A stretch of DNA of 61,242 bases from Myxococcales bacterium (GCA_003157775.1 PMKP01000334.1:1-61242); one strand, 5' to 3'; positions 1 to 61,242 are shown, counted from the stretch's first letter. A program made the numbers and translations. Notes: a model not told the origin generated them from the sequence alone.

Positions 1-159
1 AGTTGGAAGGCTGCAAGCAGCTCTAATTTCGGTACCTCATGCTGAAGGCGCTTACCTCATGCTGGCCCCATCACCCTGGCGGCAATTTTCGTGTGTTCAC
101 GGAGGGGATGATAAATCGCCCTTGCCCGGAAGCCATGAAGCAGCTACCCTCATGGATGC

Positions 160-447
160 GTGATTCACAGCTTCGCGGACGCCCGAACAGCGGATCTCTG
201 GGCTGGCAAGACCAGCGCCCGAGTGCGACAAGTCCCGCCCGATGTGCAGAGCCGCGCCTTCAAGAAACTCATAATCATCGATGCTGCGGAAGAGGTCGAA
301 GACCTGAGGCAACCTCCGTCGAATCGACTGGAGAAGTTGAAGGGTGATCGCGTGGAGCAGTACTCCATCCGCGTCAACGATCAATGGCGGATTTGCTTTC
401 GCTGGTCGGGCGGAGCGCATGAGGTCGAACTAACGGACTACCACTAG
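160..447 (+). CDS. higB: HigB-family (RelE/ParE superfamily) toxin of a type II toxin-antitoxin pair
   Basis: 95-aa ORF with GTG start: MIHSFADARTADLW...NDQWRICFRWSGGAHEVELTDYH. Size, the C-terminal RICF...DYH signature and an XRE-HTH partner 40 nt downstream fit the toxin-first HigBA layout. Confidence 0.8.
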   Translation: MIHSFADARTADLWAGKTSARVRQVPPDVQSRAFKKLIIIDAAEEVEDLRQPPSNRLEKLKGDRVEQYSIRVNDQWRICFRWSGGAHEVELTDYH

Positions 448-487
448 GTACGCGGCATCAAGGAATTCAGCAGCACTGGAGACAGAC

Positions 488-802
488 ATGGCATCCATAC
501 CGAACAAGGGGCTTCCCGGGAGAATCACACCTCATCCGGGCGAGTTTCTGCGAGATATGCTGGACGAGCTGGGGGTATCACAAACGACTTTCCACCGGCG
601 CACAGGCATGTCGATGCAGAGAATCAGCGAGATCATCAACGGAAAGCGCGGCGTCACTCCCGAGACCGCTTGGATTCTAGGCGGCGCATTCGGCCAGACG
701 CCGAAGTATTGGCTCAATCTTCAGGCAATGCACGATCTCACGAAGACGAGGCCCACGCGACCTGTCGCCCGCATGCCCGAGGCGATCAAGGCTGCGGGCT
801 AG
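488..802 (+). CDS. higA: HigA-family antitoxin, XRE-type helix-turn-helix
   Basis: 104-aa ORF. HPGEFLRDMLDELGVSQTTFHRRTGMSMQRISEIINGKRGVTPETAWILGGAFGQTPKYWLNLQ is the typical HigA/VapI HTH core. It lies directly after higB. Confidence 0.8.
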   Translation: MASIPNKGLPGRITPHPGEFLRDMLDELGVSQTTFHRRTGMSMQRISEIINGKRGVTPETAWILGGAFGQTPKYWLNLQAMHDLTKTRPTRPVARMPEAIKAAG

Positions 803-1128
803 GGCACACACAGCTGCGTTGCACACGCCCAGTGGAGACGATCTCGCAATAGTGCGGCGTTTGGATCACAGTGTAGTGCTCCAAGACCGACGTCGCTGCC
901 CAGCTGCGCGCGAGGTAAACCCTTGCGGTCCGAAAATTGATCGCCGAGGCTCATGCGGCCTCCCGATAGTAGTAGTTCAGCATCCCGCCGAGTGTCGCCA
1001 GCGGCCAGCGAGGGTCCCACTTTCACCATCAGCTCCACCGGCTTCGCACACTTGTGCGCGTCAGAGTTCCGCACCTTGGGAACCCGGAAGACGCAGCTTA
1101 CCTCTCCAAGCACGTCGTCGGTGGCCAT
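799..1128 (-). CDS. hypothetical protein or gene remnant of unknown family
   Basis: This is the protein-like C-terminal part of the 799..1449 ORF (MATDDVLGEVSCVFRVPKVRNSDAHKCAKPVELMVKVGP...). The N-terminal part of that ORF runs through the tRNA gene and cannot be real. I recognised no family. Confidence 0.2.
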   Translation of the reverse strand: MATDDVLGEVSCVFRVPKVRNSDAHKCAKPVELMVKVGPSLAAGDTRRDAELLLSGGRMSLGDQFSDRKGLPRAQLGSDVGLGALHCDPNAALLRDRLHWACATQLCVP

Positions 1129-1313
1129 GATTGTGGTCGGCCACCGCCCAGCATCGTTTGGCTTGAAGGGTTCACGCCCGTAGGCGTTGAGTGATTGGTG
1201 GTAGACCGCGCGGCGGCGTCCGGCGGCGCGCAACGGATCGATCCGCTGTACCTGGCTTCGATCGGCCTGGTCGTGATATGGGATGCGGGCCTCGTCGATG
1301 CCGACCTGGGCTT

Positions 1314-1388
1314 TGGAGCGGGCGAAGGGACTTGAACCCTCGACGTTCACCTTGGCAAGGTGACACTCTACCACTGAGTTACGCCCGC
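1314..1388 (-). tRNA. tRNA-Gly (anticodon GCC), CCA encoded
   Basis: The reverse complement folds as a cloverleaf: acceptor GCGGGCG/CGCCCGC, D stem ACTC/GAGT, anticodon stem TCACC/GGTGA with loop TTGCCAA (GCC), T stem GAGGG/CCCTT with loop TTCAAGT, then T-CCA. Length 75 nt. Confidence 0.93.
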
Positions 1389-1820
1389 AGAGGGGACTTG
1401 GTTTAAGCGGAAACCTCCTTTCCGTCAAGGGGTTGGCCGATTCTTTCATCTCAGAGTGTCCAAAAGGCCATGCAGCCCACTATGCAGCCCACGGCGCGTT
1501 GTGTCCTTCGAGTAGTCCTTTGTACCCCGCCATCGAAATGATCTTGGCCACCGCCGGTGGTTCGCCACCGTGCCACCGGTTTCCCGACGGTGGAGGGAGA
1601 TCGATGGCGAGCCTGGCCACGATAACCCGCTATCATGCACAATCGCGCGATGGTCGCCTTGCTTCGGCGAAGCCAGCGACACCACCAGCAAGAGCGTCCA
1701 GACAGCGACCCTCCGGTGATGGTTCTGGTCTCGGTCAGGCGGCCGGCCGCACATGCTGGGTGAGCCAGACCCGTTGAAGGGGGCGGTTGCCTGTCGCCCG
1801 AACCTCTGTATCATCCCGTC

Positions 1821-2291
1821 ATGGTTTCGATGCCGATCGCCTTCAGCCAGCGCTTTCCCTTCCAGGCCAAGGCGGTTTTTCGGTGGGCCACCGATTACCA
1901 GCCGAATGATTTGGAGCTCATGGGGCAAAGGGGGAAGCGCAAGATCGTCGCTTTGCCCGGTAACGCCTTCGTCCTGAGCGACACCCTTTTCAAGACGGAT
2001 GGGACCAAAGTCACCAAGAAGAAGCTGGTGAGGATCTTCCCCAAACGATTGACGTGGACCAACACACATCTTGCCGGACCGAACCAGTACTCGCAGGTTC
2101 TCTACCAACTCGTCGCGGAGGGTCGGAATCGCAGCCGACTCGATTTCACGGGCCAGCACGTCGAAGCCAGGACGCTTGCCGGACGTGAGCTGCAACATTT
2201 CGCGGCTCGCGTGAGAAGAGACGACATCGCGATCTGGAAGAACCTTGCACGCGCCATGGGCAAAGACCGTCGCACGAGGCCTGTGGAGTAG
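1821..2291 (+). CDS. SRPBCC-superfamily (polyketide cyclase/dehydrase-like) small protein
   Basis: 156 aa. Size and pattern (FRWATDYQPNDLELMG..., alternating beta-like segments, C-terminal helix) resemble SRPBCC ligand-binding proteins. The overlapping minus-strand ORF looks like a GC-rich shadow. Confidence 0.55.
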   Translation: MVSMPIAFSQRFPFQAKAVFRWATDYQPNDLELMGQRGKRKIVALPGNAFVLSDTLFKTDGTKVTKKKLVRIFPKRLTWTNTHLAGPNQYSQVLYQLVAEGRNRSRLDFTGQHVEARTLAGRELQHFAARVRRDDIAIWKNLARAMGKDRRTRPVE

Positions 2292-2304
2292 GGGACTTGG
2301 TTAG

Positions 2305-2530
2305 GCGGACCACCCGACCGCGTCCAAGTTGCCGCTTTGGAACAACGGCCAGGGTGCGTATGTCAATCGCTATGGGCCCAATGGGGAACATTGGCCCACA
2401 ACCGTCACGGCCTATTTCTGCGGGAACGTCGGCAACGGTGAAGTCAAGGACCCGAACGGCAACCCTGAGCCCTGCACCTTTGTGTACGGCCAAACCGACT
2501 GTCCTGCTGATTGGGCCAGGCCGGAAGATC
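2305..2530 (+). pseudogene. start-less fragment of an unknown Cys-containing secreted-type protein
   Basis: The open frame begins right after a stop at 2302-2304 and has only a TTG at 2329. The sequence is protein-like (LWNNGQGAYVNRYGPNGEHWPTTVTAYFCGNVGNGEVKDPNGNPEPCTFVYGQTDCPADW). It runs into the 3' end of the convergent Rieske-FAD gene. Confidence 0.25.
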
Positions 2531-2533
2531 TCG

Positions 2534-4057
2534 TCAGGGGCCAGCCGCCAACTGGCGTTCCAAGGCCAGTTCGGCGTCAAGGCTTTCTCGATCGCGGTTG
2601 ATGGTGGCCACCGCCAGGCATTTCCCAGCCGAAAGGTACTCGATGCGTGCGTCCAAACGATCGACAATCCCGTCGACGCGCACCTCATCCCAGCGCGAGG
2701 CGTGGCCCACGTACCTCAGCGCCACGTCGTAGTGTTGGCTCCAGAAGAATGGAACAATCGCGAGGCGCTTCTTCCGGCCGAGCATGTTCTGGGCTGCCAG
2801 CGCTCCCTGCCGCTGCGCCACCACCCAGTGCTCGATCCGCATGCGCTCACCTGACACGGCATCGGGGAAGCGCGCGACATCGCCGGCCGCAAAGATCCCA
2901 GGCACGCTGGTTTCGAGCTGGTGGTTGACCAGAATTCCTTGGTCCACCGCAATGCCTGCCTTGTCCGCCAGGTCAGTGGCGGGCCGCACGCCTATCCCCA
3001 GCACGACCAGATCCGCCGGGAGATCCTCGCCGTTGCTCAACGTAACGGTTCGATGACCGATGGCCATGGGCCGGCTGCCAAGACGGAACGTGACACCATG
3101 TTGTTCATGCTGGCGTCGCAGGAAATCGGCCACGGCCGGACCAAAGAGGCGCTCCATGGGACGAGCCTCGGGCGTCACCACAGTGACCTCGATTTCTCGC
3201 GCGCGAAGCGCGGCTGCCACCTCCAAACCGATGAAACTGGCACCCACCACTACGGCATTACGTGCGACGCGTGCGGCTTGCTGAATCCGCTTGCTGTCAG
3301 CCCATGTTCGCAGGGAAAACACCGAGGGACGATCCGCGCCAGGCACGTCCAGGTTGATAGGCTGCGCTCCGGTTGCCAGAAGGAGTGCGGCAAAAGGCAG
3401 CGAGCGGCCGTCGCTCAGTTCGACCAGGCGCGAAGGTACGTGGAGCTTCGCCACTGGAGTGTCGACGAGGAGGGTGATTTCCAACTGCTTGTAGTAATCG
3501 GCCGGTCGAAGTGGGATCCACTCATCGGGCGCTGTGCCGGCCAGATAGTCTTTGGAAAGGTTGGGGCGATCGTAGGGCTCCGATTGATCAGCGCTGACTA
3601 GGGTTATTGGCCCGGCATAGCCCTCCTGGCGCAGCGTCTCCGCGGCAGCATGGCCGGCGGCTCCACCGCCCACGACTACCACCGAGGCTGGGCCGTCGGC
3701 ACGCGCCGGTCGCGGCGCCGGCCGCTGCGCGCGCAGGTAGAGTCTTCCCTCCACCTGCTCGACGTTCCAGCAAGCCAGCGGGCTCAAGGCAGGCGAGCGG
3801 GTAACCTCACCAGTGGCGAGCGCGAAACGAGCGTGGTGCAAGGGACAACAGATCTGCCCCTTGGCGACGACTCCCTGAGCGAGCGCACCGCCATAGTGCG
3901 TGCACGAGGCGCCCACCGCGTATACCCGTGCATTTTCACGCACCAGTAGGACGGAATCGCCAGCCACCTTTCCGAAAAGCGGTTTCCCTTCAACCAGGTC
4001 AGCACTCGGAATCCCGAGCGACAGGTCGGGCGCAGTCTTGTCATCGGGCTCAGGCAT
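2534..4057 (-). CDS. Rieske [2Fe-2S] domain fused to an FAD/NAD(P)H pyridine-nucleotide-disulfide oxidoreductase (ferredoxin-reductase-like)
   Basis: Rieske ligands are CTHYGG...CCPLHHARF. They are followed by the dinucleotide fold VVVVGGGAAGHAAAETLRQEGY, a second fold VVVGASFIGLEVAAAL, and GIFAAGDVA. I prefer the start at ATG 4057 (MPEPDDK); the longest ORF starts at 4093. Confidence 0.8.
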   Translation of the reverse strand: MPEPDDKTAPDLSLGIPSADLVEGKPLFGKVAGDSVLLVRENARVYAVGASCTHYGGALAQGVVAKGQICCPLHHARFALATGEVTRSPALSPLACWNVEQVEGRLYLRAQRPAPRPARADGPASVVVVGGGAAGHAAAETLRQEGYAGPITLVSADQSEPYDRPNLSKDYLAGTAPDEWIPLRPADYYKQLEITLLVDTPVAKLHVPSRLVELSDGRSLPFAALLLATGAQPINLDVPGADRPSVFSLRTWADSKRIQQAARVARNAVVVGASFIGLEVAAALRAREIEVTVVTPEARPMERLFGPAVADFLRRQHEQHGVTFRLGSRPMAIGHRTVTLSNGEDLPADLVVLGIGVRPATDLADKAGIAVDQGILVNHQLETSVPGIFAAGDVARFPDAVSGERMRIEHWVVAQRQGALAAQNMLGRKKRLAIVPFFWSQHYDVALRYVGHASRWDEVRVDGIVDRLDARIEYLSAGKCLAVATINRDRESLDAELALERQLAAGP

Positions 4058-4154
4058 CAGCACACCCCCGCGTTTGGGGCATGCATACCACAAACCAACC
4101 CGAGGTGCCTGACGCCGGAGCGGAGGCCCGAAAGGCCGACGGAGCTGTCACCAG

Positions 4155-4640
4155 TCAGTTCTTGCCCTGAAAAGTGATGGGACTGAGCTCAACCGCCGAA
4201 CCTGCCATTTCGACACTGTCAGCCAACTCCAGCGCGAAGCTGTGGCGGCAATCGGGGACTCCCTCGGGCATGAACGCAAGACGAACCTGCTTGGTCTCCC
4301 CAGGAAGTACCGGGATGACCTTTGCTTGCCGGGGCGCTGCCGGATGCGCCGCCGGTATGTCGGTTTCCGCCAGTCGGATTTGCCCTTCTGCTACCTCGGC
4401 AACCTGGTCCGAGGAGTTGTTGACCTGCAGCTTCAGTTCGACGCCGGCTTGGTCTTCGTCGGTTGTGTCAGTGAGAGGATCGGCGCCTCGGTTCACGTAA
4501 CAGCGAACGCCTGCAACGCGAACCTCCACGCCTTGATTGGAGAGAGATGGGCCTGAGTTCATGTACGGCGCATGGTACCCACAACCCGCGGCAACAAGGA
4601 CAGCCGCAGCCCCCAACATCAGTGTGCTTCTCATGGTCAC
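4155..4640 (-). CDS. lipoprotein, unknown function
   Basis: Signal peptide with lipobox: MTMRSTLMLGAAAVLVAAGC. 161 aa. It sits between the hydroxylase and the Rieske-FAD gene on the same strand. Confidence 0.6.
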   Translation of the reverse strand: MTMRSTLMLGAAAVLVAAGCGYHAPYMNSGPSLSNQGVEVRVAGVRCYVNRGADPLTDTTDEDQAGVELKLQVNNSSDQVAEVAEGQIRLAETDIPAAHPAAPRQAKVIPVLPGETKQVRLAFMPEGVPDCRHSFALELADSVEMAGSAVELSPITFQGKN

Positions 4641-4827
4641 TTACCTCCCCGCCGGGGAGGCAAGGCCGCGACGGGAAAACCCCACGGCTGGCACCCCAGC
4701 GAATGCTCCCTAATACCCGGGAGCTGGTTCCGATGTTCCCACTACTAAGATGCGTGCGGGTCGCAATGGGAGCAAGTGGCGCCACGATGAATAGAAATTG
4801 GAAAAATCGCGCAGTTGCTGCGTCTAT

Positions 4828-6000
4828 TCATGCGAGAGCGTAGTCCTTGGTGTGTGGCGGGGTGAAACTTGAGCCAGCGAAGAGGACACGCAAGCGCGTG
4901 ACAATGCCGCGGTTGTGGCGCAGCTCGTAGCCAAGCTGGAGCAAGCCGGCGAGCGCGAGGCGGAGCGGATTCAGGTGCAGGCGTGGCGAACCCTGCAGTC
5001 CGATCGGGGGACGCGCCTCGGTGGGTGAGACATAAGTGCCGAACACGCGATCCCACAGCATGAACAGCGGGCCGCCCAGATTGACCAGCGAGTGGGCTGG
5101 CAGCGCCGAGTGGTGCATGTAGTGATAGGGCCCGTCACCGAAAAAGGCGCCGAGCGCGCGCAAAGGCCGGCTCCGCCAAAACGTTGCGTAGAGGGCTGTG
5201 TTGTGCGAGCCGATGAGGGGGATTTGGCCCAGCATGCGCAAGAGCAATGCTTCCGCTATCATCGCGTCCGAGTGAAAGAGCTTGGCGCATACGCCGACCC
5301 CAAGTTGAAAGGGCACGCTAAGGAGGAAGAACAGCGGGAAGGGGGCAAACACCGGTTGTGTAGTGGGGACGGTCAGATAGGGAGCCATATGGTGCGGGCG
5401 ATGCCAGAGCAGCCAAAACGGTCGCCAGGTGTGGCCCAAGCGGTGGAACCAATACTGGAAGAGATCGCCGAGCGCGACACTGACGAGGAGCGCAAGCGGG
5501 CTGGGCAAGTTCACCAGAGTCGGTACACGAGCCACCAGGGCGCTGCACCATTCGGTGTAGTGGCGAACGAGAGCGAAGCCAAAGAAGAACCCGCGCCCGG
5601 TCGCGGCGCTTGTGGCGCCGGCGAGTGTTAGGCCCACATAGAGCATGAGAGTCAAGCAGACGGTCAGGAGGAAGAAGGAGATGATTTGTTTTCGGGGTAG
5701 CGCTGGGGCGGGCGAGAAACCCCGATAGAGCATGACCCCGTTCCATGCGAGCACGAACCCTGAAAGGGGAAACATGACGGCGAGCCAGCCTGGCGACACG
5801 CCGGCAAGTTGACTTTCAAACCGTGTCAGGGCGAAGCCGGCTTCATCGACCAGCCCAGGGCCGAGCATTACGGTTTCATGCGCGAAGGCATCGACGACCA
5901 CCGTGACCGCAAAAGCGACGGCGAATACCGCGTAGCCGGCACGGAGCCATGGCTCCCACCGAGGCTGCGGTTCCGGAGGTTCCCAGGTGAAGAACTGCAT
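4828..6000 (-). CDS. fatty acid hydroxylase / sterol desaturase superfamily membrane di-iron enzyme
   Basis: 390 aa with multiple TM segments. His boxes are HRLGH, HRPHH and HYMHH at the family's usual spacing. Confidence 0.8.
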   Translation of the reverse strand: MQFFTWEPPEPQPRWEPWLRAGYAVFAVAFAVTVVVDAFAHETVMLGPGLVDEAGFALTRFESQLAGVSPGWLAVMFPLSGFVLAWNGVMLYRGFSPAPALPRKQIISFFLLTVCLTLMLYVGLTLAGATSAATGRGFFFGFALVRHYTEWCSALVARVPTLVNLPSPLALLVSVALGDLFQYWFHRLGHTWRPFWLLWHRPHHMAPYLTVPTTQPVFAPFPLFFLLSVPFQLGVGVCAKLFHSDAMIAEALLLRMLGQIPLIGSHNTALYATFWRSRPLRALGAFFGDGPYHYMHHSALPAHSLVNLGGPLFMLWDRVFGTYVSPTEARPPIGLQGSPRLHLNPLRLALAGLLQLGYELRHNRGIVTRLRVLFAGSSFTPPHTKDYALA

Positions 6001-6222
6001 TCTGGCGCTCGAAGGCTAGATCAGCCGGAGGATCTGCGCCATAGCACAACGCCACCCGCCGGTGATCGACGGCCGGGATTCGCCTGCCGCACTCCTCCTT
6101 TGCCGACTGATGTGTCGAGTTGTTGTTCGCGGGAATTGGATGCTGGATGGGCGCCAAACATGGCCGGTCGGCAACGCGAAACCGGCTTTCTTCGAACATT
6201 GATGACTCCGCGCTGACGCGCG

Positions 6223-8469
6223 TCACCCTGGGCGCACGCTGGACGATCTCCTACGCAACGACGAAAGCAACTCCACCAGCGTGTCCAGGCATGGCGGTTT
6301 GGCCAAGTGCCGGTCAAAGCCGGCCTCGGCCGCCCGCTGCAGATCCTCCGGCAAAGCGTACCCGCTTAGGGCTACTAGGAATATGTCTTTGAGCGCCCCA
6401 TCAGCCCGGAAGGCACGCGCGACCTCGTAACCGTCCATGCCGGGCAGCCCAATGTCGCAGAGTACGACCTCAGGACGGAACGCGCGCGCCTCGGTCAGAC
6501 CGCTGGGTCCGTTGTCGGCGACCTGGACCTGGTGGCCACAGAGTTCGAGCGCCTCACGCAGACTCTGGGCTGCGTCGGCCTGGTCCTCGATGACAAGCAC
6601 CCGGCGGGCTCGGGGTGAAAGATCGATGGGGGTCGGAGTTCGGACGTCGAGCGCGCTATCGAGTGGCAATCGTACGATGAATTCCGCGCCTTTGCCGATG
6701 CCCTGGCTGTGCGCGCTGATCTCTCCGCCGTGCAACTCGACCAGCCCCTTGGCCAACACCAGTCCCAGGCCGAGGCCGCCTTGACTGCGATCCATGGTGT
6801 GATCGGCCTGGGTGAAGGGCTGGAACAGGCGCGGCAGCAACTCAGGCGAAATGCCGACGCCGGTGTCAGTAACCCGGATGATGGCTCGCCTCGCCGCCTC
6901 ATCGACGGCGACGGATACCTGGGCGCGCCCGCCTTTGCCGGTGAACTTGGCCGCGTTCTGCAATAGGTTTCCCACCACCTGCGCCAGGCGTGTCCGGTCG
7001 GCGTTGACCGCAATACGCTCGGCCGGCAGGGCGGCCTCGAGGTGAACCTCGCCTTTCTCGAAAAGCGAACGGTGATCCTCGACGGTTCGCCGCACGAGAT
7101 CAGTCAGGTCCAGGGGCTCGCATTGCAGCCGGATCTTGTTCCTTGTGATGCGGGTCGCGTCTAGGAGATCGTCTACCAGATGGGTCAGGTGCCCGACCTG
7201 GCGATCGATGATGGCCTGGGCCCGGCGCGCCTGCTCGCCACCCGGGACCGCCCGATCCAGAATGAAAAGGCTGTTGCGTATCGGCGCGAGTGGGTTGCGC
7301 AGCTCATGAGAGAGCACGGCGAGAAACTCGTCCTTGAGTCGGTCAGAGTCGCGAAGCGCCTCCTGAGTTCGAATAAGATCAGTGATGTCGGTCCCGACCG
7401 TGACCGCTCCGATAGCCTGACCGCCCAACTGCAAGGGAGCGGACGAAAATGATACGACCATCTCCTGCCCGTCCGGCCGGGTGAGAACGAATCGCTCGCC
7501 CAGAACTCGCTCGCCCTTGAGCGCGCGGACTGTCGGCAGCTCCTCGCGCACCAGTGGACGCCCATCGAGCCGGCGGGAGGACAGACGTTTGGCCAGAGTC
7601 TCGATGTCAACCCCAAGCGGGTCGATGTCATAGAGCGCCCGCGCCGCAGAGTTGGCGCGCACCATCGATCCTGCGGCGTCGTACACCATGATCCCATGGG
7701 TCATCGCCGCAAACGCGGCCTCCAGCTCAGCCGCGTTGTGCCTGGCCGCCTGCTCGGCCCGCTCTCTTGCGGCAATGTGCTTGTCCAGCCCTCTGCCCCA
7801 CAACGTGAGACCCACGACACCCAGCAGCCAAACCAGTCCGTGGGCAATCGAGGTGCGCGCGACCTGCGGCCTCTCAAGGGACAGGATTGGCTCCATCGGC
7901 ACGGAGACGCTGATCCCGCCCCGAATGTCGCCTTCCTGGTAGCCCTGTTGAGCGTGGCATCTGAGACAGGGCTTCTCTATCAGGAAGGGTCGCATCAGGC
8001 GCAGGTCCTGCAGCCCATTCCTGCTTTCGAACGCGCTCACCTCCTTGACTCCATTTTCGAAGGAGGCAAGCGCAGCCGCCTCGAAGGCGTCGGGTGCGTT
8101 CTCGGGGCGCAATGGTTTGAGGCTGGTGAGGTGACCTCGGCTGCCGCGGCCCTGCTGCGCCAGTTGGTTCACCTGGCGGGCCATGTAGGCGGGATTGAGC
8201 AGGGTCAGAGACAGGCCGGAGGTCGTGGTGACATCCCGATTGGGGACGTTAAGATGGGGATTGGGGGCCGTGTGCTCCGACACCGGTACGTACACGCCGC
8301 CCTGCTGCGCGGCCCATCTGCGGTAGAGGACGTCGTTGTCGAAAGTGACCTGGGCGCTGATACGCGCGATCTCGATACTCTTTTCCCTCTGCTCGTGCAG
8401 GTTCCAAATAAGCGAAGCGGCGAGGCACCCTGTCCAGAGTGCCGCCATTAAGCGGGCCTGATGCCTCAT
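6223..8469 (-). CDS. hybrid sensor histidine kinase: DUF3365-like periplasmic domain with CXXCH, PAS, HisKA, HATPase, receiver
   Basis: The N-terminal anchor is followed by a DUF3365-like region containing CLRCH. Then come a PAS domain, H-box EFLAVLSHELRNPL, the N/G boxes (GNLLQNAAKFT, DTGVGI, GGLGLGL), and a receiver domain (VLVIEDQADAA...VLCDIGLPGMDG). I prefer the start at ATG 8469 (MRHQARLMAAL); the longest ORF starts at 8598. Confidence 0.8.
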   Translation of the reverse strand: MRHQARLMAALWTGCLAASLIWNLHEQREKSIEIARISAQVTFDNDVLYRRWAAQQGGVYVPVSEHTAPNPHLNVPNRDVTTTSGLSLTLLNPAYMARQVNQLAQQGRGSRGHLTSLKPLRPENAPDAFEAAALASFENGVKEVSAFESRNGLQDLRLMRPFLIEKPCLRCHAQQGYQEGDIRGGISVSVPMEPILSLERPQVARTSIAHGLVWLLGVVGLTLWGRGLDKHIAARERAEQAARHNAAELEAAFAAMTHGIMVYDAAGSMVRANSAARALYDIDPLGVDIETLAKRLSSRRLDGRPLVREELPTVRALKGERVLGERFVLTRPDGQEMVVSFSSAPLQLGGQAIGAVTVGTDITDLIRTQEALRDSDRLKDEFLAVLSHELRNPLAPIRNSLFILDRAVPGGEQARRAQAIIDRQVGHLTHLVDDLLDATRITRNKIRLQCEPLDLTDLVRRTVEDHRSLFEKGEVHLEAALPAERIAVNADRTRLAQVVGNLLQNAAKFTGKGGRAQVSVAVDEAARRAIIRVTDTGVGISPELLPRLFQPFTQADHTMDRSQGGLGLGLVLAKGLVELHGGEISAHSQGIGKGAEFIVRLPLDSALDVRTPTPIDLSPRARRVLVIEDQADAAQSLREALELCGHQVQVADNGPSGLTEARAFRPEVVLCDIGLPGMDGYEVARAFRADGALKDIFLVALSGYALPEDLQRAAEAGFDRHLAKPPCLDTLVELLSSLRRRSSSVRPG

Positions 8470-8571
8470 TCGGCGGTTGGATGCTGCGGCGTGGGCAGAT
8501 GTGCCAGCGGCCTTAGACTGTAACCGGGCTTGCTTAGCCAACCTGCGGCAGAAACAGGCTGATAAGCCAAG

Positions 8572-10965
8572 ATGGCGCATGGTAGACATGGCCGTCACGG
8601 AAACAAGTCCATGAGTCGTCAGCCGCGAAAACGCTCGCCCAGCCGCGAAACTACCCAGGGTGGATCGCGCGACATTGCGGAGCGCAAGCGAGCAGAGGCG
8701 GCATTGCGACGGAGCGAGGATTTGTTGTCGTTTTCACTCACGACGGCCCGCATCGGGTGCTGGGAGCTCGACTTGATGGACCACACGGCGCATCGGTCCC
8801 TCCAGCACGACCAGATCTTCGGCTATCAGGAGCTTCTGCCCGAGTGGACCTATGATATGTTCATCGCGCACGTGATCCCGGAGGATCGTGAAGCGGTAGA
8901 CGGGAAATTCCGCCAAGCGCTCGCCACTCAGTGCGACTGGAGCTTTGAATGCCGGATCTTGCGGCACGACGGGGCGACTCGCTGGATCTGGGCGGCGGGC
9001 CGCCATCGCGCCGATGAGAGCGGCCAGATTCGACGCATGGCCGGGATCGTTCAGGACATCACCGAGCGCAAGCAGGCGGAAGCGGCGCTGCGCGAGGCCC
9101 ATGGCAGGACCACCGCAATCCTGGCGAGTATCGCGGATGCCTTCTATTCGCTCGACGCCGAGTGGCGCTTCGTCGAGGTGAACCCGGCGGCCGAGCGGGC
9201 GCCCTTCGGGCGGCCTGCCAGCGAACTTATTGGCAAGGTCATCTGGGACATGTTCCCGAAGATCGTGGGCACGCGCGTCCACCGGCACTACCTCGATGCG
9301 GTAGGCAAGCGCAGCCACGAGCACTACGAGTCGCCGTCGCCGCTCAACGGCCGCTGGTACGAAGTGTTCATGTTCCCGCGCCCCGGCGGTCTCGACGTCT
9401 ATCTGCGCGACATCGACGACCGCAAGAAGGCAGAGCAGGCGTTGCGCGAGAGTGAGGAGCGTCTCAAGCTGGCGCAACTGATCGCCCATCTCGGTAGCTG
9501 GGAGCTCGATATCGTCGCCAACCGGCTCTCCTGGTCGGACGAGGTGTACCGAATCTTCGGTTTCGGGCCGCAGGAGTTCGGCGCCACCTACCAGGCATTT
9601 CTGGAGACTGTCCACCCTGAGGACCGAGCCGCGGTCGACAGCACCTATTCGGCCTCTCTGCGCGAAGGGCGAGACAGCTTCGAGATCGAGCACCGGATCA
9701 TTCGCAAGTCCATAGGCGAAATCCGCACGGTTCACGAGAAGTGTCAGCACGTGCGCGATCAGTCGGGAAGCGTCGCCCGATCGCTCGGGATGGTGCAGGA
9801 CATTACCGAGCGCAAGCAAGCCGAGGAGGCGCTACGCGCCGCCAACCTCCAGCTCGCCGAGGCCGATCAGCGCAAGAACGAGTTTCTGGCGGTTCTCTCG
9901 CATGAACTGCGCAACCCGCTCTCGCCCATTCGCAACAGCCTCTACATCCTCGATCGCACGGCCCCGGGCGGTGAGCAGGCCAAGCACGCCCTTGCGGTAA
10001 TCGGCCGGCAGGTCGGCCAGTTGGCGCGCCTGGTGGACGACTTGCTCGACGTCACGCGGGTCTCGCGCAACAAGATCCAGCTCCAACGCAGTACCCTTGA
10101 ACTGAATGATCTGGTTCGTCGCACGGTCGAGGACCATCACTCCTTGTTCGAGGAAAAGGGAATCGTGGTTGAAGCGACCTTCGCCCCAGATCGTTTGCCG
10201 GTCAAAGGCGACGTTAATCGCCTCGCTCAGATAGTTGGAAATCTCCTGCAAAACGCCGCCAAGTTCACCCCGGCCGGCGGTCGAGTCAGGGTCAGCACTG
10301 CGGTCGCCGCGTCGAGGCAGCGCGCTACCCTGCGGGTCACAGACACTGGGGTTGGGATTGAGCCGGCGATGCTCAGCCGGTTGTTCCAGCCCTTCATGCA
10401 GGCCGACGCGACCTTGGATCGCAGTAAGGGTGGCCTCGGACTTGGGCTGGCGCTGGTCAAGGGTCTGGTGGAGATGCATGGTGGCGAGGTCTGCGCGCAC
10501 AGCGACGGCCCGGGCAAGGGAGCGGAGTTCATGGTTGAGTTGCCGCTCGACGAGACGGCAGTCGCGGAGGCTAGCTCGAGGGCAGTCGGGACGGCGGGGA
10601 GGCACCGGCGCGTCCTAATCATCGAGGACAACCGAGACGCGGCTGATAGCCTGCGCGAGGTGCTGCAGTTCGGCGGGCACATCGTCGAGGTCGCCTACAA
10701 CGGTCCCGACGGGCTGCACCGGGCTCGAGACTTCAAGCCGGAGATCGTGCTTTGTGATATTGGCCTACCCGGCATGGATGGCTATGAGGTCGCGCGCGCC
10801 TTCCGGGCCGATGAGGCGCTGAAAGGTGTATTCCTGGTGGCTCTGAGCGGCTACGCCCTGCCCGATGACTTGCAGCGGGCGGGGGAGGCAGGATTCGAGC
10901 GGCACCTTGCCAAGCCGTCGAGTCTGGAGAAGCTGGAGGAACTTCTCGCGGATGTCCCTTCCTAG
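8572..10965 (+). CDS. hybrid sensor histidine kinase: three PAS domains, HisKA, HATPase, receiver
   Basis: Three repeats of the PAS linker DITERKQAE/DIDDRKKAE. H-box EFLAVLSHELRNPL, ATPase boxes, and C-terminal receiver VLIIEDNRDAADS...VLCDIGLPGMDG. An alternative start is at 8611. Confidence 0.85.
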   Translation: MAHGRHGRHGNKSMSRQPRKRSPSRETTQGGSRDIAERKRAEAALRRSEDLLSFSLTTARIGCWELDLMDHTAHRSLQHDQIFGYQELLPEWTYDMFIAHVIPEDREAVDGKFRQALATQCDWSFECRILRHDGATRWIWAAGRHRADESGQIRRMAGIVQDITERKQAEAALREAHGRTTAILASIADAFYSLDAEWRFVEVNPAAERAPFGRPASELIGKVIWDMFPKIVGTRVHRHYLDAVGKRSHEHYESPSPLNGRWYEVFMFPRPGGLDVYLRDIDDRKKAEQALRESEERLKLAQLIAHLGSWELDIVANRLSWSDEVYRIFGFGPQEFGATYQAFLETVHPEDRAAVDSTYSASLREGRDSFEIEHRIIRKSIGEIRTVHEKCQHVRDQSGSVARSLGMVQDITERKQAEEALRAANLQLAEADQRKNEFLAVLSHELRNPLSPIRNSLYILDRTAPGGEQAKHALAVIGRQVGQLARLVDDLLDVTRVSRNKIQLQRSTLELNDLVRRTVEDHHSLFEEKGIVVEATFAPDRLPVKGDVNRLAQIVGNLLQNAAKFTPAGGRVRVSTAVAASRQRATLRVTDTGVGIEPAMLSRLFQPFMQADATLDRSKGGLGLGLALVKGLVEMHGGEVCAHSDGPGKGAEFMVELPLDETAVAEASSRAVGTAGRHRRVLIIEDNRDAADSLREVLQFGGHIVEVAYNGPDGLHRARDFKPEIVLCDIGLPGMDGYEVARAFRADEALKGVFLVALSGYALPDDLQRAGEAGFERHLAKPSSLEKLEELLADVPS

Positions 10966-12218
10966 TCTATGACACTCCCATCAGTGAGAATGCCATTCTT
11001 GGGAACCACCACGATCCCCTCGCGGATGAAATAGCCGTCCCCGTCCTTCTCCTTGACCTTGGCTTGGTTGACAATGCGAACGCCGCGGCCGATGCGGGCG
11101 TTCTTGTCGATGATGGCGCCCTCGATGATCGAATCGGAGCCCACGCCAACCGGCGGTATGCCGCGCGCCTCAGTGGCGCGTATCTCATCCAACGTCTCGT
11201 AGCTGTCGGCGCCGATGAGCAGGCTGTTGCGGATGTGCACATTTCTGCCGATGCGGCTGCGGATGCCGATCACGGCGCGGTCGACATCCGCGCCCTGCAG
11301 GATACAGCCCTCGGAGATAAGGGCATTGTGAATAGTGCATTGTTCTAGCTTTGAAGCAGGCAGAAAGCGTGGGTTGGTGAAGACGGGGCGGGAGGCGTCG
11401 TAGAAATCAAACGGCGGAATCGGCTGGCAGAGAGCCAGGTTGGCCCTGAAGTACGATGGAATCGTCCCGACATCTTCCCAGTAGCCGCGATAGATATGCG
11501 CCTGCACGCGCTGGTCCGGGACCGCATGGGGAATGACGTTCCGGCCGAAGTCAACCAGCTTGGGATCCGAGACTGCCTTTTCCAGGACATCTCGCCGGAA
11601 GATATAGATGCCCATTGAGGCCAGGCACTCGGGCGCGTGCCCTGGGATGTCGGAAACCAGGGCGGGCAGTCGCTCGCGCGGCGGCTTTTCATCGAAAAGA
11701 ACGACGCGTCCCGTTCCGTCTGTCTTCAAAACGCCGAGTCCGGTGGCGTGCTCTTCCGCCACAGGAATCACCGCCACGGTCGCGTCGGCGTTGCTTTCGC
11801 GATGGGTGCGCAGCATTTCGCGGAAGTCCATGCTGTACAGTTGGTCTCCCGACAGCACCATCAGATCGCGCGCGGATCTCCGATGCATGTGGCGCAGACC
11901 CTGGCGCACGGCATCGGCCGTCCCCTGAAACCAATCGCCTCCCTCCTCGGTCTGCTCCGCGGCCAGCACGGTCACGAAGCCAGAAGAAAACACGTCGAAC
12001 TTGTAGGTCCGCGCGACATGCGTGTTCAGGCTTTCCGAGTTGAACTGGGTGAGCACAAAGATGCGCCGCAACCCTGCGTTCAGGCAGTTGCTGATAGGGA
12101 TGTCGATGAGGCGATACTTGCCGCCAATGGGGACGGCCGGCTTCGAGCGCTTGAGAGTGAGGGGAAACAGGCGCGTCCCGCGTCCGCCCCCCAATATGAT
12201 TGCCAGCACATCGTCCAT
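10962..12218 (-). CDS. glgC: glucose-1-phosphate adenylyltransferase
   Basis: N-terminus AIILGGGRGTRLFPLTLKRSKPAVPIGGKYRLIDIPISNCLNAG, WFQGTADAV, and a C-terminal left-handed beta-helix region. 418 aa. Confidence 0.9.
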   Translation of the reverse strand: MDDVLAIILGGGRGTRLFPLTLKRSKPAVPIGGKYRLIDIPISNCLNAGLRRIFVLTQFNSESLNTHVARTYKFDVFSSGFVTVLAAEQTEEGGDWFQGTADAVRQGLRHMHRRSARDLMVLSGDQLYSMDFREMLRTHRESNADATVAVIPVAEEHATGLGVLKTDGTGRVVLFDEKPPRERLPALVSDIPGHAPECLASMGIYIFRRDVLEKAVSDPKLVDFGRNVIPHAVPDQRVQAHIYRGYWEDVGTIPSYFRANLALCQPIPPFDFYDASRPVFTNPRFLPASKLEQCTIHNALISEGCILQGADVDRAVIGIRSRIGRNVHIRNSLLIGADSYETLDEIRATEARGIPPVGVGSDSIIEGAIIDKNARIGRGVRIVNQAKVKEKDGDGYFIREGIVVVPKNGILTDGSVID

Positions 12219-12313
12219 GCTCAGAACCTACCTCGGAACGCGCGCAAGCGCAGGTTTCACACATTCAGCCCGCCACCTTTTCGGAGGGGCCACTGACTGA
12301 AGTCGGAGGCCCT

Positions 12314-12496
12314 TTAGCCTCGCCAGGTGTGCCCCCTTGTCGTGCCGGGCGGGCCGTCGAGCAAGAACTGCTGCCAGGTGATCGCCGGCACATCCACTCG
12401 CTCGGCGATCGCGCGTCCGCTGGCGCTGCATACGACCAGCGGCTGGAAGCCCGGGTGACGGCGGGTGAATTCCAACAAGCCGGTGAGATCGCTCAT
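12314..12496 (-). CDS. small hypothetical ORF, possibly a gene remnant
   Basis: 60-aa ORF, 111 nt downstream of the radical SAM gene on the same strand. No recognisable family or RBS. Confidence 0.15.
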   Translation of the reverse strand: MSDLTGLLEFTRRHPGFQPLVVCSASGRAIAERVDVPAITWQQFLLDGPPGTTRGHTWRG

Positions 12497-12607
12497 CTGG
12501 AACTGGCCGGTTGGTCACAGGCAAGGTCCTCCGCTGCCCTGTCTGTTGGATGCCCCGCTAGCTTGCAGGTCGCAGCGGGCCGGGACAATCGGAGGTCCGC
12601 GAGCAGG

Positions 12608-14035
12608 TCACCGCGTGGCGGCGGCGCGGGCTTTGCTGGGCGGCTCGGTGCAAGCCTCCCCCTTGAGCAGGCTCCGCCCGTGCTCTCCGACGTGCAGGGA
12701 ATCGTCCACTATCTCTTTCTTGTCCGGGAATTCGCGTTGCCAGACCGGGTCCATCACCTTCTTCAAGCTCACCGCGTATTCGTCCAGGCCGTCGGCGAGA
12801 ATGGTCTTGATCTTTTCCGCCCCTTCTTGCGACGGCGTGGGGTGAAACTTCTCCAGGGCGTCGCGCAGAATCTGCGGCCGATCGATGATGGGGCAGGGCC
12901 GATAGATGTTCTTTATTTCGCGGTTTCGCTTGCGAATGTACTTGAAGTAGTCGCTCGACAAGGCGGTCTTCAGCGACACGTCCTTGATGTTGTGCACGTG
13001 GAACTGATGGAACACGCAAGGCTCGACACCTCCCTGCGCATTGATGTGGAAATAGCGCTGCCCGGCTGACAAGCAGCCGCCCACCAGGGGCCCGTCGCAC
13101 CAGAAATCGGCAGCCACAATCGGCTTGTGTGCGCGGATTTCGCGGATGCGCTGCATGCGGTGCAAGCGCTGTTCGGGAGTGGGCATCAGGCTGAGGTCGG
13201 GATCGCGCCCGACCGGCATGTAGGAGAAGTACCAGCCGATCATGCACCCGCGCTCTACGTAGAAATCGATGAACTCGTCGGAGACAATGAGATCATTGTT
13301 CAGCCGCGTCGGCGTGCCTGAGAAGCCGAAGATCACGCCCGCCTGCTTGAGAGCAGCCATGCTGGCCAGGATCCGGTCCCACACTCCCGCGCCCCGGCGC
13401 GCGGTGGTCTCCTTCTCGAAACCCTCCACGCTGATGCACGGGATCACGTTGCCCAGCTTGGCCAATCGGGGTGCCAACTGGCGCTCGGCGATCAAAGTTC
13501 CATTGGTGTAGGTCATGAAGATCATGTCGCTGTGCCGTTCGCACAGCTCCAGGAAGTCCTCGCGGATGAACGGCTCGCCGCCGCTCACCACCACGAAGCG
13601 GATGCCCAGATCCTTAGCTTCGCCATAGACCCGGTCCAGGTCAGCCGTACTGAGCGCGTCCTTGCGATTGTAGTAAGCGGAATAGCAGCCCACGCACTTC
13701 AGGTTGCAGCGCATGGTTGGGCTGATGACCACCATGTGCGGGTAGTCGTGCAGCTCCTTGCGGTTGCGCTTGCGATAGGGCGTGCCGAGCAGGATCTGAT
13801 CGCCGACCAGGTTGTGCACCAGGCGCGAAAGGCAGTTTGGAGCGATCTCGCGGTGGCGTCGCTTGACCTCGCAGAACAACTTGAAGAGAAAATCCCCACT
13901 TATCGGCTCACTGAGGTCGCGCTTGGACTTGTCGATGCGGCGCCGAACCGAATCCTCGGATATCAGGCCGAGTCCCTTGGTGGCGGTGCTCAGGGCCAGA
14001 TGAACGAGAGCCTTCTTGGGATTCCAGCGGGTCAT
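12608..14035 (-). CDS. radical SAM enzyme with extra C-terminal Cys motif (SPASM/twitch-like), function unknown
   Basis: The CX3CX2C motif lies in MRCNLKCVGCYSAYY, followed by GGEPF. Further Cys occur in FWCDGPLVGGCLSAGQRYFHINAQGGVEPCVF. 475 aa, with an N-terminal extension of about 100 aa. RBS AGGAAGGAG precedes the ATG. Confidence 0.85.
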   Translation of the reverse strand: MTRWNPKKALVHLALSTATKGLGLISEDSVRRRIDKSKRDLSEPISGDFLFKLFCEVKRRHREIAPNCLSRLVHNLVGDQILLGTPYRKRNRKELHDYPHMVVISPTMRCNLKCVGCYSAYYNRKDALSTADLDRVYGEAKDLGIRFVVVSGGEPFIREDFLELCERHSDMIFMTYTNGTLIAERQLAPRLAKLGNVIPCISVEGFEKETTARRGAGVWDRILASMAALKQAGVIFGFSGTPTRLNNDLIVSDEFIDFYVERGCMIGWYFSYMPVGRDPDLSLMPTPEQRLHRMQRIREIRAHKPIVAADFWCDGPLVGGCLSAGQRYFHINAQGGVEPCVFHQFHVHNIKDVSLKTALSSDYFKYIRKRNREIKNIYRPCPIIDRPQILRDALEKFHPTPSQEGAEKIKTILADGLDEYAVSLKKVMDPVWQREFPDKKEIVDDSLHVGEHGRSLLKGEACTEPPSKARAAATR

Positions 14036-14077
14036 TGCAGCAACTCCTTCCTAGAAATGGTCTGGTGAGCGGACGTC

Positions 14078-14093
14078 TGCAAACCATGCACCA
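14078..14093 (-). promoter_or_regulatory. candidate sigma-54 (-24/-12) promoter of the radical SAM gene
   Basis: The minus strand reads TGGTGCATGGTTTGCA: GG and GC at the canonical 12-nt register, with TTGCA at -12. It ends 42 nt before the ATG at 14035. It is 15/16 identical to the element at 55213..55228. Confidence 0.5.
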
Positions 14094-14403
14094 AGACCGA
14101 CGCACGCGCAAACTTGGCCACGCCACGAAGAAAACTGGTGGAGATCCAACACCGACGGCGAAACTTCACCGGCCGAAAATGGACGCCTTCGGTACCAGGA
14201 GGCTATGCGCGAGTTTCCTCTTGAGGACGCTCGCAACGCGCCCCATTGCGCGGGCTCTTTCCCTCTCAACCTGCGCGTGAGCACCTTGTACCGAAACGCG
14301 CTGCGGCGCAGGCTAGATGACGATATGCGACTTGCGATCCGTTACCAACCGCCGCTGGTACTCTCCAAGACCTCCTCAAGCTTCTCCATGCTGGGGGGCT
14401 TGG

Positions 14404-14727
14404 CTAGGTGCTGGTCGAAGTGTTGGGCGGGATGGTGTAGACATTGTTGGGAAGCGGGCGTACCCCGTCCTCGGCCTGTTGCACTGGCATCTGCGTGTGC
14501 TTGCCGAGCAACTCCGCCAGCACACTGGGATGGTTGCGCTCGAGCTGTTGCACGACCACGAAGATGAGCCCGCTATCGGCTGATACGAGAGAAGAGAATC
14601 GTTCGAGGGCGTGGAGCGCTCCCGGTGAAACCCCAATCCCGACGAAGACCGGGCGTGCCCCAGAGCGCGCTTCGTCGTCAGAGTCTTCTCGTGAGATCGT
14701 ATTCTGCGACGCCATCGATCGCTTCAA
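14404..14727 (-). pseudogene. truncated, degenerate CheB-methylesterase-like N-terminal fragment
   Basis: The 107-aa ORF matches the start of CheB/CheR-fusion sensor proteins (VFVGIGVSPGALHALERF...FVVVQQLERNHPSVLAELL...VYTIPPN) and then stops. The usual VQHL His is replaced by Q. No remainder of the domain follows in any frame. Confidence 0.5.
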
Positions 14728-15029
14728 TCCGGTATTTCAAAGGGTCGGGCACCATCGTGTTTCTGGATCCTGCCCGGGGCGACTTGTTGGTGAACGGCAG
14801 CCATGTGCCACAACTCATCCAGCAACCCACCGCAAAGATTGCGGGAATGGCGTGGAGGAAAGACCGGCACGTACAATTAGAGAATCCAGCGTCGAGGTTG
14901 TGACATCGATGGAGCATCGCGGGCTCGATTCCAACTCCGCTGTCGATGAAGCAATGAGCAGGTGGCAAAACCAGCGTGCACCCGTCCTCAACGCCCCGAG
15001 CCTCGCCAGGTTCGGCGCCGGACCCCTGC

Positions 15030-17774
15030 TTATTGCCTTCGCCTCTCCGCGTCCGCGAGCGCGTGCTCGATAGCCTCGATGCTCGGGGGCTTGGCAAGGT
15101 GGCAGTCGAAGCCCGCCTCCCGCGCCTTTGCCACGTCCTCTGCGGCGGCGTACCCACTCAACGCAATCAGGGTAGTGGCGGACAGGGTGGCGTCGGCGCG
15201 CACCGCCCGCGCGACCGCGTACCCGTCCATGCCTGGCAGGCCGATGTCGCAGAGGACAACGTCCGGCCGGTGCGTCCGAATCTTCTCGATGCCCTGATCG
15301 CCGGAATAGGCAACCATAGCCGAGTGATTGACGAGCTCCAGCACCTCTCGCAAGCTGTCGGCGGCGTCGCGGTTGTCTTCGATGATGAGGACGCGCCTAC
15401 GTGGGTGCGAAGGCTCGGCCTCGGCAGGGCGAGGCGCGGTGATTGCCGACGCGGTCAACGTGGGAAGCACGACGTCGAACTCGGCACCCTTGCTTGGCCC
15501 TTCGCTGCGCGCCGCAACCGATCCGCCATGCATTTCCACCAAGCCCTTGACCAGGGTCAGCCCCAGTCCGAGGCCACCCTTGGAGCGGTCGAGTGTCCGG
15601 TCTGCCTGGGTGAAGGGCTCAAATAGGTGGGGCAGAATGTCTACGCCGATGCCAGCCCCGGTGTCGCAGATCCGGATTGCCGCCTGGCCGTCCTCAAGTC
15701 TCTCGACCGAGACGGTGGTGGCGCCGCCCCTTGGGGTAAACTTCACCGCATTCTGCAGTAGGTTGCCGATGACCTGGGCCAGGCGGGTTCTGTCTGCGCT
15801 GACCCTCAACCGGGCGCCGCTGGGCCGCAGGGCGAGCTTGACTCCGGTTCTTGCGAACAGGTCGCGATGGTCCTCGACGGTACGGCCGACCAGCTCGTCG
15901 AGGTCAAGTTGCTCCGGCTCAAGCTGAATTTTGCCCCGGGTGATCCGCGTGACGTCAAGCAGATCGTCGACCAGCCTGGTCAGGTGCGCGACCTGGCGCT
16001 CGATCACCGATTCAGCACGCTTCACCTGCTCGGCATCGCCGCGGACATGCGCGAGGATGTAAAGGCTGTTCTTGATCGGCGCGAGCGGGTTGCGCAGTTC
16101 ATGGGAGAGCATCGCGAGAAACTCATTCTTGCGCACGTCCGCGGCGCGAAGCTCGGCCTCGCTCTGTCGCAGTGCCCGTTCGGCTTCGCCGTGCAGGCGC
16201 TCGGCTTCGATCGCATCCAGCGCGTACGAGACGTCGGCCGCCAGTGCACAGAGCAGCTCGATCTGCTCCGAGTCGAAGGCGGCCGGTTGGTTTGAATACA
16301 GAGTGAGAACGCCCACCGCCTTCCCGTTCTTGTGCAGGGGGAAAGCAGCGGACGCTCTGAAGCCGTGGCGCAGGGCCGGCTCGCGCCAGGGGGACATCAA
16401 GGGGTTGGCGTCGAAGTCATCGTTCACCACCGCCCGATCTTCGCGGATGCAGGAGCCGGTCGGGCCTTGGCCCAGTTTGCCCTCGACATCTACGCTGATG
16501 CCATCAAGGTAGTCGACGGCGGTGCCGCTGGCGGCCGCGGGCTGCACCCTAGCTCCATCGACCAGACCGATCCAGACCAAGGGGAATGTCATCTGCTCTG
16601 CGACGATGCGGCACACCTCCTGGAAGATCTGGGTTTCGTCGCGGGTGCGGACGATCATCTCATTGACCCGGCTGAGGACCGCGTAGAGCTGCGTGAGCTG
16701 CTTCACGCGACGGGCCTGGATGTCGCGCTCGGTGACGTCTAGGAATAGCACGGTCAAGTTGTCCGGACCCGGATAGCAAAACAGCTCTACCGTTCGATCG
16801 GTGACCACCGAGGGTGCGTGGACGCGGATCGGGGCGCCACTCTCCCTCGCCCGGCGGAACTCACTCTCGAAAACGCTGCCGCGGAACCCGGGGAAAACCT
16901 CGAGGATCGAGTGTCCCAGCACCTCTTCGCGCGCCCTGTGGAAGTAGCCTAGGGCAGTGTCGTTCATGTGGGTCACGCGCCATTGCCGATCGAGGGAGTA
17001 GAAGCCGTCGGCGATGCTGTCGACAATGGCCGTCAGCCGCTGCTGGGAGTCTTGCAGCGCCTGCTGGGCCTGCTTGCGCTCGCTGATGTCGTAGCCCGAC
17101 TCGAGAATCAGATCGACTCCATCTTCGCCGCGCACGAGCTGCATCCGGACAGAAACCGTGACCGGCCGTCCCTTCTTGCTGCGGTTGACCAGCTCCCCTT
17201 CCCAGTGGCCGACCCGGGCCAAGATTGCGTCCACCTCAGCCGTGGAAATCGAGCCGACGGTCTGCAGGAGCTCGTGGACATTCTTGCCCAGAACCTCCTG
17301 CTCAGTGAAGCCGTAGAGATCTTCGGCTCCGTCGCTCCAGAACTCGATTTGCCCGGAAAGGCGGCGAACGTGGATGGCGTCCTGGGATAAACGTAGCAGG
17401 CTCGCGTAGCGGCGGACCAGCTCCTCCGCTTGCTTGCGCTCGGTGATGTCGCGGGTATTGGCCATGCCCAGCTCGTGGACCTTCTGGCGCAGCTCACGGT
17501 TTGCAGTCTCCAACTCTGCGTTCAGCGACCGGAACTCTTCCTTGGCAGTCTCCAACTCCTCACTAGCGGATTTCCGCCGCTCGTTGGTGGAGATGAGACC
17601 CTCATGCGAAGCTGCCAGGGCAGCCGCACCGAAACCTCCAGGCGTGGAAGCGGCGGCTGTGGCCGAAGCCATGGGCGTCTTGCGGGTCTGCGCCCGGGCA
17701 GAAGGCGAACCCGGCTTGCCCGGCCCTCGGGATCCTCGGGGCTTTGTCTTCCGCTTGGTCATGCGCACTTTCAA
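15030..17774 (-). CDS. hybrid sensor histidine kinase: PAS x2, GAF, HisKA, HATPase, receiver
   Basis: Basic low-complexity N-terminus, a coiled STNE...ELETAKEEFRSLNAELETANRELRQ segment, PAS domains, a GAF domain, H-box EFLAMLSHELRNPL, ATPase boxes, and receiver VLIIEDNRDAADS...VLCDIGLPGMDG. Confidence 0.85.
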   Translation of the reverse strand: MKVRMTKRKTKPRGSRGPGKPGSPSARAQTRKTPMASATAAASTPGGFGAAALAASHEGLISTNERRKSASEELETAKEEFRSLNAELETANRELRQKVHELGMANTRDITERKQAEELVRRYASLLRLSQDAIHVRRLSGQIEFWSDGAEDLYGFTEQEVLGKNVHELLQTVGSISTAEVDAILARVGHWEGELVNRSKKGRPVTVSVRMQLVRGEDGVDLILESGYDISERKQAQQALQDSQQRLTAIVDSIADGFYSLDRQWRVTHMNDTALGYFHRAREEVLGHSILEVFPGFRGSVFESEFRRARESGAPIRVHAPSVVTDRTVELFCYPGPDNLTVLFLDVTERDIQARRVKQLTQLYAVLSRVNEMIVRTRDETQIFQEVCRIVAEQMTFPLVWIGLVDGARVQPAAASGTAVDYLDGISVDVEGKLGQGPTGSCIREDRAVVNDDFDANPLMSPWREPALRHGFRASAAFPLHKNGKAVGVLTLYSNQPAAFDSEQIELLCALAADVSYALDAIEAERLHGEAERALRQSEAELRAADVRKNEFLAMLSHELRNPLAPIKNSLYILAHVRGDAEQVKRAESVIERQVAHLTRLVDDLLDVTRITRGKIQLEPEQLDLDELVGRTVEDHRDLFARTGVKLALRPSGARLRVSADRTRLAQVIGNLLQNAVKFTPRGGATTVSVERLEDGQAAIRICDTGAGIGVDILPHLFEPFTQADRTLDRSKGGLGLGLTLVKGLVEMHGGSVAARSEGPSKGAEFDVVLPTLTASAITAPRPAEAEPSHPRRRVLIIEDNRDAADSLREVLELVNHSAMVAYSGDQGIEKIRTHRPDVVLCDIGLPGMDGYAVARAVRADATLSATTLIALSGYAAAEDVAKAREAGFDCHLAKPPSIEAIEHALADAERRRQ

Positions 17775-17959
17775 CCCGGCGTCAATCGGCGACTCTGCTA
17801 TAGCACAAAGTCACAGTTCACCGCGACCGCTGGCCGACCCGCGCTGGCGCACAGGCGGCCCGTCGTCACAGGGAACTGTGCTGTGGGGGGAAGCTCAACG
17901 CGCCGTTGGTCGCGTCGCTGCTCGCCGCGTCCGAAGGCCTGCCAGCCTCCGACTATCGA

Positions 17960-19093
17960 CTAATGGGTGCAAGTCAGCGTGGAGGGCTGCAGCGTGCAGC
18001 TTCCAGAGTGACAACAGGCACCATGGGGACAGCTTTGTGCTCCCGTGCAATCGATTGCGACGGTCGAGGCGGCGCAATCTACTCGCCCCTGGCACGAGTT
18101 TGCGCCTGTGCAGCCTACGGTGACTGTGGTCCCGTAGCCCGAGATGGAGCCCACGCAAGACCCGCTCCCCGTGCAGGTCAATGCGCACGAGTCGCCCGAA
18201 CAAGCCGCGCCCCCGGCACAGGCGCCGTCGCCGCTACAGTCGATCTGATTCTTGGCAGCGGAGCTGGTCACCCCGGCTTTGCAGGCATTGGCGCCACCGC
18301 AAGCCACCGCGCACGAACTGCCCGTGCAGTTGATCGAGCCCGCGCATGAATTGGAGTCTGTACAGGCGATGTCACAACCGGCTGAGTGGTCACAGGTTAT
18401 TCCACCTGCGCATCCATCTTGCCCGCAGGTGATTTGGCAAGAGAGTTGGGATGGACAGGTGACCACGGATCCGCAAGCGCCGGCAGCGCTGCAATCAATC
18501 ACGCACTTGTCGTCGGTGTAGGTTCCGCCAATTGCGACGCACAGATCGGCAAGGGTTGGCTCGGTGGGGGCGTCGTCGCCGCCGGTACTGCTCGCTGTGT
18601 CGCCAGCCTCACTCGTTCCCCCACCGTCGTCCAGGATTCCGCCATCGTCAGAAGAATTGCTGTCGTCCGAGGCTCCGTCCGCGCCTCCACTACCCCCGCT
18701 CCCCACCGTCCCACCAGTGGCTTCTTGCCCGCCTGAGGCGGGGTTCCCACCGGTGTCTGCCTGTCCGCCTGAGGCGGAGTTTCCACCGGTGTCTTCCCGC
18801 CCGCCCGAGGCGGCGTTCCCACCAGTGTCTTCCTGCCCGCCTGAGGCGGTGTTCCCACCGCTGGCTACCTGGCCGCCTGAGGCAGCGCTGCCACCGCTTG
18901 CGCTGCCACCGCTTCCGCTGTTGCCTCCGCTTTGCGTGGCTGACCCGCCGCTGGCACTCGTGCCACCTTGGCCGCCGCTTCCTTGAGACGGGGGAGCCTG
19001 TATGTTCGCGCACGACGCGATACTAAGAAAAGCAATAGCTAGCAGGCTGCGGACCGGGACGTGGTTCTGAAGGATTCGAGAAGGACTCAGCAT
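17960..19093 (-). CDS. lipoprotein with Gly/Ser-rich linker and Cys-rich solenoid-like C-terminal domain
   Basis: Signal peptide with lipobox LSIASC. About 100 aa of SGG/TGG low complexity. The C-terminal ~190 aa consists of short CxGxxxC-type repeats (CTDSNSCAGSINCTGSSCAVACGGANAC...CTGANSCQGRVDC...CTGAQSC). Confidence 0.7.
   Translation of the reverse strand: MLSPSRILQNHVPVRSLLAIAFLSIASCANIQAPPSQGSGGQGGTSASGGSATQSGGNSGSGGSASGGSAASGGQVASGGNTASGGQEDTGGNAASGGREDTGGNSASGGQADTGGNPASGGQEATGGTVGSGGSGGADGASDDSNSSDDGGILDDGGGTSEAGDTASSTGGDDAPTEPTLADLCVAIGGTYTDDKCVIDCSAAGACGSVVTCPSQLSCQITCGQDGCAGGITCDHSAGCDIACTDSNSCAGSINCTGSSCAVACGGANACKAGVTSSAAKNQIDCSGDGACAGGAACSGDSCALTCTGSGSCVGSISGYGTTVTVGCTGANSCQGRVDCAASTVAIDCTGAQSCPHGACCHSGSCTLQPSTLTCTH
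18704..18847 (-). repeat. four in-frame 36-bp tandem repeats (ASGGQEDTGGNA-type)
   Basis: The encoded 12-aa units are ASGGQEDTGGNA / ASGGREDTGGNS / ASGGQADTGGNP / ASGGQEATGGTV, inside the lipoprotein linker. Confidence 0.8.
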
Positions 19094-19414
19094 GCCGTAT
19101 CAACACTCCTTGGGTTCAGAAGGGGAAGGTCGCTTCCTCCATCGGTCGGTAGCGCGAAGCGTCGCGGTCGCGTTGCCGGGTAGCGTGGATGAAAAGCGAT
19201 AGCCAGATGCGGCTCAGCGGCGAGCTCATCTTTCGACCGAGAAGGCTCGCTGATCCTTTTTTCACCGAACTGCATCGCAATTGGACGAAGCCCATGTTCT
19301 GGCTGCCACTGGCAAATGATCGCGCAAAACGCGCGCGCCGTCGGAAGGGCGACGCCGTGAGCCTTGCCGTCACTTTCAACTGGACCAGACTTTGTCTGCA
19401 GGGGGTGAGGTGAG

Positions 19415-20440
19415 ATGCAGATTGAAAACGCGGAACCCTTGGTTGAGGAAGTGCCCTACGCCGCGAGAGAGGGTGTGCCCTACGTTGCGAGTGAGGATGT
19501 GCCCTACGACGTGGCCATTGTCGGCGGCGGCCCGGCCGGCCTGGTGGCAGCCGCTCACTGTCGCATGCGTGGTCTGAGCAGCATCACCTTCGAGGCCCAG
19601 ACATTCGGCGGCCAACTGGTCAGTCTGTATCCCAGCAAGCCGGTCACGAATTTTCCGGCTCATCTCGACGTGGCTTCCGGGGAGTTGGCGCGACGGCTGG
19701 CGGAGCAGGCAGCGCATTTTGGCGCCGAATTGCAGGAACACGAGGCAGTGGAGTCCGTCGGATACGGGGCAGACAGCGGCTTTGTCCTGCGGTCCACTAT
19801 CCGGGTGGTGAAGGCTCGATCGCTCTTGCTTGCGCTGGGTCTGGGCCGGTTCCGGCCGCAGAAACTGGGTCTCAAAGACGAATATCGCTTTGCCGGACGC
19901 GGCCTGGTGTACCGGCTGCCGTCGCGCGACCGCATCGCCGCCCATCACGCAGTGGTGGTGGGCGGCGGCGACACGGCGGTAGATATGGCTATTGCCCTCA
20001 AAGCCATTGTGCCCGAGGTGACGCTCGTGCACCGCCACACGACCTTTCGCGCGTACCCGCACTCGCTGGAGCGACTGGCCGCATCGGGCGTGCAAGTGAT
20101 GCTCGATGCGGAGGTGGTCGGGCTGGGTGGCGACGTCGCACTGGATCACGTGCTGGTGGCCCTGCACGATCAGGAGGCGCAGGAGATTCCTGCGGATCTC
20201 CTGCTGGTGAGCGTGGGCCAGGTACCGGATCTGGGCGGATTGGCCCAATGGGATGTGAAGCTGACCTTGGATGGCTGCCATCTGCCAGTGGACTCTTCCA
20301 TGCGCACTGCCATCCATGGTGTGTTTGCGGCCGGCGATTTCGTGGCCTACCCAGGCAAGATCAAGATGATCGCCACCGCCGTGGCCGAGGGCTCCACCGC
20401 CGCTGCTTCGGTGGAACGCTACCTGCGGATTCAGGCCTAG
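19415..20440 (+). CDS. thioredoxin-reductase-like ferredoxin-NADP+ oxidoreductase (YumC type)
   Basis: DVAIVGGGPAGLVAAAH, GGQL..LYPSKP, VVVGGGDTAVDMA, HRHTTFRA, GVFAAGDFVAYPGKIKMI. It lacks the redox CxxC of true thioredoxin reductases. Confidence 0.8.
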   Translation: MQIENAEPLVEEVPYAAREGVPYVASEDVPYDVAIVGGGPAGLVAAAHCRMRGLSSITFEAQTFGGQLVSLYPSKPVTNFPAHLDVASGELARRLAEQAAHFGAELQEHEAVESVGYGADSGFVLRSTIRVVKARSLLLALGLGRFRPQKLGLKDEYRFAGRGLVYRLPSRDRIAAHHAVVVGGGDTAVDMAIALKAIVPEVTLVHRHTTFRAYPHSLERLAASGVQVMLDAEVVGLGGDVALDHVLVALHDQEAQEIPADLLLVSVGQVPDLGGLAQWDVKLTLDGCHLPVDSSMRTAIHGVFAAGDFVAYPGKIKMIATAVAEGSTAAASVERYLRIQA

Positions 20441-20576
20441 TCCGGGAATCCTACCAATAGCTGCAGGTCCTCGTCCCAGAGCTTCTGCCGCGACACATCC
20501 GGGTGACCTAGAGCATCGAACCGTGAAAAATCGGACCAGGCGTCCGATGAGGTGCAGCGGCCACGGAGGAGAGAGC

Positions 20577-21773
20577 ATGAAGACCACAATGGAGCGGCGG
20601 CAGTTTCTGACAGCAAGCCTGGCCGGCCTGGGCGGTATCGTGTTCGCCTCTGACCTGGTCAAGGGCAGGGCAGCGCACGCGGGTAGTTGGCGCGGTGAGG
20701 ACTTCTTCTTCGTACAGCTATCCGACACGCACTGGGGATTCAGCAATCCCGCCATCAACCCGGACTTCACCGGCACATTGCCCAAGGCCATCGCGGCAGT
20801 GAACTCCGTGCCCCACAAGCCGGATTTCGTCGTCTTCACCGGCGATCTGACTCACACCACCGACGACGACAAGGAGCGCCGCAAGCGCCTGGCCGGGTTC
20901 CGCGAGCTGAGCCAGGGGCTGAAGGTCGAGAACATCAGGTATTTGCCAGGCGAGCACGACGCTGCGCTGGACCGGGGCGCGGCCTATCGCGAGATCCTCG
21001 GGCCTTCGCGCTACACCTTCGACCACAAGGGCGTGCACTTCATCGCGCTCGACAATGTGTCGGACCCCACGGCCCACCTGGGCGACGAGCAGCTACGCTG
21101 GCTCGCGGAGGAACTCAAGAAGCAGAACCACTCGGCCCCCATCGTCGTGCTCACCCACCGGCCGCTGTTCGACCTGGCGCCGGACTGGGATTGGGCCACG
21201 CCCGACGGAGGCAAGGCGGTCGAGCTGCTCATGCCCTACCAGAATGTCACCGTCCTGTACGGGCACATCCACCAGGAGAACCACCACCAAAGCGGACACA
21301 TCGGCCACCACGCGGCGAAGGGGATGATGTATCCGCTGCCGGCGCCGCACTCAGTGCCGAAGAAGGGGCCAATTCCCTGGGATCCGGCTCACCCCTACCA
21401 GGGGTTGGGATACCGGCAGGCCGAGGTGCGCGCTCGGCAGGCGGAACTGGCGCTCACCGAGTTGCCGGTCCCGCAGGTCAAGGATACGCCCGCGACCGAG
21501 CAGGTGGTGAAGGTGACGGCCAAGAAGTTCGCCTATTCGCCCAGCGTGATCACGCTCAAGCGAGGCGTGCCTGCAGTTCTGCAACTGACTTCGCTCGACC
21601 GGCAACATGGCTTCAACTGCCCTGCGCTCAAGCTGCAGGCCGAGATCAATCCCGGCAAGGTCACGCAGGTGAAATTCACGCCTGACAAGTTGGGCGAATT
21701 CCCCTTCCACTGCGACGTGTTCTGCGGCAGTGGGCACGAAGAGATGGCGGGCACCATCAAGGTTATTGAGTAG
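20577..21773 (+). CDS. Tat-exported metallophosphoesterase fused to a C-terminal cupredoxin (CuA-like ligand pattern) domain
   Basis: Tat-like signal MERRQFLTASLAGLGG. Phosphoesterase motifs are SDTHWG, GDLTH, GEHD, THRP and GHIHQENHH. The C-terminal domain ends in FHCDVFCGSGHEEM (C-x3-C-x3-H-x2-M). The longest ORF starts at 20523. Confidence 0.8.
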   Translation: MKTTMERRQFLTASLAGLGGIVFASDLVKGRAAHAGSWRGEDFFFVQLSDTHWGFSNPAINPDFTGTLPKAIAAVNSVPHKPDFVVFTGDLTHTTDDDKERRKRLAGFRELSQGLKVENIRYLPGEHDAALDRGAAYREILGPSRYTFDHKGVHFIALDNVSDPTAHLGDEQLRWLAEELKKQNHSAPIVVLTHRPLFDLAPDWDWATPDGGKAVELLMPYQNVTVLYGHIHQENHHQSGHIGHHAAKGMMYPLPAPHSVPKKGPIPWDPAHPYQGLGYRQAEVRARQAELALTELPVPQVKDTPATEQVVKVTAKKFAYSPSVITLKRGVPAVLQLTSLDRQHGFNCPALKLQAEINPGKVTQVKFTPDKLGEFPFHCDVFCGSGHEEMAGTIKVIE

Positions 21774-21828
21774 TTTCTCGAACCATGAACAGGAACTTCC
21801 ACGAACAGTCTTTTACCGGAGGAAAGCC

Positions 21829-22659
21829 ATGATCTATCTGCGGGAAATTCGGGTGTTGGCCATCTCATTGATGACGTTGGCCGGGTGTTCAAGCAGCAAC
21901 GGAAATGGCTATGGCACGGGTGGACGCTCGGGAACCGGGGGCACCCTAGAGAACGGTGGCGCAATAGCGACCGGCGGGGAGAGCGGCGGCGTGACGACGA
22001 CGGGCGGCGTGACGACGACCGGCGGAGTGACGACGACGGGCGGAGTGACGGAGACTGGCGGAGTAAGCGAGACCGGCGGAGTGACGGTGACGGGTGGAGT
22101 GAGCGCCAAGGGCGGAGTGAGTGAGACGGGCGGAGTGAGTGCGACCGGCGGGGTGAGTGAGACGGGTGGAGCGAGCGCCAAGGGCGGAGTGACGGAGACT
22201 GGCGGAGTGGGCGCCACGGGCGGAGTGACGACGACCGGCGGGGTGAGTGCGGCCGGCGGGGTGAGCGCGACGGGCGGAGTGACGACGACCGGCGGGGTGA
22301 GCTCCACCGGCGGAGCCACCAATGCGGATGCTGCCCTTGCCTGCCACGCGCCAGGCACCCTGACCGTGACGAACAGTGGAATGACGGCCTGGTTGATTGA
22401 CGGGGTGGCGAATCCCACGCTGACGTTCTGTCGCGGAAGCACCTACACCTTCTCGGTTAATGTCCCCTCAATTCATGTCTTCTACATCAAGAGCGTGAAG
22501 TCGACCGGGCCAGGCAATGCTTACAACACCGGGGTTACCGGGAATGGAACCAGCTCAGGCGACGTCATATTTACTGTCCCCAGCAGCGCTCCGGACACAC
22601 TATTCTACGATTGTGCCAATCACGCTGCAATGAACGGAGACATCAACGTTGTGAACTGA
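21829..22659 (+). CDS. lipoprotein with hexapeptide-repeat linker and C-terminal cupredoxin-like domain
   Basis: RBS GGAGGA, then ATG 21829. Lipobox LAGC. 18 copies of GGV(T/S)xT-type hexapeptides. The C-terminal domain has the type-1-copper-like pattern H...C-x2-H-x2-M (IHVFY...YDCANHAAMNG). Confidence 0.7.
   Translation: MIYLREIRVLAISLMTLAGCSSSNGNGYGTGGRSGTGGTLENGGAIATGGESGGVTTTGGVTTTGGVTTTGGVTETGGVSETGGVTVTGGVSAKGGVSETGGVSATGGVSETGGASAKGGVTETGGVGATGGVTTTGGVSAAGGVSATGGVTTTGGVSSTGGATNADAALACHAPGTLTVTNSGMTAWLIDGVANPTLTFCRGSTYTFSVNVPSIHVFYIKSVKSTGPGNAYNTGVTGNGTSSGDVIFTVPSSAPDTLFYDCANHAAMNGDINVVN
21991..22314 (+). repeat. 18 in-frame 18-bp tandem repeats (VTTTGG-type hexapeptide)
   Basis: gtgacgacgacgggcggc and variants are repeated head to tail. 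They encode VTTTGG VTETGG VSETGG VSAKGG and similar. Confidence 0.9.
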
Positions 22660-22673
22660 CACTACCGAGAGCG

Positions 22674-23945
22674 TCAAGTCCGGTGCGCGTGCGCGGGCTC
22701 CCTACGGTGGAGCTTGGAACGCGCATCGAGTTGGTAGGTGCGTCCCCTCCACGCCACTTCCGGCTTTGCAATCGCGCTTACCAGGATCAGCGGACCCAGC
22801 AACAAGATCGCGGCCGGGACCCAGGCGTGGCGCCATCCGATGGCCGCTCCACCCAGAACCCGGTGCAGACGGACCATACTGACGCTCACCGCGACCACGG
22901 TGGCGGCGGCGGGAATTGCAACGAGATGCTGGCCGTGGTGCAAGGCGAGCGCGGCCATGAGGAATCCCAGCCAGAACTCGGCGCCGCGCAGCCACACCGG
23001 CAGCTTGAACGACCAGGTCGGCAAGCCCGAGCGCGAAAAGATCAGCCAGCGGCGGAACATGCGGGCGAATTCCAGCAGTCCGAGTCCGCGAATCACCACG
23101 GGGAGCGTGTCCTGCGAGACGACGTTGCGATATCCGGCCGCCACCACATCCATCCCGATTCGCATGTCGTCGACCAACTCGCCGCGCACGCTCCTCAGGT
23201 CATGCAGAGTCTTGAGCATTTCGCGCCGAAAGACCATTAGCTGGCCCATTATGAAGGGCATTTCCCCGCTCTTGCGGACAGTGCCGGCCACCGCTGGGCC
23301 ATAGAGCCCGTTGAGCATGAGAGCGGCGCCCACGTCGCCCGCGGTTTGCGGCGCTTCCGTGGCCACGACTGGCACGAAAACGGATCCGGCTCGCTTGGTG
23401 GTGAGTAGCTTTTCCACTGCCATGCGCAGCGAATGGGGATGGGGGCGGGTATCCGAGTCTCCAAAAGCCACCAACTCGCCCGTAGCTTGGCCCAGGCCGG
23501 CAATCATGGCGTGAAGTTTTCCGGTCATGGTCGGGGGAGGCGATCCGGCCACCATTATCATGGCCGTGCCGCGCCGGCCGGCAGCCACGTGGGCGGCAAT
23601 GGCCTTGCGAACCGCCGCAAAAGCGGGATCGAGGTCGTCGTCAAAAACGAAGATGGTCTCAACCTCACCCGGGTAGTCGTTGTCCAGCGCCGCGGCCAGG
23701 TTCTTGTCCGCGTCCACGTCCAGTCCTCGCACGGGACGTATCACTGTGATGGAGGGCAGGCCAGCAAGGTTGCGCCCGTCAGTCCCTGCAAGCCTGAGGC
23801 TGCGGGCCTCGGCTCGCTGTTCGATGAGCGAACTGCGCAGTCGAAAGTGATCCCAAATCGTTGCAAAGAAAAGCAACAAACCCAACCCAATAGCCGCGTA
23901 TTCCACGCTCCTCCTCCTTGGACGGCTCCACCAGGACTCGCGCAC
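22674..23945 (-). CDS. membrane glycosyltransferase, GT2/GT21-like (ceramide glucosyltransferase / HpnI-like)
   Basis: N-terminal TM, ITVIRPVRGLD, a DxD-like FGDSDT, VFRREML and FRRW motifs, and C-terminal TM helices. Confidence 0.65.
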   Translation of the reverse strand: MRESWWSRPRRRSVEYAAIGLGLLLFFATIWDHFRLRSSLIEQRAEARSLRLAGTDGRNLAGLPSITVIRPVRGLDVDADKNLAAALDNDYPGEVETIFVFDDDLDPAFAAVRKAIAAHVAAGRRGTAMIMVAGSPPPTMTGKLHAMIAGLGQATGELVAFGDSDTRPHPHSLRMAVEKLLTTKRAGSVFVPVVATEAPQTAGDVGAALMLNGLYGPAVAGTVRKSGEMPFIMGQLMVFRREMLKTLHDLRSVRGELVDDMRIGMDVVAAGYRNVVSQDTLPVVIRGLGLLEFARMFRRWLIFSRSGLPTWSFKLPVWLRGAEFWLGFLMAALALHHGQHLVAIPAAATVVAVSVSMVRLHRVLGGAAIGWRHAWVPAAILLLGPLILVSAIAKPEVAWRGRTYQLDARSKLHRREPAHAHRT

Positions 23946-24140
23946 ATCCGTTCGCCGCCTAGCCAGAAGACAACGCGCCTAGATGAGCCATCTCTTCCTG
24001 TCTGGTTAGATGCTCGCTTCTTGCAAGGGTTCCTCCGAACATCTGGGCGGTCGCGGCACACGCGACAGGTATGCGGCATCAAACTGCGCAAATGTTGCCA
24101 AATTGGTGACACAGCCTGTCGATGGCGGGGAGGACCTACG

Positions 24141-25079
24141 ATGAATTCTCGACGCAAAAACGTTCCGGCGGCGGCGCTGCAAATTGGGGTTGCCGCGGCG
24201 CTTGCGCTGTTGCTCGCCGGAGTCACCGCCCGGGCACAAGAGGTCGCATCGCCGGCAAAGCCAGCCGAGGCGACCATCGAGCAGATCGACAACCCGCAGG
24301 TCTTCAATCTCTGGCTCAACCCGGAAAACTACCCGCGCATTGAACGCGCGGTCAACGTCATGAACGCCCGCACGACCCGGGCCCGCGCGCTCAATCTGCT
24401 AGTCGATCACCGCACCTTCCAGCCCTTCCAGACCAATGCCTTTCGGGACTGGGTCGGCTTCGATGCGGGTAGTCTCAAGATCGGGCTTGCCCTCCGCTAT
24501 GGCATCCTGGACAACCTGGAAGTGGGCGTGCAGCGCGTGAGTAACGGCGGCGACCAGTACGACACATACCAATTCGACGTCAAGTACTGGGCCCTGCACG
24601 CCGACCGCTACTTGGTTGACCTAGCGGCGCGAGCTGGGGCAACCTGGTATTCGGAAGCCACTAGGCCGGACTCGGCCGGGGGTTTCGCCCAGCTCATCGT
24701 CAGCCGCTCACTGCGCGAGCGCCTTTGGCTGTCGAGTGGACTCTACTATCACTCGAATGCGACCAACGAAAACCGCGTGGACCAGAATCTGCAGCGCCCC
24801 AGCGGTCAGGCCTATGCGCTGGCCATCCCGGTGGCGGTGGAGGTGCGGCTGCAGACCTTTCTGGCCTGGGACGCCGAGGCTTCCTTCAATGTGGCTGGCT
24901 ATCACGCGAAATACCCGGTCCTGTCGACGGCCTTCAAGATCATCACCAACCGTCACACCTTTGCATTGATCATGAGCAATTCGCAGTACATCGCCGCTGA
25001 CGGCGTGGTGGCCAACACCATTCGTGGCATCCACGACCTCATTGTGGGCTTCACCATTACGCGCGAATTCAATTTGTGA
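24141..25079 (+). CDS. secreted, probably outer-membrane beta-barrel-like protein, unknown function
   Basis: RBS GGGGAGGA, then ATG 24141. Signal peptide ...LLAGVTARAQE. Alternating-hydrophobic strands and a C-terminal ...GFTITREFNL. The longest ORF (from 23433) overlaps the divergent GT gene and is rejected. Confidence 0.5.
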   Translation: MNSRRKNVPAAALQIGVAAALALLLAGVTARAQEVASPAKPAEATIEQIDNPQVFNLWLNPENYPRIERAVNVMNARTTRARALNLLVDHRTFQPFQTNAFRDWVGFDAGSLKIGLALRYGILDNLEVGVQRVSNGGDQYDTYQFDVKYWALHADRYLVDLAARAGATWYSEATRPDSAGGFAQLIVSRSLRERLWLSSGLYYHSNATNENRVDQNLQRPSGQAYALAIPVAVEVRLQTFLAWDAEASFNVAGYHAKYPVLSTAFKIITNRHTFALIMSNSQYIAADGVVANTIRGIHDLIVGFTITREFNL

Positions 25080-25096
25080 TTGTCAAGGAGTTCATC

Positions 25097-25507
25097 ATGT
25101 CCAGTTCGACATTCGGCCGTCGCGGGTTCCTCTTGGGTTCGGGACTAGGTCTGGGTACACTGCTGGTCCTGCCTACGGTTTCGTCACGCGCCGAAGGTGG
25201 CAAGGTTGCCATCCCGCTGGCCAAGCTGGAGGTGCTGAAGTCCGTGGGCGGCTCAGTCGTTCTCAAGCTCAAGGGCAAGCTGGTTCTTCTCGTCCGCGAC
25301 AGCGCCACCAGCGTGCGCGCGTTGGACCCCGTCTGTACCCACCGGGAATGTTTGGTCGCATACAACCCGGGCGAGAACAAGCTCAAGTGTCCCTGTCACG
25401 GGTCGCAGTTCGACCTGAACGGTCGGGTCGTGCACGGGCCTGCGTCGCGGCCACTGGCGAACTACGCCGCGGAGCTGGCGGGCGAGCAGATCATCGTGAC
25501 CCTGTAG
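25097..25507 (+). CDS. Tat-exported Rieske [2Fe-2S] protein
   Basis: Twin-arginine signal STFGRRGFLLGSGLG. Rieske ligands CTHREC...CPCHGSQF. Starts 18 nt after the upstream stop. Confidence 0.8.
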   Translation: MSSSTFGRRGFLLGSGLGLGTLLVLPTVSSRAEGGKVAIPLAKLEVLKSVGGSVVLKLKGKLVLLVRDSATSVRALDPVCTHRECLVAYNPGENKLKCPCHGSQFDLNGRVVHGPASRPLANYAAELAGEQIIVTL

Positions 25508-25514
25508 GCAATCC

Positions 25515-26111
25515 ATGCGACGCGTGGCAATCTTTGTGCTTCTGGCTGGACTCGCGTCGTCGGCGCTCGCGTTGGTCTTGGCAACGGCTGTCTATGCGGT
25601 GGACTCGGCGCCTGCGGTGGAACAGATCGGCGATGTTCAGACCGTGGGCCCGGGGGAAGTTGAGAGCAAGCCGTCTGGCCTTTCCGATCTAGTCGGCCGG
25701 TTGCACCCGGCGCTGGTGCATTTCCCCATCGCGTGGCTGGTGGGCCTGGCACTGGTCGACTTCGTCGGCCTGGTATTGAAACGCGAGGAGTGGCAGCGCG
25801 TGGGTATCTTTGTTCTGGCCGGGACGGTGCTCAGCCTTCTGCCCACAGCCGCAACCGGCCTGTTGCGCGCGGCCCACATGCCCGCGGATCCGGCGGTACA
25901 CGCCCTGCTAGTCACGCACCGGACGCTCAACTTCGCGGTGGCCGGTCTGATTCTGGCCGCGTTTGCTTTGCGGCTCTTGCGCCGCAACCGTTTGCAGGGA
26001 TCGCGGCGCATCGTCTATCTGGCGCTGGTGTTCGCGGCCACCGGCCTGGTCTTGGTGGCGGCCGACTTTGGCGGCCGCATGGTGTACGGCCCTGACTATC
26101 TGCCCTGGTAG
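25515..26111 (+). CDS. DUF2231-like integral membrane protein
   Basis: LHPALVHFPIAWLV motif and four to five TM helices. Starts 8 nt after the Rieske stop. Confidence 0.65.
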   Translation: MRRVAIFVLLAGLASSALALVLATAVYAVDSAPAVEQIGDVQTVGPGEVESKPSGLSDLVGRLHPALVHFPIAWLVGLALVDFVGLVLKREEWQRVGIFVLAGTVLSLLPTAATGLLRAAHMPADPAVHALLVTHRTLNFAVAGLILAAFALRLLRRNRLQGSRRIVYLALVFAATGLVLVAADFGGRMVYGPDYLPW

Positions 26112-26281
26112 TGAACCGCCCCGACCAGCGGGTGATGACAGGTAGCGCACCGGGTCTCGCAAACCGTGGGGCTCTTCCGGTACAAATAGCCGGTACAAAA
26201 GCTGCTTGCCAAGAGTGCGTGAGCGAACGAACATCGGGCCGAACTGCTGTGAACAAACTTAGGATCATGACTTGCTGGAGA

Positions 26282-26435
26282 ATGAAGGTGGCCACCGGCG
26301 GCGGTCCCCCTACTACCCTCGCCTCCTCCGGACAGGCCGGTCTCAACGGCATCGCCGTAGACGACACGAGCGTCTACTGGACGAACACGAACGGCGGCAC
26401 GGTGATGAAGCTGACGCCAAAGCAGTGCGGCCGCG
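26282..26435 (+). pseudogene. isolated single blade of a YWTD-like beta-propeller repeat protein
   Basis: GGGPPTTLASSGQAGLNGIAVDDTSVYWTNTNGGTVMKLTPK resembles one unit of a repeated propeller motif. There is no signal peptide, no further blades, and no credible start. Confidence 0.3.
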
Positions 26436-26476
26436 AACCGTGCCACAGTCCGGCCGCTGGTCGAAGCAGACGGCGG

Positions 26477-29017
26477 CTAGAACCACACCAGCACGCTGGC
26501 CAGGGCATAGGGCATGGGCACGACCACTCCCTCTTTGCCCACTTCGAGAGCGCAGATCTCGCGTTCACGAGCGTCGCACAGAGTGGCGCTTCGGATGGGG
26601 CGGCTGGGGCAGGACAGGCGTACCTCGACTGACCCGTTCGCGAAACTGGCGAGACGGGCCACCACGGCGTGGCCCTGGAAGGCCGGCTTGAGCGCGGAGA
26701 CTTGCACGTCGTCGCGGTCGACCAGCATGACCGAATTGGCCAGGTCGTCGAGGTCCGGCTCGTTGGGGCCGAACAGGGCGGCTCGCAAAGCCCGCCGCAC
26801 GTGGTGGGGCAGGCGGTTGCGCCTGGCATCTCCCCGGGGGGTGAACCACACGGCGTAGTCGAGCTGCCCCTGGTGCGGGTCGGTTCCCGACGCCGGGTGT
26901 GCGAGAATTGGCAGAACATGGAATGCGGTCTCGCGGGGCGCGTAGCGCAGGGCGATCCACTCCAGGGTTCCCGCGCCGTCGCTGGCGACCGCGGCAGGCC
27001 CCCCCAGAAAAGCGGCCAACCCGATATCGCTCCGTTCATCGCGTAGGTGGGCGAAGGAACGCGCGGGCCAGAAGGTGGGACGGTAGAGCTTGTGCGCTGG
27101 ACGTTCCACGATCCCGCCCGGCACGTCCATGGTGAGTCCCGGTGAAACCAGTCGGGTCGGGAAACGGCAGGTGATGGTCCGGCCGCGACGAGCCGAACCT
27201 TCCACGCGCATGCGCAGGACTGGCGAGCGCTTGCGCATCCACAGCCAGCGAACGAATGGCCGCTCCTCGAATTCCGAGTCGACGCGTATTTCAAGCACGC
27301 CATCGCGCGCATTCACCTTGATGCGTGCCGGTGCGTGACTAGCGCGTGACTGCTCGACGAAGATCCCGCCACGGAATTCGTGCCCCAGGCGCCACAAGCC
27401 ACCGCTGTCACGATAACTCACGAGATCGTTGGCGGGACCGGAAAGCAACTCCTCACCCGATTGCGTGAGGCGGAAGCTGGTGATGCCGCCTCCTTGTTGC
27501 TCGCGCAGTTCCACGCGATACATGTCGGTCTCTGCCCGCAGCGTCCCGCCGTCGAGGCTATAAAGGGGCAGGGGGCTGGGCGGAAACTTGGGCGCCGGGG
27601 AGCGGATGGCGCGAATGCGTGCGAGCGCGTGGTCGGCCAGCCCCTCGGCTTGCTCCAGCCAGGGCTGTTGCTCTTCCCGCCAGATGCGATCAGGCGAAGT
27701 CCCGGCAATAAAGTCGTGATGATTGCTCAACACCGCCAGATCCCAGGCCGCGCGCAGATCGCCTGCAATCTCGGACTCAACCCGGATGCCGCCCTTGCGC
27801 GAACTCGGCCCTGCCAGCGCCGGCAGCACCGTCAGTTTCTCCGCGATCACCAGCTTGCGCACGATACGCTTGGCGCGTCGCTTGGCCTCCGGGCGGCTGG
27901 CGTAGAACCCCATCCAGTAGGGATTGGGGTCCAGGTTCAGCACCGGAAGCGCGGACTTGTGGCAGGCCACCAACTCGAGGTAGTCGTCCAAGCCCGCGTT
28001 CAGTGTCCAGACCCCGCTCGTCTGGTAGCGGGTGCGGTTGTAGCGGTCGAGCAGTTCCACCAGGCCGGCAATCGGCCCATTGAAATCGCCACCGATCGGG
28101 CAAAAGAGATAGGGCGTGCGCGCCAGCGGCGCGAGGTCCCGAACGTAGCCATGAATGCGGCGTGCGACGTGGGATTCAGTTCGCCACGGAAAACCAAAGA
28201 CATGGTCCATCCAGCGAACCAGGCCGATGTGAGCCAGCAGATCGCCTTGAAAATAGGTGAAGGCATTCCAGTGGCAGAGGACCTGCGAGCCATCCGGGCC
28301 ACGCCACACGAAATCGGCGGTCTTGAGTTTCTTGGTCAGCAACTCTGCGCTCGAGCCGGGCAGGGGGAAGGCCGATTTTCTGCGATAGTCGCTGCCGACG
28401 AAGTACATGCCGTCAATCCGCGTGATAGCTGCCATGTCAAAGCCCAAGGCAGTGAGCAGGGTAGGCAGAGCGGGCGAATGGCCGAAGTCGTCGGGCAGGT
28501 AGGCCAGCCGCGGTTCGACGCCCATGCCGTTGTCTTTGAGCCAGCGCTGTCCGTCGGCGTAGTCGCGCAGGATAGCCTCGGTGTCGGGCAGCACCGTGTC
28601 GGGCGTGGTGATGCCGGTGCCGGTCAAGCGCAGGCGGCGCTGGTTGACCAGAGCGCGCAGCCGTTCGCGCTGGGCCGGGTTGGATTGCCAGTGGCGTCGC
28701 AGGAAGAACAGACTCTCGAGGGAAAAGACCCGGCGTGGCTCCTGCTCAAGCGCCAGCAAGGCGCGCTCAAGAATGCGCGGAATGCAGAGCTGGTAGTATT
28801 CCTCGGTGGTATGCAGCCAGTTGGGATCCCAGTGGCTGGTTTCGCCGAACACCAGGACTCGGCTTGCCTCCGAGGGAATTCCCAACCTGGCGCGAAGTGC
28901 ACTTTCCTCGGAACGCGCAGCCGTTGCGTCTTTCGTGTCGACCGGCGATTCATCGGCGAGATTGACTCCGACAGTGAAACTCAAGCGACCTCCATCAAGC
29001 GGGCGTTCGTGACTCAA
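26477..29017 (-). CDS. glycoside hydrolase family 38-like (alpha-mannosidase-like)
   Basis: 846 aa. The N-terminal metal-site-like motif GETSHWDPNWL resembles the GH38 HTHWDREW box. Size and multidomain layout are consistent. Confidence 0.6.
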   Translation of the reverse strand: MSHERPLDGGRLSFTVGVNLADESPVDTKDATAARSEESALRARLGIPSEASRVLVFGETSHWDPNWLHTTEEYYQLCIPRILERALLALEQEPRRVFSLESLFFLRRHWQSNPAQRERLRALVNQRRLRLTGTGITTPDTVLPDTEAILRDYADGQRWLKDNGMGVEPRLAYLPDDFGHSPALPTLLTALGFDMAAITRIDGMYFVGSDYRRKSAFPLPGSSAELLTKKLKTADFVWRGPDGSQVLCHWNAFTYFQGDLLAHIGLVRWMDHVFGFPWRTESHVARRIHGYVRDLAPLARTPYLFCPIGGDFNGPIAGLVELLDRYNRTRYQTSGVWTLNAGLDDYLELVACHKSALPVLNLDPNPYWMGFYASRPEAKRRAKRIVRKLVIAEKLTVLPALAGPSSRKGGIRVESEIAGDLRAAWDLAVLSNHHDFIAGTSPDRIWREEQQPWLEQAEGLADHALARIRAIRSPAPKFPPSPLPLYSLDGGTLRAETDMYRVELREQQGGGITSFRLTQSGEELLSGPANDLVSYRDSGGLWRLGHEFRGGIFVEQSRASHAPARIKVNARDGVLEIRVDSEFEERPFVRWLWMRKRSPVLRMRVEGSARRGRTITCRFPTRLVSPGLTMDVPGGIVERPAHKLYRPTFWPARSFAHLRDERSDIGLAAFLGGPAAVASDGAGTLEWIALRYAPRETAFHVLPILAHPASGTDPHQGQLDYAVWFTPRGDARRNRLPHHVRRALRAALFGPNEPDLDDLANSVMLVDRDDVQVSALKPAFQGHAVVARLASFANGSVEVRLSCPSRPIRSATLCDAREREICALEVGKEGVVVPMPYALASVLVWF

Positions 29018-29309
29018 GACTAGATTCTAGCAGCTCGCCGAGCCGCTCGCGACGAGGGTTCCAATTCCCTGGTAGGGGTGTGGCGGGTAGGGGCCTGGCG
29101 CGTTCAGTTTGAAGGATTGCGCAGTTTCTGCGCTGAGTTGCTCCGCAACATCGCCGTCGTTCGGATATCCAACTGAGCGACATTTTATCTCTTTGCAGGT
29201 GTCACGATTGCAGTTGGTATCCGGCACCCGGGTGATTGCATCTTAAAGCAAGGGACACACACACATGCCTACCGGGGTTCACACGGGTCGCTAGCAGGGA
29301 GGATGCGGA

Positions 29310-31007
29310 GTGAGGAACGCGAAAGCCAAAGCGGACAACACACTCGATACGATCCTGCAGGCAGGCGAGTTCGTCGCTGGGCAGTACCGAGTTGACCACT
29401 TGCTTGGGGAGGGTGGAATGGCGGCGGTCTGGGCCGGTACCAATGAACATACCGGCAAGCGCGTCGCCCTCAAGGTGATTCTGCGGTCCTTGGCGACCAC
29501 GCGCGAGGCGCAGGGTCTCTTTGAAAGAGAGGCATTGGCTGCAAGCCGGGTGAATCATCCCAATGTCGTGACGGTTTTTGATATCATCGAGCACGAGGGA
29601 ATGGCTTGCATCGTGATGGAGTTGCTCGACGGAGAGCCGCTGAGCAGCTACCTCGCCCGCAAGGGATTCCTCAGTGTCAGCGAAGCGGCGGGGCTGCTCT
29701 TGCCCGCTATGCGTGGGGTGGCTGCGGCCCACGCACAGGGCGTGATCCACCGGGATCTCAAACCACAAAACATCTTCATTTGCATTGGGCCTGACGGGCG
29801 CGTCGTGACCACCAAGGTGTTGGATTTTGGCATTTCGGTCATGGTGGAACGAGCGATGGATCCCTCGGCTGGACAGATCCCGGCATTGGCCATGGGCACG
29901 CCGTCCTACATGTCTCCGGAGCACATTCTGGGTGTGGCGCCTATCGACGCACGTGCCGACGTGTACGGCTTTGGGGTGCTGCTGTACGAGGCGCTGACCG
30001 GACAGATGCCGTTCCCGGGTGAACTGGGCCCAGATCTCTTCAAGCGAATTCTGAATGAACCCGCTCCCCAAGCGACGCTGTTTCGTCCTGACTTGCCGCC
30101 CGGTCTGGTGCGCATCATCGAAATAGCTATGGCCAAGCAGCCAGACGATCGCTACTCGAACCTGAATCGGATGGTGAGCGCTCTCGAAGACGAAGTGGCG
30201 CCGCCCACCCCGCTTCCGCGTCTGCTCACGCCGCTCGCTGGGGTGCCCGCGCTTGCCGTGCGCGATCGCCCCCCTGGCGATTCGCAGCCTGTGGTGCTAG
30301 CCATTGCCAAGAAGGATCCGTCTGGGCCGCATCAGGAGACGCTGCTCTACTGCGCGCAGCCCCCGCAGAGTGGCGCTGCCAACGGTAGATCGAATGCTGT
30401 CTCCGAGCTGGCAATTGCCCCGCCACCCGCAGGTCGCGAGACGCTGATAGTGAGGCCTTCATTGCTCAATGTGCCCTTCTCTGGTGTAAGGTCGCTCTTC
30501 ACGCCTCGTGGTCTGCGTGGGTTGGCGGGCGTTGGGCTCGTGGTCGCGCTTGCTTTCGGTGTGTGGACAGCCATGCAAGGCGCGAGTCAGGTGCAAGCGC
30601 CTAGCCCAGCACCGGTCGCGAATCCTGCGCCGCCAGCCAGCGAGCCTGCCACGCCGCCAGCGAGCGAACCTGCCACGCCGCCGGCGATTGCTGGCGTGGC
30701 ACCCACCATCGTCCCCGTGGAGGTTCCGGTGGTCGCTCCGCCGTCCCCGCCTGCAGCGAGGGCACTTGCAACCCGTGAACATGGCAGGCATTCGGGCCAC
30801 GCGCGCGGCGGGCCAGTTGCAGCAATGCACAGTCGCTCGCGAGTGGCGGTGCGTGAGACGTGGAGAGGCCCCCCGCTGCGGCAGCAGGCCATGCGCAGTG
30901 TTTTGCAGGCGCGTGAATCGGCACTGGAGCCGCGACTGCTAAGGGCTGGCGCATCGGCGAAGGCGGTGACGCCGCGCGCTGGCAGTCTGTCCGAGGACGA
31001 TTTCTAG
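29310..31007 (+). CDS. Ser/Thr protein kinase with C-terminal TM and Pro/Ala-rich tail
   Basis: GEGGMAAVW...VALKVI, HRDLKPQNIF, DFG, GTPSYMSPE, then a TM helix and PAPPASEPATPPASEPATPP repeats. Confidence 0.9.
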   Translation: MRNAKAKADNTLDTILQAGEFVAGQYRVDHLLGEGGMAAVWAGTNEHTGKRVALKVILRSLATTREAQGLFEREALAASRVNHPNVVTVFDIIEHEGMACIVMELLDGEPLSSYLARKGFLSVSEAAGLLLPAMRGVAAAHAQGVIHRDLKPQNIFICIGPDGRVVTTKVLDFGISVMVERAMDPSAGQIPALAMGTPSYMSPEHILGVAPIDARADVYGFGVLLYEALTGQMPFPGELGPDLFKRILNEPAPQATLFRPDLPPGLVRIIEIAMAKQPDDRYSNLNRMVSALEDEVAPPTPLPRLLTPLAGVPALAVRDRPPGDSQPVVLAIAKKDPSGPHQETLLYCAQPPQSGAANGRSNAVSELAIAPPPAGRETLIVRPSLLNVPFSGVRSLFTPRGLRGLAGVGLVVALAFGVWTAMQGASQVQAPSPAPVANPAPPASEPATPPASEPATPPAIAGVAPTIVPVEVPVVAPPSPPAARALATREHGRHSGHARGGPVAAMHSRSRVAVRETWRGPPLRQQAMRSVLQARESALEPRLLRAGASAKAVTPRAGSLSEDDF

Positions 31008-31025
31008 CAGGATCTACTTTCTCGC

Positions 31026-32033
31026 ATGGACACTCCATTTCAGGCAGCGCGAGGCATTGCGGTTTCGATCCTCTGCTCGACGATGTTCCTGGCGTCCGCG
31101 CGCGCGGCCGACAGCCTCAGCGAGCCATGGTCTGGGGCGGATGCTACTGACGATCCTGCCTATCGAAAGGCCATCAAGGAGGGGCTGGCTGAATACGACG
31201 CCCTCCATTTTGAGGAGGCACGAAGTCTCTTTCGGCGCGCCCACTCGATCAGCCCCAACGCGCGCACCTTACGTGGTCTGGGCATGACTTCCTTCGAACT
31301 ACGCGACTACGTCTCGGCGGTGCGCAATTTGTCGGCGGCCCTGCAAGACAAACGCAAGCCTCTCTCCGCTGAACAACGCGTGCACACGCAGGATCTGCTC
31401 GATCGCAGCCGCATGTTCGTGGATACGTACACGCTGACGGTTTCGCCAGCGAATGCGCGCGTGATCATCGACGGCCATGCACCGGAATTCGAGTCCGACG
31501 GTACATTGCTGTTCGGCTTCGGCACGCACACATTGGAAGCCAGTGCGCGAGGCAGGGCAGTTCGCTCGGTTCCCATAGCTGTCCGCGGGGGCGAACGAAA
31601 GGAACTCTCCGTGACCCTCGCATTGGCGTCGGCGGTAGGCGCGCGCTCGGGCGACGCCCGGGTGGCCGAGGTCGTGACCGCTGCGAGGCCAGAGCCCGCG
31701 GTGGCGTCGAATCGATCAGCGGCTGCATGGCTATGGGCCAGCGGAGGTGCGGCGCTGTTGGCCGTCGGTGCTGGCATCTATTGGCTCAGGCAGAATTCCC
31801 AACTCAATTCCTGTCGCAATCCCTTGAGCCCGTGGGCGTGCACCAACGAATCCACCCTCAAGACCCAGTGGAACGTCGGTCTGGGCGCGACGGTGGGGAC
31901 TGGGGCCGCGGCCCTGACCATGGCCCTCATCGGCATCCTATCGTGGGATTTTGGGCACCCTCCCGCTGCCAACCACAGCGCACTGGGCTGTAACGTGGGC
32001 CCGCTCAGCATCGCCTGTGCGAGATCATTCTAG
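31026..32033 (+). CDS. secreted TPR-like / PEGA-like domain protein with C-terminal TM
   Basis: Signal peptide, TPR-like helices (YRKAIKEGLAEYDALHFEEARSLFRRA), the PEGA-like segment YTLTVSPANARVIIDG, and a TM near the C-terminus. Starts 19 nt after the kinase stop. Confidence 0.5.
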   Translation: MDTPFQAARGIAVSILCSTMFLASARAADSLSEPWSGADATDDPAYRKAIKEGLAEYDALHFEEARSLFRRAHSISPNARTLRGLGMTSFELRDYVSAVRNLSAALQDKRKPLSAEQRVHTQDLLDRSRMFVDTYTLTVSPANARVIIDGHAPEFESDGTLLFGFGTHTLEASARGRAVRSVPIAVRGGERKELSVTLALASAVGARSGDARVAEVVTAARPEPAVASNRSAAAWLWASGGAALLAVGAGIYWLRQNSQLNSCRNPLSPWACTNESTLKTQWNVGLGATVGTGAAALTMALIGILSWDFGHPPAANHSALGCNVGPLSIACARSF

Positions 32034-32044
32034 CAATCGGCCGC

Positions 32045-32060
32045 TGGCCTCGGTCTTGCA
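32045..32060 (+). promoter_or_regulatory. candidate sigma-54 (-24/-12) promoter upstream of the ManC-like/qNOR genes
   Basis: TGGCCTCGGTCTTGCA has TGGC at -24 and TTGCA at -12 in the correct register. It lies 53 nt upstream of ATG 32114. Single copy, so weaker than the pair at 14078 and 55213. Confidence 0.3.
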
Positions 32061-32113
32061 CAAGGGAATGGTCGCGCATCACATGCGCTGCATTTGAAAC
32101 AAGGAGGGTGGCC

Positions 32114-33085
32114 ATGTCCCGATGTGAAGACCTACACGCGATCATCCTAGCGAGCAGCGAAGACCATCGTCTGAAGTCACTTGCCGAGGCGCTCGGCGGA
32201 GTGGACGTTCCCAAGCAGTTTGCCTTGATTGCGGGTGGAGGATCTCTGCTGCAGCAGACGGTCGCGCGGTACGCCAGCCTGGTGCCACCCGAGCGCATGG
32301 TCGTCGTGGTGGCGGCAGCTTGTGAGGCGCTAGCGCGTGCCCAGTTGGACGAATGGCCCGGAATTGAAATCATCACCCGGCCGGCGGATTGCGGCGCAGG
32401 TCTTGATCTGCTCTTGCCGCTGGGACGGGTGTTTTCGCGCAACCCCGACGCGCGCGTGCTGGTGACGCCAGCCGATCACTACGTGCCCCATCCCGAGGCC
32501 CTGGTGGACGCGGTGGTCGCCGCAAGTCAGGCCCTGGACAAGGCGCCGGTGATTCTCGTCGGTGTGTCCAGTGGCCAGCGGAGGTCCAGCCAGGCGTGGA
32601 TCCTACCTGGGCGGCCGCTCGGCGGGCGGGTGCTTTCCGTGGCGGGCCTGGCAGAACATGCCTCGCCTGTGCAGGCGGCAGAGCTGGCGGCGGCCGGCGC
32701 GCTGTGGAATACCTCGACCGTGGTGGCCCGCGCCGAACATCTGTGGTACTTGGCCGCGCGCCAGTTGCCCATGCAGGCCGAGGCGGTGGCCCGGCTTTGG
32801 GCAGGCAAGGGCTCACTTGCGAATGCGGCCGCGACAGCCTGCCTGATGCCGTCCGCCGAGTTGAATAGCGCGCTTCTGCGCGGAGCTAGGAATTCTGGCA
32901 TGATCGCGGTACGCGGATCAGGCTGGACAGACTGGACTTGTCCCGAGCAGGTGATGGATTCGATCGAGGATCCGAGGGAGCTGGAGCTTATTCTCTCGCG
33001 CATTCTGCTGCAGCAGCAGGCTACTGGGCGAACCGAACTGCGCCAGCGGGTTCCCACGATCTCGCGCCACGCCACCGCAGCCTGA
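32114..33085 (+). CDS. mannose-1-phosphate guanylyltransferase-like nucleotidyltransferase fold with degenerate active-site signature
   Basis: RBS AAGGAGGG, then ATG 32114. ManC-like features are VPKQF, TPADHY and GWTDW. The usual GGxGTRLWPLS loop reads ASSEDHRLKSL. Confidence 0.5.
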   Translation: MSRCEDLHAIILASSEDHRLKSLAEALGGVDVPKQFALIAGGGSLLQQTVARYASLVPPERMVVVVAAACEALARAQLDEWPGIEIITRPADCGAGLDLLLPLGRVFSRNPDARVLVTPADHYVPHPEALVDAVVAASQALDKAPVILVGVSSGQRRSSQAWILPGRPLGGRVLSVAGLAEHASPVQAAELAAAGALWNTSTVVARAEHLWYLAARQLPMQAEAVARLWAGKGSLANAAATACLMPSAELNSALLRGARNSGMIAVRGSGWTDWTCPEQVMDSIEDPRELELILSRILLQQQATGRTELRQRVPTISRHATAA

Positions 33086-33196
33086 GGAGGTGGCGGCTCT
33101 TCGCATGCTACGAATTGGTAGCGCGGGCTACCGGCAGCGCCACCAGATGGAAACGCGCATTCAACCAAGGCGCGCACACCCTTGGAGGAACAACCC

Positions 33197-35500
33197 ATGA
33201 CGAACCCAGCGCCCGAGACTTCCCCCTTGTCGGCGTGGTGGCGCCACGGCGTGATCCTGGTGATGGTCATCGGCTTTGCGGTGCTGTCGTTCGTGACGGT
33301 AAAGACTTACAGCAACGCGCCGCCCATACCAGGACGGGTGACCGACGAGCGGGGCGCAACCATCTTCACCCGCGATGACATCGAAGCCGGCCAGGAGGTC
33401 TTCCTCAAGTACGCGCTCATGGAACACGGCACCCTGTGGGGTCACGGGGCTTACCTCGGCCCCGACTACAGCGCGGAGTATCTGCATCGCCTGACCGAGA
33501 TCGTGCGCGACACCGTTGCCGGTGCTCGCTTCGGTCGGCCTTTCGCGGGATTGGAAATGGGCGCGGCTGCAGAAACCGCGGAACTTGTGCGGAGCACGCT
33601 GAAGCAGAACCGCTACCACGCCGAGAGTGACAACCTGGTTTTCTCACCGGGGGAAGTCGCCGCCTACGCGATCCAGAAAGGGGAATGGTCGAGCTACTTT
33701 TCAGGGACCAATCCCGCGCCGGGACTGGCGCGCGGATACATCAGCGACCCGGCGGAGTTGACGGCGCTGACTTCGTACTTCGCGTGGGCGGCTTGGGCCG
33801 CCGCCGCCCAGCGCCCAGGCAAGGACTATTCCTACACCAACAACTTCCCCTACGACCCGGCGGCGGGGAACCACCCGACTGCCTCGACCTATCTGTGGAG
33901 CGCGTTGAGTCTCATCACTTTGCTGGCCGGCCTCGGTGCCGTGCTGTTTCTGGTGGGCCGCTTCGACTACCTCGGATGGCACGGGGAACGTCAGGCCCAG
34001 CACCTGTATGACAGCCCCTTGCTAGCTTGGAGAATCACGCCTAGCCAGCGTGCAGCGGGCCTGTACTTCGCCGTGGTGGTTCTGCTCTTCCTGCTGCAGG
34101 TGCTGGTCGGCGGCGGCATTGCGCACTACCGGGTGGAGCCCGGATCGTTCTATGGAATCGATATCGCGCGCCTATTTCCGTACAACCTGCTGCGCACCTA
34201 CCACCTGCAACTGGCCATCTTCTGGATCGCGACCGCCTGGGTGGCGGGCGGGCTCTTCATGGCTCCGCTGGTTGGGGGCAGCGAGCCCAAGGGCCAGCGG
34301 GTCGGCGTGTTGCTGCTGCTGGGCGCGCTGACTGTCGTGGTGCTGGGCAGTCTGGGGGGCGAGTTTCTCGGCATCAACAACAAGCTGGGGAGTCTCTGGT
34401 TCTGGCTGGGGCACCAGGGATCAGAGTACTTGGACCTGGGCCGTTTTTGGCAATTCCTGCTGGCAGCGGGACTGGCGGGCTGGCTGGTGCTGATGTTCCG
34501 CGCATTGCGGCCCGCCATGCGACAACCAGAACGCGGGCAATTGGCCTCACTGTTTCTCTACGCCGCAGTGGCGATTCCTCTTTTCTATTTGCCCGCGCTG
34601 TTCTTTGGCCCGCGCACCAATTTCGCGGTCATCGATAACTGGCGCTTCTGGATCATTCATCTTTGGGTCGAGGGCTTCTTCGAGCTGTTTGCCACCGTGT
34701 TGGTGGCCGTGATGTTCCGCCAGCTTGGCCTGGTTTCGGTGCGTACCGCCACACGCATGGTGTACCTCGACGCCATTCTCTTCCTTGCCGCGGGAATCAT
34801 CGGCACCGGCCACCACTGGTATTTCACCGGGCAGGGCACGCTGAACATGGGCCTGGCCGCGTGCTTTTCCGCCATGGAGGTGGTCCCGCTCACCCTTTTG
34901 ACCCTGGATGCCTGGGATTTCATCCGTTTGCGCCACCTGCATAGTGAGCCGGCCGTGCGTGCGGTTGCCGCGGACCACAAGTGGACCATCTATTTCTTGA
35001 TGGCAGTGGGTTTCTGGAACTTCGTGGGGGCGGGCGTGTTCGGGTTCCTCATCAACCTGCCCATCGTCTCATACTTCGAGGTGGGCACGCTGCTCACCGC
35101 CAATCACGGACACGCGGCCATGTTCGGCGTCTTTGGATTGTTGGCCCTGGCCGTGCTGGTGTTCTGCCTACGCTGTTTGTCGGACAACCCCGGGTGGAAG
35201 CGAAGCGAGCGGCTAGTGAAGATCAGCTTCTGGGGGCTCAACCTGGGCCTGGGGTTGATGATGGCGATTGACCTCTTCCCGGGTGGCGTGCTTCAGTTTG
35301 CGGACTCGCTCGCCAACGGGTACTGGCACGCCCGGCGGCTGACCTTCCTGATGACGGGAACGTTTCACGTGCTGGAATGGCTGCGCATCGGCGCCGACGC
35401 GATATTTATCGTGGCCGGCGTGGTTCCCCTGGTGCTGGCCACCGTCCAGCGGGTTCTCGGCAGACGGCTCGCCGGTGCCCCGGCCGCGACGCCGCCGTAG
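33197..35500 (+). CDS. norZ: quinol-dependent nitric oxide reductase, single-subunit (qNOR, NorZ/NorB type)
   Basis: About 767 aa. N-terminal TM plus a periplasmic domain, then a heme-copper oxidase core with HLWVEGFFELFAT, GTGHHWYF and HGHAAMFGVFG. RBS GGAGGA precedes ATG 33197. Confidence 0.85.
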   Translation: MTNPAPETSPLSAWWRHGVILVMVIGFAVLSFVTVKTYSNAPPIPGRVTDERGATIFTRDDIEAGQEVFLKYALMEHGTLWGHGAYLGPDYSAEYLHRLTEIVRDTVAGARFGRPFAGLEMGAAAETAELVRSTLKQNRYHAESDNLVFSPGEVAAYAIQKGEWSSYFSGTNPAPGLARGYISDPAELTALTSYFAWAAWAAAAQRPGKDYSYTNNFPYDPAAGNHPTASTYLWSALSLITLLAGLGAVLFLVGRFDYLGWHGERQAQHLYDSPLLAWRITPSQRAAGLYFAVVVLLFLLQVLVGGGIAHYRVEPGSFYGIDIARLFPYNLLRTYHLQLAIFWIATAWVAGGLFMAPLVGGSEPKGQRVGVLLLLGALTVVVLGSLGGEFLGINNKLGSLWFWLGHQGSEYLDLGRFWQFLLAAGLAGWLVLMFRALRPAMRQPERGQLASLFLYAAVAIPLFYLPALFFGPRTNFAVIDNWRFWIIHLWVEGFFELFATVLVAVMFRQLGLVSVRTATRMVYLDAILFLAAGIIGTGHHWYFTGQGTLNMGLAACFSAMEVVPLTLLTLDAWDFIRLRHLHSEPAVRAVAADHKWTIYFLMAVGFWNFVGAGVFGFLINLPIVSYFEVGTLLTANHGHAAMFGVFGLLALAVLVFCLRCLSDNPGWKRSERLVKISFWGLNLGLGLMMAIDLFPGGVLQFADSLANGYWHARRLTFLMTGTFHVLEWLRIGADAIFIVAGVVPLVLATVQRVLGRRLAGAPAATPP

Positions 35501-35640
35501 TCGGGTCTGGCGCACTATCACATCGTGCACGGCCGGTTCGGTGAGGTGCTGGACGCCTAACCCACCCTCCGGCATCAAATGATTAGTAGGCAATTATGGA
35601 CTGGGTCACTTCATTGTGGAGCCCGAGGAGGTAATGATCG

Positions 35641-36621
35641 ATGTCCCTGCTGGATTCGTTGAGGAGGTTCACCACTGTTGTTGCCGACACGGGCGACATT
35701 GACGCGATTGCAGAGCACAAGCCCCAAGACGCGACCACCAATCCGTCCCTTCTGCTCAAGGCCGCGCAGGACAAACGATACCAGCCGCTGGTCGAGGAAG
35801 CCTTGCGCTATGCGGCTCGCACCGGCGGCGACCACGCACGACAAACCAGCTTGTTCATGGACAAGTTATTCGTGAACTTTGGTTGCGAGATCCTGAAGAT
35901 AGTTCCCGGTCGCGTGTCCACCGAGGTGGATGCCCGGTTGAGCTTCGATACCGCGAGCAGCATCGCGAAGGCGCGCGAGATCATCCGCCTCTATCAGGAC
36001 GTCGGTGTGTCACGTGAGCGCATCCTGATCAAGGTCGGCACGACCTGGGAAGGCATCCGCGCAGCCGAGCAATTGGAGAAAGAAGATATTCACTGCAACA
36101 TGACCCTGCTTTTCAGCTTCGCCCAGGCCGTGGCCTGTGCCGAGGCCAAGGTGACGTTGATATCACCGTTCGTGGGCCGCATTTACGATTGGCACAAGAA
36201 GGCGAGAAACGTGACTGACATCCCACGCGCGGAAGATCCGGGAGTGGCCTCGGTCGTGCGCATCTACAATTACTACAAGAAATTCGATTATCCCACGCAG
36301 GTGATGGGCGCGAGTTTTCGCAAGGTCGACCAAATCATCGATCTCGCTGGCGCGGATCTGCTCACCATCAGTCCGGATCTGCTCGCGCAACTCGCCGCAC
36401 GTGACGGCGAGCTCGTACGTGCTCTTGACCCGGATCGCGCCAAGAATCTCGACATTGCACCGGTTCACCTCGACGAGAAGTCCTATCGCTGGATGCACAA
36501 CGAGGACGCGATGGCCGTGGAAAAGCTGAGCGAGGGCATCCGGCTGTTCAACGCCGACGCGCGCAAGCTGGAAGCCTATGCTCAGGCCGAGGTGGCCAAG
36601 GGGTCGGCGGCTGGGAGTTGA
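35641..36621 (+). CDS. tal: transaldolase
   Basis: [63 protein letters not shown], and the Schiff-base region [11 protein letters not shown]. Confidence 0.92.
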
Positions 36622-36673
36622 TCCAATCCGGTCACATGAGCGGTGAACAGAGTAGCCTCTCCGCACCCGCCGT

Positions 36674-36710
36674 GCCTCTGTGGTTGGATCCCATTGTTCA
36701 CCACAGAGGC
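36674..36710. terminator. 10-bp perfect hairpin between convergent genes (possible bidirectional terminator)
   Basis: GCCTCTGTGG (36674-36683) pairs with CCACAGAGGC (36701-36710), with a 17-nt loop. There is no U-tract, so intrinsic-terminator function is uncertain. Confidence 0.3.
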
Positions 36711-36744
36711 GACGGAGGACGCGGAAACGATTGGAGAGACAGCC

Positions 36745-37209
36745 CTACTTCATCATCTTCTCCATATTGGCGACCATCTTCTGCATCTCGGCGATGATCT
36801 CCTTGTGAGCCTCGAGCACCTTCTTGGAGGCTGCGGTCAGTTCGGCGTCGGCCTTCATCTTGGCCATGTCGTGCGGTGCCGCTGGCCAGGATGACGCCTT
36901 CTTCATTTCGGCTGCGACCTTCTCCAAGTTGGCCGCTATCTGCTTGTGGGTCTTGGCCAGCTCACGCAGACCCTTGACCTCGGCTTGCGAGGCCTTGTCC
37001 TTGTTGGAGGACATGAACTTCGCGTGGGCTTCCTCCATCTCGGCCACCGACATAGCACCCGCGGCGAGCTTCTCGGGAATCACGGCCATGCCCGCCGTCA
37101 TCTGGCCGCAGGTGGGCTGGGCTGCAGCCATGGCTGGCTGATCGGCGGCGTGTGCAGGGGCTAACGTCACGAGAGACAGAAGTAGAACGGCAATAAATGT
37201 TGGTTTCAT
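36745..37209 (-). CDS. exported Met-rich helical protein, unknown function
   Basis: Signal peptide MKPTFIAVLLLSLVTLAPAHA. 16 Met in 154 aa, including HDMAKMK and EMQKMVANMEKMMK. Confidence 0.6.
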   Translation of the reverse strand: MKPTFIAVLLLSLVTLAPAHAADQPAMAAAQPTCGQMTAGMAVIPEKLAAGAMSVAEMEEAHAKFMSSNKDKASQAEVKGLRELAKTHKQIAANLEKVAAEMKKASSWPAAPHDMAKMKADAELTAASKKVLEAHKEIIAEMQKMVANMEKMMK

Positions 37210-37569
37210 CGAGCATTCCTCCTTTGGATGAGTGGCGGGATGGCACTGGCCCGGCCCAAAGAGCAGGTCAGGCGCAACCCGCGGGTTTGCGAAGGTTGAT
37301 GCAATGCCGAGCCAACCCGTTACAGCGTCCGTCAGCCGTCCCTCGAAATATCCAACTCGAAGTGGTTCTCTTGCCAGTTCGCGCAGTTCCTGCGTCTGCC
37401 TTGCTCGAAACCCTGAAAGCCCGGTGTGCTCGGCTTTGCCTGGGAGCGATCTTTGCTGACAGCGACCCGCTGGCCGCGGCGAGTGCGGGGCATCTTTCCC
37501 TCCGCCCTTTTCGCGCTACACTCCACCACCAAGTCCGGCCTGCGGCCGGCAGAATGGGGAGTGGCACCG

Positions 37570-40413
37570 ATGACTCAAGGGGAACCGGCCGACCGAGACG
37601 TGCATGAAAACGTACAGCAGGATGCGCGCGACGCCGATCCGCAGGAGACGCAAGAGTGGATCGACGCCCTGGAATCCACCCTGGCCCACGCTGGCGTCGA
37701 ACGCGCCCATTTCTTGCTTCAACAACTGGTCGATCGCGCGCGCCGGGCGGGTGCGCACCTGCCCTTTGACGCCACCACCGCGTACATCAACACCATCCCG
37801 CATTCGCGGCAAGCCATTGCGCCCGGCGATCCAGCCCTCGAGCGCCGCATCCGCTCTCTGGTCCGCTGGAACGCGCTGGCCATGGTGGTGCACGCCAACC
37901 GGCGCAGCACGGAGCTGGGCGGCCACATTGCTAGCTTCGCCTCGGCCGCCACCCTGTACGACGTGGGCTTCAACCATTTCTTCCGCGCCCCGACCGACAA
38001 GCACGGCGGCGATCTGGTTTACATCCAGGGCCACTCGGCGCCCGGAATCTATGCGCGCGCCTATCTCGAAGGCCGCCTGACCGAGGACCAGCTCAACAAC
38101 TTCCGCCAGGAGATCGGCGGCCATGGTCTCTCGTCCTATCCGCATCCCTGGCTGATGCCCGATTTCTGGCAGTTCTCCACGGTCAGCATGGGGCTTTCGT
38201 CCATGCTGGCTATCTACCAGGCGCGCCTGATGAAGTATCTGCACAACCGGGGCCTGCAGGAGGCGCAGGACCGCAAGGTGTGGGCATTCCTCGGCGACGG
38301 GGAGATGGACGAGGCCGAGTCCCTGGGTGCCATCACGCTCGCCGCCCGCGAAAGGCTCGACAACCTGATCTTCGTGATCAACTGCAATCTGCAGCGCCTG
38401 GACGGGCCGGTGCGGGGCAACGGCAATATCATTCAGGAGCTGGAGGCCCTGTTCCGCGGCGCTGGCTGGAACGTCATCAAGGTGGTGTGGGGCTCGTACT
38501 GGGATCCCCTCTTGCAGCTCGATAGCAAGGGTCTTCTGCGCAAGCGCTTTCTGGAATGCGTCGACGGCGAATACCAGGCTTTCAAGGCCAAGGGCGGCGC
38601 CTACACGCGCGAGAAGTTCTTCGGCAAGTATCCCGAGCTGCGTGCCATGGTGGCGAGCCTTTCCGACGAGGACATCTGGCGTCTCAATCGCGGTGGCCAT
38701 GATCCGCACAAGGTCTTCGCCGCCTACGCTGCCGCGGTATCGACCCAGGGCCAGCCGACGGTGGTTCTGGCCAAGACGGTCAAAGGCTACGGCATGGGCG
38801 AGGCCGGCGAGGGCCAGAACATCACCCACCAGCAGAAGAAGATGGGCGAGGAAGCCTTGCGCGCCTTCCGCGATCGCTTCGACATTCCCATCAGCGACGA
38901 AGACATCGGCAAGGCACCGTTCTACCGGCCGCCGGAGGACAGCCCCGAGATCCGGTACCTGCGGGAGCGGCGCCAGGCACTGGGCGGCTATCTGCCCGCG
39001 CGCCGGCCCATTGCCGCGCCGCTGGCGGTGCCGCCACTCGAATCGTTCGATTTCCTCCTGCAGGGCAGCGGCGAGCGCGAATACTCCACCACCATGGCTT
39101 TCGTGCGCATGCTGGCCCGGCTGACCCGCGATCCCATCATCGGCCGTCACGTAGTGCCCATCGTGCCCGACGAAGCCCGCACCTTCGGCATGGAGGGCCT
39201 GTTCCGCCAACTCGGCATTTACTCGTCGGTGGGGCAACTCTACGAGCCGGTGGATGCCGAGCAGCTCATGTCGTACCGCGAGGCCAAGGACGGCCAAATC
39301 CTTGAAGAAGGCATCAATGAGGCCGGGGCCATGTCGTCCTTCATCGCAGCCGGCACAGCCTACGCCAACCACGGCATCAACCTCGTCCCATTCTACTGTT
39401 TCTATTCCATGTTCGGTTTCCAGCGCACCGGCGACTTCGCCTGGGCCGGCGCGGACATGCGCATGCGCGGCTTCCTCATGGGCGGCACCGCCGGCCGCAC
39501 TACCCTGGCGGGCGAGGGCCTGCAGCACCAGGATGGCCACAGCCACCTGCTGGCCGCCAACATTCCGACCTGCGTGGCTTACGATCCCACCTTCGCCTAC
39601 GAAATGGCGGTCATTGTCCAGGACGGGCTGCGCCGGATGGTCACCCAGCAGGAAGACGTCTTCTATTACATCACCATGATGAACGAGAACTACGCGCACC
39701 CGGCCCTGCCCGAGGGCGCGGCGCCCGGGATCCTGAAGGGCCTGTACCTGCTGCGCGAAAGTCGCATGGACGCGGACACGCCGCGGGTGCAGCTTGTGGG
39801 CTCAGGCGCCATCTTGCGCGAGGCACTGGCCGCAGCCGATTTGCTGGAGAGCGATTTCGGCGTCGGCGCAGACCTGTGGAGCGCCACCAGCTTCACCGAA
39901 TTGCGGCGCGAGGGACTGGCCGCGGAACGCTGGTCACTGCTGCACCCTGAAGAGCCGCGCCGGCCGAGCTTCGTCGAGACGTGCCTCCACAATCGCAAAG
40001 GCCCAGTGGTGGCGGCCACCGACTACGTACGCCTATTCGCCGACCAGATCCGGCCCTTTGTATCTAGTCCCGTGGGGAGCCCGCCGGCTCCGCCGGCGGC
40101 GGACCATCGCGGGAGGGATGCCGAGGCCGAGCGAAGCGAGCGGGGTGGGTGTGGCGGGTGGGGGGCCGAAGGGCGGAGCGAACCCTCCCAGGGTTCCCAT
40201 ACCAGACGCTACGTTGTGCTGGGCACAGACGGCTTCGGTCGCAGCGACCTGCGCAGTCAACTGCGCCAATTCTTCGAGGTCGACCGCCGTTTCATCGCAC
40301 TGGCAGCGCTCAAGGCCCTGGCCGACGAGGGCGCCATCCCCGCTACCCAGGTCAGCACAGCCCTGCGCAAGCTGGCAATTGATCCCGAAAGACCAGATCC
40401 GACCCGCGCGTGA
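37570..40413 (+). CDS. aceE: pyruvate dehydrogenase E1 component, homodimeric type
   Basis: DPQETQEWIDALE, GGHIASFASAATLY, GHSAPGIYARAYLEGRL, GDGEMDE, and VLGTDGFGRSD near the C-terminus. ATG 37570 is preceded by GGGGAG. The longest ORF starts at 37426. Confidence 0.92.
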   Translation: MTQGEPADRDVHENVQQDARDADPQETQEWIDALESTLAHAGVERAHFLLQQLVDRARRAGAHLPFDATTAYINTIPHSRQAIAPGDPALERRIRSLVRWNALAMVVHANRRSTELGGHIASFASAATLYDVGFNHFFRAPTDKHGGDLVYIQGHSAPGIYARAYLEGRLTEDQLNNFRQEIGGHGLSSYPHPWLMPDFWQFSTVSMGLSSMLAIYQARLMKYLHNRGLQEAQDRKVWAFLGDGEMDEAESLGAITLAARERLDNLIFVINCNLQRLDGPVRGNGNIIQELEALFRGAGWNVIKVVWGSYWDPLLQLDSKGLLRKRFLECVDGEYQAFKAKGGAYTREKFFGKYPELRAMVASLSDEDIWRLNRGGHDPHKVFAAYAAAVSTQGQPTVVLAKTVKGYGMGEAGEGQNITHQQKKMGEEALRAFRDRFDIPISDEDIGKAPFYRPPEDSPEIRYLRERRQALGGYLPARRPIAAPLAVPPLESFDFLLQGSGEREYSTTMAFVRMLARLTRDPIIGRHVVPIVPDEARTFGMEGLFRQLGIYSSVGQLYEPVDAEQLMSYREAKDGQILEEGINEAGAMSSFIAAGTAYANHGINLVPFYCFYSMFGFQRTGDFAWAGADMRMRGFLMGGTAGRTTLAGEGLQHQDGHSHLLAANIPTCVAYDPTFAYEMAVIVQDGLRRMVTQQEDVFYYITMMNENYAHPALPEGAAPGILKGLYLLRESRMDADTPRVQLVGSGAILREALAAADLLESDFGVGADLWSATSFTELRREGLAAERWSLLHPEEPRRPSFVETCLHNRKGPVVAATDYVRLFADQIRPFVSSPVGSPPAPPAADHRGRDAEAERSERGGCGGWGAEGRSEPSQGSHTRRYVVLGTDGFGRSDLRSQLRQFFEVDRRFIALAALKALADEGAIPATQVSTALRKLAIDPERPDPTRA

Positions 40414-40428
40414 TCAAGGAGAAGAAAC

Positions 40429-41826
40429 GTGAGCAAGACGGTTGATGTGCTGGTCCCTGATATTGGCGATTTTCACGATGTTCCCGTCATTGAGGTTCTG
40501 GTTTCCCCGGGGGCTTCTATCAAGCGCGACGATCCGATCGCGATCTTGGAGAGCGACAAGGCTTCCATGGACGTGCCCTCGCCCCATGCCGGTTTGGTCG
40601 AGAAGGTGCTGGTCAAGGTGGGCGACAAAGTATCGGCAGGCGCGCGGCTGGCGACCTTGTCGATCACCGACGAGACGACCCTGGTACCCTCGGGCGATGC
40701 CGGGCCAGTAGCGGCTTCGCCCAAGCCCGCCTCAGCGGGCCCCTGGCAGTCCGAGACACCGGTGCCGCCAGGCGATCGCATCGCGGTTGCTCCAGTGCCC
40801 GCTGCGCGCGGACAGGTGCCCATGGCGTCGGGAGTAGTAGTGGAAGACCTGCCCATGACCGACAGCGCCCGTGGTGGCATGCGGCCCTCTCCCACCGCCA
40901 GCATCCCGCTGGTAATTGACGAGGTGAAGTCCGAGCACCACGCCGCGCCGGCGGTTCGTCGTCTGGCGCGCGAACTGGGTGTGGCGCTTACCGAGATCAA
41001 GGGCACGGGCCGCAACGGCCGTATCGTTGAGGAGGACCTGCGCAACTACATCAAGGCCGCGATGGCACGGAAGCCGGCGGCTGACGGCAGCGGCCCACCT
41101 GAGTTGCCGGCAGTGGATTTTTCCAAGTTCGGCCCGATTGAGCTGCGTCCCTTGGGTCGCATTCGGCGGGCGACCGCGACCAGCGTGCAACGCTCGTGGC
41201 GACTGGTTCCGCATGTCACCCAATACGACGAAGCTGACATCACTGACCTTGAGGCATTTCGCAAGGCCGAATCTGAGCAAGCCAAGCAGCGGGGCGTGCG
41301 TCTGACCCTGCTTGCCTTCTTCATGAAAGCCACGGCGGCGACGCTCAAAGAGCATCCGACCTTCAATGCCTCGCTCGACGCCACCGGCGAGAACCTGGTG
41401 TGCAAGCGCTACTACCATCTCGGCATCGCAGTGGACACGCCCGAGGGGTTGGTGGTGCCCGTGGTGCGCGAGGTGGACCGCAAAGGCATCTGGGGGCTGG
41501 CCGGCGAGCTGACCACGCTGAGCCAGCGCGCCCGCGATCAGAAACTGACTCCCGCGGATGTGCAGGGCGCCAGCTTCACCATCTCCAGCCTGGGCGGCAT
41601 CGGCGGCACCGGGTTTTCACCCATCGTCAACGCGCCCGAGGTCGCCATCCTGGGCTTCTCGCGCGCCTCGCTGCGGCCGGTGTACCGCGATGGCCAGCTC
41701 GTCCCGCGTCTAGTTCTGCCCTTCTCGCTGTCCTACGACCATCGCGCCAACGACGGCGCGCAAGCGGCGCGATTCACCAGCCACCTGCGCGAGCTGTTGG
41801 TGGACATTCGAGAAGTGCTGCTGTAG
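40429..41826 (+). CDS. aceF: dihydrolipoamide acetyltransferase (PDH E2), single lipoyl domain
   Basis: GTG start. Lipoyl motif ESDKASMDVPS, E3-binding segment PAVRRLARELGV, and catalytic SLSYDHRANDG. Confidence 0.9.
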   Translation: MSKTVDVLVPDIGDFHDVPVIEVLVSPGASIKRDDPIAILESDKASMDVPSPHAGLVEKVLVKVGDKVSAGARLATLSITDETTLVPSGDAGPVAASPKPASAGPWQSETPVPPGDRIAVAPVPAARGQVPMASGVVVEDLPMTDSARGGMRPSPTASIPLVIDEVKSEHHAAPAVRRLARELGVALTEIKGTGRNGRIVEEDLRNYIKAAMARKPAADGSGPPELPAVDFSKFGPIELRPLGRIRRATATSVQRSWRLVPHVTQYDEADITDLEAFRKAESEQAKQRGVRLTLLAFFMKATAATLKEHPTFNASLDATGENLVCKRYYHLGIAVDTPEGLVVPVVREVDRKGIWGLAGELTTLSQRARDQKLTPADVQGASFTISSLGGIGGTGFSPIVNAPEVAILGFSRASLRPVYRDGQLVPRLVLPFSLSYDHRANDGAQAARFTSHLRELLVDIREVLL

Positions 41827-43321
41827 GCCCGCCGCCGGAAATACTGGAATCGCGTTCTTCGCGAATTTCGCTGTCCGGCTGTGCAACTATGTCCGGCCGG
41901 GCGTCCGCCTGAGTAAGCCGGTTGGCGAGGGCCACGACAAAGGCCCCGAACCAGGAGTCTTGCCCCAGTCCCTCGTCCAGCATCTTGCGCGTCACCAAAC
42001 GCACCGACACCTCGGTGACGGCCTCCACGGTTGCGCCACGCGGGCCTGGCCGGAAGACCTTTTCCTCACCAAAAACTGAGCCAGTCCCAAGCCGGCACAC
42101 GGTACCTCGCATTCCATCCTTTGTGGTGTACGCGACGCAGGCTCCTTTCACGATGACGTAGGCGGTGTCGCCGAACTCGCTCTGGCTCACGATGCGCTCG
42201 CCGGCCGAAAATGTCCTAATCGGGAATGCGATTCCCCCCTGCAAGAACCCTTCAACCTCACGCTTGAGATCGAGCACGCTCTGGTAGCGATCCCCCGGAT
42301 CGATGGCCAATGCCTTGCGCGTGATCTGGCAGATGCGCGCGGGCAGCGGAACGCCCCGGGGCGCATCCGGCAAGGAAGGCATCTGGCCCTCACGCGCCTT
42401 TTCCACGACGTCGTCCATCGAGTCTCCCAGGTACGGCGGCCGGCCCGCCAGGATCGCGTACAACACTGCGCCCAGACCGAAAACATCGGTGCGCTCGCTG
42501 ACCAGGCTCTCTGCGCCTTTGGCCTGCTCAGGTGACATGTATGCGGGGGATCCCACCACGCCCGTCACCACGCCGCCCGCTGCCTCGGGCGAGAGGACCA
42601 CGCCGTTGCCACTATCGCGATCGCGCGCACTCAGTCGCGACAGCCCCCAGTCCATCAAATACACGGTGCCGAAGTCCTCCATGATGATGTTCTCGGGTTT
42701 GATATCCAGGTGGAGCACGCCACGGCTGTGCGCAAAGGCGACGGCGTCGCAGACCTTGAGAAAGGCTCCCAGCATCTCGTGCATCGTCTCAGATGGCGTC
42801 GGCGAAAGGCGCGCTGACGCGATCCAGTCAGCCATGGACCGGCCGTGCACCAGTCGCATGGTGAAGTAGTTGGTGCCCTCGTGCTCGATGGTAAGGTCGT
42901 GCACGGGCGCGATGTTGGGATGATCGAGTTGGGCCTGGATCTGCGCCTCGGCCAGGAAACGCCTGACGTACTTGGGGTCGTCGGCCAGTGATGGGGCCAA
43001 CACCTTGATGGCCACCTCGCGCAGCAGGTTCTTGTCGCGCACGCAGTGAACTGCCCCCATCCCGCCAGCGCCAACTTTCTCCACATATTCGAACCGCCTT
43101 GCAGCCTCTTGGGTCAGCACCTGGGCTGGGGTGGCGTTGCTGTCGGCCGGCTTGGAGTCGCTTGCTGGCGAGTGCAGTGCGCGCAAGTGCGGCTCGGCGA
43201 GCGTTACTTGTTCCGGGTCAGCGCCGCTGCGCATCCCTTGCGTCGATATCAGATCCCACAAACCACCATTCACGTTCGGGAAACAATGCAAGCCTTGTTC
43301 CCCGGGGGACACGATGGCCAC
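41774..43321 (-). CDS. Ser/Thr protein kinase with C-terminal cyclic-nucleotide-binding domain
   Basis: GAGGMGAVH...VAIKVL, HLDIKPENII, DWG, GSPAYMSPE. The C-terminal cNMP-like fold contains FSAGERIVSQSEFGDTAYVIVKG...FGEEKVF. Its 3' end overlaps aceF by 53 nt (convergent). Confidence 0.85.
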   Translation of the reverse strand: MAIVSPGEQGLHCFPNVNGGLWDLISTQGMRSGADPEQVTLAEPHLRALHSPASDSKPADSNATPAQVLTQEAARRFEYVEKVGAGGMGAVHCVRDKNLLREVAIKVLAPSLADDPKYVRRFLAEAQIQAQLDHPNIAPVHDLTIEHEGTNYFTMRLVHGRSMADWIASARLSPTPSETMHEMLGAFLKVCDAVAFAHSRGVLHLDIKPENIIMEDFGTVYLMDWGLSRLSARDRDSGNGVVLSPEAAGGVVTGVVGSPAYMSPEQAKGAESLVSERTDVFGLGAVLYAILAGRPPYLGDSMDDVVEKAREGQMPSLPDAPRGVPLPARICQITRKALAIDPGDRYQSVLDLKREVEGFLQGGIAFPIRTFSAGERIVSQSEFGDTAYVIVKGACVAYTTKDGMRGTVCRLGTGSVFGEEKVFRPGPRGATVEAVTEVSVRLVTRKMLDEGLGQDSWFGAFVVALANRLTQADARPDIVAQPDSEIREERDSSISGGGPTAALLECPPTARAGGW

Positions 43322-43756
43322 TAGCCCTAGTTCATGACCACTGGAGAGCGGACGTCACCTCTGGGTGACGGATGTTACCCAGAGGTGGGGACAAACTGCC
43401 AGCCAACGCTGCCCGACGGTGCTGAGAGCGAGTCAGTAGGTGCTTTGGCTGAAGTCAAGAACCGTGCGCCCCACAGCGCAATGAACAGAACGCGAAAGAA
43501 CTGCACAGACAGGATCTCATGCTACGGGTGGCAACATTTGGCCTGTCTCGTGGCATGGAATGCGGAAATCGTTATGCCAACTGCAACTCAGCCTGACGCA
43601 CGCTTGGCTAAGACATGGAGAATGCGCGAACAGCGCGCCGCCAGACGTCGGCAGCCTTTCGGCCGGCACGTTCATTGCTTTACAAGCATTCAGGCATGCA
43701 CGACGTTCTGGGAACCGACAGGCGTCTCGGAATTTGAAGCCAAAGGAGAAAGACAG

Positions 43757-44182
43757 ATGAAGTTCTCAGCCAGCAGAGCGGTTGACGCGGCTACCATTCG
43801 CATCGACGGCGAACTGGACGAGGTCAGCACTTCGGACCTTGACTCGCCTGTCAAAGTCTCGGTCGCTGAACTCCAATCTCGCATCGTGGCCGGTCTGTCG
43901 GGTTCACGGCTCATCGAGAGCTTGGACGTGGGCGTGGGCGCCGTGGTGTTTCTGTACAAAAAACCGAAGCAGGGCGGCGGCGCAACAGCCGTCCGCGCCT
44001 TGTGTGATCAACCTTTGGCGATCGTCAAGCTTCTCTGCATGGAGGATCAGTCAGCGAGTTCCCGTCTAATCCGACATCTCGCTCGCGGATACCTCCACCT
44101 AGCCGTGAAAAACGCAAAGTCGCAAGTCGTGCCTGTCGCGGGGCGGCTGCTGAATGCGCAGAACTTGCCGCTCACCCGCTGA
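43757..44182 (+). CDS. STAS-like (anti-sigma-factor-antagonist-like) small protein
   Basis: RBS AAGGAGAAAG, then ATG 43757. IRIDGELDEVSTSDL resembles the STAS N-terminus. 141 aa. The longer ORF from 43334 crosses lower-GC, non-coding-looking DNA. Confidence 0.4.
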   Translation: MKFSASRAVDAATIRIDGELDEVSTSDLDSPVKVSVAELQSRIVAGLSGSRLIESLDVGVGAVVFLYKKPKQGGGATAVRALCDQPLAIVKLLCMEDQSASSRLIRHLARGYLHLAVKNAKSQVVPVAGRLLNAQNLPLTR

Positions 44183-44334
44183 TCCACCATCCGCATCCGC
44201 GAGGTTCGCCGAGCCACGCGCCGGTCACCTGTCCAAGGAGGATTTCTAGCGACAATCCTAGTCCATCGAGTCGGCCAGGATCGCGTACAGCCCTGCGCCC
44301 ACATGCCACATCGCGCTTCCGACCGCCCGGGTGG

Positions 44335-45036
44335 TCAGGGACACGCGTTTTCCTCCATCCAGGTCGTCGCGATCAACAACATGCCGTCCCGTATGGCGTA
44401 GCGCCCGGACAAGTGCGACGGCGAATCATAGAGGCTGGGCAGCATCACGTCGAACGAGCCATGCTCCGGGTCGAATTGCACTCCCATGTCTCGAAACTCG
44501 AAAAATCGGTGGGTCGTCGGGAAGAGGCACTTGTAGACGCTTTCCTTCGCGCAGAAGAAGAGCCGGTCCCAGGGCATGCCGTCGCCTTGCCGGCTGGCCA
44601 GCCATGTGCACTCTTTCTCGGAGCAGACCACCCCTGTCAGTTCCTCGGGCAGTGACGCGGCCGGCTCGGTGTCTAGGCCAATGCCCCGGATGGCGGGGTA
44701 GCCGCTGGGCGAGGTCCGCGCAACCGCAACGGCACAAAAACCCTGACAGTGCGTGATCGAGCCGACGTAACCGAAGGGCCACACGGGATCACGGAAACGG
44801 CCCACTGGGATAGGTACACGGGGCCCACCCAGGAGGGCCAATGCCTCACGCGCGCAACACCGGCCCAGCGCGAATTCGTGCTGGCGCGTAGGAGTTGCGC
44901 GCGCCATGGCCTGCAACTCCTCGGGAAATAGCTCGGCACCGCCTGCCAGGTCACGACGAGTGACCAAGACCACCCCCTCGGGGAACAGTTGTTCCTGCGC
45001 TCGCTCGACCATCGGAGTCACTGCCGCAGCCACCAT
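44335..45036 (-). CDS. 4'-phosphopantetheinyl transferase, EntD/Sfp-like
   Basis: HEFALGRCCAREAL, WPFGYVGSITHC, GIGLDTE and FCAKESVYKC motifs. The start is uncertain (45036, 45012 or 45135). Confidence 0.75.
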   Translation of the reverse strand: MVAAAVTPMVERAQEQLFPEGVVLVTRRDLAGGAELFPEELQAMARATPTRQHEFALGRCCAREALALLGGPRVPIPVGRFRDPVWPFGYVGSITHCQGFCAVAVARTSPSGYPAIRGIGLDTEPAASLPEELTGVVCSEKECTWLASRQGDGMPWDRLFFCAKESVYKCLFPTTHRFFEFRDMGVQFDPEHGSFDVMLPSLYDSPSHLSGRYAIRDGMLLIATTWMEENACP

Positions 45037-45221
45037 AGCGAATTGGCTAAGCAGAATCGGGGCCAGGCTTGCGGAATTGGGGACACACGCGGGAATTGCG
45101 CATTCCCTGTGCGACGGATCACGCAGGGCTGGCAAGCGATTTGTGGCGTCCGGCTTGCACTGCTATGGGAGCGTGCTTGGCAGCATTCATTCCCTTGCGA
45201 CTGAAATGCGAGGCGGGCACG

Positions 45222-45530
45222 GAACAGCGGCGGATGCGGCAGGAGCTGCGCGTGGCCGCAGAGATCCAGGCCAACCTGTTGCCACACTCCCCGGCGCACG
45301 TGCCGGGCTATGATCTGGCGGGTCGAACCCAATCGAGCGAAGCGGTGGGCGGCGATTTCTACGACCTCGCCTATGACGGCAGCCTGCTTCACCTGGCGCT
45401 GGGAGATGTCGCGGGCAAGGGCGTGGGCGCGGCCATGCTCAACGCTATCTTCGGAGCCGCGGACCGGCGCATTACAGAGCTGCCGCGCGACGACCGGACA
45501 TTGGTTGTCGTGCGCCGGCTGGCGGCGTAG
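45222..45530 (+). pseudogene. internally deleted remnant of a PP2C/SpoIIE-type (RsbU-like) phosphatase
   Basis: It retains ELRVAAEIQANLLP...VGGDFYDL...LGDVAGKGVGAAML and then jumps to the family's C-terminal DDRTLVVVRRL. More than 100 aa of the catalytic domain and the sensor region are absent. Confidence 0.5.
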
Positions 45531-45648
45531 CCAAGTCAGGGGCGATGAATCTACCCATCGTCCCAGATACCAGCTATCATCTCGCCCGGATAGGTTTGGT
45601 AGCCGGCAAGGGGATAACTTCCATTCTCCGACGGAGGCTGTGACCAAG

Positions 45649-61242: not shown

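Follow-up and report, generated by a model that had tools for sequence, protein, structure and literature searches.

Background

Myxobacteria encode dozens of sigma-54 activators, about 50 of them in Myxococcus xanthus, so that a sigma factor shared by two promoters says little about their co-regulation, which is decided by the activator. Squalene epoxidation needs O2, for which reason sterol synthesis is regarded as strictly dependent on oxygen, and the steranes of ancient rocks are interpreted partly on this basis. Prephenate is the oxygen donor of the U32 proteins UbiU/V, and the same role has been proposed for it with RlhA and TrhP (PMC10990095). A homologue of the GGR family has been described as a bacterial sterol C-24 reductase (bioRxiv 10.1101/2024.11.01.621555).

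We analysed a stretch of 61,242 nucleotides from a Myxococcales bacterium (GCA_003157775.1 PMKP01000334.1:1-61242), referred to here as the window. It stems from an uncultured population living in a fen, and the record nearest to it is the MAG fen_1144. It contains an operon coding for a U32-like protein and a cyclase and, 41 kb away, a stand-alone radical SAM gene (rSAM), each preceded by a -24/-12 element. The original prediction placed the two transcription units in one sigma-54 regulon on the strength of the likeness of these elements. Positions of the features discussed below are collected in Table 1.

Table 1. Features of the window, with their positions and the observations on which each assignment is based
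Feature	Position	Strand	Remarks
Rieske-FAD reductase fusion	2534-4093	-	within window 2534-8598
FA_hydroxylase-family protein	4828-6000	-	within window 2534-8598
Tll0287-like/PAS_7 hybrid histidine kinase	6223-8598	-	Pfam; orthologues of 87-88% identity 0.5-6 kb downstream of rSAM in L004-L007, L089 and L093
Radical SAM/SPASM protein, 475 aa, monocistronic	12608-14035	-	Pfam Radical_SAM 68.5 bits, SPASM 28 bits
rSAM core promoter, sigma-54 -24/-12 type, TGGTGCATGGTTTGCA	14078-14093	-	GG to GC 10 nt; conserved in two sister MAGs
Conserved upstream block moving with the rSAM gene	14094-14196	-	aligned in relatives; without CGTGCGATYYYGCAC-like site
Second copy of the predicted activator site	48083-48124	+	CGTGCGATTCTGCAC at 48094-48108, flanked by inverted repeat; invariant in five relatives
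Third sigma-54 -24/-12 promoter, AGGTGCGTTTCTTGCT	48237-48252	+	about 130 bp downstream of the site; invariant in alignment, 6/6
DUF116/HMG-CoA synthase/thiolase/DUF35 operon	48267-51878	+	first start codon uncertain; syntenic in relatives
Oxidosqualene cyclase (predicted), about 664 aa	51896-53890	-	GTG start overlaps U32 stop codon (GTGA)
Divergent U32-family Fe-S protein (predicted), 427 aa	53887-55170	-	Pfam PF01136, 31.3 bits (GA 22.4)
Core promoter of U32-like/oxidosqualene cyclase operon, sigma-54 -24/-12 type, TGGTTCATGGTTTGCA	55213-55228	-	TGG and TTGCA invariant
Tandem palindromic upstream activator site (predicted)	55306-55337		GTGCGATTTCGCAC at 55324-55337, GTGCTTTTGCAC at 55306-55317
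GAF/PAS sensor histidine kinase, divergent from U32 operon	55396-57252	+	Pfam; start codon inferred from alignment
NtrC/AtoC-type sigma-54 activator	57249-58640	+	receiver, AAA+ with GAFTGA, HTH_8 (Pfam, NCBIfam)

Two closely similar core promoters

The minus strand reads TGGTGCATGGTTTGCA at 14093-14078 and TGGTTCATGGTTTGCA at 55228-55213. Re-reading the window, we confirmed that the two 16-mers agree at 15 of 16 positions, that the next two bases (GA) match as well, and that exactly 42 nt separate each element from its ATG (at 14035 and 55170, respectively), which places both at -58. Matches to the 16-mer at two or fewer mismatches number only these two in the window, compared with 0.06 expected from shuffles. 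The claim that there is no further copy therefore holds for the 16-mer; what it missed is the third sigma-54 promoter of Table 1, overlooked because its start reads AGG instead of TGG.

All three elements show GG-N10-GC together with TTGCW, in agreement with the consensus TGGCAC-N5-TTGCW except for the AGG of the third. The assignment of the two 16-mers to the -24/-12 sigma-54 type is credible: the GG/GC spacing is as it should be, strong start sites follow just downstream, and both elements are conserved in orthologous loci. For the U32 operon, all 13 of the 13 aligned orthologous upstream regions keep the TGG and the TTGCA, with drift in spacer and leader. The similarity of the rSAM and U32 promoters stops after about 18 nt, and we therefore see in them not a duplicated segment of DNA but two look-alike core promoters. 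The 8-mer CACCAGAC, reported from both leaders, is indeed present in both, but at different offsets (leader nucleotides 11-18 and 20-27), and it is not conserved in the sister genomes, which have CACGAGAC in the U32 leaders and, in fen_1144, CACCAAAT in the rSAM leader; we reject it as a shared leader motif and treat it as a chance 8-mer. A 9-mer found near both promoters, GCGCGTGCG, was weighed as a possible degenerate activator site and likewise rejected, since neither L088 nor L089 conserves it.

Might the element before rSAM be a chance resemblance to a sigma-54 promoter, devoid of promoter function? Patterns of the form TGG-N8-TTGCW are certainly more common in the window than expected (10 versus about 3.7), although most of them lie within genes. 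The rSAM element, in contrast, is intergenic, and the ATG that follows 42 nt after it is equipped with a GGAGG ribosome-binding site. The element is kept in the two closest MAGs despite their rearranged flanks, as TGGTCCATGGCTTGCA at -58 in fen_1144 and as TGGCCCATGTCTTGCA at -136 in fen_1125, and it has equivalents before distant homologues: at 47-49% identity, four of these (three in Bdellovibrionales MAGs, L094-L096, and one in L100, a metagenome contig without taxonomic assignment) have TGGCAY-N5-TTGCT between -57 and -66. No sigma-70-like promoter was found between 12000 and 14800 as an alternative. A chance resemblance is thus very improbable, and the alignments support both 16-mers as genuine core promoters, with predicted dependence on sigma-54 (RpoN).

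Several other elements in the window deserve mention. Two intergenic TGG-N8-TTGCA elements, both without the activator site described below, are TGGCCTCGGTCTTGCA at 32045-32060 (+), 47 nt before the gene at 32108, and TGGCGTCCGGCTTGCA at 45144-45159 (+), 150 nt before an aldo-keto reductase/ferredoxin gene. A weak GG-N10-GC element, CGGGTGGCGTTGTGCT at 6043-6058 (-), lies exactly 42 nt before the ATG of the FA_hydroxylase gene, which is probably a coincidence. An imperfect palindrome centred on GACGTC (TGGTTTGCAGAC / GTCCGCTCACCA, window 14063-14086) extends over the -12 region of the rSAM promoter and the beginning of its leader. A scan of a public metagenome collection with TGGTKCATGGTTTGCAGA gave 82 matches, which is chance level, and 0 related to the window; the source contig is apparently absent from that collection.

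A predicted activator site shared with the HMG-CoA synthase operon

Divergent from the U32 operon are genes for a GAF/PAS sensor histidine kinase and an NtrC/AtoC-type activator; no other sigma-54 activator was found among the annotated genes of the window, which does not contain rpoN either. The synteny of the kinase with the U32 operon holds in L001-L022 and in L073. All close relatives have, after the kinase and activator, a gene for a DUF3419 protein (58637-59863, + strand in the window), which may be the third gene of a kinase-activator operon.

At 85-105 bp upstream of the -24 element of the U32 promoter lie two palindromes in tandem, which form the invariant core of the alignment of U32 upstream regions (CGTGCGATTTCGCAC, six bases, then GTGCTTCTGCAC). 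This is the location expected for the site of an NtrC-type activator. We propose that the divergently encoded kinase and activator switch on the U32 promoter, and that the protein binding to the palindromes GTGCGATTTCGCAC and GTGCTTTTGCAC, about 100 bp upstream, is presumably this activator. The promoter at 55228-55213 would then drive the translationally coupled operon of the U32-like, predicted Fe-S protein and the oxidosqualene cyclase.

The exact site CGTGCGATYYYGCAC occurs in the window only at 55324 and 48094. The sole further match at two or fewer mismatches, at 56326, is within the kinase gene, and there is none near rSAM. The copy at 48094 is followed by the third sigma-54 promoter and by the DUF116/HMG-CoA synthase/thiolase/DUF35 operon, which is convergent with the U32-cyclase operon and which we take to be an archaeal-type entry to the mevalonate pathway. 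An arrangement with CGTGCGATYYYGCAC 60-190 bp upstream of a -24/-12 element is accordingly seen for the U32-oxidosqualene cyclase and HMG-CoA synthase operons, and not for the rSAM promoter. The same activator site and the third promoter would control the HMG-CoA synthase operon, and it is this operon, rather than rSAM, that is the predicted partner of the U32 operon inside the window.

The activator site was found 48 times in 80 U32 loci, against 1-6 times in Markov shuffles, and 0 times in 152 kb of rSAM loci. In distant Myxococcota it is followed within 60-190 bp by a strong TGGCA-N6-TTGC element and stands before FPP synthase, IDI2, squalene synthase and HMG-CoA synthase genes and before an operon in which U32 is combined with a bifunctional DAHP synthase/chorismate mutase gene (CM-DAHPS). 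Because the same site precedes all these genes, the regulon would reach from isoprenoids to sterols; the whole pathway from mevalonate to sterols appears to be served by a sigma-54/two-component regulon.

The window has about 22 kb (26112-48084) without counterpart in the sister MAG fen_1144, in which the DUF116 operon directly adjoins the homologue of 22676-26111. Genes for qNOR, pyruvate dehydrogenase E1/E2, transaldolase and Ser/Thr kinases are found in this additional DNA, the presence of which explains why the rSAM and U32 promoters are 41 kb apart in the window and 19 kb apart in fen_1144.

The radical SAM gene and its own upstream block

Both domains of the rSAM protein score above their gathering thresholds, and the CX3CX2C motif is found at C110/C114/C117. 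There is no NCBIfam equivalog for the protein (the best match, NirJ2, reaches 90 bits against a cut-off of 500), and the best PDB match is SuiB (5V1Q). We considered and rejected a relationship with tetraether or other lipid synthases, to which no PDB match was obtained, and the presence of a RiPP precursor peptide, since no conserved small ORF was found beside the gene. The distant homologues have no conserved partner gene nearby and are orphans in unrelated contexts. Two B12-binding radical SAM genes were encountered in other loci, one about 6 kb from the U32-cyclase operon of L027 (L027:17683-19182) and one adjoining a 55% rSAM homologue (L098:5405-6793); both belong to a radical SAM class other than that of the window gene.

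The homology between the window and fen_1144 covers 12554-14196, that is, the rSAM gene and the 161 nt upstream of it, although the flanking genes are rearranged: glgC is upstream of rSAM in fen_1144 and downstream of it in the window, at a distance of 390 nt. Reading the upstream block as coding sequence, either as a plus-strand 81-aa ORF or as a CheB remnant, is argued against by indels of 1 and 22 nt between relatives. The rSAM gene thus moves with its own 160-nt block, which is without the activator site, and therefore presumably responds to a different activator, whose putative site is probably held by the part at 14094-14196. No activator gene was found near rSAM. Further upstream, a CheB methylesterase fragment (14404-14727, - strand) covers only 76 of 174 profile positions and is terminated by a stop codon; lying between a 914-aa hybrid kinase and the rSAM promoter, it is probably what remains of a gene.

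From these observations, we consider it likely that the window holds two genuine sigma-54 core promoters that belong to different activator circuits, each, we infer, with an activator of its own. The promoter at 14093-14078 would drive the stand-alone radical SAM/SPASM gene, and the 15/16 identity would reflect the shared sigma-54 consensus, a flavour of the lineage (TGG-Y-N-C-A...TTGCA) and, at the four or five spacer positions that are free, chance.

Several features count against separate circuits and in favour of one activator for the rSAM gene and the U32-cyclase operon, as a dispersed functional unit within a low-oxygen programme. The spacer bases CATGGT, present in both promoters, exceed what the sigma-54 consensus needs, and both promoters are at -58, with equal spacing to the ATG, in two genomes. 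The similarity is also partly kept in the sister genomes (13/16 between the two promoters of fen_1144, 12/16 in fen_1125), and enzymes of both types are characteristic of anaerobic chemistry (PMC10990095 for U32). As for the co-occurrence of orthologues, a close rSAM orthologue is present in six GTDB MAGs, and four of these do have U32; however, the co-occurrence stays within a single narrow clade, and we attribute it to shared ancestry. Against a common activator stands the absence of its site, near rSAM in the window as well as from every rSAM locus. We stress that this absence is no proof, as distant or degenerate sites can serve activators. In 83 loci, moreover, the rSAM gene was never clustered with U32 or even within 10 kb of it, its distant homologues have sigma-54 promoters of their own, the promoter block is present in three of six close orthologues and missing in the other three, and CACCAGAC is not conserved. 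Neither the single regulon nor the dispersed unit of U32, radical SAM and cyclase genes is supported by these results, and we regard control by one activator as improbable.

A somewhat better, if still rather unlikely, alternative is that rSAM forms, with the Tll0287-like hybrid kinase, the FA_hydroxylase-family di-iron enzyme and the Rieske/FAD reductase, a separate module that responds to oxygen or redox state. Tll0287 is a haem-binding PAS-like protein. Its relative here is the only recurrent neighbour of rSAM, an orthologue being found no more than 6 kb from rSAM in the window and in L004-L007, L089 and L093, and it is possible, judging by gene order, that the kinase is part of the control of rSAM. 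All members of the proposed module are co-oriented in fen_1144, in the order glgC, rSAM, kinase, FA_hydroxylase, Rieske-reductase, and the module could pair an O2-dependent with an O2-independent isoenzyme. On the other hand, the case consists of synteny within one clade, the more distant homologues having unrelated neighbours; neither an activator nor an Hpt protein was identified for the module, and the FA_hydroxylase-family protein has no NCBIfam match. The two-circuit reading, in which the activator of rSAM is distinct from that of the U32 operon, is the one that we retain.

A U32-like protein coupled to an oxidosqualene cyclase

The PF01136 match of the U32-like protein is partial, covering profile positions 3-67 of 233 (about 65 residues). 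The fold assignment is strengthened by a PDB profile search, in which 5D88 was matched with E=2.9e-7, and by an AlphaFold2 model (pLDDT 80) whose best Foldseek match is again 5D88 (E=6e-8, TMt 0.67). Nine cysteines, putative ligands of a 4Fe-4S cluster, are invariant (7, 181, 185, 211, 215, 359, 364, 367 and 370); they include C181-X3-C185-X25-C211-X3-C215 and an extra C-terminal CX4CX2CX2C. At E<=1e-5 the protein has no NCBIfam match and hence no UbiU/UbiV/RlhA/TrhP equivalog. Homologues of 60-97% identity were found in 80 species-level MAGs from Myxococcota, Spirochaetota, Fibrobacterota and Bacteroidota; no isolate genome was among the 80 loci returned, the carriers all being uncultured MAGs.

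The protein encoded next scores 764 bits with the 2,3-oxidosqualene cyclase model TIGR03463 (cut-off 851), 614 bits with TIGR01787 (cut-off 323) and 262 bits with the hopene cyclase model, and it contains GWPITDCTAEGL with the DCTAE motif. DCTAE is the signature of oxidosqualene cyclases, while squalene-hopene cyclases have DxDD. By these marks the cyclase of the original prediction is an oxidosqualene cyclase, predicted to be translationally coupled to the U32 protein. The 4-nt overlap of the two genes is also called by gene callers in L001, and in most of the 80 loci the cyclase comes directly after U32. A GGR-family flavoprotein gene lies beside U32 in 13 loci, and it is between U32 and the cyclase where the cyclase is adjacent.

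A possible link to prephenate and the missing epoxidation step

In 44 of about 83 loci, U32 is immediately preceded by a co-oriented CM-DAHPS gene (NF009239, 500 bits). Prephenate is the product of chorismate mutase. Examples are found within L023-L087 (L044:8910-10004, L024:3393-4616), and the gene occurs upstream of U32 even where no cyclase is adjacent; in the clade of the window itself, none was found at up to 10 kb from U32. The activator gene of L027 has a dehydroquinate synthase gene as its neighbour. That the U32 family is tied to O2-independent hydroxylation is borne out by the literature, in which the reaction is prephenate-dependent (PMC10990095), and is supported by the CM-DAHPS gene upstream of U32 in the 44 loci. 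The low-oxygen idea is plausible for U32, on family grounds.

The most complete cluster, of 15.7 kb, is that at L044:435-15733. It codes for HMG-CoA synthase and reductase, mevalonate kinase, a second GHMP kinase, diphosphomevalonate decarboxylase, IDI2, FPP synthase, two SQS_PSY proteins and the cyclase, the remaining genes being CM-DAHPS, U32 and a GGR-like gene. No gene of the squalene epoxidase (SE) family is present in it, and only four of the 83 loci (L017, L019, L020 and L079) have an SE-family gene at 10 kb or less from U32. The step without an enzyme in the cluster is therefore squalene epoxidation, which makes the U32 protein a candidate for an O2-independent squalene oxygenase. We tentatively propose, at rather less than even odds, that the U32-like protein acts as a squalene oxygenase (epoxidase) that depends on prephenate and not on O2, and that it would feed the coupled oxidosqualene cyclase. 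In our search of the literature, we found no paper tying U32 to squalene, oxidosqualene cyclase or sterols.

Other assignments have to be weighed here. The squalene epoxidase may be encoded elsewhere in the genome, and SE does coexist with U32 in some genomes. For canonical squalene monooxygenase, the motif matches listed and the best 80 of 274 profile matches overlap with the U32-bearing genomes in at least four assemblies, in scans that have no power for a divergent myxobacterial SE such as that of L019, which lacks the motifs used. The L019 gene (PF08491; L019:16792-18231, also in L017 and L020) lies beside the squalene synthase gene and the HMG-CoA synthase operon and reads SHPITAAGMTV, without the canonical NMRHPLTGGGM. 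Its neighbours have -24/-12 elements; for the gene itself none was found. Alternatively, the GGR-like flavoprotein could itself be the oxygenase, or U32 could act on the sterol product instead of on squalene.

Significance

In our opinion, the main value of the locus lies in the pairing of U32 with an oxidosqualene cyclase and in what appears to be its sigma-54 sterol-pathway regulon. A U32/prephenate enzyme conserved beside oxidosqualene cyclases in bacteria of anoxic habitats would be a concrete and clonable candidate for an oxygen-free route. If the proposal is true, uncultured Myxococcota, Spirochaetota and Fibrobacterota could form sterols of the lanosterol or cycloartenol type without molecular oxygen, sterol synthesis would be under a sigma-54 two-component switch, and U32 chemistry would be widened from aromatic rings to isoprenoid alkenes. 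The locus also illustrates that, with a sigma factor that serves many activators, a regulon is defined by the activator site and not by core promoters that are almost identical.

Comparison with known systems

The predicted regulatory circuit resembles the two-component sigma-54 regulons of the NtrC/AtoC type, such as AtoSC-atoDAEB, in its combination of a histidine kinase with an activator built of receiver, AAA+ (GAFTGA) and HTH_8 domains, and in palindromic sites 85-140 bp upstream of -24/-12 promoters. It differs from AtoSC-atoDAEB in its targets, which would be genes of isoprenoid and sterol biosynthesis, and in its sensor, which has GAF and PAS domains. The rSAM protein shares CX3CX2C and a SPASM domain with the SPASM/twitch radical SAM enzymes SuiB, NirJ/AhbD and PqqE; however, it scores far below the family cut-offs, has an N-terminal domain of about 100 residues, and is encoded without a conserved precursor peptide or partner gene.

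With UbiU/UbiV, RlhA and TrhP (PMC10990095, PMC6599085, PMC5727448), the U32-like protein of the window has in common the predicted U32 TIM-barrel fold and invariant cysteine clusters, which in the window protein may be suited to Fe-S binding. The spacing of its cysteines is different, the C-terminal CX4CX2CX2C is additional, and no equivalog is matched. Its partner is an oxidosqualene cyclase rather than enzymes acting on quinones or RNA, and its substrate would be an alkene or a sterol rather than an aromatic ring.

Bacterial sterol clusters have been described from Methylococcales, Bacteroidota and cultured myxobacteria, and in these a squalene monooxygenase gene adjoins that of the oxidosqualene cyclase (PMC4919349, PMC10202945). 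The U32 loci are like them in having a DCTAE cyclase together with mevalonate, FPP and squalene synthase genes, and some also have a GGR-family gene resembling the Bsr C-24 reductase (bioRxiv 10.1101/2024.11.01.621555). What sets the U32 loci apart is the slot beside the cyclase, which is occupied by the U32 protein.
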